This document shows, piece after piece, positions 1 through 64,000 of a DNA stretch of 64,000 nucleotides. This stretch comes from a virus, in IMG/VR virus record IMGVR_UViG_3300009130_000005, positions 1 through 64,000 of that record, one strand, 5' to 3'. The notes beneath the pieces were generated by a model that saw only the letters and a program-made list of their open reading frames with translations, made no database searches and was not told where the DNA came from. The translations under genes were made by a program, and so were the position numbers. The first letter of the stretch is position 1, and each line of letters starts with the position of its first letter.

Positions 1-297
1 TATAACGGAGGGCTAGTGGTATTAAATAAAAAATATAGAAATCCAAAAACTTATAACGATCTCAAAAATCAACCCGTAAGCAGACTACACGACCAAGATA
101 TAATTAACAATTTTTTTAAAGGTAAAATTACAAAACTTCCGACAGCATTTAATTTTTCAAAAAGAATGATAGACTGCGAAGAGCTGAACATAAAAGATGC
201 AAAAATAATACATTTTGTAGGAGAAAACCCTTGGGAAGATTACCCAGAAAAAGAAAAATTTAAACAACTAGAAAAAAGATGGCTTAGTTATGTATAA
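1..297 (+). CDS. Glycosyltransferase family 8-like, C-terminal part (gene starts before the window)
   Basis: Frame open from base 1 (YNGGLVVLN); HDQDIIN and IIHFVGENPW are GT8 motifs. Confidence 0.75.
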   Translation, partial: YNGGLVVLNKKYRNPKTYNDLKNQPVSRLHDQDIINNFFKGKITKLPTAFNFSKRMIDCEELNIKDAKIIHFVGENPWEDYPEKEKFKQLEKRWLSYV

Positions 298-1006
298 AAA
301 AGTTTACCTTATAACAACCACAACAGATAAAACAGGAGAGATGTGGAGAAAAGGCTTTCTATTAAATATTGGAATACAAGAAGATCTCCAAGACAAAAAC
401 AGCTTATTTCTATTTTGTCATACAGTAGATAGCAAAAGCAAAGAAGGCATTAAAGAATCAGAGTTTGAAGATACTATATTTAATCACTACAAAAACATAA
501 AAAACCTAAACATTCACTGCAGAGACGGATACATATATCTTGCAGAAAAAACTTTTCGAGCGATTTCTTGGATAAGTAAAAATCTTAAATTCGAATATTT
601 ACTAAAATGTGATGACAATAAACCTCCGCTTGTTGGGCTAACAACTCCAACAGGCAAAGATTTTTCAGGCGTAGCTATAAGCAGAAAACGAGAAATAGAT
701 GAAAAAGGAAGAGGTTGGTGGAATAAACACCACCAAGAGCAGGGACTTACTCCATGCAGGATTTCAAAATTTGAAAAATGGGCAAGACAAAGAAATATAA
801 AAGTAGATGTTGATTACTATGACTCATCGGTGTACTATTCAATATGGAAACCGTATATATTATCCTCGAGTTTTTGCAAGATTATAGCAAAGCATGGCAA
901 AAACTATTCAGACCTTTACTGTAAACACCTAGGGGGATGCGAAGACCATATGATAGGAAAGATCTGGAGAGACTTACAAATAACATATAACTTAACAATT
1001 CAATAA
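290..1006 (+). CDS. Galactosyltransferase (GT31)-like protein
   Basis: LAEKT, YLLKCDD, C-terminal GGCEDHMIG; paralog at 16743. Confidence 0.55.
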   Translation: MYKKVYLITTTTDKTGEMWRKGFLLNIGIQEDLQDKNSLFLFCHTVDSKSKEGIKESEFEDTIFNHYKNIKNLNIHCRDGYIYLAEKTFRAISWISKNLKFEYLLKCDDNKPPLVGLTTPTGKDFSGVAISRKREIDEKGRGWWNKHHQEQGLTPCRISKFEKWARQRNIKVDVDYYDSSVYYSIWKPYILSSSFCKIIAKHGKNYSDLYCKHLGGCEDHMIGKIWRDLQITYNLTIQ

Positions 1007-2010
1007 TGAAAATCAATATCATAGGATGCGGACTCTCAGGAGTAACGGCAGCAATCAAGCTCAAAGAAAAAGGGCACGATGTAGAAATATTTGAAACGCG
1101 AAATCACATTGCAGGAAACTGCTATGATCATAAAATAGACGGAGTAACAGTCCATGAGTACGGCTCTCACATCTTCCACACCAGCAACGAAAAGGTATGG
1201 GAGTTCCTTAACAGGTATACAAAGTTTAACAACTATAGCCATAAAGTTAGAGCAAACACAAAAGAAGGAAGATTATCAATTCCTTTTAGCAAAAAAACAG
1301 CAGAGGAACTGGGCAGAGACTTAAACCCAGAAGAAATCAAAGATTTACTCTTTAAAGAATATTCAGAACGTCACTGGGGAATACCTTGGGAGGAGCTACC
1401 AAAATCAATTTCTGGACGAGTTCCAAACAAGAGAGATAACTATGATGATAGATATTTTACTGACAAATATCAAGGGATCCCAGAACAAGGTTATACAAAA
1501 ATGTTTGAAGCAATGCTTGAAGGAATTAAGGTAAACTTGGGGGTAGATCCAGATGCATGGAAAAATTTAAAAGGCGACCTGATGATATGGACAGGCCGAA
1601 TATCTCAATATTTTGATATGTGCTACGGACACCTTCCTTACAGATCATTAAGGTTTGAACATACAAAAACAAAAAGAGACCCAAATGAATTCTCCTACGA
1701 GCTGGGAGCAGTAATCAATGAATGCAACACCCAACCTTTTAACAGAACAATGGACAGCGCAGTCTATCTAGATGAACGCCCAGAATACACAATACTAACA
1801 AGGGACCACCCAGAAGAATATGTCCAAGGTAAAAACGAGCCAATTTACCCTAAGACATTTGGAGAGGGGCCAGAGCTTTACAAAAAATATAAGGAACTAT
1901 CAAAAACAAAAAAAGATGTCATATTTCTTGGTAGGTTAGCGACTTATAAATACCTAGACATGCACCAAGCAGTCGGAGCAGCCCTCCAAGTTATTAACAA
2001 AATAAATTAA
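1006..2010 (+). CDS. glf: UDP-galactopyranose mutase
   Basis: GxGxSG FAD motif, HIAGNCYD, HEYGSHIFHT, YFTDKYQGIP, GRLATYKYLDMHQ. Confidence 0.93.
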   Translation: MKINIIGCGLSGVTAAIKLKEKGHDVEIFETRNHIAGNCYDHKIDGVTVHEYGSHIFHTSNEKVWEFLNRYTKFNNYSHKVRANTKEGRLSIPFSKKTAEELGRDLNPEEIKDLLFKEYSERHWGIPWEELPKSISGRVPNKRDNYDDRYFTDKYQGIPEQGYTKMFEAMLEGIKVNLGVDPDAWKNLKGDLMIWTGRISQYFDMCYGHLPYRSLRFEHTKTKRDPNEFSYELGAVINECNTQPFNRTMDSAVYLDERPEYTILTRDHPEEYVQGKNEPIYPKTFGEGPELYKKYKELSKTKKDVIFLGRLATYKYLDMHQAVGAALQVINKIN

Positions 2011-2013
2011 GCC

Positions 2014-2042
2014 TTGCAGTACACCCAAATTGATGCTATAAT
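2014..2042 (+). promoter_or_regulatory. sigma70-like promoter upstream of nrdA
   Basis: TTGCAG-17 nt-TATAAT. Confidence 0.5.
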
Positions 2043-2090
2043 AACAAAATTATAGCAATTAACAAATTTTTTAAAACCGTAAAAACAGCA

Positions 2091-2105
2091 GTGTACCATT
2101 AAAGC
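2091..2105 (+). promoter_or_regulatory. GTGTA motif (putative phage promoter) before nrdA
   Basis: GTGTA 10 nt before ATG; one of ~20 such sites. Confidence 0.55.
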
Positions 2106-4541
2106 ATGGAAGATATAAAAGTCAAAAAAAGAAACGGCAGACTAGAAGACTTTAACGTACAAAAAATTAACGCCAGCGCAGAAAGAGCGTGCGAAGGAAT
2201 AGAAGAAGTTTCGGCTAGTGAAATAGTGCTAGACGCTCAACTACAACTATTCAATAAAATCACCTCGCAGGAAATAGACGGCGCCTTAATTTTTTCAGCA
2301 AGACAGAAGATAGAAAAAGAACCAAACTATTCGTACGCTGCAGCAAGATTACTCTTAAACAATTTATACAAAGAGGTATTCAGGGAGGGCGTTGATTCAG
2401 ACCTATTCAGCCTTCAATACAAGAAAGCTTTTGTGCAAAACATTAAGAAGATGGTTAAGTCAGAAAAAATTAACCCTGAACTTTTAAAGTTTGACCTTGT
2501 ACATTTAGCAGAAAATCTCAATTTAGAAAGAGACAAAAAATTTAAATACCTAGGAGCTCAAATTCTTTATGATAGATACCTGATCAGGGAAGATGGCAAA
2601 GCCATGGAGTCCCCACAAGCGTTTTGGATGAGGGTAGCAATGGGTTTATCAATTAACGAAAAAGATAAAAACAAAAAAGCAATAGAGTTTTATAATCTAA
2701 TTAGCGAAATGAGGTATACCCCCTCAACACCAACGCTTTTCAATAGCGGTACAACTCACTCACAATTAAGCTCTTGCTACCTAAATACTTTTGATGACAG
2801 TATAGACGGAATTTTCGACGGGGCATGGCAAGAAGCAAGAAAGTCAAAATATGCTGGAGGCCTAGGTCTTGACGTAACTCCGTTTAGATCAACAGGTTCC
2901 TATATCAAAGGAACGAACGGAATTTCTAGCGGACTAGTTCCTTGGCTTAAGATTTACAACGACCTTCTTGTGGCAGTTAATCAGGGAGGCAAACGCCCAG
3001 GAGCAGGATGTGCATACCTTGAGCCTTGGCACCTAGATTATGAAGAATTCTTAAATCTAAGGAAGAATACGGGAGACGATAGACTGAGGTGTCACGACAT
3101 GAATACAGCATCGTGGATTCCAGATGAATTCATGAGAAGAGTTCAAAATAATGATGACTGGTACTTCTTTGATCCAAGAGAAGCTGATCTTCACAATTGC
3201 TTTGGGGTAGAATTTGATAAAAAATATAACAAGCTAATAAAAATGGCAGAAAGCGGGCAAATCTCAAATTGGAGAAAAACTTCCGCTAAAGATCTTTGGA
3301 AAAAAATGCTTAAAGTTCTTTTTGAAACATCTCACCCTTGGAATACATTCAAAGACCCGTGCAATATTCGGTACACCAATCAGCACGAGGGTGTAGTTCA
3401 TAGCAGCAACCTATGCACAGAGATTACTCTACATACAAAGGCGTCAAAATACAACAAAGGCGAAAAAACAGATGTAGGAGAAACGGCGGTTTGCAACCTT
3501 GGATCAGTGAATTTATTAAACCATTTTGACGAAGAATCAAATTCAATCAATTTTACTAAACTAGAAGAAACAATACACACTGCCCTCAGAATTCTTGACA
3601 ACGTCATAGATCTAAACTTTTACCCAACCAAAGAAGCAGAAAACTCAAACCTAAAAAATAGACCTGTTGGCCTAGGAATGATGGCTCTTCATGACGTTTT
3701 ACATAAAATGAACATTAAAATTGACAGCAGTGAAGCTGTTGAATTTAGTGACAAACTTTTTGAGTTTTATTCGATGCATGCAATCTATGCAAGCTCTATT
3801 TTAGCTACAGAAAGAGGTCAATACGAAACATACAAAGGCTCACTGTGGGATAGAAATTTATTCCCAATCGATTCTTACAATAACCTAATGACTTACAGAG
3901 GCAAGAAGGCTGACTCAAAAACAGGCGAGGGTCAAACCCTAGAAGAGTGGGACAGAGTTCGCCAGCATGTTACTGAATTTGGCATGCGTAATTCCAATGT
4001 AATGGCTATTGCCCCTACAGCTACAATAGGATATATAAACGGCGTAGAGCAGAGCATTGAGCCTAATTTTTCCGTGCTTTTCGTGTACGAAAATAAAAGC
4101 GGAAACTTTTTTATCACAAACGAACACTTTGTTAACGACATGAAAGAAAGGGGATTATGGAATACCGAAATAGCAAATCTAGTAAAGCAGGCAGATGGAG
4201 ATTTATCACTACTTAACGGTTCAATCCCAGACGACCTAAAAGAAAAGTATAAAACTGCGTTTGATAGAGACATGTTTACACTTATCGAATCAAATGCAGC
4301 TAGACAAAAATGGATGGACCAATCTTTAAGTTTTAACCTTTACAATAAATCAACCTCCCTCAAGTATCTTAATGATATTTATATGGATTGCTGGGAAAAA
4401 GGCTTAAAAACAACTTATTATTTAAGAAATAGGGCTGCGACTAAAGTTGAAAAATCAACAACAGAAGAATCCACGAACGAACCCTCAGCTTGTAGCATTG
4501 AGGCTATGAAAAACGGAGAAGTTTGTGAGAGCTGCCAGTGA
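2106..4541 (+). CDS. nrdA: Ribonucleotide reductase class I alpha subunit with N-terminal ATP cone
   Basis: VKKRNG ATP cone, PSTPTLFNSGT, QLSSCY, SNLCTEI, APTAT, GLKTTYY, C-terminal CESCQ. Confidence 0.96.
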   Translation: MEDIKVKKRNGRLEDFNVQKINASAERACEGIEEVSASEIVLDAQLQLFNKITSQEIDGALIFSARQKIEKEPNYSYAAARLLLNNLYKEVFREGVDSDLFSLQYKKAFVQNIKKMVKSEKINPELLKFDLVHLAENLNLERDKKFKYLGAQILYDRYLIREDGKAMESPQAFWMRVAMGLSINEKDKNKKAIEFYNLISEMRYTPSTPTLFNSGTTHSQLSSCYLNTFDDSIDGIFDGAWQEARKSKYAGGLGLDVTPFRSTGSYIKGTNGISSGLVPWLKIYNDLLVAVNQGGKRPGAGCAYLEPWHLDYEEFLNLRKNTGDDRLRCHDMNTASWIPDEFMRRVQNNDDWYFFDPREADLHNCFGVEFDKKYNKLIKMAESGQISNWRKTSAKDLWKKMLKVLFETSHPWNTFKDPCNIRYTNQHEGVVHSSNLCTEITLHTKASKYNKGEKTDVGETAVCNLGSVNLLNHFDEESNSINFTKLEETIHTALRILDNVIDLNFYPTKEAENSNLKNRPVGLGMMALHDVLHKMNIKIDSSEAVEFSDKLFEFYSMHAIYASSILATERGQYETYKGSLWDRNLFPIDSYNNLMTYRGKKADSKTGEGQTLEEWDRVRQHVTEFGMRNSNVMAIAPTATIGYINGVEQSIEPNFSVLFVYENKSGNFFITNEHFVNDMKERGLWNTEIANLVKQADGDLSLLNGSIPDDLKEKYKTAFDRDMFTLIESNAARQKWMDQSLSFNLYNKSTSLKYLNDIYMDCWEKGLKTTYYLRNRAATKVEKSTTEESTNEPSACSIEAMKNGEVCESCQ

Positions 4542-4800
4542 TATCCTACTGAATAGGTTTAAAGAGGGAATAACAAGATCGTCTCTCATAAGAAAAGATA
4601 TGATCTTAATAAGATTTGACCCAGAAGAACATTCGGATATCAAAAAAATTAATAAACTAAAAGAGTTTTATAAAAAAACAATAGAAGACTTAATTTACAA
4701 CGGCAAAGAATATATAAGCATTTCTAGCGATGCCGAAGAGATGATTAGAGTCGCAATAGACCTAGATAAATACGAATCTATACTAAGAAGGATAAATTAG
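4525..4800 (+). CDS. Hypothetical protein
   Basis: GTG-start ORF overlapping the nrdA stop, fills the gap. Confidence 0.6.
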   Translation: MRAASDILLNRFKEGITRSSLIRKDMILIRFDPEEHSDIKKINKLKEFYKKTIEDLIYNGKEYISISSDAEEMIRVAIDLDKYESILRRIN

Positions 4801-4816
4801 TGTATAATATATTGCA

Positions 4817-5812
4817 ATGAATCTCCACGAATTAAATAGCTTAATACACTCTGCGACCAAAACAGAACTACTGACAAACCTCTCGGCATGGAAAGCAAGC
4901 ATCAAGAACCTATTAATTACAGGGACAAACGCAGATGAGCATTACTATGAAAATCACATAGGAAGAGAGCTATTTAGGAAGCTATACAATTTCGATCTAG
5001 AGTCAGAAATTAAAGATGATTATGATTCTGGATTTAGGCCAATTTCAGTAAAAAAGTGGAACCCGCTTTCAACGATACCTATCGTTGCTTGGTATGATGC
5101 AAGTGACTCTTCGACGATCACAAATAACGAATCAAATAAGGTGACCGCATGGGCTGACAAGTCAGGAAACTCCAATGATCTTACGGGGCAAGATAATCCG
5201 ATTACAGGAGTAAACACTCAAAATTCTTTAAATGTTATCGATCTCGATGGAGATGACTATTTTGAGAGAGATAATTTTTCGACACCTGCAAGCGCAGACC
5301 TTCAAGCTTTTATTGTCTGCAAGGTCACGACCGTAGATAACAATGCAGATTCAATTATGTCCATGGATGCGTCTTCAAACGATTGGCAGATAGGTGCGGG
5401 CAATCATACTCAATTTAGAGGAATTTTAACTTTTAATGATCAAACTCCTCATGGGTCTACTACCGTTGGGAGTAATGCAGGAATATCGGGATTTCACATA
5501 TTTTGTGCCGATCTTGATTTTACTGATGATGGGGAATACCAATTGTTCGTTGACGGCGAGACGCTTCCAGGAACTTATGTGCGGAACTACACTAGCGAAT
5601 TGGCATCAAATGTAGAGTTCTATCTTTTTGCAAATCGGCAGAGAAACAGGTTTCCCGAAGGTGCGGTTGCCGAAGTCATTCTTTTGGACTCAACAAGCGA
5701 CACTGATCGACAAAAGGTCGAAGGCTACCTCGCACACAAATGGGGCCTTGTATCAGAACTGCCCGTATTGCACCCCTACAAGGATCTTGAGCACAAAACC
5801 TTGAATCCTTAA
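4817..5812 (+). CDS. LamG/concanavalin-like domain protein (possible virion or adhesion protein)
   Basis: AWYDASD...WADKSGNSND...AEVIL...RQKVEGYLAHKWGL signature; GTGTA 12 nt upstream. Confidence 0.65.
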   Translation: MNLHELNSLIHSATKTELLTNLSAWKASIKNLLITGTNADEHYYENHIGRELFRKLYNFDLESEIKDDYDSGFRPISVKKWNPLSTIPIVAWYDASDSSTITNNESNKVTAWADKSGNSNDLTGQDNPITGVNTQNSLNVIDLDGDDYFERDNFSTPASADLQAFIVCKVTTVDNNADSIMSMDASSNDWQIGAGNHTQFRGILTFNDQTPHGSTTVGSNAGISGFHIFCADLDFTDDGEYQLFVDGETLPGTYVRNYTSELASNVEFYLFANRQRNRFPEGAVAEVILLDSTSDTDRQKVEGYLAHKWGLVSELPVLHPYKDLEHKTLNP

Positions 5813-5821
5813 TTTTTTTTC

Positions 5822-5850
5822 TTGCAAATGGTCCCGATATGTGTTAATAT
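5822..5850 (+). promoter_or_regulatory. sigma70-like promoter of nrdB
   Basis: TTGCAA-17 nt-TAATAT. Confidence 0.5.
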
Positions 5851-5862
5851 CGTTATATAAAT

Positions 5863-6876
5863 ATGAGCGATAAAACAGGAGAACTATTAACAAAAAATAT
5901 AGCTGGAGTAAATAGAATTTTACCCCATAAACACAAATATGCTTGGGATTTATTCATAAAGAGCTGCGCAAACAACTGGATGCCAACAGAAATCTCAATG
6001 CAAAACGACATCAAGCAATGGAAGAATAATGAAATCACAGAAGATGAAAAACTCCTCGTCAAAAGATGCCTCGGATTCTTTGCTGGAAGCGAGTCTTTGG
6101 TGGGCAATAACCTTTTGCTTTCTGCTTTCAGATATATTACGGATGCTGAATGCCGCCAATACATTTTGCGTCAGGCTTTTGAAGAAAGTCTTCACAACCT
6201 TACGGTAGTATATATATGTGACAGCTTAGACCTTGATATAGATGAAGTATTTAATGCCTACGAAACAATTCCAAGTATTAAAGCCAAAGACGATTTCCTC
6301 ATGGAGATCACTAATGATATTAGCAGGCAAGACTTTAACCCTCACAACAAAGAAGGCAAGCAAGAAATACTTAGAAACTTTTTAACTTATTGGATTGTTT
6401 GCGAAGGAACCTTTTTCTTTAGTGGTTTTGCTATGCTTCTAGCTCTAGGGAGGCAAAATAAACTTCAAGGAATTTCTGATCAAATCAAATATACATTACG
6501 AGATGAAAGTTCGCATATTGCATTCGGAACATATTTAATCAATACTTTAATTGAACAAAACCCATCTATTTGGACGAAAAAAATACAAGAAGAATTTGTA
6601 GAACATATTAAAAAGGCTGTAGACCTAGAGATCGCATATGCAAAAGACGTACTTCCAACTGGAATCTTAGGGCTTAATGCAGATATGTTTATTGATTATA
6701 TGCATTATATAGGAAACAGAAGACTAGAAGCAATTGGTTTAGATTACCGCTTTCCTAGTGACACAAATCCTTTCCCTTGGTTAGGAGAAGTGGTAGACGT
6801 GCAAGCAATGGGCAACTTTTTTGAGAGAAGAGTTAGAGAATATCAGCAGAGTGGAACACTTGAAGACGACTTTTAA
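5863..6876 (+). CDS. nrdB: Ribonucleotide reductase beta subunit, class Ic (R2c, Mn/Fe)-type
   Basis: ANNWMPTE, GSESLVGNN, EESLH, EGTFF, RDESSH, NFFE; Val at the radical-Tyr position. Confidence 0.93.
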   Translation: MSDKTGELLTKNIAGVNRILPHKHKYAWDLFIKSCANNWMPTEISMQNDIKQWKNNEITEDEKLLVKRCLGFFAGSESLVGNNLLLSAFRYITDAECRQYILRQAFEESLHNLTVVYICDSLDLDIDEVFNAYETIPSIKAKDDFLMEITNDISRQDFNPHNKEGKQEILRNFLTYWIVCEGTFFFSGFAMLLALGRQNKLQGISDQIKYTLRDESSHIAFGTYLINTLIEQNPSIWTKKIQEEFVEHIKKAVDLEIAYAKDVLPTGILGLNADMFIDYMHYIGNRRLEAIGLDYRFPSDTNPFPWLGEVVDVQAMGNFFERRVREYQQSGTLEDDF

Positions 6877-7294
6877 AAAAGCAGCGGGCGTTTTAATAAC
6901 CTGCAATAACTGCGTAGTTTTAACAAAAAGAATTAAAAACTACAAAGGTCAAAAAGTTCCCTATGGGGGTTATTGGTCTCCTTTTGCAGGCATAATCGAA
7001 GAAGGAGAAGATCCAAGAGATACGGCAATAAGAGAGCTTAAAGAAGAATCGGGAGTAAAAGCAGAAAAAAAAGATTTAGTTTTCTTAGATGACTTCAGTT
7101 CTCCTGAAAGATTTTTTACATTATACGCTTTAGAAGTTAAAGAATTTCCCAAAATTACTCTTTGCGAGGAACATACAGACTTAGGTTATTTTGTTATAGA
7201 TTCCCTGCAAGAACTGCCACTAGAGTACAAAATAGATCCAGAGATAGCTAAATCTATACAGCGGTATAAAAAAATATTCCCAAAAAAGATTTGA
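6821..7294 (+). CDS. NUDIX hydrolase (true start probably near 6850-6860)
   Basis: Nudix box GIIEEGEDPRDTAIRELKEESG. Confidence 0.88.
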   Translation: MREELENISRVEHLKTTFKKAAGVLITCNNCVVLTKRIKNYKGQKVPYGGYWSPFAGIIEEGEDPRDTAIRELKEESGVKAEKKDLVFLDDFSSPERFFTLYALEVKEFPKITLCEEHTDLGYFVIDSLQELPLEYKIDPEIAKSIQRYKKIFPKKI

Positions 7295-7331
7295 ATTTGT
7301 ATCTTTAAAGGTTAAAATCCCCTTTTATATT

Positions 7332-7991
7332 ATGAAAACTAAACTAGTATCATTAATTGTAGCCCTATTGGGACTAAATATTAACGTCGCTTCAGCCATT
7401 AATGGCAACGCAGGAGGAGAGTTTTCCTCTGAGTATCACAGAAGAGGAGCTGTAGTCTCTCAGGACGCTATTCAGGCCCGTATTGGGGCAAATACCGACC
7501 TAGGAGGACTGGATGTATCTCTAGACTTCTTTTCCAACCAAGGAACAGAAAGCGGAGCAACAAACTCTAACGAGCTCACCCTGTCAGCAGGAGGCTCCCT
7601 GTTTGGAGATAAGATGTCGGCTTATATTGGGGTTTATAATACCGATATGAGCAACGCCGATGCAGTGCTAGAAGGATTCCTTCAGCTTGGGGTAGATGCC
7701 CCCTTGAACCCTACTGTTAGGGTCTTTAGAGGAGCTTCCAATAACCTTAATACCTTCGAAGGTCAGCTAAGTCATAGTCTTGACCTAAAGGTTGTTAACC
7801 TAGGCTTAACAGGAGTTCTGGGTAATACGGAAACCTCGCAAACGGCAGATTCAACCTATACCTTGGTAACGGGAACAGTATCTAAGGATGTTTCAGAAAA
7901 TTTCAGTATTTACGCAGACCTCTCGCTGTCTGACACAAATTCCAGAGATTCGGAATTGTTTTGGGGAGCTGGAGTAAGCGTGAAGTTCTAA
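7332..7991 (+). CDS. Outer-membrane beta-barrel protein
   Basis: Signal peptide, amphipathic beta strands, SEYHRRG near N-terminus, C-terminal WGAGVSVKF beta-signal. Confidence 0.75.
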   Translation: MKTKLVSLIVALLGLNINVASAINGNAGGEFSSEYHRRGAVVSQDAIQARIGANTDLGGLDVSLDFFSNQGTESGATNSNELTLSAGGSLFGDKMSAYIGVYNTDMSNADAVLEGFLQLGVDAPLNPTVRVFRGASNNLNTFEGQLSHSLDLKVVNLGLTGVLGNTETSQTADSTYTLVTGTVSKDVSENFSIYADLSLSDTNSRDSELFWGAGVSVKF

Positions 7992-8009
7992 AAAACTAAA
8001 TTAATTATT

Positions 8010-8267
8010 ATGAATAAAGTAGTAACAACAATTAAGGCCTCCATCGGCGGTCTATTCGCAGTGTTAACGTCAGTCGTCGGACTCCTTGTGCTTTCGCAAG
8101 TTGTGTTTGGCGAAGCAGCAGGAATGAATGTCATCGGAAACCTGCAAAACATCGTAAACGGATTCGTTGGTGAAGGCGCAAGCCTTGCAGGACTGATCAC
8201 CCTTTTATTGATCGTAGGCCTACTCCAAAAGCAATCTTGTTGCGCCTCGGACGAGGACAAGAAGTAA
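8010..8267 (+). CDS. Small membrane protein
   Basis: Two hydrophobic helices; follows the barrel gene and precedes a terminator. Confidence 0.75.
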   Translation: MNKVVTTIKASIGGLFAVLTSVVGLLVLSQVVFGEAAGMNVIGNLQNIVNGFVGEGASLAGLITLLLIVGLLQKQSCCASDEDKK

Positions 8268-8290
8268 TAACATCTAACCCTCAATAAATT

Positions 8291-8322
8291 AAGCCGTGTC
8301 AGTTATCTGGCGCGGCTTTTTT
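8291..8322 (+). terminator. Rho-independent terminator
   Basis: AGCCGTGTCAG-TTAT-CTGGCGCGGCT hairpin followed by a T run. Confidence 0.8.
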
Positions 8323-8356
8323 GTCTAAAAATAGTGTATATACTATATAATATATA

Positions 8357-10411
8357 ATGAAAAAGATTCTCATATTTCTATTCAGTACAGTAAGCTGCAT
8401 AGCTTCTGATAAACTTTTTTTTAACGATGGAAACAGCTTAGAGGCAGAGATAGTAGAGGCAAACGAAACCCACGTAACAATCAAAAGAGCGGAAGATTTA
8501 CAACTTTTCAGATTTGAAATATCTTTACTAACAAAAGACACTCAAAAACAAATAGAGCTTTACCACTCAAAAGATAGATATAGCTCGATTCCATCTGTAA
8601 AAACTCCATTAGACGACAGAACCTTAAATTCTTATGTAAATTTTATAGACACACTAATAGACAACAACCTAAGAAACAAAAGACTGCAAAAGACAAGGGA
8701 AGCTAATGATAATGTATACGTCAGAAGATTATACCTAACAACAATAGGAAGAATCCCAACACAATCAGAACTATTAGAATTTACAAACGACAGAAGTAGA
8801 AATAAAAAAGATAAATTAATACAAAAATTATTAAATTCTCAAGGTTACATCAATCACCAAATGAATTGGTGGAGTGATATGCTTAGGATAAAAGATAGAG
8901 TCAACGGAACAAATATTAACGTTGGGGCAGTTTACAGAAAATGGCTAAGAGAATCCTTGCAGTCAAAAAAACCTTACGACCAAATAGTTAGAGAGCTTGT
9001 GGGTAGTACTGGCAGGCTTTTTGAAACTAACGAAGGAGCGGCGGTAAGCTATTACCTAAGAGATAGAGGGATGCAAGCAGACAATCTATCTCACACCGTA
9101 AGGATATTTCTAGGTACGCAACTGCAATGCGCAATGTGCCACAATCATCCTTTTGACAGATGGACACAGAAAGAATTTTACCAAATGACTGCCTTTACAG
9201 AAGGAATAGGAAACGTTAGAATTAACGAGCAGAATAAAAAAATAGGACAGTTAAGCAGAGAGATAAGTAAAGACGGAGACGAGAGATCAGGAACCTTTAA
9301 CAACTGGAGAAATCAAGTTAGGGACTCTTTAATTTTTGGACTAGACAATGAAGGAGAAGGCAAGATGAAATTGCCAAAAGAATACGAAGAGCCCGACGCA
9401 AAACCAGGAGACACAGTAATGGCCAAGGCAATCTTTACTCCAAAACCAATACTTAATCATGAGAGCGGAGACACAAAAAGCCGCACGGTCTTTGCAGAAT
9501 GGATAACAAGCAAAGATAACCCTCGTTTTACAACAATGATTGCCAACAGAGCTTGGAAGCATGTTTTTGGAGCAGGACTTATAGAACCTATTGACACAAT
9601 GATGGATGACACGCTAGCAAGCAACCAAGAACTAATGAAATACCTAGAGAGGTTAATGGTTAGCGTTAATTACGACCTAAGAGAGTATAAAAGAATCTTA
9701 CTGAACACAAAACTTTTTCAAAGACAAAGCAAGAAAGAAGACTACAAAAGTTTAGAAGAATATGCTTTTGAAGGGCCGATACTCAGAAGAATGACTGGAG
9801 AGCAGCTTTGGGACTCTCTAGTAACACTAGTATATAATGACATAGACGAACCAAATAGGCTTTACCTCCACAACCAACCAGACTACTCAGTTATATTTAA
9901 TAGATATAACGAAAAAAATGCCACAGACATTTATCAAGACTTTAAAACTCTTGCAGATAAATACCCAAAAGAAAGAAACTTCTTAAAAATAGTCATGCAA
10001 GAAGAAGAATCAACCCAAGAAGTTAAAAAAGTAAAAGATAATCGTCTAGTTAGAAGCAGCTACCTTCAATATCCTGCGCCAGGAGGACATTTAATTAGGC
10101 AATTCGGAGGGAGTGATAAAGAACAAATAGATAATAGTAACTCTGAAGCCAATACCCCTCAAGTATTAAATCTTCTCAATGGCTTCGTAGAAACAAATAT
10201 TCTGAATAAGAAAGATGCGGATTTTATTAAACAAATCACGGAAGAAAAAGTAAAAACAAAAAGAATCGAAAGCGTTTTCTTATCAATTCTAGGCAGAAAA
10301 CCCACAGGAATTGAAGTTCAACAATTAAAAAACATTATTGACAAAAAAGATGGCTTTAAGCATGTCTCATGGATCTTATTAAACAGTCATGAATTTATAT
10401 TTATACAATAA
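8357..10411 (+). CDS. DUF1549/DUF1553 (planctomycete PSD1-type) exported protein with CxxCH
   Basis: VRRLYLTTIGRIPT, FLGTQLQCAMCHNHPFD, NRAWKHVFGAGLIEP, ILGRKP, LLNSHEF; signal peptide. Confidence 0.88.
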   Translation: MKKILIFLFSTVSCIASDKLFFNDGNSLEAEIVEANETHVTIKRAEDLQLFRFEISLLTKDTQKQIELYHSKDRYSSIPSVKTPLDDRTLNSYVNFIDTLIDNNLRNKRLQKTREANDNVYVRRLYLTTIGRIPTQSELLEFTNDRSRNKKDKLIQKLLNSQGYINHQMNWWSDMLRIKDRVNGTNINVGAVYRKWLRESLQSKKPYDQIVRELVGSTGRLFETNEGAAVSYYLRDRGMQADNLSHTVRIFLGTQLQCAMCHNHPFDRWTQKEFYQMTAFTEGIGNVRINEQNKKIGQLSREISKDGDERSGTFNNWRNQVRDSLIFGLDNEGEGKMKLPKEYEEPDAKPGDTVMAKAIFTPKPILNHESGDTKSRTVFAEWITSKDNPRFTTMIANRAWKHVFGAGLIEPIDTMMDDTLASNQELMKYLERLMVSVNYDLREYKRILLNTKLFQRQSKKEDYKSLEEYAFEGPILRRMTGEQLWDSLVTLVYNDIDEPNRLYLHNQPDYSVIFNRYNEKNATDIYQDFKTLADKYPKERNFLKIVMQEEESTQEVKKVKDNRLVRSSYLQYPAPGGHLIRQFGGSDKEQIDNSNSEANTPQVLNLLNGFVETNILNKKDADFIKQITEEKVKTKRIESVFLSILGRKPTGIEVQQLKNIIDKKDGFKHVSWILLNSHEFIFIQ

Positions 10412-10488
10412 CTTTTACAAGAAAAACAGAACCTTACCGTGTACTATATAAAAGCGGATATAAAAAGAAAAAGAAAGGATACTAATAT

Positions 10489-11757
10489 ATGAACGAGCTG
10501 AGCAGAAGAAATTTTATGGCAGGAGTCGCCAAGAGTTGCCTAGGGGTAACTGCAATTGTTCACGGTTCAGAGCTATTTGGAATCAGCCCGACCAAGAGGC
10601 CACCAACAGCGAAGAGCGTGATCTTTTTGTACATGAATGGAGGAATGACTCATCTAGATACCTTTGACCCTAAACCAGAAAACAAAGATGTTATGGGGGA
10701 AACTACGGCTATTAATACATCCGCAGATGGCATTCAGCTAGGTCACTGGCTACCAAAAACAGCCCAACAAATGCACAGCGCTTCATTAGTTCGCTCGCTT
10801 AATACCAACCAAGGGGCCCACGAACAGGCTAGATACCTTTTACACACAAGCTATCAAAAAAGAGGAACAATTATCCACCCAACGTTAGGAAGCTGGATCA
10901 CAAAATTAAGAGGCCCAATGAATAAAAGCCTCCCAGCTAACGTAAAAATTAACGGCGGTAGCGATGTACTAGGAGCAGGATATTTTGAAAGCAAGTATGG
11001 CCCGTTGCCACTCGGCAACCCCAATGCAGGAATTCAAAATGTCAAAAAGGCTGGCTATGTAGATCAAGACTTTTACAATGAAAGACTTTCAATTTCTCAA
11101 AAATTTAACTCAAGCTTCATGAATAGCTTTCCCCAAAAACAGGTTAGAGCATATACAGACCTGTATGATGACGCAGTTAAATTAATGAAGAGTAAAGACC
11201 TTGAGTCCTTCGATTTATCAAAAGAACCCCAAGATCTTAGAGATCAATATGGCGATAACAATTTCGGACAAGGCTGCCTATTAGCAAGAAGGCTTGTAGA
11301 AAATAACGTGAGATTCGTAGAAGTCGTTTACGGAGGCTGGGACATGCACAACGACGTGTTTGGCAACATGGAAGATAAAGGTGCTGTTTTAGATAGCGGC
11401 CTATCAACCTTACTTATAGACCTAAACAGAAGAGGCTTACTAAAAGAAACAATGGTTGTTGTAGCCAGTGAATTCGGCCGCACACCAGAAGTTAAAGCTG
11501 GCAGAGTTGGAAGAGATCACCATCCATCGTCCTTCAGTGCTCTTCTTGCTGGAGGAGGAATAAAGGAAGGTTATGTTCACGGAAAATCTGATAAGCGAGC
11601 CCATTATGTTGAAGAAAACGGGGTAGGCATGGACGACCTCAACGCAACAATAGCGTGGGCAATGGGTATAGATATTCATAAAATTACATACTCTCCCAGT
11701 GGACGACCTTTTAAGATCGCTCGAGACGGAGAACCAATTATAGATATATTATCATAA
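10489..11757 (+). CDS. DUF1501 family protein with Tat signal
   Basis: SRRNFM Tat motif, GGMTHLDTFDPKP, GQGCLLARRLVE, GGWDMH, SEFGRTP, GRDHH. Confidence 0.92.
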   Translation: MNELSRRNFMAGVAKSCLGVTAIVHGSELFGISPTKRPPTAKSVIFLYMNGGMTHLDTFDPKPENKDVMGETTAINTSADGIQLGHWLPKTAQQMHSASLVRSLNTNQGAHEQARYLLHTSYQKRGTIIHPTLGSWITKLRGPMNKSLPANVKINGGSDVLGAGYFESKYGPLPLGNPNAGIQNVKKAGYVDQDFYNERLSISQKFNSSFMNSFPQKQVRAYTDLYDDAVKLMKSKDLESFDLSKEPQDLRDQYGDNNFGQGCLLARRLVENNVRFVEVVYGGWDMHNDVFGNMEDKGAVLDSGLSTLLIDLNRRGLLKETMVVVASEFGRTPEVKAGRVGRDHHPSSFSALLAGGGIKEGYVHGKSDKRAHYVEENGVGMDDLNATIAWAMGIDIHKITYSPSGRPFKIARDGEPIIDILS

Positions 11758-11775
11758 AGTAAAGGGTGGCGAGTA

Positions 11776-13167
11776 ATGAAAATAGGATTCTGCTTCCTGC
11801 TTTATAAAGGAGTCACCCAACAAAAAGCTTGGCATAGGTTTTTTAAAAATGTAAAAGAAGAAGATTTTGGGATTTATTTCCACTCAAAGGAACCTAAAAA
11901 AGCCAATAGACAAAAACTACTTAAAGGTAAAGGCATACCATTTCAGATAAAAACTAACTGGGCAGACGTTAGCTTAGTAGAAGCTTCTATTGAATTATTT
12001 AGAGCGGCACTAAAAGACAATTGCGATTACGTGTTTTTACTTTCAGATAAGTGTGTGCCTATTCAGACCTTTAGTTTTATAAAATCTAACATATCAGATA
12101 ATTGTAGCATAATACATTATGGAATGAATGAGCCCCTATCAGGAACACAAAAAGGATACTTTGACAATAATGAAACCTCAAGAAGATACGAAGAATCAAA
12201 AAGCATAAAACATTATGTTAAAAAGAAAGACTTTATAAAGGCAGATCAATGGGTCGGATTAAACAGAGAACACGCAAGCTTACTAACAGAAAACGACCAC
12301 GCCCTCGAACACTTCAATGACGTTTTCGCCGCAGACGAACATTTTGTAGCGACAGTCCTTAATCAAAAAGGAAAATTAACAAACTGCAAAAACAAAAAAA
12401 TTACATTCACAGATTGGAGCTCAAAAAAAGAATGGAGGCACCCTAAAACATACTTCAAAGTAAGCTTTTCGGAATTTGGTTTAGCAAAAAGCTCTGGAGC
12501 ATTTTTCTTGAGGAAAATTCCTTGGATTTCAAATTTTAACATCATAAATAAATTTTATGGCAAATGTACTTTTCGCCTCCCAAGAGGCAAAAAGTATATA
12601 GCCTTTATTCATATACCAAAAAATGGTGGATGCAGTATAAAAAAATACCTTAAAAATGATGGAAGATTCCTAAAGCACCACCACCAAACAGCAAAAGAAA
12701 TAAAAAAACAATTAGGAGAAAACCTATGGAGGGAGACTTTTGTCTTTGCAACAGTAAGAAACCCTTGGTCAAGAGTAGTTTCTGCTTTTACATTCCTTCA
12801 GGCAGGAGGACTCCCTCAGTTTCAGGACAAAATAAAAGCAATTGAACTTGGGATAAAAAAAGACACAGACATTAACGAATGGATAAAAGAAAACAAAGAA
12901 AACTTTCTAAAAAGCGAACCCTTTGAGGGTACAGCAGGATGGATGCATTTCAAAAAACAAACTTCTTATATAAACGAAGACATAGATAAAATAATTAAAC
13001 TGGAAGACGAAGAACAAAAAAGAAAACTTTTTAAAAAAACAATTCCCGTCGAAAACAAATCAACAAAAAAAGATTCCAGACCCAAATTAAACAAAGAATC
13101 AAAAAAAATAATTAGCAAAGCCTACTCTCAAGACATAAAGGTTTTTGGCTACAGATTTCACGATTAA
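11776..13167 (+). CDS. GT14/core-2 branching-like glycosyltransferase fused to a sulfotransferase domain
   Basis: N-half TNWADVSLV, LLSDKCVPI, DQWVGL, DEHF, FLRK; C-half FIHIPKNGGCS and VRNPWSRVVS. Confidence 0.8.
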   Translation: MKIGFCFLLYKGVTQQKAWHRFFKNVKEEDFGIYFHSKEPKKANRQKLLKGKGIPFQIKTNWADVSLVEASIELFRAALKDNCDYVFLLSDKCVPIQTFSFIKSNISDNCSIIHYGMNEPLSGTQKGYFDNNETSRRYEESKSIKHYVKKKDFIKADQWVGLNREHASLLTENDHALEHFNDVFAADEHFVATVLNQKGKLTNCKNKKITFTDWSSKKEWRHPKTYFKVSFSEFGLAKSSGAFFLRKIPWISNFNIINKFYGKCTFRLPRGKKYIAFIHIPKNGGCSIKKYLKNDGRFLKHHHQTAKEIKKQLGENLWRETFVFATVRNPWSRVVSAFTFLQAGGLPQFQDKIKAIELGIKKDTDINEWIKENKENFLKSEPFEGTAGWMHFKKQTSYINEDIDKIIKLEDEEQKRKLFKKTIPVENKSTKKDSRPKLNKESKKIISKAYSQDIKVFGYRFHD

Positions 13168-13191
13168 GACAAAATAAGTGTACAATATATT

Positions 13192-13542
13192 ATGAGTTGC
13201 AATACCAAGAAAGTAAAAAATTTCCAGTTCTCAACTACATCCCCGCAGGACCTAGTAACCGTGCCTAGTTCTAAACAGGTAATTGTAAAACACATAAGCG
13301 TTACAGATACTAATACAAGCATGGCGACAGACAGAAATGGCAACTGTGTAGACATCATAATTAATGACTCAGACGGAATAGGCGACATCATATATCATCA
13401 AGCAGTGGAAGTTCCTTGGGGATCTTCCGTTACCCCACTAATGGGATATATTAATTTAGAAGAATCAGACAAACTCAAGATTCAACCGCATAAAAACACA
13501 AGAATAGACGTTTCAATACACTACATAGAAGAAGACGCCTAA
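13192..13542 (+). CDS. Hypothetical beta-rich protein (possibly structural)
   Basis: GTGTA 9 nt upstream; INLEESDKL-type C-terminus. Confidence 0.65.
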   Translation: MSCNTKKVKNFQFSTTSPQDLVTVPSSKQVIVKHISVTDTNTSMATDRNGNCVDIIINDSDGIGDIIYHQAVEVPWGSSVTPLMGYINLEESDKLKIQPHKNTRIDVSIHYIEEDA

Positions 13543-13547
13543 AAAAA

Positions 13548-13865
13548 ATGAACCTTATCATAGAAGCGCCGCTATGCGAGCCTCCAAGTGAAATTTCATG
13601 CTTCAGAGACATAACGCTTTATGGTAAAACATTTATTTTTGATGATGTTTTACTTGAATGCCCAAAGGGAACTCGATCTATATACTGGAACTGGCTGAAG
13701 CGACATGGAGCACACGATTTTATTTCTCAGTTAGTAAAAGAAACTGAAGGGGTTGGTGGATTTAAAATTGCAACAATACAAGGAAACTATATAATAGATA
13801 GAATTTGTTGTGAAAACTTACCAAAAATAATAACCACATTAACTAGGTTTCAGAAGTATTTATAG
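13548..13865 (+). CDS. Hypothetical protein
   Basis: ORF in operon context. Confidence 0.65.
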   Translation: MNLIIEAPLCEPPSEISCFRDITLYGKTFIFDDVLLECPKGTRSIYWNWLKRHGAHDFISQLVKETEGVGGFKIATIQGNYIIDRICCENLPKIITTLTRFQKYL

Positions 13866-13878
13866 TGTATAATATATT

Positions 13879-13965
13879 ATGTGTACCCCATGGTCATTAA
13901 AACAGATAGCGCTACTGTTGGCAATTGCCGCGCTACTACCAGTCTTAGATAAAATTATTTTTTAA
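13879..13965 (+). CDS. 28-aa membrane peptide MCTPWSLKQIALLLAIAALLPVLDKIIF
   Basis: Not in ORF track; GTGTA 9 nt upstream; one hydrophobic helix. Confidence 0.5.
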   Translation: MCTPWSLKQIALLLAIAALLPVLDKIIF

Positions 13966-13976
13966 CCAAATTCTGG

Positions 13977-15752
13977 GTGAAAAATAAGAGAAATCGCAAG
14001 ATATCTATCGCTAATCTTGTAGCGGGATATGTTTGCGCACTAATGTTTTTGTTTTTAGTTTTACTAAACATACAGGAAGCTAAAATCGAAGAACTTCAAG
14101 AAGTTGATGAAACTTTTGTGATTAAAGATGAAGAAAAAAACAAGGAAGATGGTGTCATTTTTGACGGAATATCTCCAAACAGTGTGTATATTAATGGCAA
14201 TCGCCCAGAAATCATTTCAACACATCCAAGAGTCATACGAGAGCCAAACGTAATTGTAGATCGCGACATTTCATTACCTAACAGGGATACAGTAATATAC
14301 GGACACAAACCAAACAGAGACTTGCTTATAGATGAAACGGTTATTAATAAAGAATACATTGGCGACGCTGTGGGACATAACGAAAGCCATATTGGCATTG
14401 GGGGCATACATAGGGGTAACCATTATGTTAATGAAGGCAGTAATATACATGGAAGACATAAAGTCAATCGCGACGAACCTGATAGAGATGTTGACATTGG
14501 CCTTCTAGACAGAAGACTTGCCGAGCTAGATAAAGAAACAGGCCTATTTGAGGAATTTGTCGAAAAAGACAGACTAAATCGACACGACAAGATTGGATTT
14601 CGCGAACATGACGATGATATCGACATGTCAAATATAACTTTAGCCAGAGACAATGAAGCAGAACTCGGGGAGATAGATTTAGATTTTGATAAAAACAACG
14701 GCAAAGATTATGGAGTAGGAAAAGGTGGAGAGCTCTATGCGTATAATTATCCTAGTAGGGGCGTTGGCGCAGGAATTGGTTCTTCTGCAATAGGTGCAGG
14801 GGCTGGAGGAGGAGCTGGGCTTGGAGCAGGCATAGGAGAAGGAATGCTTAATGGAGAAGCAGTGCCAACCCTAGGCGGCGTAGGAACGGGAACTGCACCT
14901 CTAGAAGGGCAGTCAGCAGATGCACCTCCTTCAGGAGGTGTTGGAGGCCTTGTAGGAGGCGCAGGAGCTGGAGGAGCAGCGGGCTTGACACAAGGCTACA
15001 TTACCGAAAAGCTAGGACTAGGATTGGGCGTAGGACAAGGAGCAGGATATGGAGGAAATGGAGGAAGAGAATACAACTATGACCACCTCCCTAAAAACGG
15101 CGCACTTCATATTATGATACATGTAGATGGCAGCGGTAGTATTTTAGCAACAAGAAAGCAGCTCGACATTATGAAAGACACTTTGCTAAAAGAAGCTTTA
15201 CTTCCCTATTATAACAACGACGAGAACCTATACAATAAAAGAGTTTCAATTATTGATGACTCAGGAGAAAGAAGCCTTCAGTTTTTTAAACAAGCAACAA
15301 AAAAAGATAATGTTTTAGCTATTGCATTTCAGGATGAAGCTGCCCCAGACTATCACCTTCCCAACTTTAATAAGAAGCCTCAAGATGCATACAGCTACGA
15401 CCTCTCTGGACTGAAAAACGGATTAAATGGCTATAACGGCTTATATAGAGGCATAATGTTTCAAGTTGATAGAGGGAGAGTCTTTTCTAAATCTTTCAAG
15501 GAGATGGTAGAGTGTGCATGGAACGGAGAAGGCTACCTATCAAAAGAAAATCTTAAAAAATATCATAGAGATAACAATTTATCCAATATTAAAAACAAAC
15601 AAGGTATAGTTTTTAGTGATGAATATCATGCTAGGTCAGAAGGTAACCCACAATACTATTTAGATTTAATCCTTAAAGCATCAAAAAGAGTTGGTTTAGA
15701 CCTAGATATTTACGGAGCAGGCCTAAAAGACGGCAAGCATACGAAGAATTGA
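13977..15752 (+). CDS. Membrane-anchored Gly-rich protein with C-terminal VWA-like domain
   Basis: N-terminal TM helix, GAGxG-rich linker, HVDGSGS MIDAS-like motif. Confidence 0.6.
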   Translation: MKNKRNRKISIANLVAGYVCALMFLFLVLLNIQEAKIEELQEVDETFVIKDEEKNKEDGVIFDGISPNSVYINGNRPEIISTHPRVIREPNVIVDRDISLPNRDTVIYGHKPNRDLLIDETVINKEYIGDAVGHNESHIGIGGIHRGNHYVNEGSNIHGRHKVNRDEPDRDVDIGLLDRRLAELDKETGLFEEFVEKDRLNRHDKIGFREHDDDIDMSNITLARDNEAELGEIDLDFDKNNGKDYGVGKGGELYAYNYPSRGVGAGIGSSAIGAGAGGGAGLGAGIGEGMLNGEAVPTLGGVGTGTAPLEGQSADAPPSGGVGGLVGGAGAGGAAGLTQGYITEKLGLGLGVGQGAGYGGNGGREYNYDHLPKNGALHIMIHVDGSGSILATRKQLDIMKDTLLKEALLPYYNNDENLYNKRVSIIDDSGERSLQFFKQATKKDNVLAIAFQDEAAPDYHLPNFNKKPQDAYSYDLSGLKNGLNGYNGLYRGIMFQVDRGRVFSKSFKEMVECAWNGEGYLSKENLKKYHRDNNLSNIKNKQGIVFSDEYHARSEGNPQYYLDLILKASKRVGLDLDIYGAGLKDGKHTKN

Positions 15753-15778
15753 AGGTAAAAAAGTGTATCCATATATAT

Positions 15779-16126
15779 ATGGATATACCCTTAATTAAAA
15801 CTGGACATTTCTTCGACACAACTGCCAATAACTACAAAGACTGGGTAGTAGGTCCGTTTGTAAAAGAAGAAGAATTTTGCACAAAAAATTTTGAACTTAA
15901 ATTTCAAAGAGGCGAACAGGGAACCATAAGAAAACCAAAAAAAGTCCTTAATCAAAACGTTCACACACTGGCAATAGCAGTGTATGGATGTATAAGGATG
16001 AATTTTGCTAAAGAAGATATATATTTAAAGGAAGAAGGGGACTATATATACTGGAGCCCAGACGCTCCACACGAATTTGAATTTCTAGAAGACTCGTTAG
16101 TAATAACATTGAGGTGGAAATCATGA
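15779..16126 (+). CDS. Cupin-like protein
   Basis: WVVGPF, LKEEGDYIYWSPDAPHEF; start moved to the ATG 11 nt after GTGTA. Confidence 0.7.
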   Translation: MDIPLIKTGHFFDTTANNYKDWVVGPFVKEEEFCTKNFELKFQRGEQGTIRKPKKVLNQNVHTLAIAVYGCIRMNFAKEDIYLKEEGDYIYWSPDAPHEFEFLEDSLVITLRWKS

Positions 16127-16746
16127 TAAGCCACAAACACAAATTTATATTCGTTCATATTCCAAAATGCGGAGGAACAACGATTGAAAAGTTTTTTCTA
16201 GATAAAGATGGCGTTGAGTGCGACTGGAGTCGTAACTCCCCATTAGGAAGTTTATCAGAAGAATCAAAAAAGAAATACAGACTTCAGCCTGGACAACACG
16301 CGCCATTTAATAGCTTCGAAAAAGAATTCAAGGAAAAATATTTTTCTTTTACATTTACCAGAAACCCTTGGTCAAAAATGGTAAGCGAATGGGCGTACTT
16401 CTATAAACAAAAAGACCCAATAACCTTTAAAGAGTTTATACAAAGAATGATAAGCCCAGAACACAACAACAAGCACCCTTATTCAGGGTGGCACTTCAAA
16501 AGCCAGCATATTTTTTCTGAAGGTTGCAAATTTATCGGAAGGTTTGAAAGCTTACAAAATGACTTTAATCACGTCTGTGATAATTTAAAAATACCTCGGC
16601 AAGAACTTCCTCACGAAAACAAAAGCAAACATAAGCATTACACCGAATACTATGATGACGAAACTCGTTCGATTGTTGCAGAAAAATGCGCAAAAGACAT
16701 TGAGTATTTTGGGTATGAATTTGGTGAACAACATAACCAGAAATGA
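16123..16746 (+). CDS. Sulfotransferase (Sulfotransfer_2-like)
   Basis: FVHIPKCGGTT (5'-PSB), RNPWSKMVS (3'-PB), IGRFE. Confidence 0.88.
   Translation: MISHKHKFIFVHIPKCGGTTIEKFFLDKDGVECDWSRNSPLGSLSEESKKKYRLQPGQHAPFNSFEKEFKEKYFSFTFTRNPWSKMVSEWAYFYKQKDPITFKEFIQRMISPEHNNKHPYSGWHFKSQHIFSEGCKFIGRFESLQNDFNHVCDNLKIPRQELPHENKSKHKHYTEYYDDETRSIVAEKCAKDIEYFGYEFGEQHNQK
16636..16728 (+). repeat. 93-nt sulfotransferase 3'-end repeat, copy 1 (others at 27974, 28553, 29181; diverged copy at 54163)
   Basis: Near-identical DNA encoding HYTEYYDDETRxIVAEKxAKDIEYFGYEFGE. Confidence 0.8.
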
Positions 16747-17411
16747 AAACAAAATGCGACGATATAGTTTGCGTGTACAGTTCCTGCGAGCACTTAAATT
16801 ACGCACTTAAATTATGTAAATCCTTTAAGTCCATAAACTATAAGACAATCATATTTCTAACAAAAGACTGTAAGAAAAAAAATCACAGTAAACAATTTGA
16901 AATAGTCTATTTAGACACTAAAGAAGGTTATACAAAACTTTCCTTAAAAACCTATGAAATGCTAAGGTATATCCATAAAAAATACGATTACAAAACGATA
17001 TACAAGATAGATGCAACAGTGGAATCTGGCGAAACATGTCAACAAAAAAAAGAGACCAAGAGCCAAATTTTCAAAAGGTTTTTCAATAGCATTTGGCGAA
17101 GAAAAAACGACTACGCAGGTGCGGGCAGAAGGCGCACAGATGAAGCAAGATTGCAAAGATGGGCAAACAAAAAACAAATTAAAATTAATTCTAAATTTTT
17201 TAAAGAAGTAGTTCCGAGTGATGAATTAACTTATTATAGCGGAAAATTTTATGTAATCGGATATGATTTCGCTAATTTTATAATTAAAAAATCAAACGCA
17301 AAACAATTAGCATTAAGGCTAGAAAAACATTTAGGAGGTACTGAAGATCTCATGATTGGGATTTTGTATCAAAATTATACTAACAATACACTAAAGAGCA
17401 AACAACAATGA
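16743..17411 (+). CDS. Galactosyltransferase (GT31)-like protein
   Basis: EGYTKLSLKT, YKIDA, GGTEDLMIG; paralog of 290..1006. Confidence 0.55.
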   Translation: MKTKCDDIVCVYSSCEHLNYALKLCKSFKSINYKTIIFLTKDCKKKNHSKQFEIVYLDTKEGYTKLSLKTYEMLRYIHKKYDYKTIYKIDATVESGETCQQKKETKSQIFKRFFNSIWRRKNDYAGAGRRRTDEARLQRWANKKQIKINSKFFKEVVPSDELTYYSGKFYVIGYDFANFIIKKSNAKQLALRLEKHLGGTEDLMIGILYQNYTNNTLKSKQQ

Positions 17412-18241
17412 ACCCACAAAAAATCCGCAAAAAAAATCCAGTAACTTTTTTTATTAATCAGCTAGCTGAAGAGCAATCAAACAATAACGCACCAATCATA
17501 GATGTAATTCCGCCTGACGGTAACAAAGGGGATGGCTTGATACACGAAGGATCATATCAACTTTTTAAAAAACATGAGTTAAAATACAACCGCATACCCT
17601 GGCGGAACGGAGAGCAGGCAGATAATAATTTTAAAAAAAGTTCTAACAACTTTAATACGCTTATAATTCTAGGAAGTGGCGCTTTTTCGAGAAACTATTA
17701 TAGAGGAGTCGAAATGCTTCAGACTGCGTCAGCAATCTATGATTTTGTATTTGTATTTCCTAGTACATATGACACAAGCTTTTTGCCCGTTCGATCCATG
17801 GTAACCAAAATTCCCAAGAACATGGTTTTATTTTGCCGCGAGCGCAAAAGCTATTACAATTTAAAAAAACTTTCTCCGCACCCAGGCAATATATACTTAG
17901 ATCATGATACTGCACTTTCACTAGATTATACGCCGTGGAAAAAAAAGGGTAAAGGAGTTTTATATGCATTTAGAAACGATGGAGAAAGCCCTAACTACAA
18001 ACTCCCCAAAGAAAATATAGACGTCTCGAAGGGTAAAGCTAAAGATTGGCGAATGCTGCTAGACGATATTAGTGGATATAGCGAGGTACATACCAATCGT
18101 GCCCACGGGATGATAGCATCAGCAATGCTCGGAAAAGAAACTCACGTATACAATTCAAACTACTTTAAACAACTCGCAATATACAAACACTCGTTACAGC
18201 ATCTACCTAATGTTCATTTTCACAAAAAGTATATTTGGTAA
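17408..18241 (+). CDS. Polysaccharide pyruvyltransferase-like protein
   Basis: GNKGDGLI, FCRERKSY, HDTAL, TNRAHG. Confidence 0.75.
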   Translation: MNPQKIRKKNPVTFFINQLAEEQSNNNAPIIDVIPPDGNKGDGLIHEGSYQLFKKHELKYNRIPWRNGEQADNNFKKSSNNFNTLIILGSGAFSRNYYRGVEMLQTASAIYDFVFVFPSTYDTSFLPVRSMVTKIPKNMVLFCRERKSYYNLKKLSPHPGNIYLDHDTALSLDYTPWKKKGKGVLYAFRNDGESPNYKLPKENIDVSKGKAKDWRMLLDDISGYSEVHTNRAHGMIASAMLGKETHVYNSNYFKQLAIYKHSLQHLPNVHFHKKYIW

Positions 18242-18247
18242 AAAAAT

Positions 18248-19093
18248 ATGAAAGCAAAAAACATGACAACACACGTACTTTGCGGAGGATTTAATAGAGA
18301 AGAATATCTTGAAGAGTTTTTCATTTACTATAAACATATACTTAAAGTAAATACCATAAAGTACTTCTTTAATAATAACGCTCTTGCTAAAAAATCAAGC
18401 AAACAAGCAACGGAAAAAATTTGCAAAAAACATGGTGTTATTTTTGAGTCTATAAGCGTAAGGCATACTCGAGGCGACTTCCAAACAAAGATATGCATGC
18501 AAAGAGTAAAAGAACTAAAAAGCTTAAAATCAAACGCCTGGCTCTTGTTTGTTGATGTAGACGAATTTTTAAACTGCAAAGGACTTACTCTTTCTAACGC
18601 CGTCAAGAAAACACTTTCACACAACCCTGATGCACAAGCAATAGGTTTTACCCAGAGAATATTTAAACCAATTAAAAGCGGCAATTTTAAAAAATTTTTA
18701 GTTACAGAATTATTAACCGATCACGTCGGTATGGGCTGGACGGCAGAACGCTTAAGTAGAGCCCTAAACTCCAACGGCTGGCCAGGCGGCCCGCGAAGAA
18801 CACAAAAATGCATATGCAATGTTCAGACGGCAACTCATTTTTTGCACCATACGGGTCCAGACATGGACAAAGCAGTACTCGAATTGGATTACTTCATACA
18901 TCATTATCAAATATACTCAATGAAACATATAGCCGAGCCTTGCTGGAAAACAAAAAGAAGCACAAAAGAAGATGAATTTAGAACGCTTCTTGCTCAAGAT
19001 TTACTAAGTTCAGAAGGAACAAATATCTTTGAAAACGATGAGCACTGGAGGAATGCTGTAGATTTAATCAAAAAAATTATTATAAAAAAATGA
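18248..19093 (+). CDS. Glycosyltransferase (GT92/GT2-like)
   Basis: YLEEFFIYY, WLLFVDVDEF, IHHY. Confidence 0.65.
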   Translation: MKAKNMTTHVLCGGFNREEYLEEFFIYYKHILKVNTIKYFFNNNALAKKSSKQATEKICKKHGVIFESISVRHTRGDFQTKICMQRVKELKSLKSNAWLLFVDVDEFLNCKGLTLSNAVKKTLSHNPDAQAIGFTQRIFKPIKSGNFKKFLVTELLTDHVGMGWTAERLSRALNSNGWPGGPRRTQKCICNVQTATHFLHHTGPDMDKAVLELDYFIHHYQIYSMKHIAEPCWKTKRSTKEDEFRTLLAQDLLSSEGTNIFENDEHWRNAVDLIKKIIIKK

Positions 19094-20202
19094 ACCAAGC
19101 AGAAAAAGAAGCAAAATACAGACTGGGAGATTTGTACAACAAAAAACTTAAAGCAAATAATAAATTATTATTTTGTAAAAAAAATGGGAAAACTTACTGG
19201 GTTAAAAATTCAAAATGCCCAATAAAGGGCAACCTTAAAGATGACCTATCCTACCTTGCTTCAATTAGCAACCAAGATATTGAAATCCCTATTGGAAGTG
19301 GGGACAGGGAGGAGTCTAGTAACGGTTACGTTTTTAGTTATGCGCGCTCGAACGGAGATAATTCCGTAGGACTGCTAAACGATCATTGGTCAAGCAATAC
19401 CAAATTTAACAACGAAGAACAGCATATATTGCGGCACTTGCACGATGTTCCAATTCCGTACCTAAAACATTCCTTAGGTTTCAAAAAAATGCCAAAACAT
19501 GCAAAGGAAGAATATATCAATTGGGCAAAAAAATACCCACTTCACCCAGAACTTCTCAACGTAGAAGGGCTAACCTTCAATACCTTAAAGTCGGCTTTTA
19601 TAAAAACAAAAAAATTTAAAGACAAAGCTCCCATATTACATTGGAGGGGGGCACCAACAGGAGGATTCAACAACTTTCAGCGCGAACAAGGCCATAATCA
19701 TAAAGCAGTAGAAAGAAAAGAAATAATAAAATATTTCAAAAACAACCCCTCTGGCTTTATTGATATCTCACTTAAGGGCGAACCAAAAGATGAAAGATTT
19801 AAACTTGAAAAAGGGAAGCCTTGGAACGGCGGTTTAAACATTTTTTACACAAAAGACTACGCAAGCAGGGGTCATAAATACCTCATAGAATTACAAGGTA
19901 ATGATTACGCAAGCAATACCTATTGGATATATAGCAAAGACTGTATAGTTTTTCGCCCAGATTTCCTTAAATCGTATACACCTTGGGATTGTCACCTGGA
20001 ACCATGGGTACACTATGTTCCATTTGATCACGCAAACTATGGAGACCTAGTAGACAAAATAAAATGGTGCGAAAAAAACACAGGCAAGTGCGAGATAATT
20101 ATTAAAAACGCAAACAACCTACATTCTTTAATGAATAACAATGAGCACAAAAAGAAAGTGTATACAATAATGCTAAACAAAATAACAAAAAATCTAAAAT
20201 GA
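19090..20202 (+). CDS. Glycosyltransferase family 90 (CAP10-like)
   Basis: WRGAPTG, KYLIELQGND, LEPWVHYVP, DLVDKIKW. Confidence 0.8.
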   Translation: MNQAEKEAKYRLGDLYNKKLKANNKLLFCKKNGKTYWVKNSKCPIKGNLKDDLSYLASISNQDIEIPIGSGDREESSNGYVFSYARSNGDNSVGLLNDHWSSNTKFNNEEQHILRHLHDVPIPYLKHSLGFKKMPKHAKEEYINWAKKYPLHPELLNVEGLTFNTLKSAFIKTKKFKDKAPILHWRGAPTGGFNNFQREQGHNHKAVERKEIIKYFKNNPSGFIDISLKGEPKDERFKLEKGKPWNGGLNIFYTKDYASRGHKYLIELQGNDYASNTYWIYSKDCIVFRPDFLKSYTPWDCHLEPWVHYVPFDHANYGDLVDKIKWCEKNTGKCEIIIKNANNLHSLMNNNEHKKKVYTIMLNKITKNLK

Positions 20203-20927
20203 AAAAAAATAAAATCAAAGCTTTTTATCTAAGAAATCAAAGGGTTGGTTCGACCAGCTTCCTAGGAACTTTCGGAGGACTCTCCCCACTAATGACTGAA
20301 TCCTGCCATGCTAGCTACGAATTCGCAGAGCATCGATATAATTTAAGAAAAAAAAACGAGAAAGGCTTTACAGAGTGGGAAGATTTACACAAGATTGTTT
20401 CAGTGAGAAATCCATTTGATCAGCATGTAGCACAATATTTCAAAAGGAAAGGTATTGGTACAAAAGAATTCGGTGCCCAGACCCCAAAAGTACAAAAAAG
20501 AATTATCGAAAACTTCATGATGCATGTTGATAGCCAATATATTTTTTTCAAGGACGCTATTGAAAACAAAATTACAAACAATGAATTAACTGGAAAATTC
20601 GCACGTAGTGCATTTTTGCAATGCTATATATGTTGGCCAATATATACATTTAAAAATGAAATCATGACATCCTTATGCATCAAAGGGGATGGCCCACACT
20701 TAGAAAAAGATTTACTGGAGATGCTAAAACTTCTAGACCTCCGAGATTGCCCTGATGCCAGGAAACGCTGCAGTATTTATCTAAAAAAATCCATTGAAAG
20801 GGGTTATACAGGAGGAAAGAGGCGGGAAGTTTTCAGAGATTATAAAAATTTTTATAACCCAGAAACAAAAAAGAAAGTCAGACAAATGAGAGCTATGGAA
20901 ATCAACGCACACAATTACAAATTTTAA
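20199..20927 (+). CDS. Divergent sulfotransferase-like protein
   Basis: LRNQRVGSTS, VRNPFDQHVA, YKNFYNPETKKKV...EINAHNYKF. Confidence 0.65.
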   Translation: MKKNKIKAFYLRNQRVGSTSFLGTFGGLSPLMTESCHASYEFAEHRYNLRKKNEKGFTEWEDLHKIVSVRNPFDQHVAQYFKRKGIGTKEFGAQTPKVQKRIIENFMMHVDSQYIFFKDAIENKITNNELTGKFARSAFLQCYICWPIYTFKNEIMTSLCIKGDGPHLEKDLLEMLKLLDLRDCPDARKRCSIYLKKSIERGYTGGKRREVFRDYKNFYNPETKKKVRQMRAMEINAHNYKF

Positions 20928-20929
20928 TC

Positions 20930-22075
20930 ATGATAGTTTCACACAAACATAAATTCATATTCATAAAAACACACAAGACTGCAACGCAAACTTTCCTCAA
21001 GTTTATTAAACCGCACCTTGGGCCAGATGATGTAATGGCAGGAGACCCAGAGCTTATAAACAAAGAAGGAGAACTAATAAATGCAGATACAAAAGTTAAC
21101 GTAGACAAAGTATTCGAAGCAACTGGAAAATGCGCGCAAGAATATCAAGAGATATACGGAAACCACTTGCCTTGGTTTGTAATCAAAGAGATTGTCGGAG
21201 AAGAATACTGGAACAGCTATACAAAATTTACAATAGAAAGAAGCCCGAAGGACAGATTGATGTCACTATTTTACTTTGTAAACCCAGTACTGACTACCAT
21301 AACTTCTCAAATGTGCCCAGATTTCCAGAAAGAAGTTTCCGAAAAAGTCAGAGAAGCTCCAAGACTAGAAAAAGAAGGTAAACTGAAAGAGGCAAAAGAA
21401 TTATACCAGTTAAAAGAAAAGTATATTAAATCAAGACAAACAATACTACAAAGATTCCCAGAAGAAACAAGAGAATATTTTGAAGAATGGTTAATAACGC
21501 AATTAGCAGCAGACCCTCAGCCCATAACCAACATCAGATCCTACGGCGTGGAGTGTCACGAGGACGAGATAAGTAGCTATATTCAAACCGCCAAAAAATT
21601 TAACTTCAATCGGTTTTTAGAACTAATGGACGCGGAAATCTTATTCAAGAAAGGTTCAAATAGCTATACTAAATTTCCTTATTTAAAAAATCAAGAGTTA
21701 AATAATTTTGGTGTCTTTGAAGAGCCTTTCAGGAGATCGAGGCACCTAACAGGGCAGTGCCGCTTTCTAAATTACGGAAACTATTACGACGGGAAAGAAA
21801 TGCAGGTAGATCATATTGTTAATTTCAAAAATATAGGAAACGAACTTGGAAATTTTTTCAAAAAATTTAATATAAAAATACAATGCAACAAAAACCTCTT
21901 TGACAAGTCCACTCAAAACGCTCACTACAGAAAAAATATTAGCGAAAAAAAGCCACTAGACTGGTGGTTCAAAGGAAAGCGTAGACAACTCTTAAACAAA
22001 CTAATTCAAAAAAGATTTTACAATAATTCGAATGGAGAAAAATCAATAAACCTACAACCTTTTAACATAAAATAA
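20930..22075 (+). CDS. Sulfotransferase-like protein with large insertion
   Basis: MIVSHKHKFIFIKTHKTATQT, ERSPKDRLMS. Confidence 0.7.
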   Translation: MIVSHKHKFIFIKTHKTATQTFLKFIKPHLGPDDVMAGDPELINKEGELINADTKVNVDKVFEATGKCAQEYQEIYGNHLPWFVIKEIVGEEYWNSYTKFTIERSPKDRLMSLFYFVNPVLTTITSQMCPDFQKEVSEKVREAPRLEKEGKLKEAKELYQLKEKYIKSRQTILQRFPEETREYFEEWLITQLAADPQPITNIRSYGVECHEDEISSYIQTAKKFNFNRFLELMDAEILFKKGSNSYTKFPYLKNQELNNFGVFEEPFRRSRHLTGQCRFLNYGNYYDGKEMQVDHIVNFKNIGNELGNFFKKFNIKIQCNKNLFDKSTQNAHYRKNISEKKPLDWWFKGKRRQLLNKLIQKRFYNNSNGEKSINLQPFNIK

Positions 22076-22079
22076 AAAC

Positions 22080-23939
22080 ATGACAAGCGAAAAACCATAC
22101 AACTCACACCTTTGCACATTTATGGGCAGAGAAGCCAACCTAGAAATACTATTGCCCTATATAGAGGGAGCGTTATTTAATAACGCCGTAGATAACTACT
22201 GGTTTATAGATATGACCCGCAAGCGAAGCGACCACGAACTTATCAAAAAAGAAAGCTCCAGACTCAACGGTCTGTTTCCAGGCAGAGTGCATCTTTATAA
22301 TAGTGAAGAGCGAGCAAAAATAATCGATGATCCCGAAAAGATAGCAGAAGTTGCATCAGACTGGAGCGTTTTTTATAAATTCTTGCTGAAATTTAAAGAC
22401 AATGATATAATCGCCAAATGTGACGATGACACATATTTTATTGATATCGCAACACTAGCATCAGCCTTTGAACTCAGATGGAACAATAAGAAACCTTTTC
22501 TTATGCATGCTAACGCAATTAATAATGGTGTTTGCGCATACCATCAAAACAAAAAGGGAATATGGAAAGACAAAGAAACAAAAACTTACCCGCCAGGAGG
22601 CTTATCTGGCCCTCTTTTCGCTCACCCTGAAGTAGCTTGCAGTCATCATAAAAAGTTTACCCAAGACATGATTGCAAATCCCGCAAACATAGATAAATAT
22701 AAACTTAAAGATAACATTCAATTCTGCAATCGAGTGAGTATCAATTTCATATTCATGTTAGGTAAAGATAGAAAAGCTTTATCAAAAATAACAAGACAAG
22801 ATGAATACGACACAAGCGTAAAAATTCCACAACAACAAGATAGACCGAATATGCTCATAGGCGATTTCATTATGGCACACCATACATACGGAAATCAAGA
22901 GCCAACAATGGAGAAGCTTAAAACAGATCAAGGGTATCAAAAACTTAAAAACAAACTTAAGCCAGCAACGACAAAAGTAGAACCACTAGACATAAACACT
23001 AAAGTTAATGCAGTATCAACCATCAGAGGCGAGGGAGGCCTACTAGGAAGAAGCTGGGTAGAAAGCGACACTTATGTTCTTAAAAACCCAGAGAATGGAG
23101 AATTCATTTCCTTGTCAGACGAAATTCAAGAAGCAAAGTATGGCGATATGTTAAAAAGAAAATTCTCTAGAACCAATAACATAAAAGAAGCAACATTGTT
23201 TAATATAAAAGCGGGGAAAGTCGAGTCCATATGGATAGAAAATTCAGCTCACATATTAAAATGCCCAGACGAAGAATCAATTAAAAAAGGAAAAAATTGC
23301 CTATGTTTTCTAAATTTAGGAATGTCAGGAAGAGCTATGTATCTAACCAACAAAGTTTTAGTCAAAAAGTCTGGCAAATTTATGACCATACAATCAAGCT
23401 TAGACAAAAGCCTGTATCTTGCCCCTAAAACAGTTTCAGAAAAAATGTTAAAAGATAGGCCTGAAGATGCAAAAAAAATTCTATCAATGAATCACTTTAC
23501 CAGAGACGCAGAATTTAAATGGGAAGCGATACCTATGAAAGATTTTGTCAACTTAGTAATTCCAATTAATATAAAAAGATGCAAGAATAAAAAACTTTCA
23601 AACGATTGCACAACAGCTTCTTCAAAAATTAAAGGTCTACCAGATTTAATTTCCTCTGTAGATTTTATATGGAACATAGGTCAATATATGTGGGAATTTA
23701 TTCCAACAAAAAAAGAAAACACATATCTTATAAAACTCATAGCGGACAACAAGCCAGACCTATATCTATCTTATAATAAAAAACAAGATAAAGTCCTAAC
23801 AACCAGCTTAAAAGACGAGTGGATCATTGAAAAACAATTCTTAAAACATCGAGCAAGCGGAAAATACTTAAACATTCAAAACGGCGAGGTAAAATTATTA
23901 CCAAAAAAATCTAAGCTAGTAATGTGTCCGCAAAAATAA
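22080..23939 (+). CDS. Glycosyltransferase-like N-domain plus beta-rich (trefoil/lectin-like) C-domain
   Basis: FMGREANL, AKCDDDTYFID, HANAINNG, RVSINFI. Confidence 0.55.
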   Translation: MTSEKPYNSHLCTFMGREANLEILLPYIEGALFNNAVDNYWFIDMTRKRSDHELIKKESSRLNGLFPGRVHLYNSEERAKIIDDPEKIAEVASDWSVFYKFLLKFKDNDIIAKCDDDTYFIDIATLASAFELRWNNKKPFLMHANAINNGVCAYHQNKKGIWKDKETKTYPPGGLSGPLFAHPEVACSHHKKFTQDMIANPANIDKYKLKDNIQFCNRVSINFIFMLGKDRKALSKITRQDEYDTSVKIPQQQDRPNMLIGDFIMAHHTYGNQEPTMEKLKTDQGYQKLKNKLKPATTKVEPLDINTKVNAVSTIRGEGGLLGRSWVESDTYVLKNPENGEFISLSDEIQEAKYGDMLKRKFSRTNNIKEATLFNIKAGKVESIWIENSAHILKCPDEESIKKGKNCLCFLNLGMSGRAMYLTNKVLVKKSGKFMTIQSSLDKSLYLAPKTVSEKMLKDRPEDAKKILSMNHFTRDAEFKWEAIPMKDFVNLVIPINIKRCKNKKLSNDCTTASSKIKGLPDLISSVDFIWNIGQYMWEFIPTKKENTYLIKLIADNKPDLYLSYNKKQDKVLTTSLKDEWIIEKQFLKHRASGKYLNIQNGEVKLLPKKSKLVMCPQK

Positions 23940-25735
23940 AAAAATATAGATCAAACTTCTGTACATTTTTAGGGCGCAGAGAAAACATAGAAATACTACA
24001 CGCCTATATAGAAAAAGCACTAGAGCTTTCGATTCTTGACAGGTACTTCATGATAGACATGACTAGGTCATTCCCTGACCATGAATTCCTAAAGCAAGAG
24101 TATGATAGATTATCAAAAAAATTCAACAAAAGAGTTTTTCTCAGAAATAGTGAAGAGCAATCTTTAAAGTTGACAAAAAAGAGAGAGCCCAACGATGTAG
24201 ACTGGGGGGTGTTTTACAAGATATTTGAAGAATTCTCGGACGAAGATGTCGTAATAAAGTGCGACGACGATATTCTATTTATTGACCTTGATCACCTAGA
24301 AGCTGCAATAGAGCTCAGGTATAAAAACAAAACCCCCTTCATTATGCATGCAAACTGCATCAACAATGGGTTATGCGCATACCATCAATACAAACAAAAA
24401 GTATGGAGATTTAATAGCGAACTACTAAATAGACACCCATCAGGAGGCCTAGCAGGCCCAATATTCATAGACAAAGGATCTCTTGCAAAGAAAATGCACA
24501 AACAATTTTCGAGAGATATAAATGAAGACTACAAGAACCTGCAGAGATATAAACTTAAGTCCAATCTATATTCAACAAACAGAATCTCAATTAATTTTAT
24601 TTTCCTTTTAGGTAAAGACAGAGCGGAGCTTAAGCCAATATCGCATCAGGATGAATATTTAGTTAGCTGCAAAATTCCCCAGAAAAAAAATAGGCCCAAC
24701 TTAATAATGCCAGACTTTATTGTTTCGCATTTTTCTTATGGAGCGCAAACTTCCCTTGGAAAAAGCGACAGGGAACCTTATAAAAAATTAGCACAGAAAG
24801 TTTTAAGAAAAAAAATTAGACATAAAAACATCAACACAAACATAAATCCCGCTACAGTAATAGGAGAAGACGACAACCTACTTATAGGTACATCCACCAA
24901 AGAAAGGTATTCCATAAAAAACGCAGCACACAATTGCTATATGTCAATAGACTTTTTAAAAATAGAAAAATTCACAACCAATTCTGATTCAGAAAAAACA
25001 TACACTGGTGAATTTTGGCTAACAAATAAACTAAAGGGAACCGAGCAAGTAGAAACACTGTTTGACCTAAAAGAAAAAACACTCAAAAACAAATCGCTTA
25101 TATTAAAAAGCTCAACCAGCAGTCAATCCCACACTCAATATTCCGCGTCTTTTTTAAATAATTTTCACGATTATAATTTCGAAAAAAATAAAGTATCCAT
25201 CACGACTGCAGGAAAAGTATCTTACATCCAAGACTGCCAAGGAAGATACCTAACATGTGGACAACAAAAAAATGGAAGCAAAATCTTTTACTTTCAAAGA
25301 GTTAAAAACACCAACAGAATAAGGAAGACGCAAGAATGGATTATAAAGGATCAATATAATGACGACCTATTTTCTGGAAAGATTGTAAGATGCACGGATT
25401 TTCTAGAAAACGACGGATCCTACATATCAACAAAAGATTTTAAAATAAAAAACTCCAGAGGGTTCATCTGGTCTCTGGAAAATTACATGTGGGAAATAGT
25501 TCCATGTAAAAACTTATTAAGTTTATTTGCCAAGAGTTACTATATAAAACTAATTAACGACGAAGAGGACAGATATATTTCCATACAAAAAGGAAAATTA
25601 AAACTAACAAAAAAGCCTTATCAATGGAAAATAAAAAACAAAAACTTTTTTGACCCCAAAACCAAGCAATACATAAACACAAAAGCAGAGACACTTTTAT
25701 CTAAAAATATTGAAGAATGCATGATCAAAGTGTAA
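23924..25735 (+). CDS. Tandem paralog of 22080..23939
   Basis: FLGRRENI, IKCDDDILFID, HANCINNG, RISINFI, YMWE. Confidence 0.55.
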   Translation: MSAKIKKYRSNFCTFLGRRENIEILHAYIEKALELSILDRYFMIDMTRSFPDHEFLKQEYDRLSKKFNKRVFLRNSEEQSLKLTKKREPNDVDWGVFYKIFEEFSDEDVVIKCDDDILFIDLDHLEAAIELRYKNKTPFIMHANCINNGLCAYHQYKQKVWRFNSELLNRHPSGGLAGPIFIDKGSLAKKMHKQFSRDINEDYKNLQRYKLKSNLYSTNRISINFIFLLGKDRAELKPISHQDEYLVSCKIPQKKNRPNLIMPDFIVSHFSYGAQTSLGKSDREPYKKLAQKVLRKKIRHKNINTNINPATVIGEDDNLLIGTSTKERYSIKNAAHNCYMSIDFLKIEKFTTNSDSEKTYTGEFWLTNKLKGTEQVETLFDLKEKTLKNKSLILKSSTSSQSHTQYSASFLNNFHDYNFEKNKVSITTAGKVSYIQDCQGRYLTCGQQKNGSKIFYFQRVKNTNRIRKTQEWIIKDQYNDDLFSGKIVRCTDFLENDGSYISTKDFKIKNSRGFIWSLENYMWEIVPCKNLLSLFAKSYYIKLINDEEDRYISIQKGKLKLTKKPYQWKIKNKNFFDPKTKQYINTKAETLLSKNIEECMIKV

Positions 25736-25746
25736 TATCATTAAGT

Positions 25747-27408
25747 ATGATTTCTGATAAAATCACAGTTGTCTATGCTACTAGTCCCCATAGATTTGGC
25801 GAGGAAGACTTAATGATAAATTTCTCAATAGAAAGCGTCAAGTCTTTTGGTCTTAAGGGTTGCGATATTATTATATGCGCAGACGGAATAAACCCAAATT
25901 CAAATTACGCCCGAAAAGAAGAGACAGAAAAATATAAAACCTATATTCAGAAATTGACGGACAGATATGGAGCAGACAATCTCTGCGTCTCAGATAAACA
26001 TATAGGCCTTACAAAAAACTACCTTCAGGCATGGGAACATAAAAAAATTAAAACAGAAAATGTCTTCTTCATGAATCATGATGTAGCCCTTTTGCCAACA
26101 TTTCTAGATCTAGACATAGAAGAAATAATCAATGACAGGCCAGACTTCGTGAACACTACAATATTTCCCAGAGATAGCTTTGACGCAGTTCCTGGAAAAA
26201 ACTGGTGGAGAGTCCAAGAGGTAAGCAAGCATCCGCTAAATAAACAATTTAAAAATGCTTGGGCAAAAGATTGCAAGATGGCCTTCGGCAACCAAGACCA
26301 CGGATGCATCATAAAAACCGACTTCTTTCAAGAATTTGTAAGCAGATTTTACGAGCCCAAAAAAACTTTCTTTCTTGAGGACTCTGTTCAGGATTACCTA
26401 AGAAAAATAGATAATGATGACTTTGAAAGTTGGGCCAAAGTAGGTGGTTGCGTATGGAAAGGGTCTTACACATTTCACCTTGATGGTCATAGTAAAGCTG
26501 GAGCGGAGCACAAACAAGAAAACAACAGAAAAGGAGAAAGTGTATGGAGTCCAGGAAATATTGTAACAAAAAATTTAAAATCAATAAAGACAAACAAAAA
26601 TTCCACAAAAGAACTTCTCGATACGCTACAAAAACTATTAGAGATTGAGAAAAAAGGTATTGCTATAAGAACCTACGAGAACTATAAAAAATTTGCATGG
26701 GATCTTTTTCACCTACATGCAATTAACCATACTCAAGGCGCAGGAATAGAAGAAAACTTAACACTAAATCCCACAACAAGCAAGGTCCCACTACCCCTAG
26801 AAGATGAAAACTATAAATTTAGCATCAATTACGGAATAGAAAGTTTTAAAATTTCATGGAAAAATCTGGAAAATGATAGGTTGATCCTAAACCTCAACGA
26901 GGGAAAAAGAAAAATTCGATGGGGAGGACACCAAAGAAATTGTATAAATTTATTCTACAAAGAAGAGGCTATATTTAGAAATTCGCTTATAAATCTAGAG
27001 GCGTTTAATTATTCCCAGGAAAGCAAACCCTCAATAGCTAAAGAAGACTTCGAAACAGCTCTGGTGTCCTCAGATAAAAAAGGTGGAATTTATATATCTT
27101 GGGAAAACCCTGAAGGCTTAGAGCTAAAAATGCATCTTAAGGATTCTTTTGGTAACATTCTAGAAGAACAGGCAAAAGAAGGTTTGTACAAATATAATGC
27201 AGCAAGCCTACTCCCAGCAGACTTTTTAATGGGGTGGTTTGACGTAAGTAGTAATAAAAATCAACTAGGTAAAACTTGGAATTTTATTATTGAAATAAAA
27301 GAGTACCTTTACTCTAACTTTAATCCAGTAGACCTGTGCTTATCTTGCTGCAGCGAAATAGAAAAAGCTTCTGGAGTTACCCAGCTTTTAAACCAAAAGG
27401 CCATATAA
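25747..27408 (+). CDS. GT-A-fold glycosyltransferase-like protein
   Basis: VVYATSP, IICADG, FFMNHD, FHLDG; start at the ATG 12 nt after GTGTA. Confidence 0.5.
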   Translation: MISDKITVVYATSPHRFGEEDLMINFSIESVKSFGLKGCDIIICADGINPNSNYARKEETEKYKTYIQKLTDRYGADNLCVSDKHIGLTKNYLQAWEHKKIKTENVFFMNHDVALLPTFLDLDIEEIINDRPDFVNTTIFPRDSFDAVPGKNWWRVQEVSKHPLNKQFKNAWAKDCKMAFGNQDHGCIIKTDFFQEFVSRFYEPKKTFFLEDSVQDYLRKIDNDDFESWAKVGGCVWKGSYTFHLDGHSKAGAEHKQENNRKGESVWSPGNIVTKNLKSIKTNKNSTKELLDTLQKLLEIEKKGIAIRTYENYKKFAWDLFHLHAINHTQGAGIEENLTLNPTTSKVPLPLEDENYKFSINYGIESFKISWKNLENDRLILNLNEGKRKIRWGGHQRNCINLFYKEEAIFRNSLINLEAFNYSQESKPSIAKEDFETALVSSDKKGGIYISWENPEGLELKMHLKDSFGNILEEQAKEGLYKYNAASLLPADFLMGWFDVSSNKNQLGKTWNFIIEIKEYLYSNFNPVDLCLSCCSEIEKASGVTQLLNQKAI

Positions 27409-27427
27409 ACTTTTTAAAATCGTTATC

Positions 27428-28069
27428 ATGATACTAGATAAGTGGAAAGCAATTTTTATACATATTCCAAGAACCGCAGGAGGAAGCACAGAAGTTGCTC
27501 TACTAAAAAAGTACTTTAAGAGGAATAGGGTTCCCTACAACCTAAAGGCTAGGCTAGACTTACTTACCCTAAATGAAGAATGGACACAGCATTATACAAT
27601 TCAAGAAACGATAGATGCGTTTAATATAAACCCCGAGGAATATTTTAAATTCTGCTTCACAAGAAACCCTTGGGATAAAGTTCTTAGCGAATACATGTAT
27701 ATTAAAAAAGAAAACGGGTGCCACTGCGCAAGAGAAGATGTCCCAAAGACTTTTAACGATTGGTGTGTAAACGGAATGCCATGCGCATACGAAAAACATC
27801 TTCAACCACAAATAGATTTTATTTTAGATGTAGATCAAAATTGCATAATGGACTTTGTTGGGAGTTATGAAAACCTAGAAAAAGATTTGCGGTTTATTTT
27901 TAATAAGTATAAAATAAAAGGCAAACCTCCCTACATGAACGAAACCAGAGATGCAGACTGCAAAAAAAAGAAGCACTACACCGAATACTACGATGACGAA
28001 ACTCGTCAAATCGTTGCGGAAAAATACGCAAAAGATATCGAGTACTTCGGGTATAAATTTGGAGAATAA
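27428..28069 (+). CDS. Sulfotransferase
   Basis: FIHIPRTAGGS, RNPWDKVLS. Confidence 0.88.
   Translation: MILDKWKAIFIHIPRTAGGSTEVALLKKYFKRNRVPYNLKARLDLLTLNEEWTQHYTIQETIDAFNINPEEYFKFCFTRNPWDKVLSEYMYIKKENGCHCAREDVPKTFNDWCVNGMPCAYEKHLQPQIDFILDVDQNCIMDFVGSYENLEKDLRFIFNKYKIKGKPPYMNETRDADCKKKKHYTEYYDDETRQIVAEKYAKDIEYFGYKFGE
27974..28066 (+). repeat. Sulfotransferase 3'-end repeat, copy 2
   Basis: First 32 nt identical to copy 4. Confidence 0.8.
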
Positions 28070-28072
28070 AAA

Positions 28073-28648
28073 ATGATAAACCACAAAGCTAATTTTATTT
28101 TTATTCATATTCCTAAAACAGGAGGAACATCAATCGAACAAGCCCTGCTGCGAGATAACCCCCTAAAATGGCAGTGGTGGAAAGCCAAGCATGAATACAT
28201 GTACCCCGACGTACTCAACAAAGTGGCAAAATGCAACGGGATTGAGAGTTACTTTTCATTTTCTTTCGTCAGAAATCCGTGGGACAAAATAGTATCGCAG
28301 TATCACTATAATCGAGACTGGTTTGGCATGGGGGATTATACATTTGACGAATATATTCGAGCGTTCAATAAAGGTAGAAAAATTTCTGCCAATAACCCCT
28401 ACCTTTTACCATGGATTACTGACAATAAAGGCAATGTGCTTGTGGATTTTATTGGAAGGTTTGAAAATCTTCAAGAAGATTTCGACACAGTTTGTGACAA
28501 AATAGGGACCAAACGACAACGCCTTCCCTATAAAAACAAAACAAAACACAAACACTACACCGAATACTACAATGATGAAACACGGGCTATTGTTGCAGAG
28601 AAATACGCAAAAGACATTGAATATTTCGGATATGAATTCGGAGAATAA
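28073..28648 (+). CDS. Sulfotransferase
   Basis: FIHIPKTGGTS, RNPWDKIVS, IGRFE. Confidence 0.9.
   Translation: MINHKANFIFIHIPKTGGTSIEQALLRDNPLKWQWWKAKHEYMYPDVLNKVAKCNGIESYFSFSFVRNPWDKIVSQYHYNRDWFGMGDYTFDEYIRAFNKGRKISANNPYLLPWITDNKGNVLVDFIGRFENLQEDFDTVCDKIGTKRQRLPYKNKTKHKHYTEYYNDETRAIVAEKYAKDIEYFGYEFGE
28553..28645 (+). repeat. Sulfotransferase 3'-end repeat, copy 3
   Basis: CACTACACCGAATACTAC...GAATTCGGAGAA. Confidence 0.8.
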
Positions 28649-28667
28649 ATTATGAACTTTATGAAAA

Positions 28668-29288
28668 ATGATAAATCATAAATATAAGTTTGTTTTCGTA
28701 TTGTTGCCAAAAACTGGCACAACAAGTATTCTTAATATGTTTAAAAATAACCACTATTTAAGTAAAGATACAATCGCGGGTACTGGAGCAGGACGACATT
28801 ATGATAAGTTGAGTGACGATGAATTAAATTATTTAAAAATAGCTACTTGCCGTAATCCATTTTCAAGAGTTGTTTCGCTGTGGAAATACTGGAACATGAG
28901 ACTGCGCTGGGAAAAAATCCCAACTGTAGGATTTTCGTACTTTGTAAAAAATTATACAAAGATGCAGAAAAAAATATGTCTTGCTTTTGATAAAATGACA
29001 GAAATACATTTCTATACCTGCGTTGATGGCATTACTTTATCTACGGGCGGTAGTTTATCTTGCACTGATATAGATCTTTGGATCAAAACTGAAAATCTTA
29101 AAAAAGATATTAATATTGCCTGCGACAAAATCGGAATTCCGCGAGACCAACCTCCACACAAAAACCAAACAAAACATAAACACTACACCGAATACTACGA
29201 TGACGAAACTCGCCAAATCGTTGCAAAGAAATACGCAAAAGACATTGAATACTTCGGATATGAATTCGGGGGATTAACAAATGAATAA
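28668..29288 (+). CDS. Sulfotransferase
   Basis: LPKTGTTS, RNPFSRVVS. Confidence 0.85.
   Translation: MINHKYKFVFVLLPKTGTTSILNMFKNNHYLSKDTIAGTGAGRHYDKLSDDELNYLKIATCRNPFSRVVSLWKYWNMRLRWEKIPTVGFSYFVKNYTKMQKKICLAFDKMTEIHFYTCVDGITLSTGGSLSCTDIDLWIKTENLKKDINIACDKIGIPRDQPPHKNQTKHKHYTEYYDDETRQIVAKKYAKDIEYFGYEFGGLTNE
29181..29273 (+). repeat. Sulfotransferase 3'-end repeat, copy 4
   Basis: Near-identical to copies 1-3. Confidence 0.8.
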
Positions 29289-30051
29289 TCAAATAAAAAT
29301 TGAGTACAACGGAATGAATTGCATACTGACAGATGCCGACGAACAATTTAATACGATTAAAGATCTCACGCTAAAAAGAATGGAAAAATCTAGACGGCTT
29401 AATGAAATTTTTTACTTACAAGCGTTAAGGGAAGAAGGTAAAGATTTTCAAGGAGAAAAAATTCCTGAGACCATAAAGTATTCCAACAACTCAAGACTGG
29501 CACAATACCCAAAGCTAGAAAAAACAATAGACTATTCTTTTGTTGGTCAAGTGCAATGCTATTGGGACGCATCCAGAATTTTGCCAATGAGACACTGGAT
29601 ACTTGAATACATAGAAAAATTTTTCACAAAAGACTCTTTTCTGCAATTCACAATCAACAAGGGAAGCAGAATGAGTAAAAAAAATAAAAAAGTATTATCA
29701 AAATTTAAAAACAAAGCCTACAATAAGAGCTCCCGTCCGATATTTAAAAAAATAGATAAAAGCCCAGAGAAATTAAACACCTACTTTGGTCCAGACGAAA
29801 AATATTTAGAAGTACTGGCTTCGAGTAAGTTTAGTCTTTGTCCAGGAGGAGACGCCCCTTGGAGCATTAGGTTCTACGAATCAATCGCCCTCGGGGCAAT
29901 CCCAATATTAAAAGACAAAAAAGAAGCTTTTTATTCAAACAATACATCAGGACCAAACTACAAATTCTATCTCAATACAGAAAAGCCGAAATATAAAAAG
30001 TCTTGGGCGAAGCACAATTTAGAACTATTTCAACAAGAACATTTAGTGTAA
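29281..30051 (+). CDS. Exostosin (GT47)-like glycosyltransferase
   Basis: SSKFSLCPGGDAPWSIRFYESIALGAIP. Confidence 0.8.
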   Translation: MNNQIKIEYNGMNCILTDADEQFNTIKDLTLKRMEKSRRLNEIFYLQALREEGKDFQGEKIPETIKYSNNSRLAQYPKLEKTIDYSFVGQVQCYWDASRILPMRHWILEYIEKFFTKDSFLQFTINKGSRMSKKNKKVLSKFKNKAYNKSSRPIFKKIDKSPEKLNTYFGPDEKYLEVLASSKFSLCPGGDAPWSIRFYESIALGAIPILKDKKEAFYSNNTSGPNYKFYLNTEKPKYKKSWAKHNLELFQQEHLV

Positions 30052-30059
30052 CTTAAAAG

Positions 30060-30908
30060 GTGAACGCAAAACAAAAAACAGACCAAGCAGCCAAATCAAT
30101 AGAAGATTTAGGATATGCAGTAATTAAAGATGTTTTTAGCGATAATCTTACAAGCGAATTCTTAAATAAACTAGAAGACATTCCAAAAAAGCGCATAGGT
30201 TACGGGGGAGTCAATATATGTCACACAAAATTCCTTCACACCTCTGAAAGCTTTATGAATATCTTAAGTAAAGACGAAATTTTCATGCTATCGCAAAGAA
30301 TTTGTGGAGATAGATGCAGGTTGGATCATGCTTTTTACCATGATTGTAAAAAAAACGAAGGCTTAAAAAAAGGAGAGTCATTAATCAACAAAAATATAGG
30401 CGCAGGAATTCATGGAGGAGTCAATTGTTGCTGGGGGATGAATTTTTATAGAAGCGGTTATCCAATCAATATAAATTTTCCAAGAACGAATAGATTAAAC
30501 TTTCATATTACCCTTACAGACACTGGACCCTTCAGAGGGGGACCTCAGCTAATACCATCAACACACATTGGAGATTATAATTACCCAATGTGCGGGGGAG
30601 ATAATGTTAAGGTAAAGGCAAACGGAGAGGCTGATGTAGATTTTAATAAAATGATCATACCTCAGTCAAGAAAAGGAGATGTAATAGTTTTTTTAGACTC
30701 TCTATTGCACGGAACTTCGTTCCACAGGTTCGAAAGAAGGAACTTGTACTTGATGGTAACATCTGCTTTTACATCAATGTACCCTTATAGTATGTTAAAC
30801 AAAGAAATAGCACATTTAGCAAAAAATGAGAGGCAAAAACAGATGCTTGCTGAACCATGCGCTGTACCACAAGACTCATTAAAGCGAACACTAGAATCAA
30901 TAAAATGA
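30060..30908 (+). CDS. PhyH-family 2OG-Fe(II) dioxygenase
   Basis: LGYAVIKDV, LTDTGP..GGPQLIPSTH, KGDVIVF...LLHG. Confidence 0.75.
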   Translation: MNAKQKTDQAAKSIEDLGYAVIKDVFSDNLTSEFLNKLEDIPKKRIGYGGVNICHTKFLHTSESFMNILSKDEIFMLSQRICGDRCRLDHAFYHDCKKNEGLKKGESLINKNIGAGIHGGVNCCWGMNFYRSGYPININFPRTNRLNFHITLTDTGPFRGGPQLIPSTHIGDYNYPMCGGDNVKVKANGEADVDFNKMIIPQSRKGDVIVFLDSLLHGTSFHRFERRNLYLMVTSAFTSMYPYSMLNKEIAHLAKNERQKQMLAEPCAVPQDSLKRTLESIK

Positions 30909-31534
30909 ATCAAACAAATTTATTATTAAATAACTATAAAATAAGAAACAGGATGGGGTGGACCGAAAAAGGTATGAGGTTTTTATTGAATAGTCTCGAG
31001 AAAACCTTAAAGCTTAAAATTAAGGGTGATATAGTTGAGATGGGGTGCAACAGAGGAGCGTCATCAGTTTTTATTAAAAGAATGCAAGAGATTTATGAAC
31101 CCCAAAAAAACTTTCATGTTTATGATTCCTTTGAAGGCATACCTCAACTGACGGATCAAGATAAAAGCACAGGAACTAAAATACGTCAAGGGCATTGCTG
31201 CAGGACAAAAGATGATTTCAAACAGACCTTTAAAGAAGAAAAAGTGAAACTCCCGTATATTCACGAAGGATGGTTTAAGGATATTTCAGACGATGAGTAC
31301 CCATCAAAAATTTGTTTTGCCTTTCTTGATGGAGATTTATATTCATCTATTACTGACAGTTTTGAGAAAATTGGCAACAAAATAACTCAGGGAGGTAGGA
31401 TAGTCGTGCATGACTGGTTAAACCCAAATCTCAAAAAAGGCGTAAGAAAGGCTTGTTATGAATTTCTAGAAGCAAACGCTTCGTTTGATTTGATTCTTAC
31501 GGATGAAAATATGGCGGTAATACATAGGAGTTAG
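30905..31534 (+). CDS. TylF/MycF-family sugar O-methyltransferase
   Basis: GDIVEMGCNRGAS, YDSFEG, GWFKD, LDGDLYSS. Confidence 0.88.
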   Translation: MNQTNLLLNNYKIRNRMGWTEKGMRFLLNSLEKTLKLKIKGDIVEMGCNRGASSVFIKRMQEIYEPQKNFHVYDSFEGIPQLTDQDKSTGTKIRQGHCCRTKDDFKQTFKEEKVKLPYIHEGWFKDISDDEYPSKICFAFLDGDLYSSITDSFEKIGNKITQGGRIVVHDWLNPNLKKGVRKACYEFLEANASFDLILTDENMAVIHRS

Positions 31535-31547
31535 TGTAATACATATT

Positions 31548-31763
31548 ATGTTAACTCCACAACAAAAAAACGCCATCGAAAACCTTCTTATACTAGTTGA
31601 TTATGTAAAAGATAATAGCGTTTACTCAGACAAAGATGCCAAATTAATTGATAAATCCATAGCGATAGCAGAAGAACTTATTGGCATTAGAAATTCTAAA
31701 GAGGGAGATAATGGGGCTGCAGATTTTGTCGTAAATGAGATAAAAAACAGGTTTAAGTCTTGA
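31548..31763 (+). CDS. Hypothetical protein
   Basis: GTGTA 9 nt upstream of ATG. Confidence 0.65.
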   Translation: MLTPQQKNAIENLLILVDYVKDNSVYSDKDAKLIDKSIAIAEELIGIRNSKEGDNGAADFVVNEIKNRFKS

Positions 31764-31788
31764 CATTGTGAAGATTAATTGGTATTAT
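31760..31788 (+). promoter_or_regulatory. sigma70 promoter of the polymerase operon
   Basis: TTGACA-17 nt-TATTAT, preceded by TGG. Confidence 0.75.
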
Positions 31789-31799
31789 GTTAGGCATAC

Positions 31800-32543
31800 A
31801 TGATACCGCTTTTTAAATCTCACTTTAGTATAGGAAAGAGCATCTTAACCCTAGGGGACGAGTCTCCAGAAGGGGGTTCAGACGGAATCTTCGAGATCGC
31901 TAAAACCAATAACCTTAGTGAAGTTGTATTAGTTGAAGATTCCCTAACAGGATTTCTTGAGGCAGCAAAAAAGAGCGAATCCTTGGGAATAAAACTAATC
32001 TTTGGCCTAAGACTAACAGCTTGCGAGGGAACTTCGACTGAAAATAATTGCCATAAAATAATCGTTTTTGCTAAGAATGATTCAGGATGCAAGCTATTAA
32101 ACAAGGTATACAGTGAAGCATTCAAAGGGGAGACGCCAGCAATAGACATCAGAAAACTTAAAGAAGTCTGGAACGAAGAAAGCCTAAAGCTTGCGATACC
32201 CTTTTATGATTCTTTTATATTTAACAACACAATGTCTTTTGCAAATTGTGTGCCAAGCTTTAATTTTACAAAGCCAACGCTTTTTATAGAGAACAATCAA
32301 CTACCATTTGATGGTCTGATCAAGGAAAGGGTAGAGAGGTTTGCGTCTCAAAAAAATCTTGATACAGAAAAAGTAAAGACAATTTATTATAAAAACAGAG
32401 AAGACTTTGAGGCATTCCAAACATATAAATGTATTTGCAATAGAACAGGATGGGGAGGAAGGGCCGTATCAATACAAAAGCCAAACTTAGACCATTGCGG
32501 TAGTAGAGAATTCTGCCTAGAAAGCTGGAAGGAGCAAGTATGA
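31800..32543 (+). CDS. Stand-alone PHP domain of DNA polymerase III alpha (metal ligands degenerate)
   Basis: KSHFS, GIKLIFGLRL, IVFAKNDSGCKLL, match the DnaE N-terminus. Confidence 0.8.
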   Translation: MIPLFKSHFSIGKSILTLGDESPEGGSDGIFEIAKTNNLSEVVLVEDSLTGFLEAAKKSESLGIKLIFGLRLTACEGTSTENNCHKIIVFAKNDSGCKLLNKVYSEAFKGETPAIDIRKLKEVWNEESLKLAIPFYDSFIFNNTMSFANCVPSFNFTKPTLFIENNQLPFDGLIKERVERFASQKNLDTEKVKTIYYKNREDFEAFQTYKCICNRTGWGGRAVSIQKPNLDHCGSREFCLESWKEQV

Positions 32544-33181
32544 AAGAAAACCTATTAAGATTTAAGAAGTCACAAAAGTATGTGATATTTGACTATGAAA
32601 CTTGTCACTTAAATTTGGCGAGCAGCGACAACAAACCTTGGCAACTTTCATTCATAGTTGCAGACCTTAACAAGGTTTACGAAAAACAAGATTATTATCT
32701 TAAATGGGATAATTTAAACATCTCAGACGAAGCAGCGAGAATTACTGGGTTTTCAAAAAAAACCTACGAAAAAAAGGCGGTTTGCCCCAAGAAAGCTTTA
32801 GATCATTTTGAAAAGTATCTTTATGATGACGATATTATCCCTCTGGGCCACAACGTTCTAGGCTTTGATGTTTATATTCACAATATCCACAGAAAGCTTT
32901 GCGGACAAAAACCAAACTTTTCTTACATTAAAAAAATAATTGATACGAATTGTTTGGCAAAAGCATCTGCAGAAAAAATTAAACTACCAGAACATGAAGA
33001 CAGAATAGCATGGCAGTATAGCTTGAATGGGTATATAAAGAGGGGTCTTAAGACAAGCCTGCAATTTTGTGCAAAAAAATATGGTATAGATTTTGACCCT
33101 AAAAAATTACATAACGCCTTGTATGATATATCAATAAACTACGAGGTATTCAAGAAACAGCTTTGGGATATAGAAATATGA
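32540..33181 (+). CDS. DEDDh 3'-5' exonuclease (DnaQ-like)
   Basis: FDYET, GHNVLGFD, LHNALYD. Confidence 0.88.
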   Translation: MKENLLRFKKSQKYVIFDYETCHLNLASSDNKPWQLSFIVADLNKVYEKQDYYLKWDNLNISDEAARITGFSKKTYEKKAVCPKKALDHFEKYLYDDDIIPLGHNVLGFDVYIHNIHRKLCGQKPNFSYIKKIIDTNCLAKASAEKIKLPEHEDRIAWQYSLNGYIKRGLKTSLQFCAKKYGIDFDPKKLHNALYDISINYEVFKKQLWDIEI

Positions 33182-35736
33182 GTTTCACAAAAGAATTCGA
33201 ACAATACTCAGACTACGCTCCTCCAGGAGTTAGGCTACCAAAAATTAAGATCGAGAGTAGATACTACAAGCAACTAGGAACTTCTTCAGATATATCTAAC
33301 TACGAATTCCTGAGAGAGCTTTGTCTAAAAGCGGTAAAGGACAAGAAGATTTCCAAGCTTCCCAATAAAAAAGTTTACTACGAAAGAATAAAGGAAGAAC
33401 TCTCTATATTGCAAGAGCTTGGATTTGTTGACTACATATTACTTAACTGGGATATTCTAAACTTTTGCCACGAAAGCAACATACCAACAGGTCCAGGCAG
33501 AGGCTCAGCAGCAGGCTCTTTAATTTTATTTTTAATTGGAGTTACTCAAGTAGACCCTATTAAATACGATTTGTTTTTCGAGAGGTTTGTGTCTAAAAGT
33601 AGAGCAAAGAAGGTTGAGAAAGATGGAGTGACCTACCTTGATGGCAGCTTGCTTGCAGATGTTGATAATGACATAGCTTATGAACATAGGCAAAAAGTAA
33701 TCAAATACATTGAAGACAAGTATCCCAGCAGAACTTGTAAAATTTTAACACTTAATACTCTAACAGCAAAGCTTTGCGCTAAAGAGTGCGGTAAGATTGT
33801 TGGAGGCTTTTCAGAGCAAGAGGTTAACGAGGTGAGCGATTTAATTCCAAAAAAGTTTGGAAAAGTTGCTCCATTAAAAGATGCAGAGAAAGAGAGTGAG
33901 CCATTCGCAAAATGGGCAAAAGAAAACCCTCAAGTATTTAAAATCGCAAAAAAGATAGAGGGCTTAAATAAAAATACTGGCGTACACCCAAGTGGAATAG
34001 CAATCTCTTACCAAAAGCTAGAGGAAATATGCCCACTTCAGACTACATCAGACGGAGACATTGTAAGCGGGTACGATATGAACTGGGTAGCAGAGCTCAT
34101 GGTCAAGTTTGATATTTTAGGGCTCAGGACTCTCAGTGTTATTTATAATACATGCCAAGAAATAGGCATTAACCCCAACGATATTAACCTTGAGAGCAAG
34201 GATATATATTCAAATTTGCAAAACTTAATTACGCCACACGGAATATTTCAAATTGAGGCTGACACAGATTTCAGGGTATGCAGGAAGCTTAAACCCAGAA
34301 ACCTAGATGAATTGAGTGCAGTAATAGCAATTGCTAGGCCAGGAGCATTAGACTTCTTAGATAACTATTCTCGCTATAGAGAGACTTCTGAGTTTCAAAG
34401 CGTACATAGTTTATTTGACGATATATTGAGAAGCACGGCGGGAATACCATTATACCAAGAGCAGCTCATGCAAATGGCTGTAAAGGTAGGCTTTACTCTT
34501 GATGAAGCGGAGCAATTGAGAAGAATTGTAGGAAAGAAAAAGGTTGACAAAATGCCAGCGTGGAAAAAGAAAATTAAAGACAAGATAGAAGAAGGAGGCT
34601 TCGATGAAGAAGCAGGAGAAATACTATGGAGGGTTGCAGAGGATAGCGCAAACTATTCATTTAATAAATCTCACAGCATAAGCTATTCTTTTTTGGCTGC
34701 ATGGACGACTTACCTAAAATTTAAATACCCTCAGGAATTTTTCTTAAGTCTACTTAAAATGACCAAATTTGAACCTTCACCCCAAGAAGAAATCAATAAA
34801 GTTTGTCAGGAGTTGCCAAGATTTAACTTTGAATTATTACCGCCCGATCTAGGGCTGTCTCGAATGGATTTCTCTAGAGAAGGGGACAATATAAGGTTTG
34901 GACTAAATAGCATCAAAGGGGTTAGCGAGAAGTCTCTAGAAGCCTTAAGGAGTTTCAGAGAGACAGAAACTCCCAACAAATACGATGTCTTTATGTCTGC
35001 AAAGCAAGCAGGACTCAACATAGGAATACTCTCAGCACTCATACAAGCGGGAGCACTTTCATCCTACAAGCAAAATAGGTCACTGCTGGTTCTAGAAGCG
35101 CAAGCATTCAACCTATTAACTGAAAGAGAAAAAAGAAACGTCTATATCTTGGGAGAAAAGTACGATTATAAACTTTTAAAATGTATTGCTGATGCAAAAA
35201 ACAATGAACTAATAGGGGATGACGGCAGAAAAATTATGACCCTAAAGCGCTTCGAAACATTCAGAAAAAAGTTTGATCTTTATAAGAAAATATACGAAAA
35301 GAATAAAAAGTATGAGAGTTTTGCCAACTGGTATTTTGAAAATAAGCTATTAGGATATAGCTACACAAGCCGACTTAAAGATATATTCCAAAGCGATATA
35401 GCAAAATTTAAAGACACAATCTGTTTTGAATCCATGGAGAAAGATTCTAGAGATAGGTTCATAGGAACAATAACAGATGTTTTCAAGAAAAAGTCTCAAA
35501 ACGGCAACTCTTATTTAAAACTAACGCTTTCTGATGAAGTGGGAAGCATGCAGGCTATTATAGGAGACTGGGGCAACAGACAAAAACTAACAAACTACCT
35601 TAATAAAGGAAATGCTATGCCCGAAAAAGGTAATATAGTTAGCGTACTGGGAGCAAAAGGAGACGACATTCTTTTTATGGATGACATTAATATATTAGAT
35701 AAGAAAATTTATATGAAGCTCAGCGAGCTAAAGTAA
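33178..35736 (+). CDS. dnaE: DNA polymerase III alpha catalytic core lacking PHP
   Basis: GPGRGSAAGSL, LFFERF, ADVDND, GVHPSG, VKFDILGL, YQEQLM, YSFNKSH. Confidence 0.93.
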   Translation: MSFTKEFEQYSDYAPPGVRLPKIKIESRYYKQLGTSSDISNYEFLRELCLKAVKDKKISKLPNKKVYYERIKEELSILQELGFVDYILLNWDILNFCHESNIPTGPGRGSAAGSLILFLIGVTQVDPIKYDLFFERFVSKSRAKKVEKDGVTYLDGSLLADVDNDIAYEHRQKVIKYIEDKYPSRTCKILTLNTLTAKLCAKECGKIVGGFSEQEVNEVSDLIPKKFGKVAPLKDAEKESEPFAKWAKENPQVFKIAKKIEGLNKNTGVHPSGIAISYQKLEEICPLQTTSDGDIVSGYDMNWVAELMVKFDILGLRTLSVIYNTCQEIGINPNDINLESKDIYSNLQNLITPHGIFQIEADTDFRVCRKLKPRNLDELSAVIAIARPGALDFLDNYSRYRETSEFQSVHSLFDDILRSTAGIPLYQEQLMQMAVKVGFTLDEAEQLRRIVGKKKVDKMPAWKKKIKDKIEEGGFDEEAGEILWRVAEDSANYSFNKSHSISYSFLAAWTTYLKFKYPQEFFLSLLKMTKFEPSPQEEINKVCQELPRFNFELLPPDLGLSRMDFSREGDNIRFGLNSIKGVSEKSLEALRSFRETETPNKYDVFMSAKQAGLNIGILSALIQAGALSSYKQNRSLLVLEAQAFNLLTEREKRNVYILGEKYDYKLLKCIADAKNNELIGDDGRKIMTLKRFETFRKKFDLYKKIYEKNKKYESFANWYFENKLLGYSYTSRLKDIFQSDIAKFKDTICFESMEKDSRDRFIGTITDVFKKKSQNGNSYLKLTLSDEVGSMQAIIGDWGNRQKLTNYLNKGNAMPEKGNIVSVLGAKGDDILFMDDINILDKKIYMKLSELK

Positions 35737-35750
35737 GTGTAAAAATGAGT

Positions 35751-38201
35751 ATGGAACTAAAACCTAATTTCACGCCAAGAGCGCAAGAAGCAATTATTGG
35801 ATCAAGAACCATTGCGGAGAAATTCAACAAAAGAATGATTACAGAAAATCATTTATGCTTAAGCGTGGCGAGCACTCAAAGCATCAGCATAGCTGAGTTT
35901 TATGCGGCCTGCGGAATAGATCCTAAAAAAATTATAAAATTTATAAAAAGCAAACTTCAAAAAGGCCCTAAGCCACCAACAAACAAATCTTATTTTTCAA
36001 AGAAGTTTAAAGAAATACTCAACGGAGCAATCAAAGAAGCTCAAAAGTATGAACACGATTATGTTGGGGTAGAACACATCCTCCTATCTATTCTTGACAT
36101 GGAAAGCTCCTTGTTCTGTTTATTTTTAAGGTCAGAGGGTCTCGACTCTGATCAAGCAAAGCTAGCAATCAGGGCAAGATTTCTTGTTAGTGAGATGGAA
36201 AAAGAGCCATCGCGAGCCAGAGCAGAAAACATAATTCAATCTGAAGCTGCAACCATGTCGAACCCAAGCCAAAATGCGAACCTGTTAAAGTATTCCGTTA
36301 ACTTTAATTCCCTCGCGCAAGAGGGTAGATTTGATAATGTAATAGGAAGAGATCAAGAGATTAAAGATATGGCTGAAGTCCTATGCAGGAGATCAAAAAA
36401 CAACCCAATACTGCTAGGAGAACCTGGGGTAGGCAAAACTGCAGTTGTTGAAGGTCTAGCACAGGCAATAGTTGGTGGAAATGCTACAGATTTTCTTTTA
36501 AATAAAACAATATACTCTCTTGACCTTGCAGGAATGATCGCTGGAACAAAGTATAGAGGACAATTCGAGGAAAGATTAAAAAAAGTAATGGAAGAGATTG
36601 CAAATGATTCCACTGCAATTTTATTTATTGACGAAATACACACTTTAGTTGGAGCGGGAAGCGCAGAGGGAACTATGGATGCAGCAAACATACTCAAACC
36701 CTTGCTAGCGAGAGGAGAAATAATGTGTATTGGAGCTACAACAAGGGGTGAGTACAGAAAATCTATATTAAAAGATGGCGCCCTAGACAGAAGATTTCAA
36801 CCAATCTTAGTCGAAGAACCTTCGGAAGAAGAGTGCATTGAAATTCTAGAGGGTATAAAAGATAGGTATGAAAAGTTTCACGGGGTAGCTTATTCGAAAG
36901 AAGCATTAAGTAGAGCGGTTAAATTATCTAGTAGATACATTTTGGACAGACAACTTCCCGACAAAGCAATTGACCTTCTGGATCAAGCAGGATCCAAAGC
37001 GAAAATTAGAGGCTTCAAGAGGCCTCAGGAAGCAATTGCAATTGAACAAGAAATTACAGAGCTATATAAAAGTGAAGAAACTTCTAGTGAACCTCATATT
37101 GTAATCAGAAAAAGGGAAGAGTTACTAGAAAAGTATACCAAACTTATAGAAGACTGGGCAAACGAAGCGGTGAAAAAGAAAATTGACGTAGAAGAAGGTG
37201 ACATATATAAAGTTTTAACCCAAAAAACAGGAATCCCAACCGACGATCTTTCACAAACAGACAAAGATAGGGTATTAAAGTTACAACCAAACCTAAAAAA
37301 ATCAGTAATCGGCCAAGATGAAGCTGTCGAACAAATATGCAAATCAATTTTAAGAAATAAAGCTGGCTTAAACGATTCATCTCGACCCATTGGCTCCTTT
37401 TTATTCCTAGGGTCTAGTGGTGTAGGAAAAACTTATTTAGCAAAAAGGCTTTCAAGCCTTATGTTTGGGGGCGAAGACAACGTCATACAATTAGATATGT
37501 CTGAGTTCGGAGAAAAAGCCTCAACTTCTAAAATTTTAGGGTCTGCACCAGGCTATGTTGGCTACGAAGAAGGGGGTTCAATTATTGAAAAAATCAAAAA
37601 GAAACCTCATAGCGTTGTACTTTTTGATGAAATAGAAAAAGCTCACCCTGAAGTCACCAACTTATTACTTCAAATATTAGAAGAAGGAAAACTGACAGAT
37701 AGCTCAGGAAGACAGGCAAGCTTTCGCAATTGTATAATTATTATTACAGGCAATATCGGCTCTGGATTAACAAAGAAAACGAATCAAGTTGGCTTCGGCG
37801 CAAAAGATATCTCCAGCAAAGAAATCAAACAATCAATTATTGAAGAATCAAAGAAAATTTTAAAACCTGAATTAATAAATAGAATAGAATCGCCAATTAT
37901 ATTTAATAATTTTACAGAAAAAGAGCTTAAATTAATTGCTAACTTAGAACTGCAGTCCCTCGCACGAAGGGCAGAGGATAAAGCTGGCAAACTAAAATTC
38001 AATCCAAGCATAATAAACTATTTGTCAAAAAAAGCTTCAGCCATGAACGATGGAGCACGACCCATAAGGAAAATTATAAAAGACGAAATAGAAAACCCTC
38101 TTGCGGAATTACTAATGAAAGGAGACCTTGTGTCGGCAAATTTAACAACAGTTTCTTATTATAAAACCAAACAAGAGGTAAAATTCTCAATTAAAGAGTA
38201 A
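35751..38201 (+). CDS. clpC: ClpC/ClpA-family AAA+ unfoldase (alternative start 35745)
   Basis: Clp N-domain, GEPGVGKT, FIDEIH, LPDKAIDL, GSSGVGKT, PGYVGY, VGF ClpP-docking loop. Confidence 0.9.
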   Translation: MELKPNFTPRAQEAIIGSRTIAEKFNKRMITENHLCLSVASTQSISIAEFYAACGIDPKKIIKFIKSKLQKGPKPPTNKSYFSKKFKEILNGAIKEAQKYEHDYVGVEHILLSILDMESSLFCLFLRSEGLDSDQAKLAIRARFLVSEMEKEPSRARAENIIQSEAATMSNPSQNANLLKYSVNFNSLAQEGRFDNVIGRDQEIKDMAEVLCRRSKNNPILLGEPGVGKTAVVEGLAQAIVGGNATDFLLNKTIYSLDLAGMIAGTKYRGQFEERLKKVMEEIANDSTAILFIDEIHTLVGAGSAEGTMDAANILKPLLARGEIMCIGATTRGEYRKSILKDGALDRRFQPILVEEPSEEECIEILEGIKDRYEKFHGVAYSKEALSRAVKLSSRYILDRQLPDKAIDLLDQAGSKAKIRGFKRPQEAIAIEQEITELYKSEETSSEPHIVIRKREELLEKYTKLIEDWANEAVKKKIDVEEGDIYKVLTQKTGIPTDDLSQTDKDRVLKLQPNLKKSVIGQDEAVEQICKSILRNKAGLNDSSRPIGSFLFLGSSGVGKTYLAKRLSSLMFGGEDNVIQLDMSEFGEKASTSKILGSAPGYVGYEEGGSIIEKIKKKPHSVVLFDEIEKAHPEVTNLLLQILEEGKLTDSSGRQASFRNCIIIITGNIGSGLTKKTNQVGFGAKDISSKEIKQSIIEESKKILKPELINRIESPIIFNNFTEKELKLIANLELQSLARRAEDKAGKLKFNPSIINYLSKKASAMNDGARPIRKIIKDEIENPLAELLMKGDLVSANLTTVSYYKTKQEVKFSIKE

Positions 38202-38207
38202 AAAAAC

Positions 38208-38236
38208 TTGACTTTTGTCTATTTTTCGGGTAATCT
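38208..38236 (+). promoter_or_regulatory. sigma70-like promoter of tmRNA
   Basis: TTGACT-17 nt-TAATCT, followed by boxA-like AGATCTTTGAAAA. Confidence 0.6.
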
Positions 38237-38259
38237 ATAATAGATCTTTGAAAATTTAT

Positions 38260-38657
38260 GGGGGTGTTCTGGATTCGACTGATGTTGGATTCCTGCACCG
38301 CAAGTCGGAGATGCACTTGGCTTCGATACAAATGTGCAAAGCTTTACATGGCGCTAAAAACCGTGTTAGAGCCCTCGGTCTTAAGAACCGTCTCGCTGCA
38401 AAGCGTTTCGGCTTCAAGAGCCGTAAGCTCGCCTTAGCAGCTTAACCTGCTAACCTCTTACCTTTTGACGCAGATAAGGAGGATAAGGGGTCATCGATCT
38501 GCAAAACAGAAAAGGTTTACCTGTTAATAAACTGTAAATAATTGTAACAGGAAGTTCGATGTTAGTATCAACAACTCAAAAAGAAACTAACTAAACTTGT
38601 AGACGTGCTTGATTGAAGGCACTCAGGACGCGGGTTCAACTCCCGCCACCTCCACCA
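38260..38657 (+). ncRNA. ssrA: tmRNA
   Basis: GGGGGTG/CACCTCC acceptor stem with G3:U, GGATTCGAC, T-arm GCGGGTTCAACTCCCGC, ACCA end, pk1 (TGCAC/GTGCA + GCTT/AAGC), tag frame ending LALAA-stop. Confidence 0.95.
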
Positions 38658-38669
38658 TTTTTATTTTAT

Positions 38670-39473
38670 TTATTTATTTATTGGTAAAACAAAATGAGGC
38701 GAAGATACAATAAAAAATGGGTTCAATAAATTTTCTTTGTTATATTGCATTTTTTTTCCTAAGTTTTCTCCTTCGGCAATGTATACAGCTGCTCCACTTT
38801 CCTCAGCTATTACCTGCGGGGCACCAGTATCCCATTCCATCGTCGGACCAAACCTTGGGTAGACATCAGCAGCTCCTTCAGCAATAATACAAAACTTAAG
38901 AGAGCTTCCAATATTTAAAGTTTCTACTTGGTATTGACGCTCGACTTTTTCTATGAAATTTGCGGTAGCCTCATTCATATGAGACTTGCTGGCGACAATT
39001 TTAATTTTTTTTCCATATGGATTGATAGAATATTTTGAATAGATTCTTTCTTTATTCTTAAAAGCGCCACAACCCTTTATTGCATGGTATTGGTCTTGCT
39101 TTTTTGGGCAAGCGACATAGCCAAAGATTGGCTCGTGACCCTTACATAAAGCTATATTAACGCAGAAGTCATCCCCTCCTTTTATAAATTCCTTCGTGCC
39201 ATCAATTGGATCTATTAGCCAATAATAATCCCATTTAGAACGCTCTTCAAAAGGAACTTGCTTATCTTCTTCGGATATTATATTTTTTATATCGGAATGC
39301 TTCTCCAAAAAATTTCTTATTCTTCCATTAGAATGAATGTCAGCAATAGTTAGAGGGCTTTGATCTTCCTTATATGAAACAGCACCTTTTTGACCTTGAA
39401 TAGCCACAATCTCTTCAGAAAGTTCTTTTCCAAATTCATGAAGAGAGTCAATAAAAGACTCAGTTATATCCAT
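38670..39473 (-). CDS. cysQ: 3'(2'),5'-bisphosphate (PAP) nucleotidase
   Basis: KEDQSPLTIAD, ISEE, WLIDPIDGTKEF, GSSLKFC, YPRFGPTMEWDT. Confidence 0.92.
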   Translation of the reverse strand: MDITESFIDSLHEFGKELSEEIVAIQGQKGAVSYKEDQSPLTIADIHSNGRIRNFLEKHSDIKNIISEEDKQVPFEERSKWDYYWLIDPIDGTKEFIKGGDDFCVNIALCKGHEPIFGYVACPKKQDQYHAIKGCGAFKNKERIYSKYSINPYGKKIKIVASKSHMNEATANFIEKVERQYQVETLNIGSSLKFCIIAEGAADVYPRFGPTMEWDTGAPQVIAEESGAAVYIAEGENLGKKMQYNKENLLNPFFIVSSPHFVLPINK

Positions 39474-39475
39474 TA

Positions 39476-40303
39476 TTACTCTGGTCGTTTGCCTAAAGGC
39501 TTACCATCTTGCCCAATTTCGCCTGCTCGTATTTTTGTAGCAGATACGGATTGTAATTCCTTACTAAGTTCAAGTTGTTCAATATTATAACCAACTCCTC
39601 TGCCGTAAAAGACATCGGTAATGTTAGGAAGCTCTACGACTTTTATTTTATCACCGAATTCTACGCAAGCCGCATGAATTTCAGCTTTAACTTTTTCAAA
39701 ATCATAAGGGTTTGAATCGTCTATCCCAGCAACATCTCTTAAGGCTATACAGCATTGACCGCTACGTTTAATAGATTCCGCTACCAAAGTTTTATGACCA
39801 ACATGAAATGGCTGATACCTTCCAATTAATAAGGCTGTTGGAGCTTGATTATCCCATTTTTCTGTTTTGTATATATTTTTCAATGCTATTTCGCACCACT
39901 CATCAGGAGTACCTTCCCTTAAAATAAGGTCGTGTTCGTCCCATCTTTTATCTTTGGTTGGGTCTTCGAATAATTTATTCGTATCTTCATATCTTCCTTC
40001 TTTAATTCTGTCTACCCATATAACAAAGTCAGGATTAAAAAGTTTTCGAGCCTCTTCTGTTGGGCAACAAAAGTCAGAGATTACATAACCTCCTCCAAGT
40101 TTTGCCCAATCAGCAAGTTTCCCCATTCTTCTGGCATGCTCATTTCTGTCGTCTTCAGAGAATCCAAGATCTTTATGAATTTCTTGACGAACTGCGTCAG
40201 CATTATACCACACGGCGTTTAATCTAGGAACAAGCTTTTCAGCAAGCGTTGTCTTTCCAGAACCTGGAAGACCCATGATAAGTATTTTTCTTTTAGGTTT
40301 CAT
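39476..40303 (-). CDS. Adenylylsulfate kinase-like domain fused to an HxGH nucleotidyltransferase
   Basis: GLPGSGKTT, NADAVR, DLGFSEDDR (CysC-like); GRYQPFHVGH...SATKIR; start at MKPKRK, 9 nt after ATGTA. Confidence 0.82.
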   Translation of the reverse strand: MKPKRKILIMGLPGSGKTTLAEKLVPRLNAVWYNADAVRQEIHKDLGFSEDDRNEHARRMGKLADWAKLGGGYVISDFCCPTEEARKLFNPDFVIWVDRIKEGRYEDTNKLFEDPTKDKRWDEHDLILREGTPDEWCEIALKNIYKTEKWDNQAPTALLIGRYQPFHVGHKTLVAESIKRSGQCCIALRDVAGIDDSNPYDFEKVKAEIHAACVEFGDKIKVVELPNITDVFYGRGVGYNIEQLELSKELQSVSATKIRAGEIGQDGKPLGKRPE

Positions 40304-40433
40304 GCTACTATATACATTAAAATTTTTCAAAAAGGAACTGTAAAAAGTCGCTTGAGCAGAAAAAAAATAAAAACGAAAATCAAACAACAGTGGACGATAT
40401 ACAAAACAACCCTATTTGTTTTTGAAAAATAAC

Positions 40434-40462
40434 TTGACAAATTAATACATATATGGTAAAGT
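40434..40462 (+). promoter_or_regulatory. sigma70 promoter
   Basis: TTGACA-17 nt-TAAAGT, preceded by TGG. Confidence 0.7.
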
Positions 40463-40471
40463 ATATACATA

Positions 40472-41008
40472 ATGAATTTACTAGAGAAAACAAAAACTTA
40501 CCTCGTAGGACATATGCAATATGTTAGCGGAAGAAATTGGAGGGAAGAAGTTACTGATCAATTAAAGCCTCTAAGCATTACTTGTTTTGATCCTTACAAA
40601 AAACCATTCATGAAAGATGTCGAAGAAGACGAAGCATCTAGACAAGAAATGGAGACTTGGATGAAGACAAAGCAGTACGACAGAGTGACAGAAAGAATGA
40701 AGACAGTTAGGGCATATGATCTAAACTTGGTAGATAGAAGCGACTTTATTGTTGCGCACCTTGTGCCTGATGTAGCCTCTTGGGGTAGCGCAGAGGAAAT
40801 TGTCACGGCAGTGAGAATGAAGAAGCCTGTGTTTGTCAGTATGGAAGGTGGAAAATCAAAGACTCCACTATGGATGCTAGGAATGTTTCCTCATAAATAT
40901 ATTTATAATAGTCTTGACGAAATCATCGAAATGTTGTATGCTATAGACAGTGGAAATAAACCGATAGACTCCGATAGATGGAGGCTTCTTAGAAAAGAAT
41001 TTAGATAA
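40472..41008 (+). CDS. Nucleoside 2-deoxyribosyltransferase-like protein
   Basis: YLVGHM, WREEV, FDP, DLNLVDRSD, GSAEE, KKPV. Confidence 0.65.
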   Translation: MNLLEKTKTYLVGHMQYVSGRNWREEVTDQLKPLSITCFDPYKKPFMKDVEEDEASRQEMETWMKTKQYDRVTERMKTVRAYDLNLVDRSDFIVAHLVPDVASWGSAEEIVTAVRMKKPVFVSMEGGKSKTPLWMLGMFPHKYIYNSLDEIIEMLYAIDSGNKPIDSDRWRLLRKEFR

Positions 41009-41029
41009 ACAATAATATTATAGAATAAA

Positions 41030-41101
41030 ATGCTAATTGAACTAATATCAATTTTAATCTTAAGTTACTTATTATATCAACGATGGGAGTACGGTAGTTA
41101 A
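41030..41101 (+). CDS. 23-aa membrane peptide
   Basis: MLIELISILILSYLLYQRWEYGS fills the intergenic gap. Confidence 0.4.
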   Translation: MLIELISILILSYLLYQRWEYGS

Positions 41102-41103
41102 TT

Positions 41104-41460
41104 ATGAAAAATCAAGGAATTCCAAAAGGACAAAAAGTTACAATGGGCGAGAGCATTCCCGCCCCTCAGCTAGGGAGCTCTTTCAAGGCTCCATCAATGC
41201 AATATATTCAAGCGATATATAATCAGTTCGCGGGGGCCAGAGAAGAAGCTCTAGCAGACCTAACTGTTTATTTACAAAACCCTGTTGGCGTGGGAGAGCA
41301 TCCACATATCGGTGAAGAAATTAAAAACCTAGTGAAAAGGGTGGATGAATACGATTCTCTTGTAGAATGTATGGAAAAGCATTTTGTACAAGGAAAAGCT
41401 ACAGATGCTAACCAGCAAAATAACACTGAAGACACGAACACTCCAAGCGAAGCGCCTTAA
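41104..41460 (+). CDS. Hypothetical phage protein
   Basis: YLQNPVGVGEHP motif resembles small phage proteins. Confidence 0.7.
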   Translation: MKNQGIPKGQKVTMGESIPAPQLGSSFKAPSMQYIQAIYNQFAGAREEALADLTVYLQNPVGVGEHPHIGEEIKNLVKRVDEYDSLVECMEKHFVQGKATDANQQNNTEDTNTPSEAP

Positions 41461-41630
41461 TGAACGGAAAAACAGCAAAGGCATTAAGAAATTTATTCAA
41501 TCCCAAAGAGGGAGATGAAGTTAGCAAAAAAGCTTACAGAGTAGCGAAGAGAAATTACCAAAAACTTAATCAGGAACAAAGACGAGAATTTATTAAAAAT
41601 TTAGAAACAGTACAAAATTCAAACAAATAA
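41460..41630 (+). CDS. Small basic hypothetical protein
   Basis: MNGKTAKALR..., TAATG coupling; below the ORF-track cutoff. Confidence 0.6.
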   Translation: MNGKTAKALRNLFNPKEGDEVSKKAYRVAKRNYQKLNQEQRREFIKNLETVQNSNK

Positions 41631-41635
41631 AAAAT

Positions 41636-41935
41636 ATGAGCGATACAAATACATCGGATAATGAGTGGAAAGAACGTGAGCTTGGCGCCCTTTGGCGCAG
41701 AAGCGGAAAGAACCAGAAGTACCTTTCTGGTTATATTAAGCTTGGAGACGAGCTAGAAGAGAGGGAAGTTAGACTTATTGTCTTTACCAATAAGTACAAG
41801 AGTGAGAATGAAAAGGCTCCAGATTTTGTTATCTACGAGTCAACTCCAATGGAACAGCCTGCGAAGACTACTTCCTCGGCAAAATCGGAGACGACTGAAG
41901 AGGAGGACGAAGAGCTCGCAGAACTCCTCAAGTAG
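41636..41935 (+). CDS. DUF736-like small protein with acidic tail (possible SSB)
   Basis: LGALW, YLSG, KAPDF; tail TTEEEDEELAELLK. Confidence 0.55.
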   Translation: MSDTNTSDNEWKERELGALWRRSGKNQKYLSGYIKLGDELEEREVRLIVFTNKYKSENEKAPDFVIYESTPMEQPAKTTSSAKSETTEEEDEELAELLK

Positions 41936-41996
41936 GATGTCACAAATTAAATTTTGTTGTGTAACTTAAATCAACAACCTTTAATTTATAAATATT

Positions 41997-42347
41997 ATGG
42001 CAATTGACGTAAATCCAACAGGAGTATTTAACGACTACGAGTACACATTAGACGCAAGCTCTGGGCTTCCAGCATCAGAAGGAATTTTTATTCCTCTGGC
42101 GGATATTCCAGAATTTGAAACGGCTGAAGCTAACGAAGCTCTTGGAACAGCTGATTACAGAAAGCTGCTCTGGGGCATGCTTGATGCAACCTACGATCAT
42201 ATTGATGCGCTGGACGATGATGATCAGCCCACCAAATTGACGATCTCAAGAGGAAGTTTGTCTTTTATTGACGACAATACAGCTCAAAGAAGTTATACTC
42301 TTACTTTTAAGTACGACGTACCTGCGATTGAAGTAGACGACGAGTAA
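41997..42347 (+). CDS. Acidic hypothetical protein, paralog of 56710..57096
   Basis: NPTG, IPLAD, ADYRKLL, PTKLTIS shared. Confidence 0.75.
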   Translation: MAIDVNPTGVFNDYEYTLDASSGLPASEGIFIPLADIPEFETAEANEALGTADYRKLLWGMLDATYDHIDALDDDDQPTKLTISRGSLSFIDDNTAQRSYTLTFKYDVPAIEVDDE

Positions 42348-42354
42348 TCTAGTC

Positions 42355-42723
42355 ATGGAGGTAGAGTACGGCTTAGTGACGAGTTCCGCTCTTCCTGACA
42401 AGATTAGGGATAGCGAAAACTTTCTTGAAGTAGATGCTTCTCAGTGGTTTGACTTGGTTGAGTATTCAAAAAAGCTAGAACCTCTAAAGGAGAGTGAAAA
42501 GGTTATGGTTCTTTGCGTGGCGCACGGAACACCTGAACAAGAAGCAAGAGAAAGAGAAAGGGAGAAGGCTGAGGCAGAAAAACTTGCTCGGTTAGAAGCT
42601 AAGGAACAAGAAGAAGAAAGAGAAAGGTTGATTAGCGAAGAGATGAAAGAAAAAGAAAATAGGGAAAAGGCTCGATTAAGAGCGAGATCTAGGGAAATAA
42701 TGAACGCTTTATATGGTAGATAG
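42355..42723 (+). CDS. Hypothetical protein with charged coiled coil
   Basis: ORF in operon. Confidence 0.65.
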   Translation: MEVEYGLVTSSALPDKIRDSENFLEVDASQWFDLVEYSKKLEPLKESEKVMVLCVAHGTPEQEAREREREKAEAEKLARLEAKEQEEERERLISEEMKEKENREKARLRARSREIMNALYGR

Positions 42724-42726
42724 AAA

Positions 42727-43029
42727 ATGAACAAAGACATAGAGGTAAGGGCCGATTTTATTAGGGAAGAATGCGGCAAAAGAGGGGTAAAACTCATGAT
42801 GGATGAATGGCATGATCCTGTATCATTTATTTCATTAACGAATGAACGCGGAGACATGGCATCGGTTTCGACCAAAGGTGCTGTTTTTGAGAAAGTTTCC
42901 TACGTTCCACAGTGGACTCCTGAAATTGAAAACTGGGCAAGACAAGAAGGCTTTTCTGAGGAAAGAATTAAAGCCCAGAATTTAATCCAGAACGTATCCC
43001 TCAAAGAGGCTGTAGAGTTACTATCATGA
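42727..43029 (+). CDS. Hypothetical protein
   Basis: ORF in operon. Confidence 0.65.
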   Translation: MNKDIEVRADFIREECGKRGVKLMMDEWHDPVSFISLTNERGDMASVSTKGAVFEKVSYVPQWTPEIENWARQEGFSEERIKAQNLIQNVSLKEAVELLS

Positions 43030-43232
43030 TCTCAAAAGATAAAACAGTTACGTTTTATAAGTGGAGTAGGAATAATTCCGAGACTTACAATGTACTAGGA
43101 GAAAGAGCGGGAGAGAAAGGAGCTTTAATTTTTTCAGTATACAAGGGTAAAGAAAAGATTGAAGATCAAAATGGTGAACTGGCAATGGAATTTGTTAAAG
43201 AGTTAGCAAAGTCCATTAAGCAATTTAATTAG
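43026..43232 (+). CDS. Hypothetical protein
   Basis: ATGA coupling. Confidence 0.6.
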   Translation: MISKDKTVTFYKWSRNNSETYNVLGERAGEKGALIFSVYKGKEKIEDQNGELAMEFVKELAKSIKQFN

Positions 43233-43240
43233 GAAAAAAA

Positions 43241-44239
43241 ATGGGAAAACTATTGACTTACGATGACGTGTGCCTAGTGCCTAGGTTTTCGGAGTGTGCT
43301 TCAAGAAGCGAGTGCGATGCTTCTACAGAATTTCTTGGCTTCAGGTTTAAACTTCCAGTCATGGCTGCAAACATGAAAGCGGTCATCGACGAAGATTGGG
43401 CAAGGTTCTTTTCTGAAAATGGATATATGTACTCAATGCATAGGTTTGACATTGATATACAAAAATTCATAGAAAATTGCAACCGAGATAATTTTAAACT
43501 AATATCAGCGTCTTTCGGAGTAAAAGACAACGACAAGAGAATCATAGACAACCTTAGGTCTTCTGGCGCGAGGCTTGATATAGCTACCCTAGATATCGCC
43601 CATGGTCACTCACAATCAATGAAGGAAATGCTTAAGTATTTTAAGAAACACTTGCCGAATACAAAGCTAATTGCTGGCAATGTAGCGACGACTGAAGCAG
43701 TAAGAGACCTATACAAATGGGGAGCAGATGCAGTTAAGGTTGGAATCGGTCAAGGAAGCCCATGTACCACAAAAAATAAAACTGGATTTACTATGCCAAT
43801 GTTTTCTTGTGTCAGAAAATGTTCAGGTATGAGTGGTGGAGATACAATTTTTGATGACTGCGGAAGCAATATAGAAGACCACGAAGACATTCCAATCGTA
43901 GCAGATGGAGGGGTCAGATATAATGGAGACATTGCTAAAGCTCTTGTTGCTGGGGCAGATTTCGTAATGGCAGGAGGAATTTTTGCAGCTTGCGCAGATA
44001 GCCCAGCAAAGGAAGTTGAAGTGGATGGAGTTTGGCATAAAGCTTATTTTGGTTCAGCTTCTTTTGAAAACAAAAAAATCAAAAGAAACATTGAAGGAAG
44101 ACTTAGAAAGCTTTCTCAAAATGGTATGTCCCTCAAAGAAAAGCTTGAGGAGATTAAGCAAGATTTACAAAGTGCAGTATCCTATGGGGGAGGAAAAACC
44201 CTTCAAGCATTAAACAGTGTTGACTACGAGATTGTTTAA
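43241..44239 (+). CDS. guaC: GMP reductase
   Basis: AANM, DIAHGHS, AGNV, KVGIGQGSPCTT, ADGG, YFGSAS; no CBS domains. Confidence 0.85.
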   Translation: MGKLLTYDDVCLVPRFSECASRSECDASTEFLGFRFKLPVMAANMKAVIDEDWARFFSENGYMYSMHRFDIDIQKFIENCNRDNFKLISASFGVKDNDKRIIDNLRSSGARLDIATLDIAHGHSQSMKEMLKYFKKHLPNTKLIAGNVATTEAVRDLYKWGADAVKVGIGQGSPCTTKNKTGFTMPMFSCVRKCSGMSGGDTIFDDCGSNIEDHEDIPIVADGGVRYNGDIAKALVAGADFVMAGGIFAACADSPAKEVEVDGVWHKAYFGSASFENKKIKRNIEGRLRKLSQNGMSLKEKLEEIKQDLQSAVSYGGGKTLQALNSVDYEIV

Positions 44240-44252
44240 CCTTTTATAATTT

Positions 44253-45167
44253 ATGAAAAAAGCTGTAGTAACAGGTGGTGCAGGATTCATAGGAAGCAAT
44301 TTAAGTAAAGAATTGTTAGACCAAGATTGGCAGGTAAACATTATAGACAATTTTGAGGCAGGAAAAATGTCCAATGTTCCGCTTGGAGCAAAAATTTACC
44401 AAACAGATTTAAGATACGAAGAAAACGAAGAAACAATTCTATCTTGTCTCAAAGGTGCGGATTGCGTTTTCCATCTTGCAGCCCTACCAAGGGTACAACC
44501 ATCTATTGACCACCCAATTGAATACCATGACGCAAATGTTAATGCAACATTAAATATTTTAAACCTATCCAAAGAATCAGGTGTTAAAAAGTTTGTTTTT
44601 AGTTCAACTTCTGCTGTATATGGAGACACAAATCAATTCCCAACTTCAGAGAGTGCGAATATAGAACCTTTAAGTCCTTATGGTTTACATAAATTGGTGG
44701 GAGAAGAGTATTGTTCTTTATTCTCAAAGCTTTATGACATAAAAACAGTATGCCTAAGATACTTTAATGTGTTTGGCAATAATATGCCCCTAGAAGGCGC
44801 GTACACGCTTGTTATGGGCGTTTTCGCAGAACAAATGAGACAAGGTAAACCAATGACAATTAGAGGTGATGGAGAACAAAGGAGAGACTTTGTTCACGTC
44901 AAAGATGTTGCTAGAGCAAACATTCTCGCAGCAACTTCTAAAAAGGTCGGAAAGGGAGAGTGTATAAATATAGGTAGCGGGACAAATCGAAGCGTTAATG
45001 AGATTGCAGACTTAATGGGAAGTAATAAAGTTTTTGTTGATCCAGTTGTTGAACCCAGAATTACATTATGTGATAATTCCTTAGCTCAAAAGCTCTTAGA
45101 CTGGAGCCCAGAGTTTTCCGTAGAGGATTTTATGCCTTGGTGGCTCAAGGAATTAGGTTTGGCATAA
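44253..45167 (+). CDS. NAD-dependent nucleotide-sugar epimerase/dehydratase
   Basis: TGGAGFIG, HLAA, SPYGLHK, LRYFNVFG, RDFVHV. Confidence 0.92.
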   Translation: MKKAVVTGGAGFIGSNLSKELLDQDWQVNIIDNFEAGKMSNVPLGAKIYQTDLRYEENEETILSCLKGADCVFHLAALPRVQPSIDHPIEYHDANVNATLNILNLSKESGVKKFVFSSTSAVYGDTNQFPTSESANIEPLSPYGLHKLVGEEYCSLFSKLYDIKTVCLRYFNVFGNNMPLEGAYTLVMGVFAEQMRQGKPMTIRGDGEQRRDFVHVKDVARANILAATSKKVGKGECINIGSGTNRSVNEIADLMGSNKVFVDPVVEPRITLCDNSLAQKLLDWSPEFSVEDFMPWWLKELGLA

Positions 45168-45634
45168 TGGCAAATCTTAAAGATTTAGATTTAGCTTATT
45201 TAGACATGGCTTCTAGGTGGGCAGAACTATCAAAAGCTGTAAGAAAAAAGGTTGGATGCCTTATAGTTAAGGATGGAATGATTATTTCTGATGGTTACAA
45301 TGGAACCCCTAGCGGCTTTGATAATGTTTGTGAAACTAGCATTATGCCAGATTCTATAGCTCCAAAAGATTTAAACGATCACCCTGCAAACGCCTTAATA
45401 ACAAGGCCAGAAGTTCTTCATGCAGAAAGCAATGCAATCACAAAACTTGCAAAATCAACTCAGTCCAGTAACGGAGCAACAATGTATATAACAATATCTC
45501 CTTGTATGGATTGTGCAAAGCTAATAATACAATCGGGAATATCAAGGGTTGTTTACGGTAAATTTTACAAAAATGACAGTGGAATTAAATTATTAAAACA
45601 AGCCAACATAGAAATAATTAATTATGAAAATTAA
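45167..45634 (+). CDS. dCMP deaminase
   Basis: GYNGTPSG, HAESNAI, SPCMDC. Confidence 0.92.
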   Translation: MANLKDLDLAYLDMASRWAELSKAVRKKVGCLIVKDGMIISDGYNGTPSGFDNVCETSIMPDSIAPKDLNDHPANALITRPEVLHAESNAITKLAKSTQSSNGATMYITISPCMDCAKLIIQSGISRVVYGKFYKNDSGIKLLKQANIEIINYEN

Positions 45635-46055
45635 ATTCAAAAAACTTCACCCTAAGGCGAGAACCCCAGAGCAAGCGCATGAGCATGATGCAGGCTTTGA
45701 CCTTTATGCTTGTAGCATGGACTGGTCAGTTAACGAGGCTAGCGGTCTTTATACTGAGTACGGAACAGGTTTAGCTTTTGAGATTCCAAAAGGTTATGCA
45801 GGCTTTTTATTACCTAGGTCAAGCATATCAAAAACACATCACATGCTAAAGAACTCTGTTGGCTTAATAGACTCTGGGTACAGGGGAGAGGTAAAATTTA
45901 GATTCTCTCCAGATTCAACTAGAAACGCATATGTTGCAGGAGATAAGATTGGCCAAATAGTTTTCTTGAAGCTGCCAGCAGTTCAACTAGAAGAGTCAGA
46001 AGAACTTTCTAATTCTCTTAGGGGAGATGGTGGCTTTGGTTCAACAGGCAAATAA
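45624..46055 (+). CDS. dut: dUTPase
   Basis: AGFDL, PRSS, GLIDSGYRGE, RGDGGFGSTG. Confidence 0.95.
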   Translation: MKIKFKKLHPKARTPEQAHEHDAGFDLYACSMDWSVNEASGLYTEYGTGLAFEIPKGYAGFLLPRSSISKTHHMLKNSVGLIDSGYRGEVKFRFSPDSTRNAYVAGDKIGQIVFLKLPAVQLEESEELSNSLRGDGGFGSTGK

Positions 46056-46071
46056 TTTTTAAAATTTTTCC

Positions 46072-46100
46072 TTGACCATTTATATAATATATGGTATTAT
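46072..46100 (+). promoter_or_regulatory. sigma70 promoter
   Basis: TTGACC-17 nt-TATTAT, preceded by TGG. Confidence 0.65.
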
Positions 46101-46109
46101 TATTCCATA

Positions 46110-46292
46110 ATGAAAAACCAAACTTTAAACAAAGATGGATCTGTCAGGAAACAAGGAAGCGGCAGAACAAAAGGTTCCACTTCTTTTACGACAGTAACTC
46201 TTGGAGAACTCAAACCATTCATCGGAGACAGAACACCTATTGTCGTTAGTAGAGTTTGGCTCCAAAAAATTGGATTTATTAAAAATGTATAG
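46110..46292 (+). CDS. Small basic hypothetical protein
   Basis: GRTKGSTSF; directly after the promoter. Confidence 0.65.
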   Translation: MKNQTLNKDGSVRKQGSGRTKGSTSFTTVTLGELKPFIGDRTPIVVSRVWLQKIGFIKNV

Positions 46293-46821
46293 AAACAAAT
46301 TCGACAAGGACGGAAAGTGTTCGAGGGAAGGTCATTCAGCAGAAGATCTTTTTGAAGAACTGGCAAAAACAAAAGGTTATCTCACAAGAAGGGCAACGAG
46401 AGAAGAAAACATGCACAAACATATTGACATGTTCCTCGAAGGCAGAGACTCCAAAAGCAAAAAGTCCACAGAGGTTTCTGTGGACATAAAAGCCAGAAAA
46501 AGAACATCTCGCAGGGATAAAAAGTTTAATGATGAATGGATTTGGGTAGAACTCAAAAATGTCCAAGGAAGAAAGGGTTGGATTTACGGAGATGCCAACT
46601 TCATAGTCTTCGAAAGAGAAAAAGATTTTGTAGTAGCCTCAAGGCGAAGCATTATTGAATTAATCGAATCAAAAGTTAGGTTTGATTTAGGCTTTGTTGA
46701 TAGGGCTTATCAAGCAAAATATCAAGTCTACCAAAGAAGGGGGCGTAGAGACCAGATTACACAAGTAAAAATGTCAGATATATTAAAACTAAAAAATGTT
46801 TCAAAATGGAACAAAAACTAA
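46285..46821 (+). CDS. PD-(D/E)xK-like nuclease / phage protein
   Basis: AE...HIDMF...VDIKA, WVELKNVQGRKGW. Confidence 0.55.
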   Translation: MYRNKFDKDGKCSREGHSAEDLFEELAKTKGYLTRRATREENMHKHIDMFLEGRDSKSKKSTEVSVDIKARKRTSRRDKKFNDEWIWVELKNVQGRKGWIYGDANFIVFEREKDFVVASRRSIIELIESKVRFDLGFVDRAYQAKYQVYQRRGRRDQITQVKMSDILKLKNVSKWNKN

Positions 46822-46822
46822 A

Positions 46823-47014
46823 ATGAGTCTAAATAATAAAATGATGTATGTAGTAACAAGAGGAGGCAGAAGAGTAGAGCCCAATAATTACGACAACGAA
46901 GAAGATGCTCAAGTCAGAGCTTCCAAATTGGTTGAAATGCTCAAGAAGTGTTCGCCACGCTGTGCTGGAAAGGTTGGAATCGTTAAAACAAAAAACCCTA
47001 ATACAATTACATGA
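46823..47014 (+). CDS. Hypothetical protein
   Basis: ORF in operon. Confidence 0.6.
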   Translation: MSLNNKMMYVVTRGGRRVEPNNYDNEEDAQVRASKLVEMLKKCSPRCAGKVGIVKTKNPNTIT

Positions 47015-47205
47015 AAACAGGAATGATAGACTATATACTTAACAAGTTCTGCCCACTTCTTATTGTTGCAGTGCTATGTTTTTTAAAAATGGGCGCAAAT
47101 ACCTTTGAGCCATATATTATACTAGGTTTAATGCTTTATGCTTCTTACTTTAATTATAAAGTCGGATACGCAATGGGCATTTGCGAGAGCAGAGGATTGA
47201 TTTGA
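47011..47205 (+). CDS. Small membrane protein
   Basis: Two hydrophobic segments. Confidence 0.6.
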   Translation: MKTGMIDYILNKFCPLLIVAVLCFLKMGANTFEPYIILGLMLYASYFNYKVGYAMGICESRGLI

Positions 47206-47206
47206 A

Positions 47207-47347
47207 ATGAAAGGTAAATACTATTCCCCAGACCCTTCTAAAGAAGTAAAACTTCTCTCAGATAAGGTAGAGTACCTTGAGAAAAAAATAAGGTCAAAAC
47301 TAGATTATCTACTCAAAGAAATTCAAAAACTCAGGGATAAAAAATAA
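47207..47347 (+). CDS. Small coiled-coil hypothetical protein
   Basis: MKGKYYSPDP..., fills the gap. Confidence 0.5.
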   Translation: MKGKYYSPDPSKEVKLLSDKVEYLEKKIRSKLDYLLKEIQKLRDKK

Positions 47348-47706
47348 GCCCAACAACAATATCTTTAATTATTGCAGTCATTGTTTTAGTTGCATTGGCG
47401 ATAAACCTTAATGTCAGACTAAAAAAACTTACAGAAAAACAAAAGAAAGATCTGTCTCAAAGAAAAAGCAGAGAAGTTTTATTTGGACAGTCTGCAGAAA
47501 AAATTGCCCCTTTTCTAGATGAGTTTGGATTTGACCCAAGAGACTCTCAGTTCTTAGGCCAACCAATTGATTATGTAGTTTTCGACGAAGAAGAAGTTTG
47601 TTTTGTTGAAATAAAAACTGGCCAAGCTCGACTAACTACAAAACAAAGAAGAATAAAAAAACTCATAGAAAACAAGAAAGTTTCTTGGAAAGAATTAAGG
47701 ATATGA
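47344..47706 (+). CDS. Holliday-junction-resolvase-like endonuclease (Endonuc_Holl) with N-terminal TM helix; start uncertain
   Basis: GQSAEKIAPF, FLGQPIDYVVF, FVEIKTG, QRRIK; frame open from 47341. Confidence 0.75.
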   Translation: MSPTTISLIIAVIVLVALAINLNVRLKKLTEKQKKDLSQRKSREVLFGQSAEKIAPFLDEFGFDPRDSQFLGQPIDYVVFDEEEVCFVEIKTGQARLTTKQRRIKKLIENKKVSWKELRI

Positions 47707-48290
47707 TTAGTCATGAGCGCAAGTGCATATTTATACATATCCCCAGATGCGGAGGAAGCTCCATGGAACTTGCTCTCGAGGGAAAATCTGCATTTAATCG
47801 CAAAGAAAAGCATCTTATAGCAACAACAGCAAAAAGAATATACAAAGATTATTGGGATGATTATTTTAAATTCTCTTTTATAAGAGACCCTTGGGATAGG
47901 ACAGTTTCATTGTCAAGATGGCCATGGTTTTATGGGTGCAGAGTTAGAAAAGGAAAACTATTAATAAAAGGTTTAAAAAACCTAATAATAGACCCAAGAT
48001 CCAAGAGCAGATTTGACAGAAAAAAACTAAAATTTAAAAAAAACGCAGTCTATTTAAATATCCTTAACGAAGAAATTGACTTTATAGGTAGGTTTGAAAA
48101 TCTACAAGAAGACTGGTTGTACGTCTGCAAGCAAATAGGCTTAGAGCAAAAACCTTTAGGTAATATAAAAAAGTACAAAACCAAATTGAAATATCCACAC
48201 AGGAGCTACTATACTACAGAAACAAAAAATATTGTACAACAAATACACCAAGAAGATATAAATTATTTTAATTATAAATTTGAATATTAA
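47703..48290 (+). CDS. Sulfotransferase
   Basis: FIHIPRCGGSS, RDPWDRTVS, IGRFE. Confidence 0.87.
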   Translation: MISHERKCIFIHIPRCGGSSMELALEGKSAFNRKEKHLIATTAKRIYKDYWDDYFKFSFIRDPWDRTVSLSRWPWFYGCRVRKGKLLIKGLKNLIIDPRSKSRFDRKKLKFKKNAVYLNILNEEIDFIGRFENLQEDWLYVCKQIGLEQKPLGNIKKYKTKLKYPHRSYYTTETKNIVQQIHQEDINYFNYKFEY

Positions 48291-48316
48291 CTTTGCGCAG
48301 TGTACATAACATAGAT

Positions 48317-49036
48317 ATGGCTAAGAAAAAACGTCCAGCGTTTAATATACCACAGCTCAAACAGAATATTGTCGTAAATTCACTAAAGCTCGACGACAAG
48401 CAATTACATTTTCTAGAAAAGTCTTTATCAAAAAAGACTAAGATAATGTTTGTAAATGGGCCAGCAGGAACGAGCAAGACATACATGGCGGTTTACTCTG
48501 CTTTAAGGTTACTTTCATCTGAAGATGATTTAGATCTTGTTTATGTAAGAACCGTTATAGAAAGTGCCGATAAAGGACTAGGAGCATTGCCAGGAGACCT
48601 TGCAGAGAAATTTAATCCGTACATGATGCCCTTGATGGATAAGTTAGATGAAATGCTACCTCAAAATACATCACTAAAGCATGACTTGTTGGAAAAGGGT
48701 AGAATATCAGCTATGCCAATAAATTTTCTGAGAGGCGCGAGCTGGATTAACAAAGTTATTGTTGCAGATGAAGCGCAAAACTTCACCTTTAAAGAGCTAG
48801 TAACTTTAGTTACAAGAATAGGGGAAAACACAACCCTATTTATATGTGGAGACACAATGCAGAGTGACATAAATGGAAAGAGTGGCTTTGACACGATGTG
48901 TAATATATTCAACAATTACAAGAGCAGACAAAAGGGAATAGAGCATTTCCAATTTACAGAAGATGACATAAAGAGAAGCTCTATATTAAAATATATCATA
49001 TCTACAATTAACGAACACAATGAAAAGAACAGGTAG
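48317..49036 (+). CDS. phoH: PhoH-family ATPase
   Basis: GPAGTSKT, LGALPGDL, FLRG, DEAQN, GDTMQSD; start 12 nt after GTGTA. Confidence 0.92.
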   Translation: MAKKKRPAFNIPQLKQNIVVNSLKLDDKQLHFLEKSLSKKTKIMFVNGPAGTSKTYMAVYSALRLLSSEDDLDLVYVRTVIESADKGLGALPGDLAEKFNPYMMPLMDKLDEMLPQNTSLKHDLLEKGRISAMPINFLRGASWINKVIVADEAQNFTFKELVTLVTRIGENTTLFICGDTMQSDINGKSGFDTMCNIFNNYKSRQKGIEHFQFTEDDIKRSSILKYIISTINEHNEKNR

Positions 49037-49604
49037 ATATTCATCCATGCCAGATGGATACAGAAGCTCGGATTGGGGCAATAATCACTCGTGTATACCT
49101 GTAAATATGTCAAGATACGCTATAGAAAAATACATTTCGAACAACAAAAAAGGTTTTCTTGGCAAAATTAGCAATTCCTATTGGGACCACTGGGATGCAG
49201 CAGTTTGTGTTAAATTAAAATTTAAAGAATGCGAAGCATTAGCTTTTGCAAATTTAGAACCCTATAGATTTCAAAAATTAACCGATAAAGAAATGAGGAG
49301 CAAAAGTGTAGTCTCGGCAAAATATGCCTTTGCTGAAGCAGCCACTATTGCGATAGAAAGATTATGCTTAAAGGCATTAATCAAGCTTGAGGATGCAGAT
49401 AATATAGACATAACATGCTTCCACTTTAGAAGAATTGACTCAAAAGCAGATGGCTTGATTTTTTTTGGAAGCAATGAGGACGCTTCGATTATAATAAATC
49501 CAACGGCAGAAGAATTAGAAAGAGCGGAAGGATTTGAGAGTTACAATATAGAGTTTAACAAATATAAAGGTCAATCACGCAACGGAAAATATATTTATTC
49601 CTAA
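49020..49604 (+). CDS. Hypothetical protein
   Basis: 194-aa ORF. Confidence 0.6.
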   Translation: MKRTGRYSSMPDGYRSSDWGNNHSCIPVNMSRYAIEKYISNNKKGFLGKISNSYWDHWDAAVCVKLKFKECEALAFANLEPYRFQKLTDKEMRSKSVVSAKYAFAEAATIAIERLCLKALIKLEDADNIDITCFHFRRIDSKADGLIFFGSNEDASIIINPTAEELERAEGFESYNIEFNKYKGQSRNGKYIYS

Positions 49605-49613
49605 AAAAAAGAC

Positions 49614-49642
49614 TTGACTAAATCACATTTATCAGCTATAAT
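49614..49642 (+). promoter_or_regulatory. sigma70 promoter driving the orphan RNA
   Basis: TTGACT-17 nt-TATAAT, followed by boxA-like TGTTCTTTTTAAA. Confidence 0.75.
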
Positions 49643-49686
49643 ATAACTCATATTTCAAACTGTTCTTTTTAAATTTTATTGACTTT

Positions 49687-49896
49687 GGAAGTTCTCGACG
49701 GAGGCTTCCTGTGGGTGACCGAACAAGCCTGTCGTTAGCGGGCTAAGGTATGCAGATTCCCTGTGGTGGGGTAGCAGAGTCCAATCGGATGAGCTAAAGA
49801 CCATATACCGAGTCTAATCTGTGGTTCGAAGTAGGAAAACATTGAACTGATGTTAACGCCGAAAAGTTGGAGGTATTCAGTAGTCCTTCCCCACAC
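49687..49896 (+). ncRNA. Unassigned structured non-coding RNA (~210 nt)
   Basis: GC-rich island without a long ORF between promoter and terminator; multiple helices, long-range TGTGGG/CCCACA pairing, possible pseudoknot. Confidence 0.72.
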
Positions 49897-49903
49897 TTAT
49901 TTT

Positions 49904-49932
49904 AAAACCCCCTAGAAATAGGGGGTTTTTTT
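49904..49932 (+). terminator. Rho-independent terminator
   Basis: AAAACCCCCTA-GAAA-TAGGGGGTTTTTTT. Confidence 0.9.
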
Positions 49933-49945
49933 ATTATTATATTTA

Positions 49946-50200
49946 ATGTTTTACATCAAGAAAGATCAGGATAATAGAGACGCAATTTCCTTAATAGAAG
50001 AAGTTATAACTGCGCACAAATCCCTTAAAAAAGAAAAAGAAAAAAGGGTTCTTGATTTATACATGGAATTGCCCAACGAAAAGCTTTTCGAAGAAATTTA
50101 CCTAGAGGAAGAGGAAATACGAAATATAGATATTCAAATTTCTGGAATAGAATACGCAAGAGATTACATTAAGCTAATGACAAAGATTTCAAAAAAATAG
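49946..50200 (+). CDS. Hypothetical protein
   Basis: ORF. Confidence 0.55.
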   Translation: MFYIKKDQDNRDAISLIEEVITAHKSLKKEKEKRVLDLYMELPNEKLFEEIYLEEEEIRNIDIQISGIEYARDYIKLMTKISKK

Positions 50201-50242
50201 CAGAGAATACTCAAGAATAAAAATCTTCGTGTAATAAAATAT

Positions 50243-50524
50243 ATGAGCAAAGAACCTAATTACTTTATAATCTTCTTAATAGTAATTATTATAGGAATTT
50301 ACTCAATATATGAAAAATGTAATGCTAAAAACAAAGAACTAATGAATATTATCGAACAACAGGATCAAGTTATCCTGCAACAAGATAGCGCGATAAAAAA
50401 ACAAGGAGACCTTATATTGTTCTACAATATATTCTACGAACAAAACCGAAACAACCAATACCCTCTTTTCAACCATGACTTTAAGGCAAGCCCTAAGGAA
50501 ATACAATTACAAAACCGTATTTAA
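50243..50524 (+). CDS. Membrane-anchored coiled-coil protein
   Basis: N-terminal TM; GTGTA 9 nt upstream. Confidence 0.6.
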   Translation: MSKEPNYFIIFLIVIIIGIYSIYEKCNAKNKELMNIIEQQDQVILQQDSAIKKQGDLILFYNIFYEQNRNNQYPLFNHDFKASPKEIQLQNRI

Positions 50525-50975
50525 TATTATATTTAAAATTTTTTTGCAAAACAAATCATATTCAGAAGTATATGCCCTAGATGTAAATTTTCTTAATGCG
50601 TGGAATAATCTAGTTAATACAGAAAGTTACGACAACTATAAAAATTGCTCTATCTATTTGGTTGAGATTGAGGATGACCTAGAAGATCCTCCTGAGCAAA
50701 TCGTAGATGTTTGCCTAATAGATTCCGCCGAAGATGCGCTTCAGGCTTTAGATTTTTTATCTTGGGGAGAAATAATTGACTTGGATATTAAAAATTCCAC
50801 CGACCTTTCGGATAAGGAATGCTTGGCATACATTCTTTGGGAAATCACTTTCTGGGGCTTTAGCGACAGTTCGATTGCAGAACAAAAAGCTAAGTTAAAA
50901 AAGTCTCAAAAAGACTGGGAGCGGGTTGAAAAAGAGCTCAAGGATTTATATAATCCAAGAGATGAATCTTTATAA
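50475..50975 (+). CDS. Hypothetical acidic protein
   Basis: LDFLSWGE, ILWEITFWGF. Confidence 0.65.
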   Translation: MTLRQALRKYNYKTVFNIIFKIFLQNKSYSEVYALDVNFLNAWNNLVNTESYDNYKNCSIYLVEIEDDLEDPPEQIVDVCLIDSAEDALQALDFLSWGEIIDLDIKNSTDLSDKECLAYILWEITFWGFSDSSIAEQKAKLKKSQKDWERVEKELKDLYNPRDESL

Positions 50976-51459
50976 AATCCCAACTCACAAGAATTGTCCC
51001 AAAAAAGTTTACGCAGTAGTCGAGATTCCTAAAGGCACCAGCGCAAAATACGAGTATGACCCAGAAATAGGAGTCTTTTTTTATGACAGAAGCCTGCTAA
51101 GTGCAATGACATACCCTGCGAGTTATGGTTTTATCCCAATGACTAAAGCAGAAGATGGAGATGCGCTTGATATTTTAGTTTATAATGCAGTACCCATCGC
51201 AAGAGGTACGGTTGTTGAATGCTTAGTATTAGGAGTGCTAGATATGAATGACGATGGAGAAAAAGATTACAAAATACTTGGCGTCCCTACATCACACGTT
51301 CGATCATATGAAAGCCTTGATGATATTGACCCGCTTTTCTTAGAGGTATCTAAAAACTTTTTCCAACACTACAAAGACCTAAATGGTAAAGATGTCGAAA
51401 TACTTAACTGGCACGACAAACATACTGCAAGAAAAATTATAAATGAAAACTTAATATAA
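50962..51459 (+). CDS. ppa: Family I inorganic pyrophosphatase
   Basis: EIPKG, KYEYD, YPASYGFIP, DGDALD, DYKILGVP, FFQHYK. Confidence 0.93.
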   Translation: MNLYKIPTHKNCPKKVYAVVEIPKGTSAKYEYDPEIGVFFYDRSLLSAMTYPASYGFIPMTKAEDGDALDILVYNAVPIARGTVVECLVLGVLDMNDDGEKDYKILGVPTSHVRSYESLDDIDPLFLEVSKNFFQHYKDLNGKDVEILNWHDKHTARKIINENLI

Positions 51460-51466
51460 AAATCAA

Positions 51467-51700
51467 ATGAATAATTCAATGAAAGATGTAAGAAAATACT
51501 ATAAGGAAGAGGTTGATCGGCTAACTGGCGCAGATTTCATGCTGGAGTCGCTCGCTCGGCACTGCGCTTCAAGCATTAACTTGATAGACAGCATAATGGA
51601 CAAAGATAGATTTGCAAAAAATAATAGCGCCAAAGACACTAAAGATTTACTTCTCAGTGTAAGTAATAATATCAATAAGTTAAAACATCTACACAAATGA
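51467..51700 (+). CDS. Hypothetical protein
   Basis: ORF in operon. Confidence 0.55.
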   Translation: MNNSMKDVRKYYKEEVDRLTGADFMLESLARHCASSINLIDSIMDKDRFAKNNSAKDTKDLLLSVSNNINKLKHLHK

Positions 51701-51828
51701 AATATTTAAATTTTTTATTATTTTTTATTTTTTCTGGCTGCACCCCAAATTGCAACGAAAATAATTGCGCATGCAATACCTGCAACGACGAGTGCAAAAA
51801 CTGCGAATGCAATAAAGAAAGTGTCTAA
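51697..51828 (+). CDS. 43-aa Cys-rich lipopeptide (metallothionein-like)
   Basis: MKYLNFLLFFIFSG-C lipobox followed by TPNCNENNCACNTCNDECKNCECNKESV; ATGA coupling. Confidence 0.6.
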   Translation: MKYLNFLLFFIFSGCTPNCNENNCACNTCNDECKNCECNKESV

Positions 51829-51952
51829 ATCCTCAGCAGGAAAGGGTGACTCCCCTAGAAATAATTTTTCCAAAAATTTTCAAACAAATTATGAAAAAAT
51901 AAATTGGAAAAACCGAAGAGCCAAAAAAAAATTAAAAAAGAAAAAGGATTAA
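51821..51952 (+). CDS. Small basic phage protein (GKG.SPR type)
   Basis: GTG start; SAGKGDSPR...NYEKINW. Confidence 0.5.
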   Translation: MSKSSAGKGDSPRNNFSKNFQTNYEKINWKNRRAKKKLKKKKD

Positions 51953-51954
51953 CA

Positions 51955-52122
51955 GTGGACGATAGACAGAAGAAATACGTTGAAAGCACCAAAGGTCAAG
52001 AAGCTCTTTCTCGTGCGAGAAAGAAATACGATGAATCAGACAAAGATAGGCGCAGACAACAAAAAAGAGATTACATGAGAAGAAAGCGCGAGCAAGACCC
52101 AAACTACTGTAAATGGAAATAA
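51955..52122 (+). CDS. Basic hypothetical protein (start uncertain)
   Basis: R/K-rich helix. Confidence 0.5.
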   Translation: MDDRQKKYVESTKGQEALSRARKKYDESDKDRRRQQKRDYMRRKREQDPNYCKWK

Positions 52123-52126
52123 ATTT

Positions 52127-52942
52127 ATGAAATACATATTAATAGCTATAGCCTTATTGGCATCAAACTGTCTAGCCGCAAGAGATAAAAATCCCTTGCC
52201 AGAAAAGCCAAAGATTGAAAAACCTTCAAAGCCAAAGCATTTTCCCAAGCATTGGGGTCGCCCTCCTCAAATCCAATTAAAGGATTACGTAACTCTTCCT
52301 AATGGATTCGGAAAGGGGAGCTCAACTCTCGCAAACTGGATTAAGGAAAATTTAAAAAAAGACGCAGAAAATAAAAAGCCTGAGACTAAGCCTAAGCCCG
52401 AAATTAAGCCCAAGCCCAAGCCTAACAGGCCTTCAAGGCCAAATCCAAGACCTGAACCCCCTAAAGAGGTAAAAGACAAGATGGAAGCCTACAAGGAGGC
52501 ACAAAAAACCCTTCAAGAAGGTTTGAAAAAGAGACTCAAGGATTTAGGAGAAAAACCCTCAAGAGAAGCAGTAAGAAAGGAAGTTGAGAAATTTAAAGCA
52601 GAAAACAAATCAGCAATAGATTCTCAAAAATCTTTAGGTAAGGATATTCAAGATTGGCATAAAGACAATAGACCCGAGAGGCCAAAAAGACCCGAACCAA
52701 GCGAAGATGTAAAAAATAAAATGAATGCCCTCAAAGAGCAACAAGAAGCTTTTAAGGGTGTTAGAGACGCTTTCAGGCAAGCAATGGAGCGATCAAAAGA
52801 TATGAGCAAAGAAGATAGAGATGAATTAATTAAACAATTTAAAGAAGCGAGCGCTGAAAATCATAAAGCAATCAAAGAAGCTCACAAAGCTTTACAAAAA
52901 GAAATAAGAGAAATAAAACAAGAAGGTGATCGTAGACAATAA
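52127..52942 (+). CDS. Secreted Pro/Lys-rich helical protein
   Basis: Signal peptide; HWGRPP...GKGSSTL motif; internal duplication RPEPPKEVKDKM / RPEPSEDVKNKM. Confidence 0.7.
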   Translation: MKYILIAIALLASNCLAARDKNPLPEKPKIEKPSKPKHFPKHWGRPPQIQLKDYVTLPNGFGKGSSTLANWIKENLKKDAENKKPETKPKPEIKPKPKPNRPSRPNPRPEPPKEVKDKMEAYKEAQKTLQEGLKKRLKDLGEKPSREAVRKEVEKFKAENKSAIDSQKSLGKDIQDWHKDNRPERPKRPEPSEDVKNKMNALKEQQEAFKGVRDAFRQAMERSKDMSKEDRDELIKQFKEASAENHKAIKEAHKALQKEIREIKQEGDRRQ

Positions 52943-52959
52943 TTAAAACAAGGATAGAT

Positions 52960-53601
52960 ATGAAAAAGTTGTGGATAGTAATACTGGCTGTGTTGTGTAC
53001 AAATTTGTACGCACAAAAAAATAATAACAAACCCAAGGACGAAGAACCTGATCAATTACCTACGCAAACTGAAGAACCTACTAAAGAAGAACCTTCGGTT
53101 GATGATAACACAAAACCATCATTACCACCAATTGATTTTGTAGATGAGGTTGAAAACAGTGGAGGTCCTGAAGTTATTGAAGAACTTGAGAAGGTTAAAA
53201 AAGAGAAAGATGATTTGGCAAAGATCATTGTTGATAAAGAGGAAAACGAAGGCAAGTTACTTAAGAGAATAGAAGAACTTCGTGTTTCAAAGGAATCACT
53301 TGAAAAAAACCTTGAAGCTGCAAGTGATTTGATTGACGAACTCAACAAAGAAAAAAAGCAATTGAAATCAAACATCTCGGATTTACAAACAGAACTTGAT
53401 AAACCTGTTGGTTCTTTATTTGATGGTTGGGTTTACTTACCCAAGTCTGGTTGGATTTATACTTCACCTAAAATTTATCCGTATGCGTTTTCTCAAAATG
53501 ACGGATGGTTAAAATACGAACTTGGTACAGACCCAAGACGAGTATTTTATTTTAAGGAAGATGCTTGGAAAGTTTTGAATAAAAAGAAAAACAAATTATA
53601 G
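52960..53601 (+). CDS. Secreted coiled-coil protein with C-terminal GW-rich domain
   Basis: Signal peptide; GWVY..GWIYTS..YPY..GWLKY. Confidence 0.7.
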   Translation: MKKLWIVILAVLCTNLYAQKNNNKPKDEEPDQLPTQTEEPTKEEPSVDDNTKPSLPPIDFVDEVENSGGPEVIEELEKVKKEKDDLAKIIVDKEENEGKLLKRIEELRVSKESLEKNLEAASDLIDELNKEKKQLKSNISDLQTELDKPVGSLFDGWVYLPKSGWIYTSPKIYPYAFSQNDGWLKYELGTDPRRVFYFKEDAWKVLNKKKNKL

Positions 53602-53640
53602 AGACAAGACAAGACGGGGATAGAAGAAAATAATTAGCAA

Positions 53641-54252
53641 ATGATAGATCATCAGTATAAATGCATTTTTATTCATATTAACAAATGCGGAGGAACAACC
53701 TTAGATAGATTATTTAAGGCAAACGCTCGTGGACACAAATCCATTCTATCATACCAAAAGGCTTACCCAAAAAAATTTGACTCTTATTTTAAATTTTCTT
53801 TTACGAGAAATCCATGGGACAAAATGGTGTCGTTTTACCATTACCATGTCAGAAGAGGGTGGCCTTTTAACTGGGATTGGAATAAGAATAACGCCCCTAA
53901 CTTTGAAGATTTCATTAAAATAATTCACACTTATTCAGAAGAAAAAGAAAAAAAGATATGGCCGAAGAAACAGATTCGAAAGCATAAGACAACAACTATG
54001 CGCATGAGTAATCATTTAGATTGGCTGTGTAGTGATAGTGGAGAGATATTAGTTGACTTTATAGGCAAATTAGAGAATTTTCAATCAGATTTCGATCAAG
54101 TCTGCGACAAAATAGGAATGCCAAGGCGAAATCTACCGCACAAAAACAAAAGCAAACACAAGCATTATAGAACTTACTACAACGATGAAACGATTCAAAT
54201 CGTTGCAGAACGATTCTCAAAAGATATTGATTATTTTGGATATCAATTTTAA
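53641..54252 (+). CDS. Sulfotransferase
   Basis: FIHINKCGGTT, RNPWDKMVS, IGKLE. Confidence 0.88.
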   Translation: MIDHQYKCIFIHINKCGGTTLDRLFKANARGHKSILSYQKAYPKKFDSYFKFSFTRNPWDKMVSFYHYHVRRGWPFNWDWNKNNAPNFEDFIKIIHTYSEEKEKKIWPKKQIRKHKTTTMRMSNHLDWLCSDSGEILVDFIGKLENFQSDFDQVCDKIGMPRRNLPHKNKSKHKHYRTYYNDETIQIVAERFSKDIDYFGYQF

Positions 54253-54274
54253 TTTTAAATTAAACCTATGAAAG

Positions 54275-54301
54275 AACCGCTGTGATTACGGCGGTTTTTT
54301 T
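54275..54301 (+). terminator. Rho-independent terminator
   Basis: AACCGCTGT-GATT-ACGGCGGTTTTTTT. Confidence 0.85.
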
Positions 54302-54315
54302 GTGTAATACATTAT

Positions 54316-54567
54316 ATGTTAAGGTTTTTGCCTGTTTTATTGCTCCTTGGCTGCGTTTCTACGCGTGGCCCACAGCCTTCTGATACCGAATTTAAAGAAG
54401 AAGACAGAAACTGGAAACAAGTGTATGTAGAAGAAATGGAAATTGCCAACGAAAACAACGACACAGAGGCTTATTATTTTTTTCTACAAGAGATTGTCAA
54501 AGAAGAATATAAATTAAAATTCGGAAAAGATCTACCCCCCAATCCTGTTATAAAAATATTAAATTAA
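54316..54567 (+). CDS. Small lipoprotein
   Basis: LLLLG-C lipobox; GTGTA 9 nt upstream. Confidence 0.7.
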   Translation: MLRFLPVLLLLGCVSTRGPQPSDTEFKEEDRNWKQVYVEEMEIANENNDTEAYYFFLQEIVKEEYKLKFGKDLPPNPVIKILN

Positions 54568-54571
54568 AGCG

Positions 54572-54997
54572 ATGAAAACTGGAATTACCTTCTCAACTTT
54601 CGACTTGCTTCATGCGGGCCATGTAATGATGCTGCAAGAAGCTAAAAGCGTATGCGATTATTTAATTTGCGGCTTACATGTTGACCCGAAAATAGAAAGA
54701 CCTCAAAAAAATTCTCCGACACAATCTCTCCCAGAAAGATATATGCAGCTTTCTTCAGTAAAATATGTTGACGAGATTATACCCTATCAATACGAACAAG
54801 ACCTTTGGGATATTTTAAAAGCATACCAAATAGATATTAGAATAGCTGGAGCAGACCATAAGGGTACAGAATTTAGCGGTTTAGATATTTGCAGGAATTT
54901 AGGAATAGAAGTTTACTATAATCACAGAGACCACGATTTCTCAAGCACAGAACTAAGAAAAAGAATAGCTCAAGCAGAAAAAGAAAAAGATGTTTGA
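54572..54997 (+). CDS. Glycerol-3-phosphate cytidylyltransferase (TagD)-like
   Basis: TFDLLHAGH, YVDEIIPY, SSTELR. Confidence 0.85.
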   Translation: MKTGITFSTFDLLHAGHVMMLQEAKSVCDYLICGLHVDPKIERPQKNSPTQSLPERYMQLSSVKYVDEIIPYQYEQDLWDILKAYQIDIRIAGADHKGTEFSGLDICRNLGIEVYYNHRDHDFSSTELRKRIAQAEKEKDV

Positions 54998-55022
54998 CAT
55001 TTAAAGGCTAAAATGATAAAAT
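54994..55022 (+). promoter_or_regulatory. sigma70 promoter
   Basis: TTGACA-17 nt-TAAAAT, 6 nt before ATG. Confidence 0.7.
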
Positions 55023-55028
55023 GCCTTT

Positions 55029-55430
55029 ATGTTAAACTTAAAGTACTTAATTGTGGTAATGATAGCTTTTTTATTGGGAACGCAATCAAATTTCAATAAA
55101 CCTATTGCAAAACAAAAGCAAGAACCAAAGATTCTTGAATCAAACAAGCTCAAGGTTTTAGTTACTCATACGGAAGGTTCATACCTCATGGAAATCAATA
55201 GTGTTCCCAAACCGTTTGACGTTGATGGTAGTTACCCTTATGTATTATGGGTTAACGGGAAAAGGTTTAAATTGCCAATGAAAGACCTCAAGGAAATGAT
55301 TGCGAAAATTGGAGAAGAAAATATACCACCTATAGATAATAATGATATACACAAAGGCTGGATGAGATCCTTTTTTGCTGTAGATAACGCAGATTTTCTT
55401 GAATCTAAGGAAAAAATGGCAAGGCAGTGA
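55029..55430 (+). CDS. Hypothetical exported protein
   Basis: N-terminal hydrophobic segment. Confidence 0.6.
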   Translation: MLNLKYLIVVMIAFLLGTQSNFNKPIAKQKQEPKILESNKLKVLVTHTEGSYLMEINSVPKPFDVDGSYPYVLWVNGKRFKLPMKDLKEMIAKIGEENIPPIDNNDIHKGWMRSFFAVDNADFLESKEKMARQ

Positions 55431-55436
55431 AAGATA

Positions 55437-55691
55437 ATGAACATTACAAAAAAATTAAAACATATTAATTTTGAATGGAGTGAGTCAGAAAAAACTTTTA
55501 CAATTACAGAAGAAGATGGCAACAGAGTAATCTTAAATAAAGTTTACGCTTTTGCTTTTATGCGGTTTGTGGTTCGTATGGCTCAGAGAAACTGGCTCAG
55601 AACAGGAATGCAGAAAAATAACGATAGCGACACAAGTATAAAAGATGAACTTTTAGAAAATCCAAAGCAAATTGAGTTTAACTACGAATAA
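55437..55691 (+). CDS. Hypothetical protein
   Basis: ORF in operon. Confidence 0.6.
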   Translation: MNITKKLKHINFEWSESEKTFTITEEDGNRVILNKVYAFAFMRFVVRMAQRNWLRTGMQKNNDSDTSIKDELLENPKQIEFNYE

Positions 55692-56461
55692 TGTCTTACA
55701 AACTAACAAGGTACCATAATCGCTTGGGCAACAATATAAGGCAGGTAATTAATGCTTGCACGGCTGCACACAAAGACGGGGCTCATGGGGTAATAATACC
55801 TCGACACAGATGTTTTAAAAAAACATTCATACCAATACATAACAATAATTCCGAAAAAAGAAAAAGAAAAACATGGTTCCATACACCCAAACAAAGAAAA
55901 TGCATGGACCACGAGATGACATCACCGAAGAAAATAGTCGACTTATACCTTCAAGACTTTCTCTGGACTTCTCCAGAATATAACAATACAAAAGATTTAG
56001 TTTTGCACGTAAGAAGCGGTGATATTTTTCGAGGGAAAGGCGCGAGCAGGCATTACCTTCAACCGCCTTATTCTTTTTATGTTAAATGCATAGAGTCTTC
56101 GGAAAAAAATCACATACTTTTAGTTACGGAAAAAGATAGAAGAAATCCAATTATCAATCAGCTTGAGAAAGACTTTTCAAATAACATATCAATACAAACC
56201 TCTAGCCTAAAAGAGGATGTTAAAGCAATTCTGCAGGCAGAAGAGCTTGTGCTAGCAAAATCCAGCTTTTCTAGACAGTTAAGTTTATTCTGCCCCTTCT
56301 TAAAGAAGGTTCATTCTCCATTTTGGCCGTATTCAGTAGGCGGTATAGATTCAATTAACTATAAGTTTCCTAATTATAAAACAGAACCTTGGAAAAATTC
56401 CAAGGAACAGCGCGAAAAAATAATGAGTTACAAAAAAGAGAACATAAAGTTATTCACTTAG
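55691..56461 (+). CDS. GT11 (alpha-1,2-fucosyltransferase)-like protein
   Basis: RLGNN, LHVRSGD, SSFS. Confidence 0.6.
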   Translation: MSYKLTRYHNRLGNNIRQVINACTAAHKDGAHGVIIPRHRCFKKTFIPIHNNNSEKRKRKTWFHTPKQRKCMDHEMTSPKKIVDLYLQDFLWTSPEYNNTKDLVLHVRSGDIFRGKGASRHYLQPPYSFYVKCIESSEKNHILLVTEKDRRNPIINQLEKDFSNNISIQTSSLKEDVKAILQAEELVLAKSSFSRQLSLFCPFLKKVHSPFWPYSVGGIDSINYKFPNYKTEPWKNSKEQREKIMSYKKENIKLFT

Positions 56462-56624
56462 CTAAATATTTACCCATATTTTCTGAAAAAAAGTAAACTT
56501 GTTGCATTAATTCTTCTCGCTTCTTACCTTTTTCTTTCTTTGCCTTTTCGTATAAATTCAACACAAAGTCTGCATCTATCTTATATTTAATCTTAACTTC
56601 TTTTGTTTGTTTTTTGTCTTTCAT
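56454..56624 (-). CDS. 56-aa basic hypothetical protein
   Basis: MKDKKQTKEV...; minus-strand GTGTA 9 nt upstream; not in ORF track. Confidence 0.55.
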   Translation of the reverse strand: MKDKKQTKEVKIKYKIDADFVLNLYEKAKKEKGKKREELMQQVYFFSENMGKYLAK

Positions 56625-56709
56625 AAATAATATTACACCTTAAAATTTCTAATTTAAAGATTGTCCGTGTATAATTAATTACAAGACAAAAACCCTTAAT
56701 TATAAGAAT

Positions 56710-57096
56710 ATGCCTATAAATACAAACCCAACTGGATTATTTCCTAAAGCTCAGCTCGGAAGTGATTCACCGTATACTTACCTTGCTGACGGCGATAACA
56801 TTACGTCCACGGGGGGAGGAGTTTACATTCCTTTAGTCGATCTCGATGACTATATTCCCTCAGCAGATGTACTTGACGAGAATCATGGTGATGCAGACTA
56901 CAGATATCTTTTATTAGCTCTAAATGAGGCTGTAATGGACCATCACGGAAGCTTGTCTGCATTAGACAAACCTAAAAATGCCACTCTTACGGAAGGAAAT
57001 TTGCAAACTTCGAAAGATGGTAAAACTACGAAAGTATTCACTCAAAAATTCTTCTATGATACTTCGGACTTAAGGCTGAAGCCAGGCGACGAATAA
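56710..57096 (+). CDS. Hypothetical protein, paralog of 41997..42347
   Basis: NPTGLF, IPLVD, ADYRYLL. Confidence 0.75.
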   Translation: MPINTNPTGLFPKAQLGSDSPYTYLADGDNITSTGGGVYIPLVDLDDYIPSADVLDENHGDADYRYLLLALNEAVMDHHGSLSALDKPKNATLTEGNLQTSKDGKTTKVFTQKFFYDTSDLRLKPGDE

Positions 57097-57115
57097 GTAA
57101 ACTTTTAATTTAACC

Positions 57116-57147
57116 AAAAAAAGCCCAAGATTTTCTTGGGCTTTTTT
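57116..57147 (+). terminator. Rho-independent terminator (bidirectional-type)
   Basis: AAAAAAGCCCAAGA-TTT-TCTTGGGCTTTTTT. Confidence 0.85.
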
Positions 57148-57148
57148 A

Positions 57149-57177
57149 TTGACTTTTTTGCTAATCAATGCTATCAT
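57149..57177 (+). promoter_or_regulatory. sigma70 promoter
   Basis: TTGACT-17 nt-TATCAT, 6 nt before ATG 57184. Confidence 0.65.
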
Positions 57178-57183
57178 TTACCC

Positions 57184-57429
57184 ATGAAATTAAATGCAAA
57201 ACAAAAAAAAGTCTTACTTAAGTGCGCAGAAGAACTTAACGAACTATCAACAGTTTTGCTACAGGAAGTTAATAAAAGAAAATGCAAATACAATGATATT
57301 GTCTCAGAAATGCGAGATGTAGAAGCAAGAATTATGGATTTAAGAGACATGCTTATGCCTGACAAAAATTACCCTAACTACAACACCAAGAGTTTAAAGC
57401 TTGGAGATGCAAAAAAATTTCCTTTTTAA
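57184..57429 (+). CDS. Hypothetical protein
   Basis: MKLNAKQ..., start moved to after the promoter. Confidence 0.6.
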   Translation: MKLNAKQKKVLLKCAEELNELSTVLLQEVNKRKCKYNDIVSEMRDVEARIMDLRDMLMPDKNYPNYNTKSLKLGDAKKFPF

Positions 57430-57651
57430 CTATAATGTATAAAACCTTTTTTCCCACCAAGGCTTTTTTGTAGACTGCTTGTCTAAATATTCCAATATTT
57501 GTGTTTTTAGGACTTGACCTTCTACTGAATTTTTGATATAGTTATCCAATGATTGATTCTTTAATTTGGCCATTCCGCTCCAGTCTTCAAACTGAGCCTC
57601 AGTTAGCCTTAAATATATTTCTTTAAATTTAATTTTATCATCAGGGTCCAT
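57430..57651 (-). CDS. Ribbon-helix-helix-like small protein
   Basis: IYLRLTE...AKLKNQSLDNYI; minus-strand GTGTA 12 nt upstream. Confidence 0.5.
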   Translation of the reverse strand: MDPDDKIKFKEIYLRLTEAQFEDWSGMAKLKNQSLDNYIKNSVEGQVLKTQILEYLDKQSTKKPWWEKRFYTL

Positions 57652-57669
57652 ATCATAAATATATACACA

Positions 57670-57909
57670 ATGAAAGACGAAAAAGACAGATTATATGAGT
57701 TCAGAGTATGCTACAATGAAGGAGCATATCACTCAGCGGTAAACAGTTATCACTATTATCAAGCCTATAACGCTTATGATGCATTACATTTTCATTGCAA
57801 AATGATGGAAAGGCGAAATATTGACTGTCAAATAATTTCAGTTGAAAGAAAATGTCCTTGGAGAAACAACTGGGTAGACGAAAGTGCAGTTATCCACAAT
57901 GAGCATTAA
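57670..57909 (+). CDS. Hypothetical protein
   Basis: ORF. Confidence 0.6.
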   Translation: MKDEKDRLYEFRVCYNEGAYHSAVNSYHYYQAYNAYDALHFHCKMMERRNIDCQIISVERKCPWRNNWVDESAVIHNEH

Positions 57910-58450
57910 AATTATAGAGGGTAATCTTTTAGATTTCCCGCCATATTGCAAAATTGACCCTAATAAATATTTAGGAATAAATAATATTGCTCATTCTTGT
58001 AATACTAGGAATATTATGGGAGGAGGAATTGCTTTGCAAATAAAGAACAGGTATCCCCAAGCGTATGAAGCGGATACCGAGGCTTACAATAAAGAGTACG
58101 ACAAAAATGGTCAGTACATTAATTGGTTAGGTAAATATTCAAAAGTCGAGATTGAAAGCAAATTTCTTCCGAACAACAAAGGAAGAATTTACAATCTATA
58201 TACTCAAGCTAGTGTGGGAAGAGATAAAAGACAGGTCAGCTACGAAGTATTTTGGAGAGCATTAAAAAATATGCAAGAAGATTTGCTCTTTATTCAGCAT
58301 GAAACAGGAGAACCTCAAGTATTAGGTTTACCTTACGGAATTTCCTGTGGACTTGCAGGAGGTAGTTGGAAAATAATAAAAGCAATTATTGAAGATATTT
58401 TTATTGATTGTTTAGTAAAATGTTACATAGTTAAATTTGAATATGCATAA
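57899..58450 (+). CDS. Macrodomain (ADP-ribose binding/hydrolase) protein
   Basis: EGNLL, AHSCN, MGGGIA, NLYTQ, PYGISCGLAGGSW. Confidence 0.85.
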   Translation: MSIKIIEGNLLDFPPYCKIDPNKYLGINNIAHSCNTRNIMGGGIALQIKNRYPQAYEADTEAYNKEYDKNGQYINWLGKYSKVEIESKFLPNNKGRIYNLYTQASVGRDKRQVSYEVFWRALKNMQEDLLFIQHETGEPQVLGLPYGISCGLAGGSWKIIKAIIEDIFIDCLVKCYIVKFEYA

Positions 58451-58451
58451 A

Positions 58452-58527
<76 letters not shown>

Positions 58528-58533
58528 TTTTAT

Positions 58534-58619
58534 GCGGATGTGGCGGAATCGGTAGACGCTACGGACTTAAAATCCGTTGCCCATAGGGCGTGTGGGTTCA
58601 ATTCCCACCATCCGTACCA
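58534..58619 (+). tRNA. tRNA-Leu(TAA)
   Basis: GCGGATG/CATCCGT acceptor, ACGGA-CTTAAAA-TCCGT, long variable arm, encoded CCA. Confidence 0.93.
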
Positions 58620-58792
58620 TTTTTTCTCATTGAAATATACGCCTTTAGTTCGCTTCGTTCTTTCTCGCTCATTTCAGAGAAAGCCTTCTTAGCTTGCAAA
58701 AAGGCAATTTTAACCCTTCTTCCGACTGGCGCATCAAAATTTGGATCACTCATATATTTCAATGTAAGATAATCAATAATATCATTATTCAT
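58598..58792 (-). CDS. Hypothetical protein (3' end overlaps tRNA-Leu)
   Basis: Coupled to the upstream minus-strand gene. Confidence 0.45.
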   Translation of the reverse strand: MNNDIIDYLTLKYMSDPNFDAPVGRRVKIAFLQAKKAFSEMSEKERSELKAYISMRKNGTDGGN

Positions 58793-59153
58793 AAAATAAT
58801 CCAAAACCCAACTTTTCAAGTATATAATTTTTTTGTTTTTCTCCCATGTTCCTTACTAAATAATGAACGTAATCCCTTATCCTCATTTCTCTTTTTTTAG
58901 GATCTCCATTCACAAAATACATAAACATCGAACGATTATATAGCTCATCGAAAAGATATTCTTTTATTTTGAGATTTAATGACTTTTTGTATATTTCCAT
59001 TTTTTCATTTTGTGTCATGGCTTCGTAAGTCTCAGAAGCCTCTGTGGTAGCTTTCATTTGATTAACAATAACAAAGCGACCATCCATAGCATTTAATTTT
59101 CTTTGATATATATATTCAAGTATCAAAGATCTTTCTTTGTAAGTAATTTTCAT
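58785..59153 (-). CDS. Hypothetical protein
   Basis: MKITYKE...; minus-strand GTGTA at 59177-59181. Confidence 0.55.
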   Translation of the reverse strand: MKITYKERSLILEYIYQRKLNAMDGRFVIVNQMKATTEASETYEAMTQNEKMEIYKKSLNLKIKEYLFDELYNRSMFMYFVNGDPKKREMRIRDYVHYLVRNMGEKQKNYILEKLGFGLFYE

Positions 59154-59257
59154 AAGCAATAGTTCTTTATAATTTATACACGCCAACAAACATAAACTGA
59201 CTTAAAAATCAAAAAAAACTTGACTTTGAACAGGAATTATGAGACAATATAAAAATA

Positions 59258-59443
59258 ATGAACAAAACAAGATACACAGAATTTATTATTCTCACAGAAA
59301 TGTGGCAAGACGGAAAATATATAGAGGTTTCAGAAACTATTTTTGAAGAAGATTGGCCTCATGGAAAAGTTGCCAGATTTTGCGCATATATAGCTAAGCA
59401 CCTCGGGTTAAACGAGCTTAATATTTTTTCAAGAATGATATAA
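59258..59443 (+). CDS. Hypothetical protein
   Basis: Follows TTGACT-17-GACAAT. Confidence 0.55.
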   Translation: MNKTRYTEFIILTEMWQDGKYIEVSETIFEEDWPHGKVARFCAYIAKHLGLNELNIFSRMI

Positions 59444-59445
59444 AT

Positions 59446-59619
59446 ATGAATTCATACATTAAAGAGTTAGCAATAAAACTAGACGTACTTAACGAAGAAA
59501 TTAAGGTAATTGAGTCACGAATCCAACCTCACGATTGCGGTCATCTCAAAACAGCGGTAAGCGTAATGAAGGAGAGAGCAAAGGAAATTAGAGAAGAGCT
59601 TTATAATTTTAATGAGTAA
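59446..59619 (+). CDS. Hypothetical phage protein
   Basis: PHDCGHLKTAV motif; not in ORF track. Confidence 0.55.
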   Translation: MNSYIKELAIKLDVLNEEIKVIESRIQPHDCGHLKTAVSVMKERAKEIREELYNFNE

Positions 59620-59998
59620 ATATGATTCAGTATGGGAAACTCATGATTTTGTAATAAAAAAGCTTACGATCAATGAGGATAAATACAATAACCTTCTAGC
59701 AAACATGAATAGCTATGTCGTAATGTTTAAGAAGGGAGCAATAAAAAGAGAAGAAATCCTAAAAATACTAAAAGAAGGCAGGAAAGTATGTAGCGCATTA
59801 GATAGCCTATACAAGAAACATTTATTAAGTATTAGGGAAATCAGAGAATTAATTAAAGATGACGATGTTCCTAGAGAGCGAGTACCCACGGCAGAAGTGG
59901 TAGATGAACTAGAATCGAGCACTAGAGAGCTTATGACAACTATGGCTCAATCTAGAGAGCTTTTTGACATTATAGAAGAGGAGATTAATTATGGATGA
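59612..59998 (+). CDS. Hypothetical protein
   Basis: ORF in operon. Confidence 0.6.
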   Translation: MSKYDSVWETHDFVIKKLTINEDKYNNLLANMNSYVVMFKKGAIKREEILKILKEGRKVCSALDSLYKKHLLSIREIRELIKDDDVPRERVPTAEVVDELESSTRELMTTMAQSRELFDIIEEEINYG

Positions 59999-60284
59999 TA
60001 ACATTTGCCCAGTCACAGATAGAGAAGATGTAATAGATGATTGCTATATTACTATCGAGTTCGGCTACGGAAGCGATAAAGACATGATGACTTATAATTT
60101 TAATACTGTACATGATATCGTGGGAAAAAAGGTTCTAGAGGCGATACAATCGCTTATGCCAAAAGGTAGGTCTGTTGAAGATTTCGGCAGAAATACGATG
60201 GAAGAACTATTTAATGAAAACTGGTGGGAAGAACTTTCTAAAGAAGAAAGAGAAGACTACAGAAAAAGATGGGGGTTAAAATAA
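59991..60284 (+). CDS. Hypothetical protein
   Basis: ORF in operon. Confidence 0.6.
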   Translation: MDDNICPVTDREDVIDDCYITIEFGYGSDKDMMTYNFNTVHDIVGKKVLEAIQSLMPKGRSVEDFGRNTMEELFNENWWEELSKEEREDYRKRWGLK

Positions 60285-60285
60285 T

Positions 60286-60459
60286 ATGAGAGAAGATAAT
60301 ACGACAACAAGAACTTATTTATTAATTGACTATGGAAGACCCCATGCCCATGAATATACAGGCAAGAAGGTTAAAATGACAGAGCAAGAAGCTCATGACA
60401 GAAATTATGCTTTTGCGATAAACAGGGCAAATAAAAGATATATTAAAGATGTTGGGTAA
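60286..60459 (+). CDS. Hypothetical protein
   Basis: 57-aa ORF filling the gap. Confidence 0.5.
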   Translation: MREDNTTTRTYLLIDYGRPHAHEYTGKKVKMTEQEAHDRNYAFAINRANKRYIKDVG

Positions 60460-60655
60460 TTTTAACCCAAAAGCAATTCAAGAACTTGGCAACCTAAGAG
60501 CAGAGGTTGAAGTGAATGATCCTTTATTTAATTTTGCTAAAACGCATCTTAAAAAAACCTCTTTTAATACCGAACAAGAACTAATTGAATTTTTAAAAAA
60601 ATTACCAGACGATGAATGTGATAGGTTCATATCCATGCTCACCTCCGTACAGTGA
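60449..60655 (+). CDS. Hypothetical protein
   Basis: ORF. Confidence 0.5.
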   Translation: MLGNFNPKAIQELGNLRAEVEVNDPLFNFAKTHLKKTSFNTEQELIEFLKKLPDDECDRFISMLTSVQ

Positions 60656-60908
60656 GTACAGGAAAAAAGTGAAATCAAAGCTAGATAAAAAAGCTCCCAA
60701 ACTCCCAACAGATACCTGTATGTATATAAATTTCGTCCAAGAGGTATTACAGGATTTGTATGATGATACGGATTGCAAATTATTAGAAGGTAAAATAAAG
60801 TTAATGAATGAAACATTAGAGTATGTGAGAGGAGCCAACGAATCACTTAGGTCCAATGCTTCATTTTGGCGAAATAAGTATATAGACAAATATGAAAAAA
60901 AATCTTGA
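60612..60908 (+). CDS. Hypothetical protein
   Basis: PDTC...LEYVRGANESLR-type phage motif. Confidence 0.55.
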   Translation: MNVIGSYPCSPPYSEYRKKVKSKLDKKAPKLPTDTCMYINFVQEVLQDLYDDTDCKLLEGKIKLMNETLEYVRGANESLRSNASFWRNKYIDKYEKKS

Positions 60909-60933
60909 CAAATATAATTTAAAGTGGTACTAT
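60905..60933 (+). promoter_or_regulatory. sigma70 promoter
   Basis: TTGACA-17 nt-TACTAT, 6 nt before ATG. Confidence 0.75.
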
Positions 60934-60939
60934 TAAGGC

Positions 60940-61215
60940 ATGTCAAACAAAAAAGGATATTCAACCATAGAAGGATGTATTAGACAGTCTTGCGATTTAC
61001 CATTAGATAAATGGAGAATAGAAACCCGAAAAGGTGGAGCTGAGATTTATGTTGAATGCGCAAATCGGTCTATTTTCATTGGAGAAGGTTATAGTCATCA
61101 AGAATATGGCGAAAGCATGGTTCTTGCAAGCGTTATTGAAAAAGCATTAAATGAATACGAAGAAGAGTACGAATGCCACGACAAAGGAACAAACTCTCAC
61201 TTTGATGGACATTGA
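60940..61215 (+). CDS. Hypothetical protein
   Basis: ORF after promoter. Confidence 0.6.
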   Translation: MSNKKGYSTIEGCIRQSCDLPLDKWRIETRKGGAEIYVECANRSIFIGEGYSHQEYGESMVLASVIEKALNEYEEEYECHDKGTNSHFDGH

Positions 61216-61429
61216 GCAAAGAAGTCTTAAGTATGTTGAATTTCATATGTTTGAAACATTCAAACCTGTTTTTTTAGAACAAATGCAAGCTCACGGATTA
61301 TGGCATGATTCAGAAGGTTATCCTAGATACGAGAGCATTCTCGAAAATAACATAAGCTATCTTTTCCCACCTTTTGATCCAGATAGCGATGAGTATGATA
61401 CATATCAATTTGGAGAAAACGAAGATTAA
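61151..61429 (+). CDS. Hypothetical protein (start uncertain)
   Basis: ORF. Confidence 0.5.
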   Translation: MNTKKSTNATTKEQTLTLMDIEQRSLKYVEFHMFETFKPVFLEQMQAHGLWHDSEGYPRYESILENNISYLFPPFDPDSDEYDTYQFGENED

Positions 61430-61432
61430 TAC

Positions 61433-61633
61433 ATGAAAGAAGAAATAGCAGAAAACGTTTATTTTAATAGAGGCTATGAAAAAGGATATTCAGAAGCACA
61501 GGAATATCTTTCAAAAAAGTTTGAAAAAATTTTAAGTAAAAACGCACATCAATCATACGAAAAAGGCTTTAGAGAGGGAGCAAATCAAAAAGACAATAAA
61601 CCATGCGTTTGCGGTTTTTGGGGAGATAAATAA
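61433..61633 (+). CDS. Hypothetical protein
   Basis: GYEKG repeats. Confidence 0.55.
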   Translation: MKEEIAENVYFNRGYEKGYSEAQEYLSKKFEKILSKNAHQSYEKGFREGANQKDNKPCVCGFWGDK

Positions 61634-61900
61634 ATGAAAATATCAATTACAACAAATAATAAAGTATTTACTGTTGAAGATGAACTTGGTTTTGACTGCA
61701 CAGGCATAAATGAAGCAGTAGAAATGTTCAAGGGTTTACTGGTGTGTGCAGGATTTCACCCCAGCAATGTTGACGATGCTTTTAATACAGAATATCAATG
61801 GTTTACCGAAGAGGAAAGAAATGACAATATGCAAGGTCATCTAAGTCACTCAAATAAAATAGTTAAAGATTGGCATGAAGATTGTCTGAATGGAAAATGA
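61634..61900 (+). CDS. Hypothetical protein
   Basis: ORF in operon. Confidence 0.6.
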   Translation: MKISITTNNKVFTVEDELGFDCTGINEAVEMFKGLLVCAGFHPSNVDDAFNTEYQWFTEEERNDNMQGHLSHSNKIVKDWHEDCLNGK

Positions 61901-62193
61901 TTAATTGGATTAAAGTTGCAGATGAAATTCCCGAAGAAGGTGTAAGATTGCTTTACTTTTTTGAAGGCACAGGAGTATGGACAGGTTTTTACTATGGCAG
62001 AGACGAAGACTACCCCGATTCAAATGACCATATATTTGGTAGCAATGCAGGATTTTTGACAGGTGATGTGACTCATTATTGTTACATTAATTACCCCGAA
62101 GGTGAAGATGCAGAGTGGAGAGTTGACGCAGATAGAGAATTTTTTGAAGAAACTAAATTTCAAATCAACAAAATGAAAGAACCCATTGGCTAA
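61897..62193 (+). CDS. DUF551-like phage protein
   Basis: WIKVADEIPE...VTHY pattern. Confidence 0.55.
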   Translation: MINWIKVADEIPEEGVRLLYFFEGTGVWTGFYYGRDEDYPDSNDHIFGSNAGFLTGDVTHYCYINYPEGEDAEWRVDADREFFEETKFQINKMKEPIG

Positions 62194-62256
62194 TCATGTT
62201 TGCAATATCGACACATTTTTAAAATATGTCGATAAAACTGAAAAATATGTACATAT

Positions 62257-62553
62257 ATGAAAACATTACATAATACTAAAAATTGCAATTACAGAAGATT
62301 CTTGCATAAAAAATTAAAGCACGGCAAAATAAGCGGTAAGTTTTATAAGTTTCTTTGCAGAAATTTTCCCTATCGAGTTACCGCAAGAGAGGTACAAATT
62401 TGTGTCACACAAGTTCTTAATGGTAAAATGACTGAAAATAAAGCTATTTCTACCCTGCAAGGAGCAAGTAATGAACTTAGACGGCAACAAGAGATGTACA
62501 AATCAAATGTAGAGTGCAGAAAGAAAACAGGATTGAAACAAATAAATAAATGA
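62257..62553 (+). CDS. Basic hypothetical protein
   Basis: ORF. Confidence 0.55.
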   Translation: MKTLHNTKNCNYRRFLHKKLKHGKISGKFYKFLCRNFPYRVTAREVQICVTQVLNGKMTENKAISTLQGASNELRRQQEMYKSNVECRKKTGLKQINK

Positions 62554-62640
62554 AACTGCTAAAATGGGTGTGGGAATCAATTTGCGTAATATTAATTCTT
62601 TTTTATTGCATTTGCGCGAGTTTTATGCTAATATTTAATA

Positions 62641-62949
62641 ATGAATAAATACGAAGTAGAAATACAAGAAAACAAAGAAGGTGAACTATACTTTCAAATT
62701 CCAGAAGAGTTACTTGATAAGTTGGGGTGGAAAGAAGGCGACGAACTGAAGTTTATTGAAAAAGGAAATAGCGCATTTCAAATAAAGAAAATGCGCTATG
62801 AGTCAATTGAACTTGATTTCACAGAAGAAGAGTTATACAAATATATGCTTGCAGCTCACGAAAACAAAATGAGCTTCGATGAGTGGGTAGAGATGGCTAT
62901 ATCATCATTCCTAAAGGCTTATGACTCAGATGAGTCAAATAATAAGTAA
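62641..62949 (+). CDS. AbrB/MazE-like DNA-binding protein
   Basis: FQIPEELLDKLGWKEGDEL. Confidence 0.7.
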   Translation: MNKYEVEIQENKEGELYFQIPEELLDKLGWKEGDELKFIEKGNSAFQIKKMRYESIELDFTEEELYKYMLAAHENKMSFDEWVEMAISSFLKAYDSDESNNK

Positions 62950-63053
62950 GATTTTATATCACATAGGTGATTGTATTAGCCTATTACTTAAGTTAAATTT
63001 CTTTAGTTGGCTTTATCCAATTTACAATAAAATAATGTTATTAAGTTGTAGGC

Positions 63054-63082
63054 TTGACAAACACGGAAAAATATGGGAGAAT
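63054..63082 (+). promoter_or_regulatory. sigma70-like promoter of uvsE
   Basis: TTGACA-17 nt-GAGAAT, 6 nt before ATG. Confidence 0.5.
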
Positions 63083-63088
63083 AAATAA

Positions 63089-64000
63089 ATGATATTAGGA
63101 CTTACATGCATTAGCGAACACCTCAAAGACAAGGATAAGAAAAAATATTCTTTTCGTACTATGACCCGAAAGCGGTTTCATCAACTTGAGAGGCATGACG
63201 CAATCAATCAGTTATCAGAAAGAATTCTGCACAATGTAAGAACTACGAGATACATAATCAACCATTGTATATCTCATAACATACTTCATTACCGCTTAAG
63301 TTCTGCTCTATTTCCCTTAATCACTGACAGTCAAACAGATGTAAATCTCGACGACCTTGATCCCATTTGCTTAACTCAAATTAAAGAAGAGTTAGAATTT
63401 GCAGGCAAAATAGCATATAAACATAATTTATCTATTGGCTCTCATCCCGATCAGTTCAATGTTCTTGCCTCCACCAATGAAGATGCAGTAAACAGAACAA
63501 TTAACGAACTAAATTTTCAAGCAAGCGTTCTTGATATGCTAGGTCTTCCGCAAGACCATACCACCCCAATGAACATTCATATTAATTATACTCCAAAAAT
63601 GGATGAAGGCTACGGAATGGTTGCAGATAGATTTTACAAGAATCTTATGCGTTGCGATGCAGGAGTATTCAATCGACTAACTATCGAGAACGAAGATAAA
63701 GGCTTCTTCAATGTAGATAATTGCATTAATTTTAGCGAATATTTACTTGATACATATGATTTTAATTTGCCTGTATGCTACGATAACTTGCACGACTTCT
63801 GCAATCCATCAGAAGAGCGTAATCTTACATTTCAAGCAGAGCGTTGTGCATATACATGGGTAAGCACAAGACAGCCCACAGAAGCTCCTTATAATAACTT
63901 TATTTCTCCTGTCTTTCATTGGTCTGAAGGTAGACCCGATAAGCCAAGAGCTCATGCAGATTATTTTGCACTAGGCAACCTACCGCCTCATATAGCAATT
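63089..64000 (+). CDS. uvsE: UV DNA damage endonuclease (runs off the window end)
   Basis: MILGLTCIS, YRLSSALFP, HPDQFNVL, RLTIENED, YDNLH, FHWSE, AHAD. Confidence 0.9.
   Translation, partial: MILGLTCISEHLKDKDKKKYSFRTMTRKRFHQLERHDAINQLSERILHNVRTTRYIINHCISHNILHYRLSSALFPLITDSQTDVNLDDLDPICLTQIKEELEFAGKIAYKHNLSIGSHPDQFNVLASTNEDAVNRTINELNFQASVLDMLGLPQDHTTPMNIHINYTPKMDEGYGMVADRFYKNLMRCDAGVFNRLTIENEDKGFFNVDNCINFSEYLLDTYDFNLPVCYDNLHDFCNPSEERNLTFQAERCAYTWVSTRQPTEAPYNNFISPVFHWSEGRPDKPRAHADYFALGNLPPHIAI

Follow-up and report, generated by a model that had tools for sequence, protein, structure and literature searches.

The manA RNA was first described as a riboswitch candidate by Weinberg et al. in 2010 (PMC2864571), with copies in marine metagenomes, T4-like cyanophages and two gamma-proteobacteria. 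In that account, the RNA lies within putative 5' UTRs, those of ibpA and of mannose/fructose, nucleotide-synthesis and photosynthesis genes, and the accompanying figure carries the label "pseudoknot?". Rfam likewise files manA as cis-regulatory. No manA ligand is reported in the literature examined, and a 2020 review of orphan riboswitches contains no occurrence of the name. In 2026, manA was reported to form an RNA-only icosahedral cage, the first such natural structure (Ren et al., bioRxiv 10.64898/2026.07.01.735769). By cryo-EM, manA RNAs of <200 nt form decamers, octamers and a 60-subunit T=1 cage built from pentamers, and these pentamers are held together by kissing loops, either L5-L7' with L8-L9' or L6-P6', L5-L7' and L3-L8'. 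The work is an unreviewed preprint, and its experiments are in vitro only, with RNA annealed in 10 mM Mg2+ at 50 C; it still terms manA a putative 5'-UTR cis-regulatory element and assigns it no biological role. Within the main texts of the open literature, no paper was found that terms manA a free-standing gene or describes a variant led by a boxA. The genomic anatomy of manA copies bears on what this RNA is in nature.

Here, we describe a manA locus in the window, i.e., the whole 64,000-nt stretch of viral DNA that was analysed (positions 1 to 64,000 of IMG/VR record IMGVR_UViG_3300009130_000005). Positions 49687-49899 match manA (RF01745) at 83.4 bits, relative to a gathering score of 55.2 (E = 9.5e-20, model positions 1-192), and the 116-kb virus record holds no second copy. 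The original prediction, made from the letters of the stretch, had suggested a possible new RNA class, perhaps ribozyme-like, whose novelty a strong Rfam hit would remove. Such a hit, strong and full-length, is what cmscan returned; the new-class reading therefore fails, and nothing in the analysis supports a ribozyme. The protein-binding scaffold also named in that prediction is conceivable. For the window alone, the supposed new class is an already catalogued family in variant form, built as its own gene. Taken as a whole, our preferred reading, to which we give a probability of roughly 55%, is that of a free-standing gene for a long-variant manA RNA of large uncultured marine phages, an RNA proposed to self-assemble through its loops. 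The Rfam match establishes the family membership, and comparison among relatives the covarying fold and the recurring layout of promoter, leader, core and terminator.

The probable manA transcription unit in the window

The features of the locus are as follows.

49614-49642, + strand: sigma70-type promoter (-35 TTGACT at 49614-19, 17-nt spacer, -10 TATAAT at 49637-42), 11/12 consensus matches
49650-49686, + strand: 5' leader, probably transcribed, predicted to be single-stranded and unpaired in the consensus fold
49661-69, + strand: degenerate boxA-like box, TGTTCTTTT, at offset -25 from the core and homologous to that of relatives
49670-86, + strand: A/U spacer with ATT, following the box in the leader
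49687-49899, + strand: manA-family RNA core of 213 nt, identified by Rfam RF01745 and by covariation in 20 relatives
49687-709, + strand: P1 hairpin of the consensus fold
49710-15/49890-95, + strand: closing helix P2, invariant among relatives
49718-20/49747-49 and 49726-32/49738-44, + strand: P3, with loop L3 at 49733-37
49733-49737, + strand: L3 loop CGUUA, complementary to UAACG at 49854-58
49751-57/49817-23, + strand: P4, covarying with double changes
49759-61/49768-70, + strand: P5, with loop L5 at 49762-67
49765-49767, + strand: GGU of loop L5 (within the GUGGU loop), complementary to ACC at 49807-09 in L7
49772-75/49793-96 and 49779-82/49787-90, + strand: extended P6, covarying with double changes
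49799-801/49812-14, + strand: P7, with loop L7 at 49802-11
49827/49866, + strand: lone pair C49827-G49866, covarying (CG 15, GC 4, UA 1)
49854-49858, + strand: L3 partner UAACG, in the remodelled P8 region, on the hairpin's 3' strand
49869-76/49883-89, + strand: P9, covarying with double changes
49904-49932, + strand: intrinsic terminator (11-bp stem 49904-49914/49919-49929, GAAA loop, 7 T)
49913-49940, + strand: weak promoter-like TAGAAA-16-TATTAT (9/12), its -35 in the terminator loop and its -10 ending 5 nt before the next ATG
49946-50200, + strand: next gene, an 84-aa ORF of family A ("MFYIKK"), with no Pfam or PHROG match and probably not controlled by the RNA

All three elements originally proposed for 49614-49932, i.e., a promoter, then a segment free of long ORFs, then a terminator, were found. 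The promoter would place the RNA start near 49649-50. Taken alone it is only suggestive: the window holds four + strand promoter-like sites with at least 11/12 matches, as compared with 1.56 +/- 1.26 (maximum 5) in 100 Markov-1 random sequences. It becomes convincing because a homologous promoter (TTGAC plus A, T or C, 16 to 18 nt, then a -10) stands upstream of the RNA in 25/32 distinct relatives. At the other end, the terminator stem has a folding energy of -16.7 kcal/mol, and a perfect-stem terminator of at least 9 bp, no more than 160 nt past the core, is present in 21 of the 32 distinct relatives. A TTGAC promoter occurs anew 3' of the RNA in 24 of them. With leader and terminator, the transcript would measure ~285 nt rather than the ~210 nt originally estimated. 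A conserved small ORF had been named as an argument against an RNA function. No + strand ORF of at least 30 aa exists within 49604-49946, and 1- and 2-nt indels separate the relatives in the alignment; on the - strand, a pair of ORFs (42 aa and 53 aa) does lie inside the RNA.

The leader was compared with that of E. coli rrn operons, from which the reference boxA, UGCUCUUUA, and its spacer, ACAAUUUA, were taken (Prasch et al. 2009; PMC2724277). A boxA leader is a trait of untranslated stable RNA operons (PMC2724277), and the manA leader resembles it in placing a single-stranded box close behind the promoter, in a transcript that is not translated. Relatives match UGCUCUUUA plus ACAAUUUA at 13-15 of 17 positions in 31/36 cases, a score seen in 42/1440 control windows; one locus (L047) was omitted from this count, having just 20 nt of upstream sequence. 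The window itself differs in that its box is degenerate, with 7/9 matches to the rrn boxA and 12/17 to boxA plus spacer, a score that 167 of the 1440 control windows equal. By the 17-mer match, the box lies at an offset of -22 to -26 in 21/36 relatives. It occurs once per locus, beside the RNA, with one extra copy in L030; in L017 it sits far from an edge-truncated manA match. One phage group has a small hairpin 5' of the box, which is the rrn boxB-boxA order, whereas the window has no such hairpin. Antitermination of the rrn type mainly counters Rho-dependent termination and leaves strong intrinsic terminators working; by analogy, it would fit a unit that ends at 49932. Three other ideas for these elements, i.e., the box acting on start codons as an antisense seed, the box pairing with segments of the core, and a hammerhead-like CUGAUG, were dropped, as nothing covaried by eye.

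Fold, loop contacts and carriers of the long variant

A pattern from the conserved 3' part of the RNA was found at 44 viral loci, 40 of which Rfam confirms as manA; the other four (L017, L020, L025 and L027) have no Rfam match because the pattern falls on the edge of the locus. Thirteen of these first-scan loci carry the classic form (189-198 nt, 164-177 bits, 5 distinct sequences). The long form is found at 27 loci and in the window, at 205-214 nt and 64-93 bits, with 20 distinct sequences that are 75-88% identical to that of the window. A second, looser pattern added 19 loci, bringing the long variant to 37 distinct sequences of 205-216 nt in total, on uncultured viral contigs. No match to it was found by blastn (with the locus and the relative L006) in 50,697 phage records, and no cultured carrier came to light; the exact pattern has 0 matches in 185,579 prokaryote genomes, a result that excludes close copies only. 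Relatives were also sought through the upstream 194-aa protein, with none found in viral contigs.

The carriers of the long variant are large uncultured marine phages, and each of five large carriers examined has a single manA copy. T4-type gp23 and psbA were found in none of these five (four of them rated complete, at 180-214 kb), and gp23, gp32 and psbA were not found in the window's record, which is 76% complete; the same searches recover gp23 and gp32 in P-HM2, which served as positive control. Classic manA, for its part, is present in 37 cyanomyovirus or single-cell records.

As a single sequence, the RNA folds unremarkably: with z = -1.71 and 11 of 200 shuffles folding equally well, the result is not significant by itself. 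The promoter alone is suggestive and the single fold unremarkable; the case rests on comparison with the relatives. For 20 distinct cores, RNAalifold predicted 51 pairs, 19 of which have compensatory changes. Once the two loop contacts described below are added, 99.0% of cells are paired and 23/53 pairs have changed on both sides among the 20 relatives; no shuffle out of 500 reached this covariation score, and slid registers yield only 2-4 double-change pairs. Double changes are present in helices P1, P3-P6 and P9, and by eye P7 changes from GAC/GUC to AGC/GCU in L031 and to UAC/GUA in L032.

Five of the eight helices first read from the window were borne out. The Rfam fold contains GGAAG/CTTCC, AGCCTGT/GCGGGCT, CAGATT/AATCTG and TAGC..GTCC/GGAT..GCTA, each of which also covaries in the 20 relatives, together with TGTGGG/CCCACA, which is invariant across them. 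Three others found no support: GGTAT/ATACC, whose ATACC instead joins the L5-L7 loop contact, TTAAC/GTTGG, whose TAAC joins the covarying contact with L3, and GGTTCGA/TTGAACT. The 3' domain is where the long variant departs from RF01745. The regular P8 stem and hairpin are lacking in the window, where cmscan flags five non-pairs; in the long variant, a G.A/A.A module whose one covarying pair is C49827-G49866 stands in place of the classic 7-bp P8. This swap explains the lower bit scores of the long variant, and it is a feature of the variant that leaves its manA membership standing.

Two loop-loop contacts covary in addition to the helices. The L3 contact is complementary at 5/5 positions in 20/20 sequences of the discovery alignment, and its variable positions (CG 17/GC 2/UA 1; GC 18/AU 2; GC 19/UA 1) show zero violations. 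Because the contact was found in that very alignment, it was tested on cores of the second scan, where it is complementary at 5/5 positions in 15/15 parsed sequences (of 17), representing three haplotypes; the window's own compensated pair makes a fourth. For L5 and L7, the 29 parsed sequences include GGU:ACC in 20, GGC:GCC in five, U.G in one and U.U in three. The divergent, unparsed L057 and L059 are excluded from both counts, and L053 from the L5:L7 count. By eye, a pairing of L3 with L8 like that of the window is not evident in the classic manA copies. The pattern suggests that selection keeps the loop pairs complementary, and the contacts would lie either within one molecule or between copies, since the covariation fits both alike.

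As for expression, one marine metatranscriptome run yielded a single low-depth contig of 160 nt on 49703-49862. The metatranscriptome check originally proposed thus returned a contig inside the RNA, which, with DNA carry-over possible, is a weak hint of expression. Across a 3.2-kb stretch, the same run also covers ~145 nt in phoH, at 48745-48889, and leaves the remainder uncovered, which carries no weight where contigs are concerned.

Cis-acting element, monomer or self-assembling RNA

The genes that follow manA differ from group to group. Family A ORFs (84-104 aa) are found in the window, in L002, L004 and L005 and at one second-scan locus, with phoH upstream and a pyrophosphatase downstream; beyond the 84-aa ORF, the window has a 93-aa ORF, DUF6557 and the pyrophosphatase. 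At 13 other loci, an ORF of ~84 aa, here called family B, follows after its own promoter. Families A and B are unrelated (hhalign probability of 0.3%), which ruled out the downstream ORFs as a conserved protein partner, and neither has a Pfam or PHROG match. Among classic copies, manA precedes gp32 at 13 metagenomic loci and in P-HM2 (start 46-47 nt downstream), and precedes purL-hsp20-purM in P-SSM2 (17 nt ahead of purL), and neither arrangement has an intervening terminator; such copies do look like 5' UTRs. In P-SSM4 and S-SSM5 the RNA precedes small ORFs, S-SSM5 having by eye a terminator-like hairpin after it, and in P-TIM68 a gene on the opposite strand follows. The idea of a gp32 operator was rejected for the window, as its record, at 76% completeness, shows no gp32, which the search does find in P-HM2.

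In a cis-acting riboswitch or attenuator, the core would sense a ligand and set how much transcription passes the terminator at 49904-32 to reach the 84-aa ORF and its downstream neighbors. This agrees with the cis-regulatory filing of manA by Rfam and its riboswitch candidacy in PMC2864571, with the order of promoter, folded RNA, terminator and ORF, which is the classic attenuator layout, and with the classic copies 17-47 nt upstream of purL or gp32. In the window and in L002, moreover, the ORF begins 14-16 nt past the T-run with only the weak 9/12 promoter between, in the same layout at both loci; that site would drive a leaderless message. We nevertheless regard a riboswitch as improbable here. 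The terminator stems (in the 21/32 relatives with one) are self-contained, variable in sequence and 3 to >100 nt from the core, and by eye the strands of the invariant P2 could pair with the terminator arms over at most 4-5 bp, none of it conserved as an alternative structure. The boxA-like leader is typical of untranslated stable RNA operons, and the recurrence of a promoter after the RNA in most relatives likewise argues against read-through. In the window, the terminator separates the RNA from the next ORF, which is not a 5'-UTR position, and two unrelated ~84-aa families, gp32, purL, small ORFs, an opposite-strand gene and a tRNA do not make a coherent regulon. A free-standing RNA rather than a 5'-UTR switch is thus favored, because the layout recurs, the downstream genes are unrelated and the copy in the cultured phage S-CREM1 lies between tRNAs; the same three observations uphold the original view of a phage RNA acting alone from its own transcription unit.

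The evidence from gene layout applies equally to a free-standing monomer, in which the loop contacts would be internal pseudoknots locking a compact fold able to bind or sequester a protein of host or phage. The L3:L8 and L5:L7 covariation is equally compatible with pairs inside one molecule and pairs across copies, and the "pseudoknot?" drawn in PMC2864571 points the same way. On the other hand, L5-L7' and L3-L8' are intermolecular in other manA RNAs (bioRxiv 10.64898/2026.07.01.735769), and no partner protein is conserved beside the gene, families A and B being unrelated; a monomer is therefore a serious but unlikely alternative. That the stretch is a chance fold or a small coding gene, as the modest single-sequence z and the two overlapping - strand ORFs might have suggested, is refuted by the full-length Rfam match and the 23/53 compensated pairs, and the indels and the lack of a + strand ORF of at least 30 aa speak against it as well; its probability is negligible.

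Under the preferred reading of a free-standing, self-assembling RNA, host sigma70 RNA polymerase would start near 49650, and the boxA-like leader, degenerate in the window, would recruit NusB/S10-type factors in the manner of an rRNA operon, which would let the untranslated RNA be made fast and spare it truncation by Rho. The intrinsic terminator would then halt transcription to give the RNA of ~285 nt, copies of which may join through L5-L7 and L3-L8 pairs into closed, pentamer-based oligomers, as other manA RNAs do by cryo-EM. It is tempting to go further and suggest that, early in infection, this rRNA-style antitermination unit makes an RNA that builds protein-free shells in the host, with the conserved single-stranded leader and the 3' tail exposed 10 to 60 times on each particle, where they would serve as handles for catching a factor or message of host or phage, and that manA was never a riboswitch; this extension is speculative, and we consider it rather doubtful. 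If true, manA would be the first among RNA-only cages for which genomic evidence points to production as a dedicated gene product.

Comparison with known systems

The classic manA of T4-like cyanophages has P1-P7 and P9 in common with the window form, as well as the GUGGU and ACC loops, the GGUAU.CAGUA.UCC hairpin and the CCCAC closing strand. Unlike the classic form, at 189-198 nt and 164-177 bits, the window form has 213 nt and scores 83.4 bits; its P6 is extended, and its P8 stem gives way to a non-canonical module with which L3 pairs. The boxA-like leader, conserved within the long class, is present in none of the classic copies examined, in which 5-8 nt separate the end of the -10 box from the core (4/5 distinct copies with a called promoter). 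The window form also has its own terminator, and its carriers (the window's record and the five large genomes) lack T4-type gp23 and psbA, both in contrast to the classic form.

An example of manA as a separate RNA is seen in the cultured Synechococcus phage S-CREM1 (OP535465; PMC9964418), whose copy of 215 nt and 96.6 bits resembles the window form in length and score. Within a tRNA array, it takes up precisely the space that separates tRNA-Leu from tRNA-Asn: the end of tRNA-Leu lies 1 nt ahead of manA, and on manA's last bases tRNA-Asn begins. Because no protein gene follows, this manA behaves as a separate RNA, and it would be freed by tRNA processing. It differs from the window form in having no promoter or terminator of its own, and blastn detects no similarity between the two. 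For the long variant, the own promoter, the boxA leader in most relatives, the own terminator, the unrelated neighbors and this tRNA-array copy together point to a separate and probably abundant RNA.

Two further RNAs, ROOL and GOLLD, lie near tRNA genes and have no sequence or fold relation to manA. They are alike in being ornate, phage-borne non-coding RNAs that assemble without protein, and they differ in their length of several hundred nucleotides and in forming dihedral multimers rather than pentamer-based shells (bioRxiv 10.64898/2026.07.01.735769). The cage-forming manA RNAs belong to the same Rfam family as the window form, and if hairpins are numbered 5' to 3', the covarying pairs of the window share the interface names L5-L7' and L3-L8' (bioRxiv 10.64898/2026.07.01.735769). 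By this hairpin order in the Rfam consensus, we infer that the window's contacts probably are the L5-L7 and L3-L8 of the preprint. The constructs that form cages are <200 nt and were assembled in vitro, whereas the window form is longer, leader-bearing and known here from its sequence; with such sequences defined, the existence of manA cages in cells becomes a concrete experimental question.

Genomic setting of the manA gene

The manA-family RNA gene of the window lies within a block of conserved gene order shared with L002, a locus carrying a manA relative. In both, the order is dUTPase, PhoH, an unknown gene of 171-194 aa, the manA RNA, an ORF of 84-87 aa, a small ORF, a DUF6557-sized ORF (with a Pfam match in the window copy only, not in that of L002) and inorganic pyrophosphatase. 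The window also encodes other RNA genes, including a tandem tRNA pair approximately 9 kb 3' of manA and a phage-encoded tmRNA that was not called by ARAGORN on the window, despite its Rfam score.

Window 45624-51459: conserved gene-order block
L002 122-5203: conserved gene-order block
Window 38260-38657 (+): phage-encoded tmRNA, Rfam 132.1 bits, full model
Window 58452-58619 (+): tandem tRNA-Thr(UGU) and tRNA-Leu(UAA)

Variation within and beside the core

In the 160-nt metatranscriptome contig that matches the window gene, A49807 is replaced by G, changing loop L7 from ACC to GCC, while its partner in loop L5, U49767, has no listed change; this gives a U.G pair in the population from which the contig derives. 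The loci on viral contigs L057 and L059 match the two-block manA pattern with a divergent middle, and no boxA-like leader element was found within 260 nt upstream of them. These two contigs may represent a third manA variant.

In one phage group, pyrimidine-rich C-run tails, such as CUCUCAUCCCCC, lie between the manA core and the terminator. These tails look anti-Shine-Dalgarno-like; the window manA has no such tail between its core and terminator.

L009, L010, L029, L031, L022 and L028, 1-25 nt 3' of the manA core: C-run tails

Upstream cassettes and the S-CREM1 tRNA array

Upstream of classic manA, cyanomyoviruses have a hairpin that resembles a terminator and carries the -35 box TTGACA as its loop (GAGGGTG-CTTGACA-CCCTC); a T-run and then TATAAT come after it. 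The whole arrangement is a compact terminator-promoter cassette.

L067 and L069, both ~1440-1490, and L070 ~1445-1490: terminator-promoter cassette
L034/L035 and L011, 5' of manA: further copies

In the locus of Synechococcus phage S-CREM1 (L065), a wcaG RNA lies directly 5' of the tRNA-array promoter and an abiF RNA sits between tRNA-Asn and tRNA-Gly.

L065 1246-1343: wcaG RNA, 92.7 bits
L065 2032-2068: abiF RNA, 52.2 bits

With manA, these positions place three catalogued "regulatory" RNAs in or beside one tRNA array.
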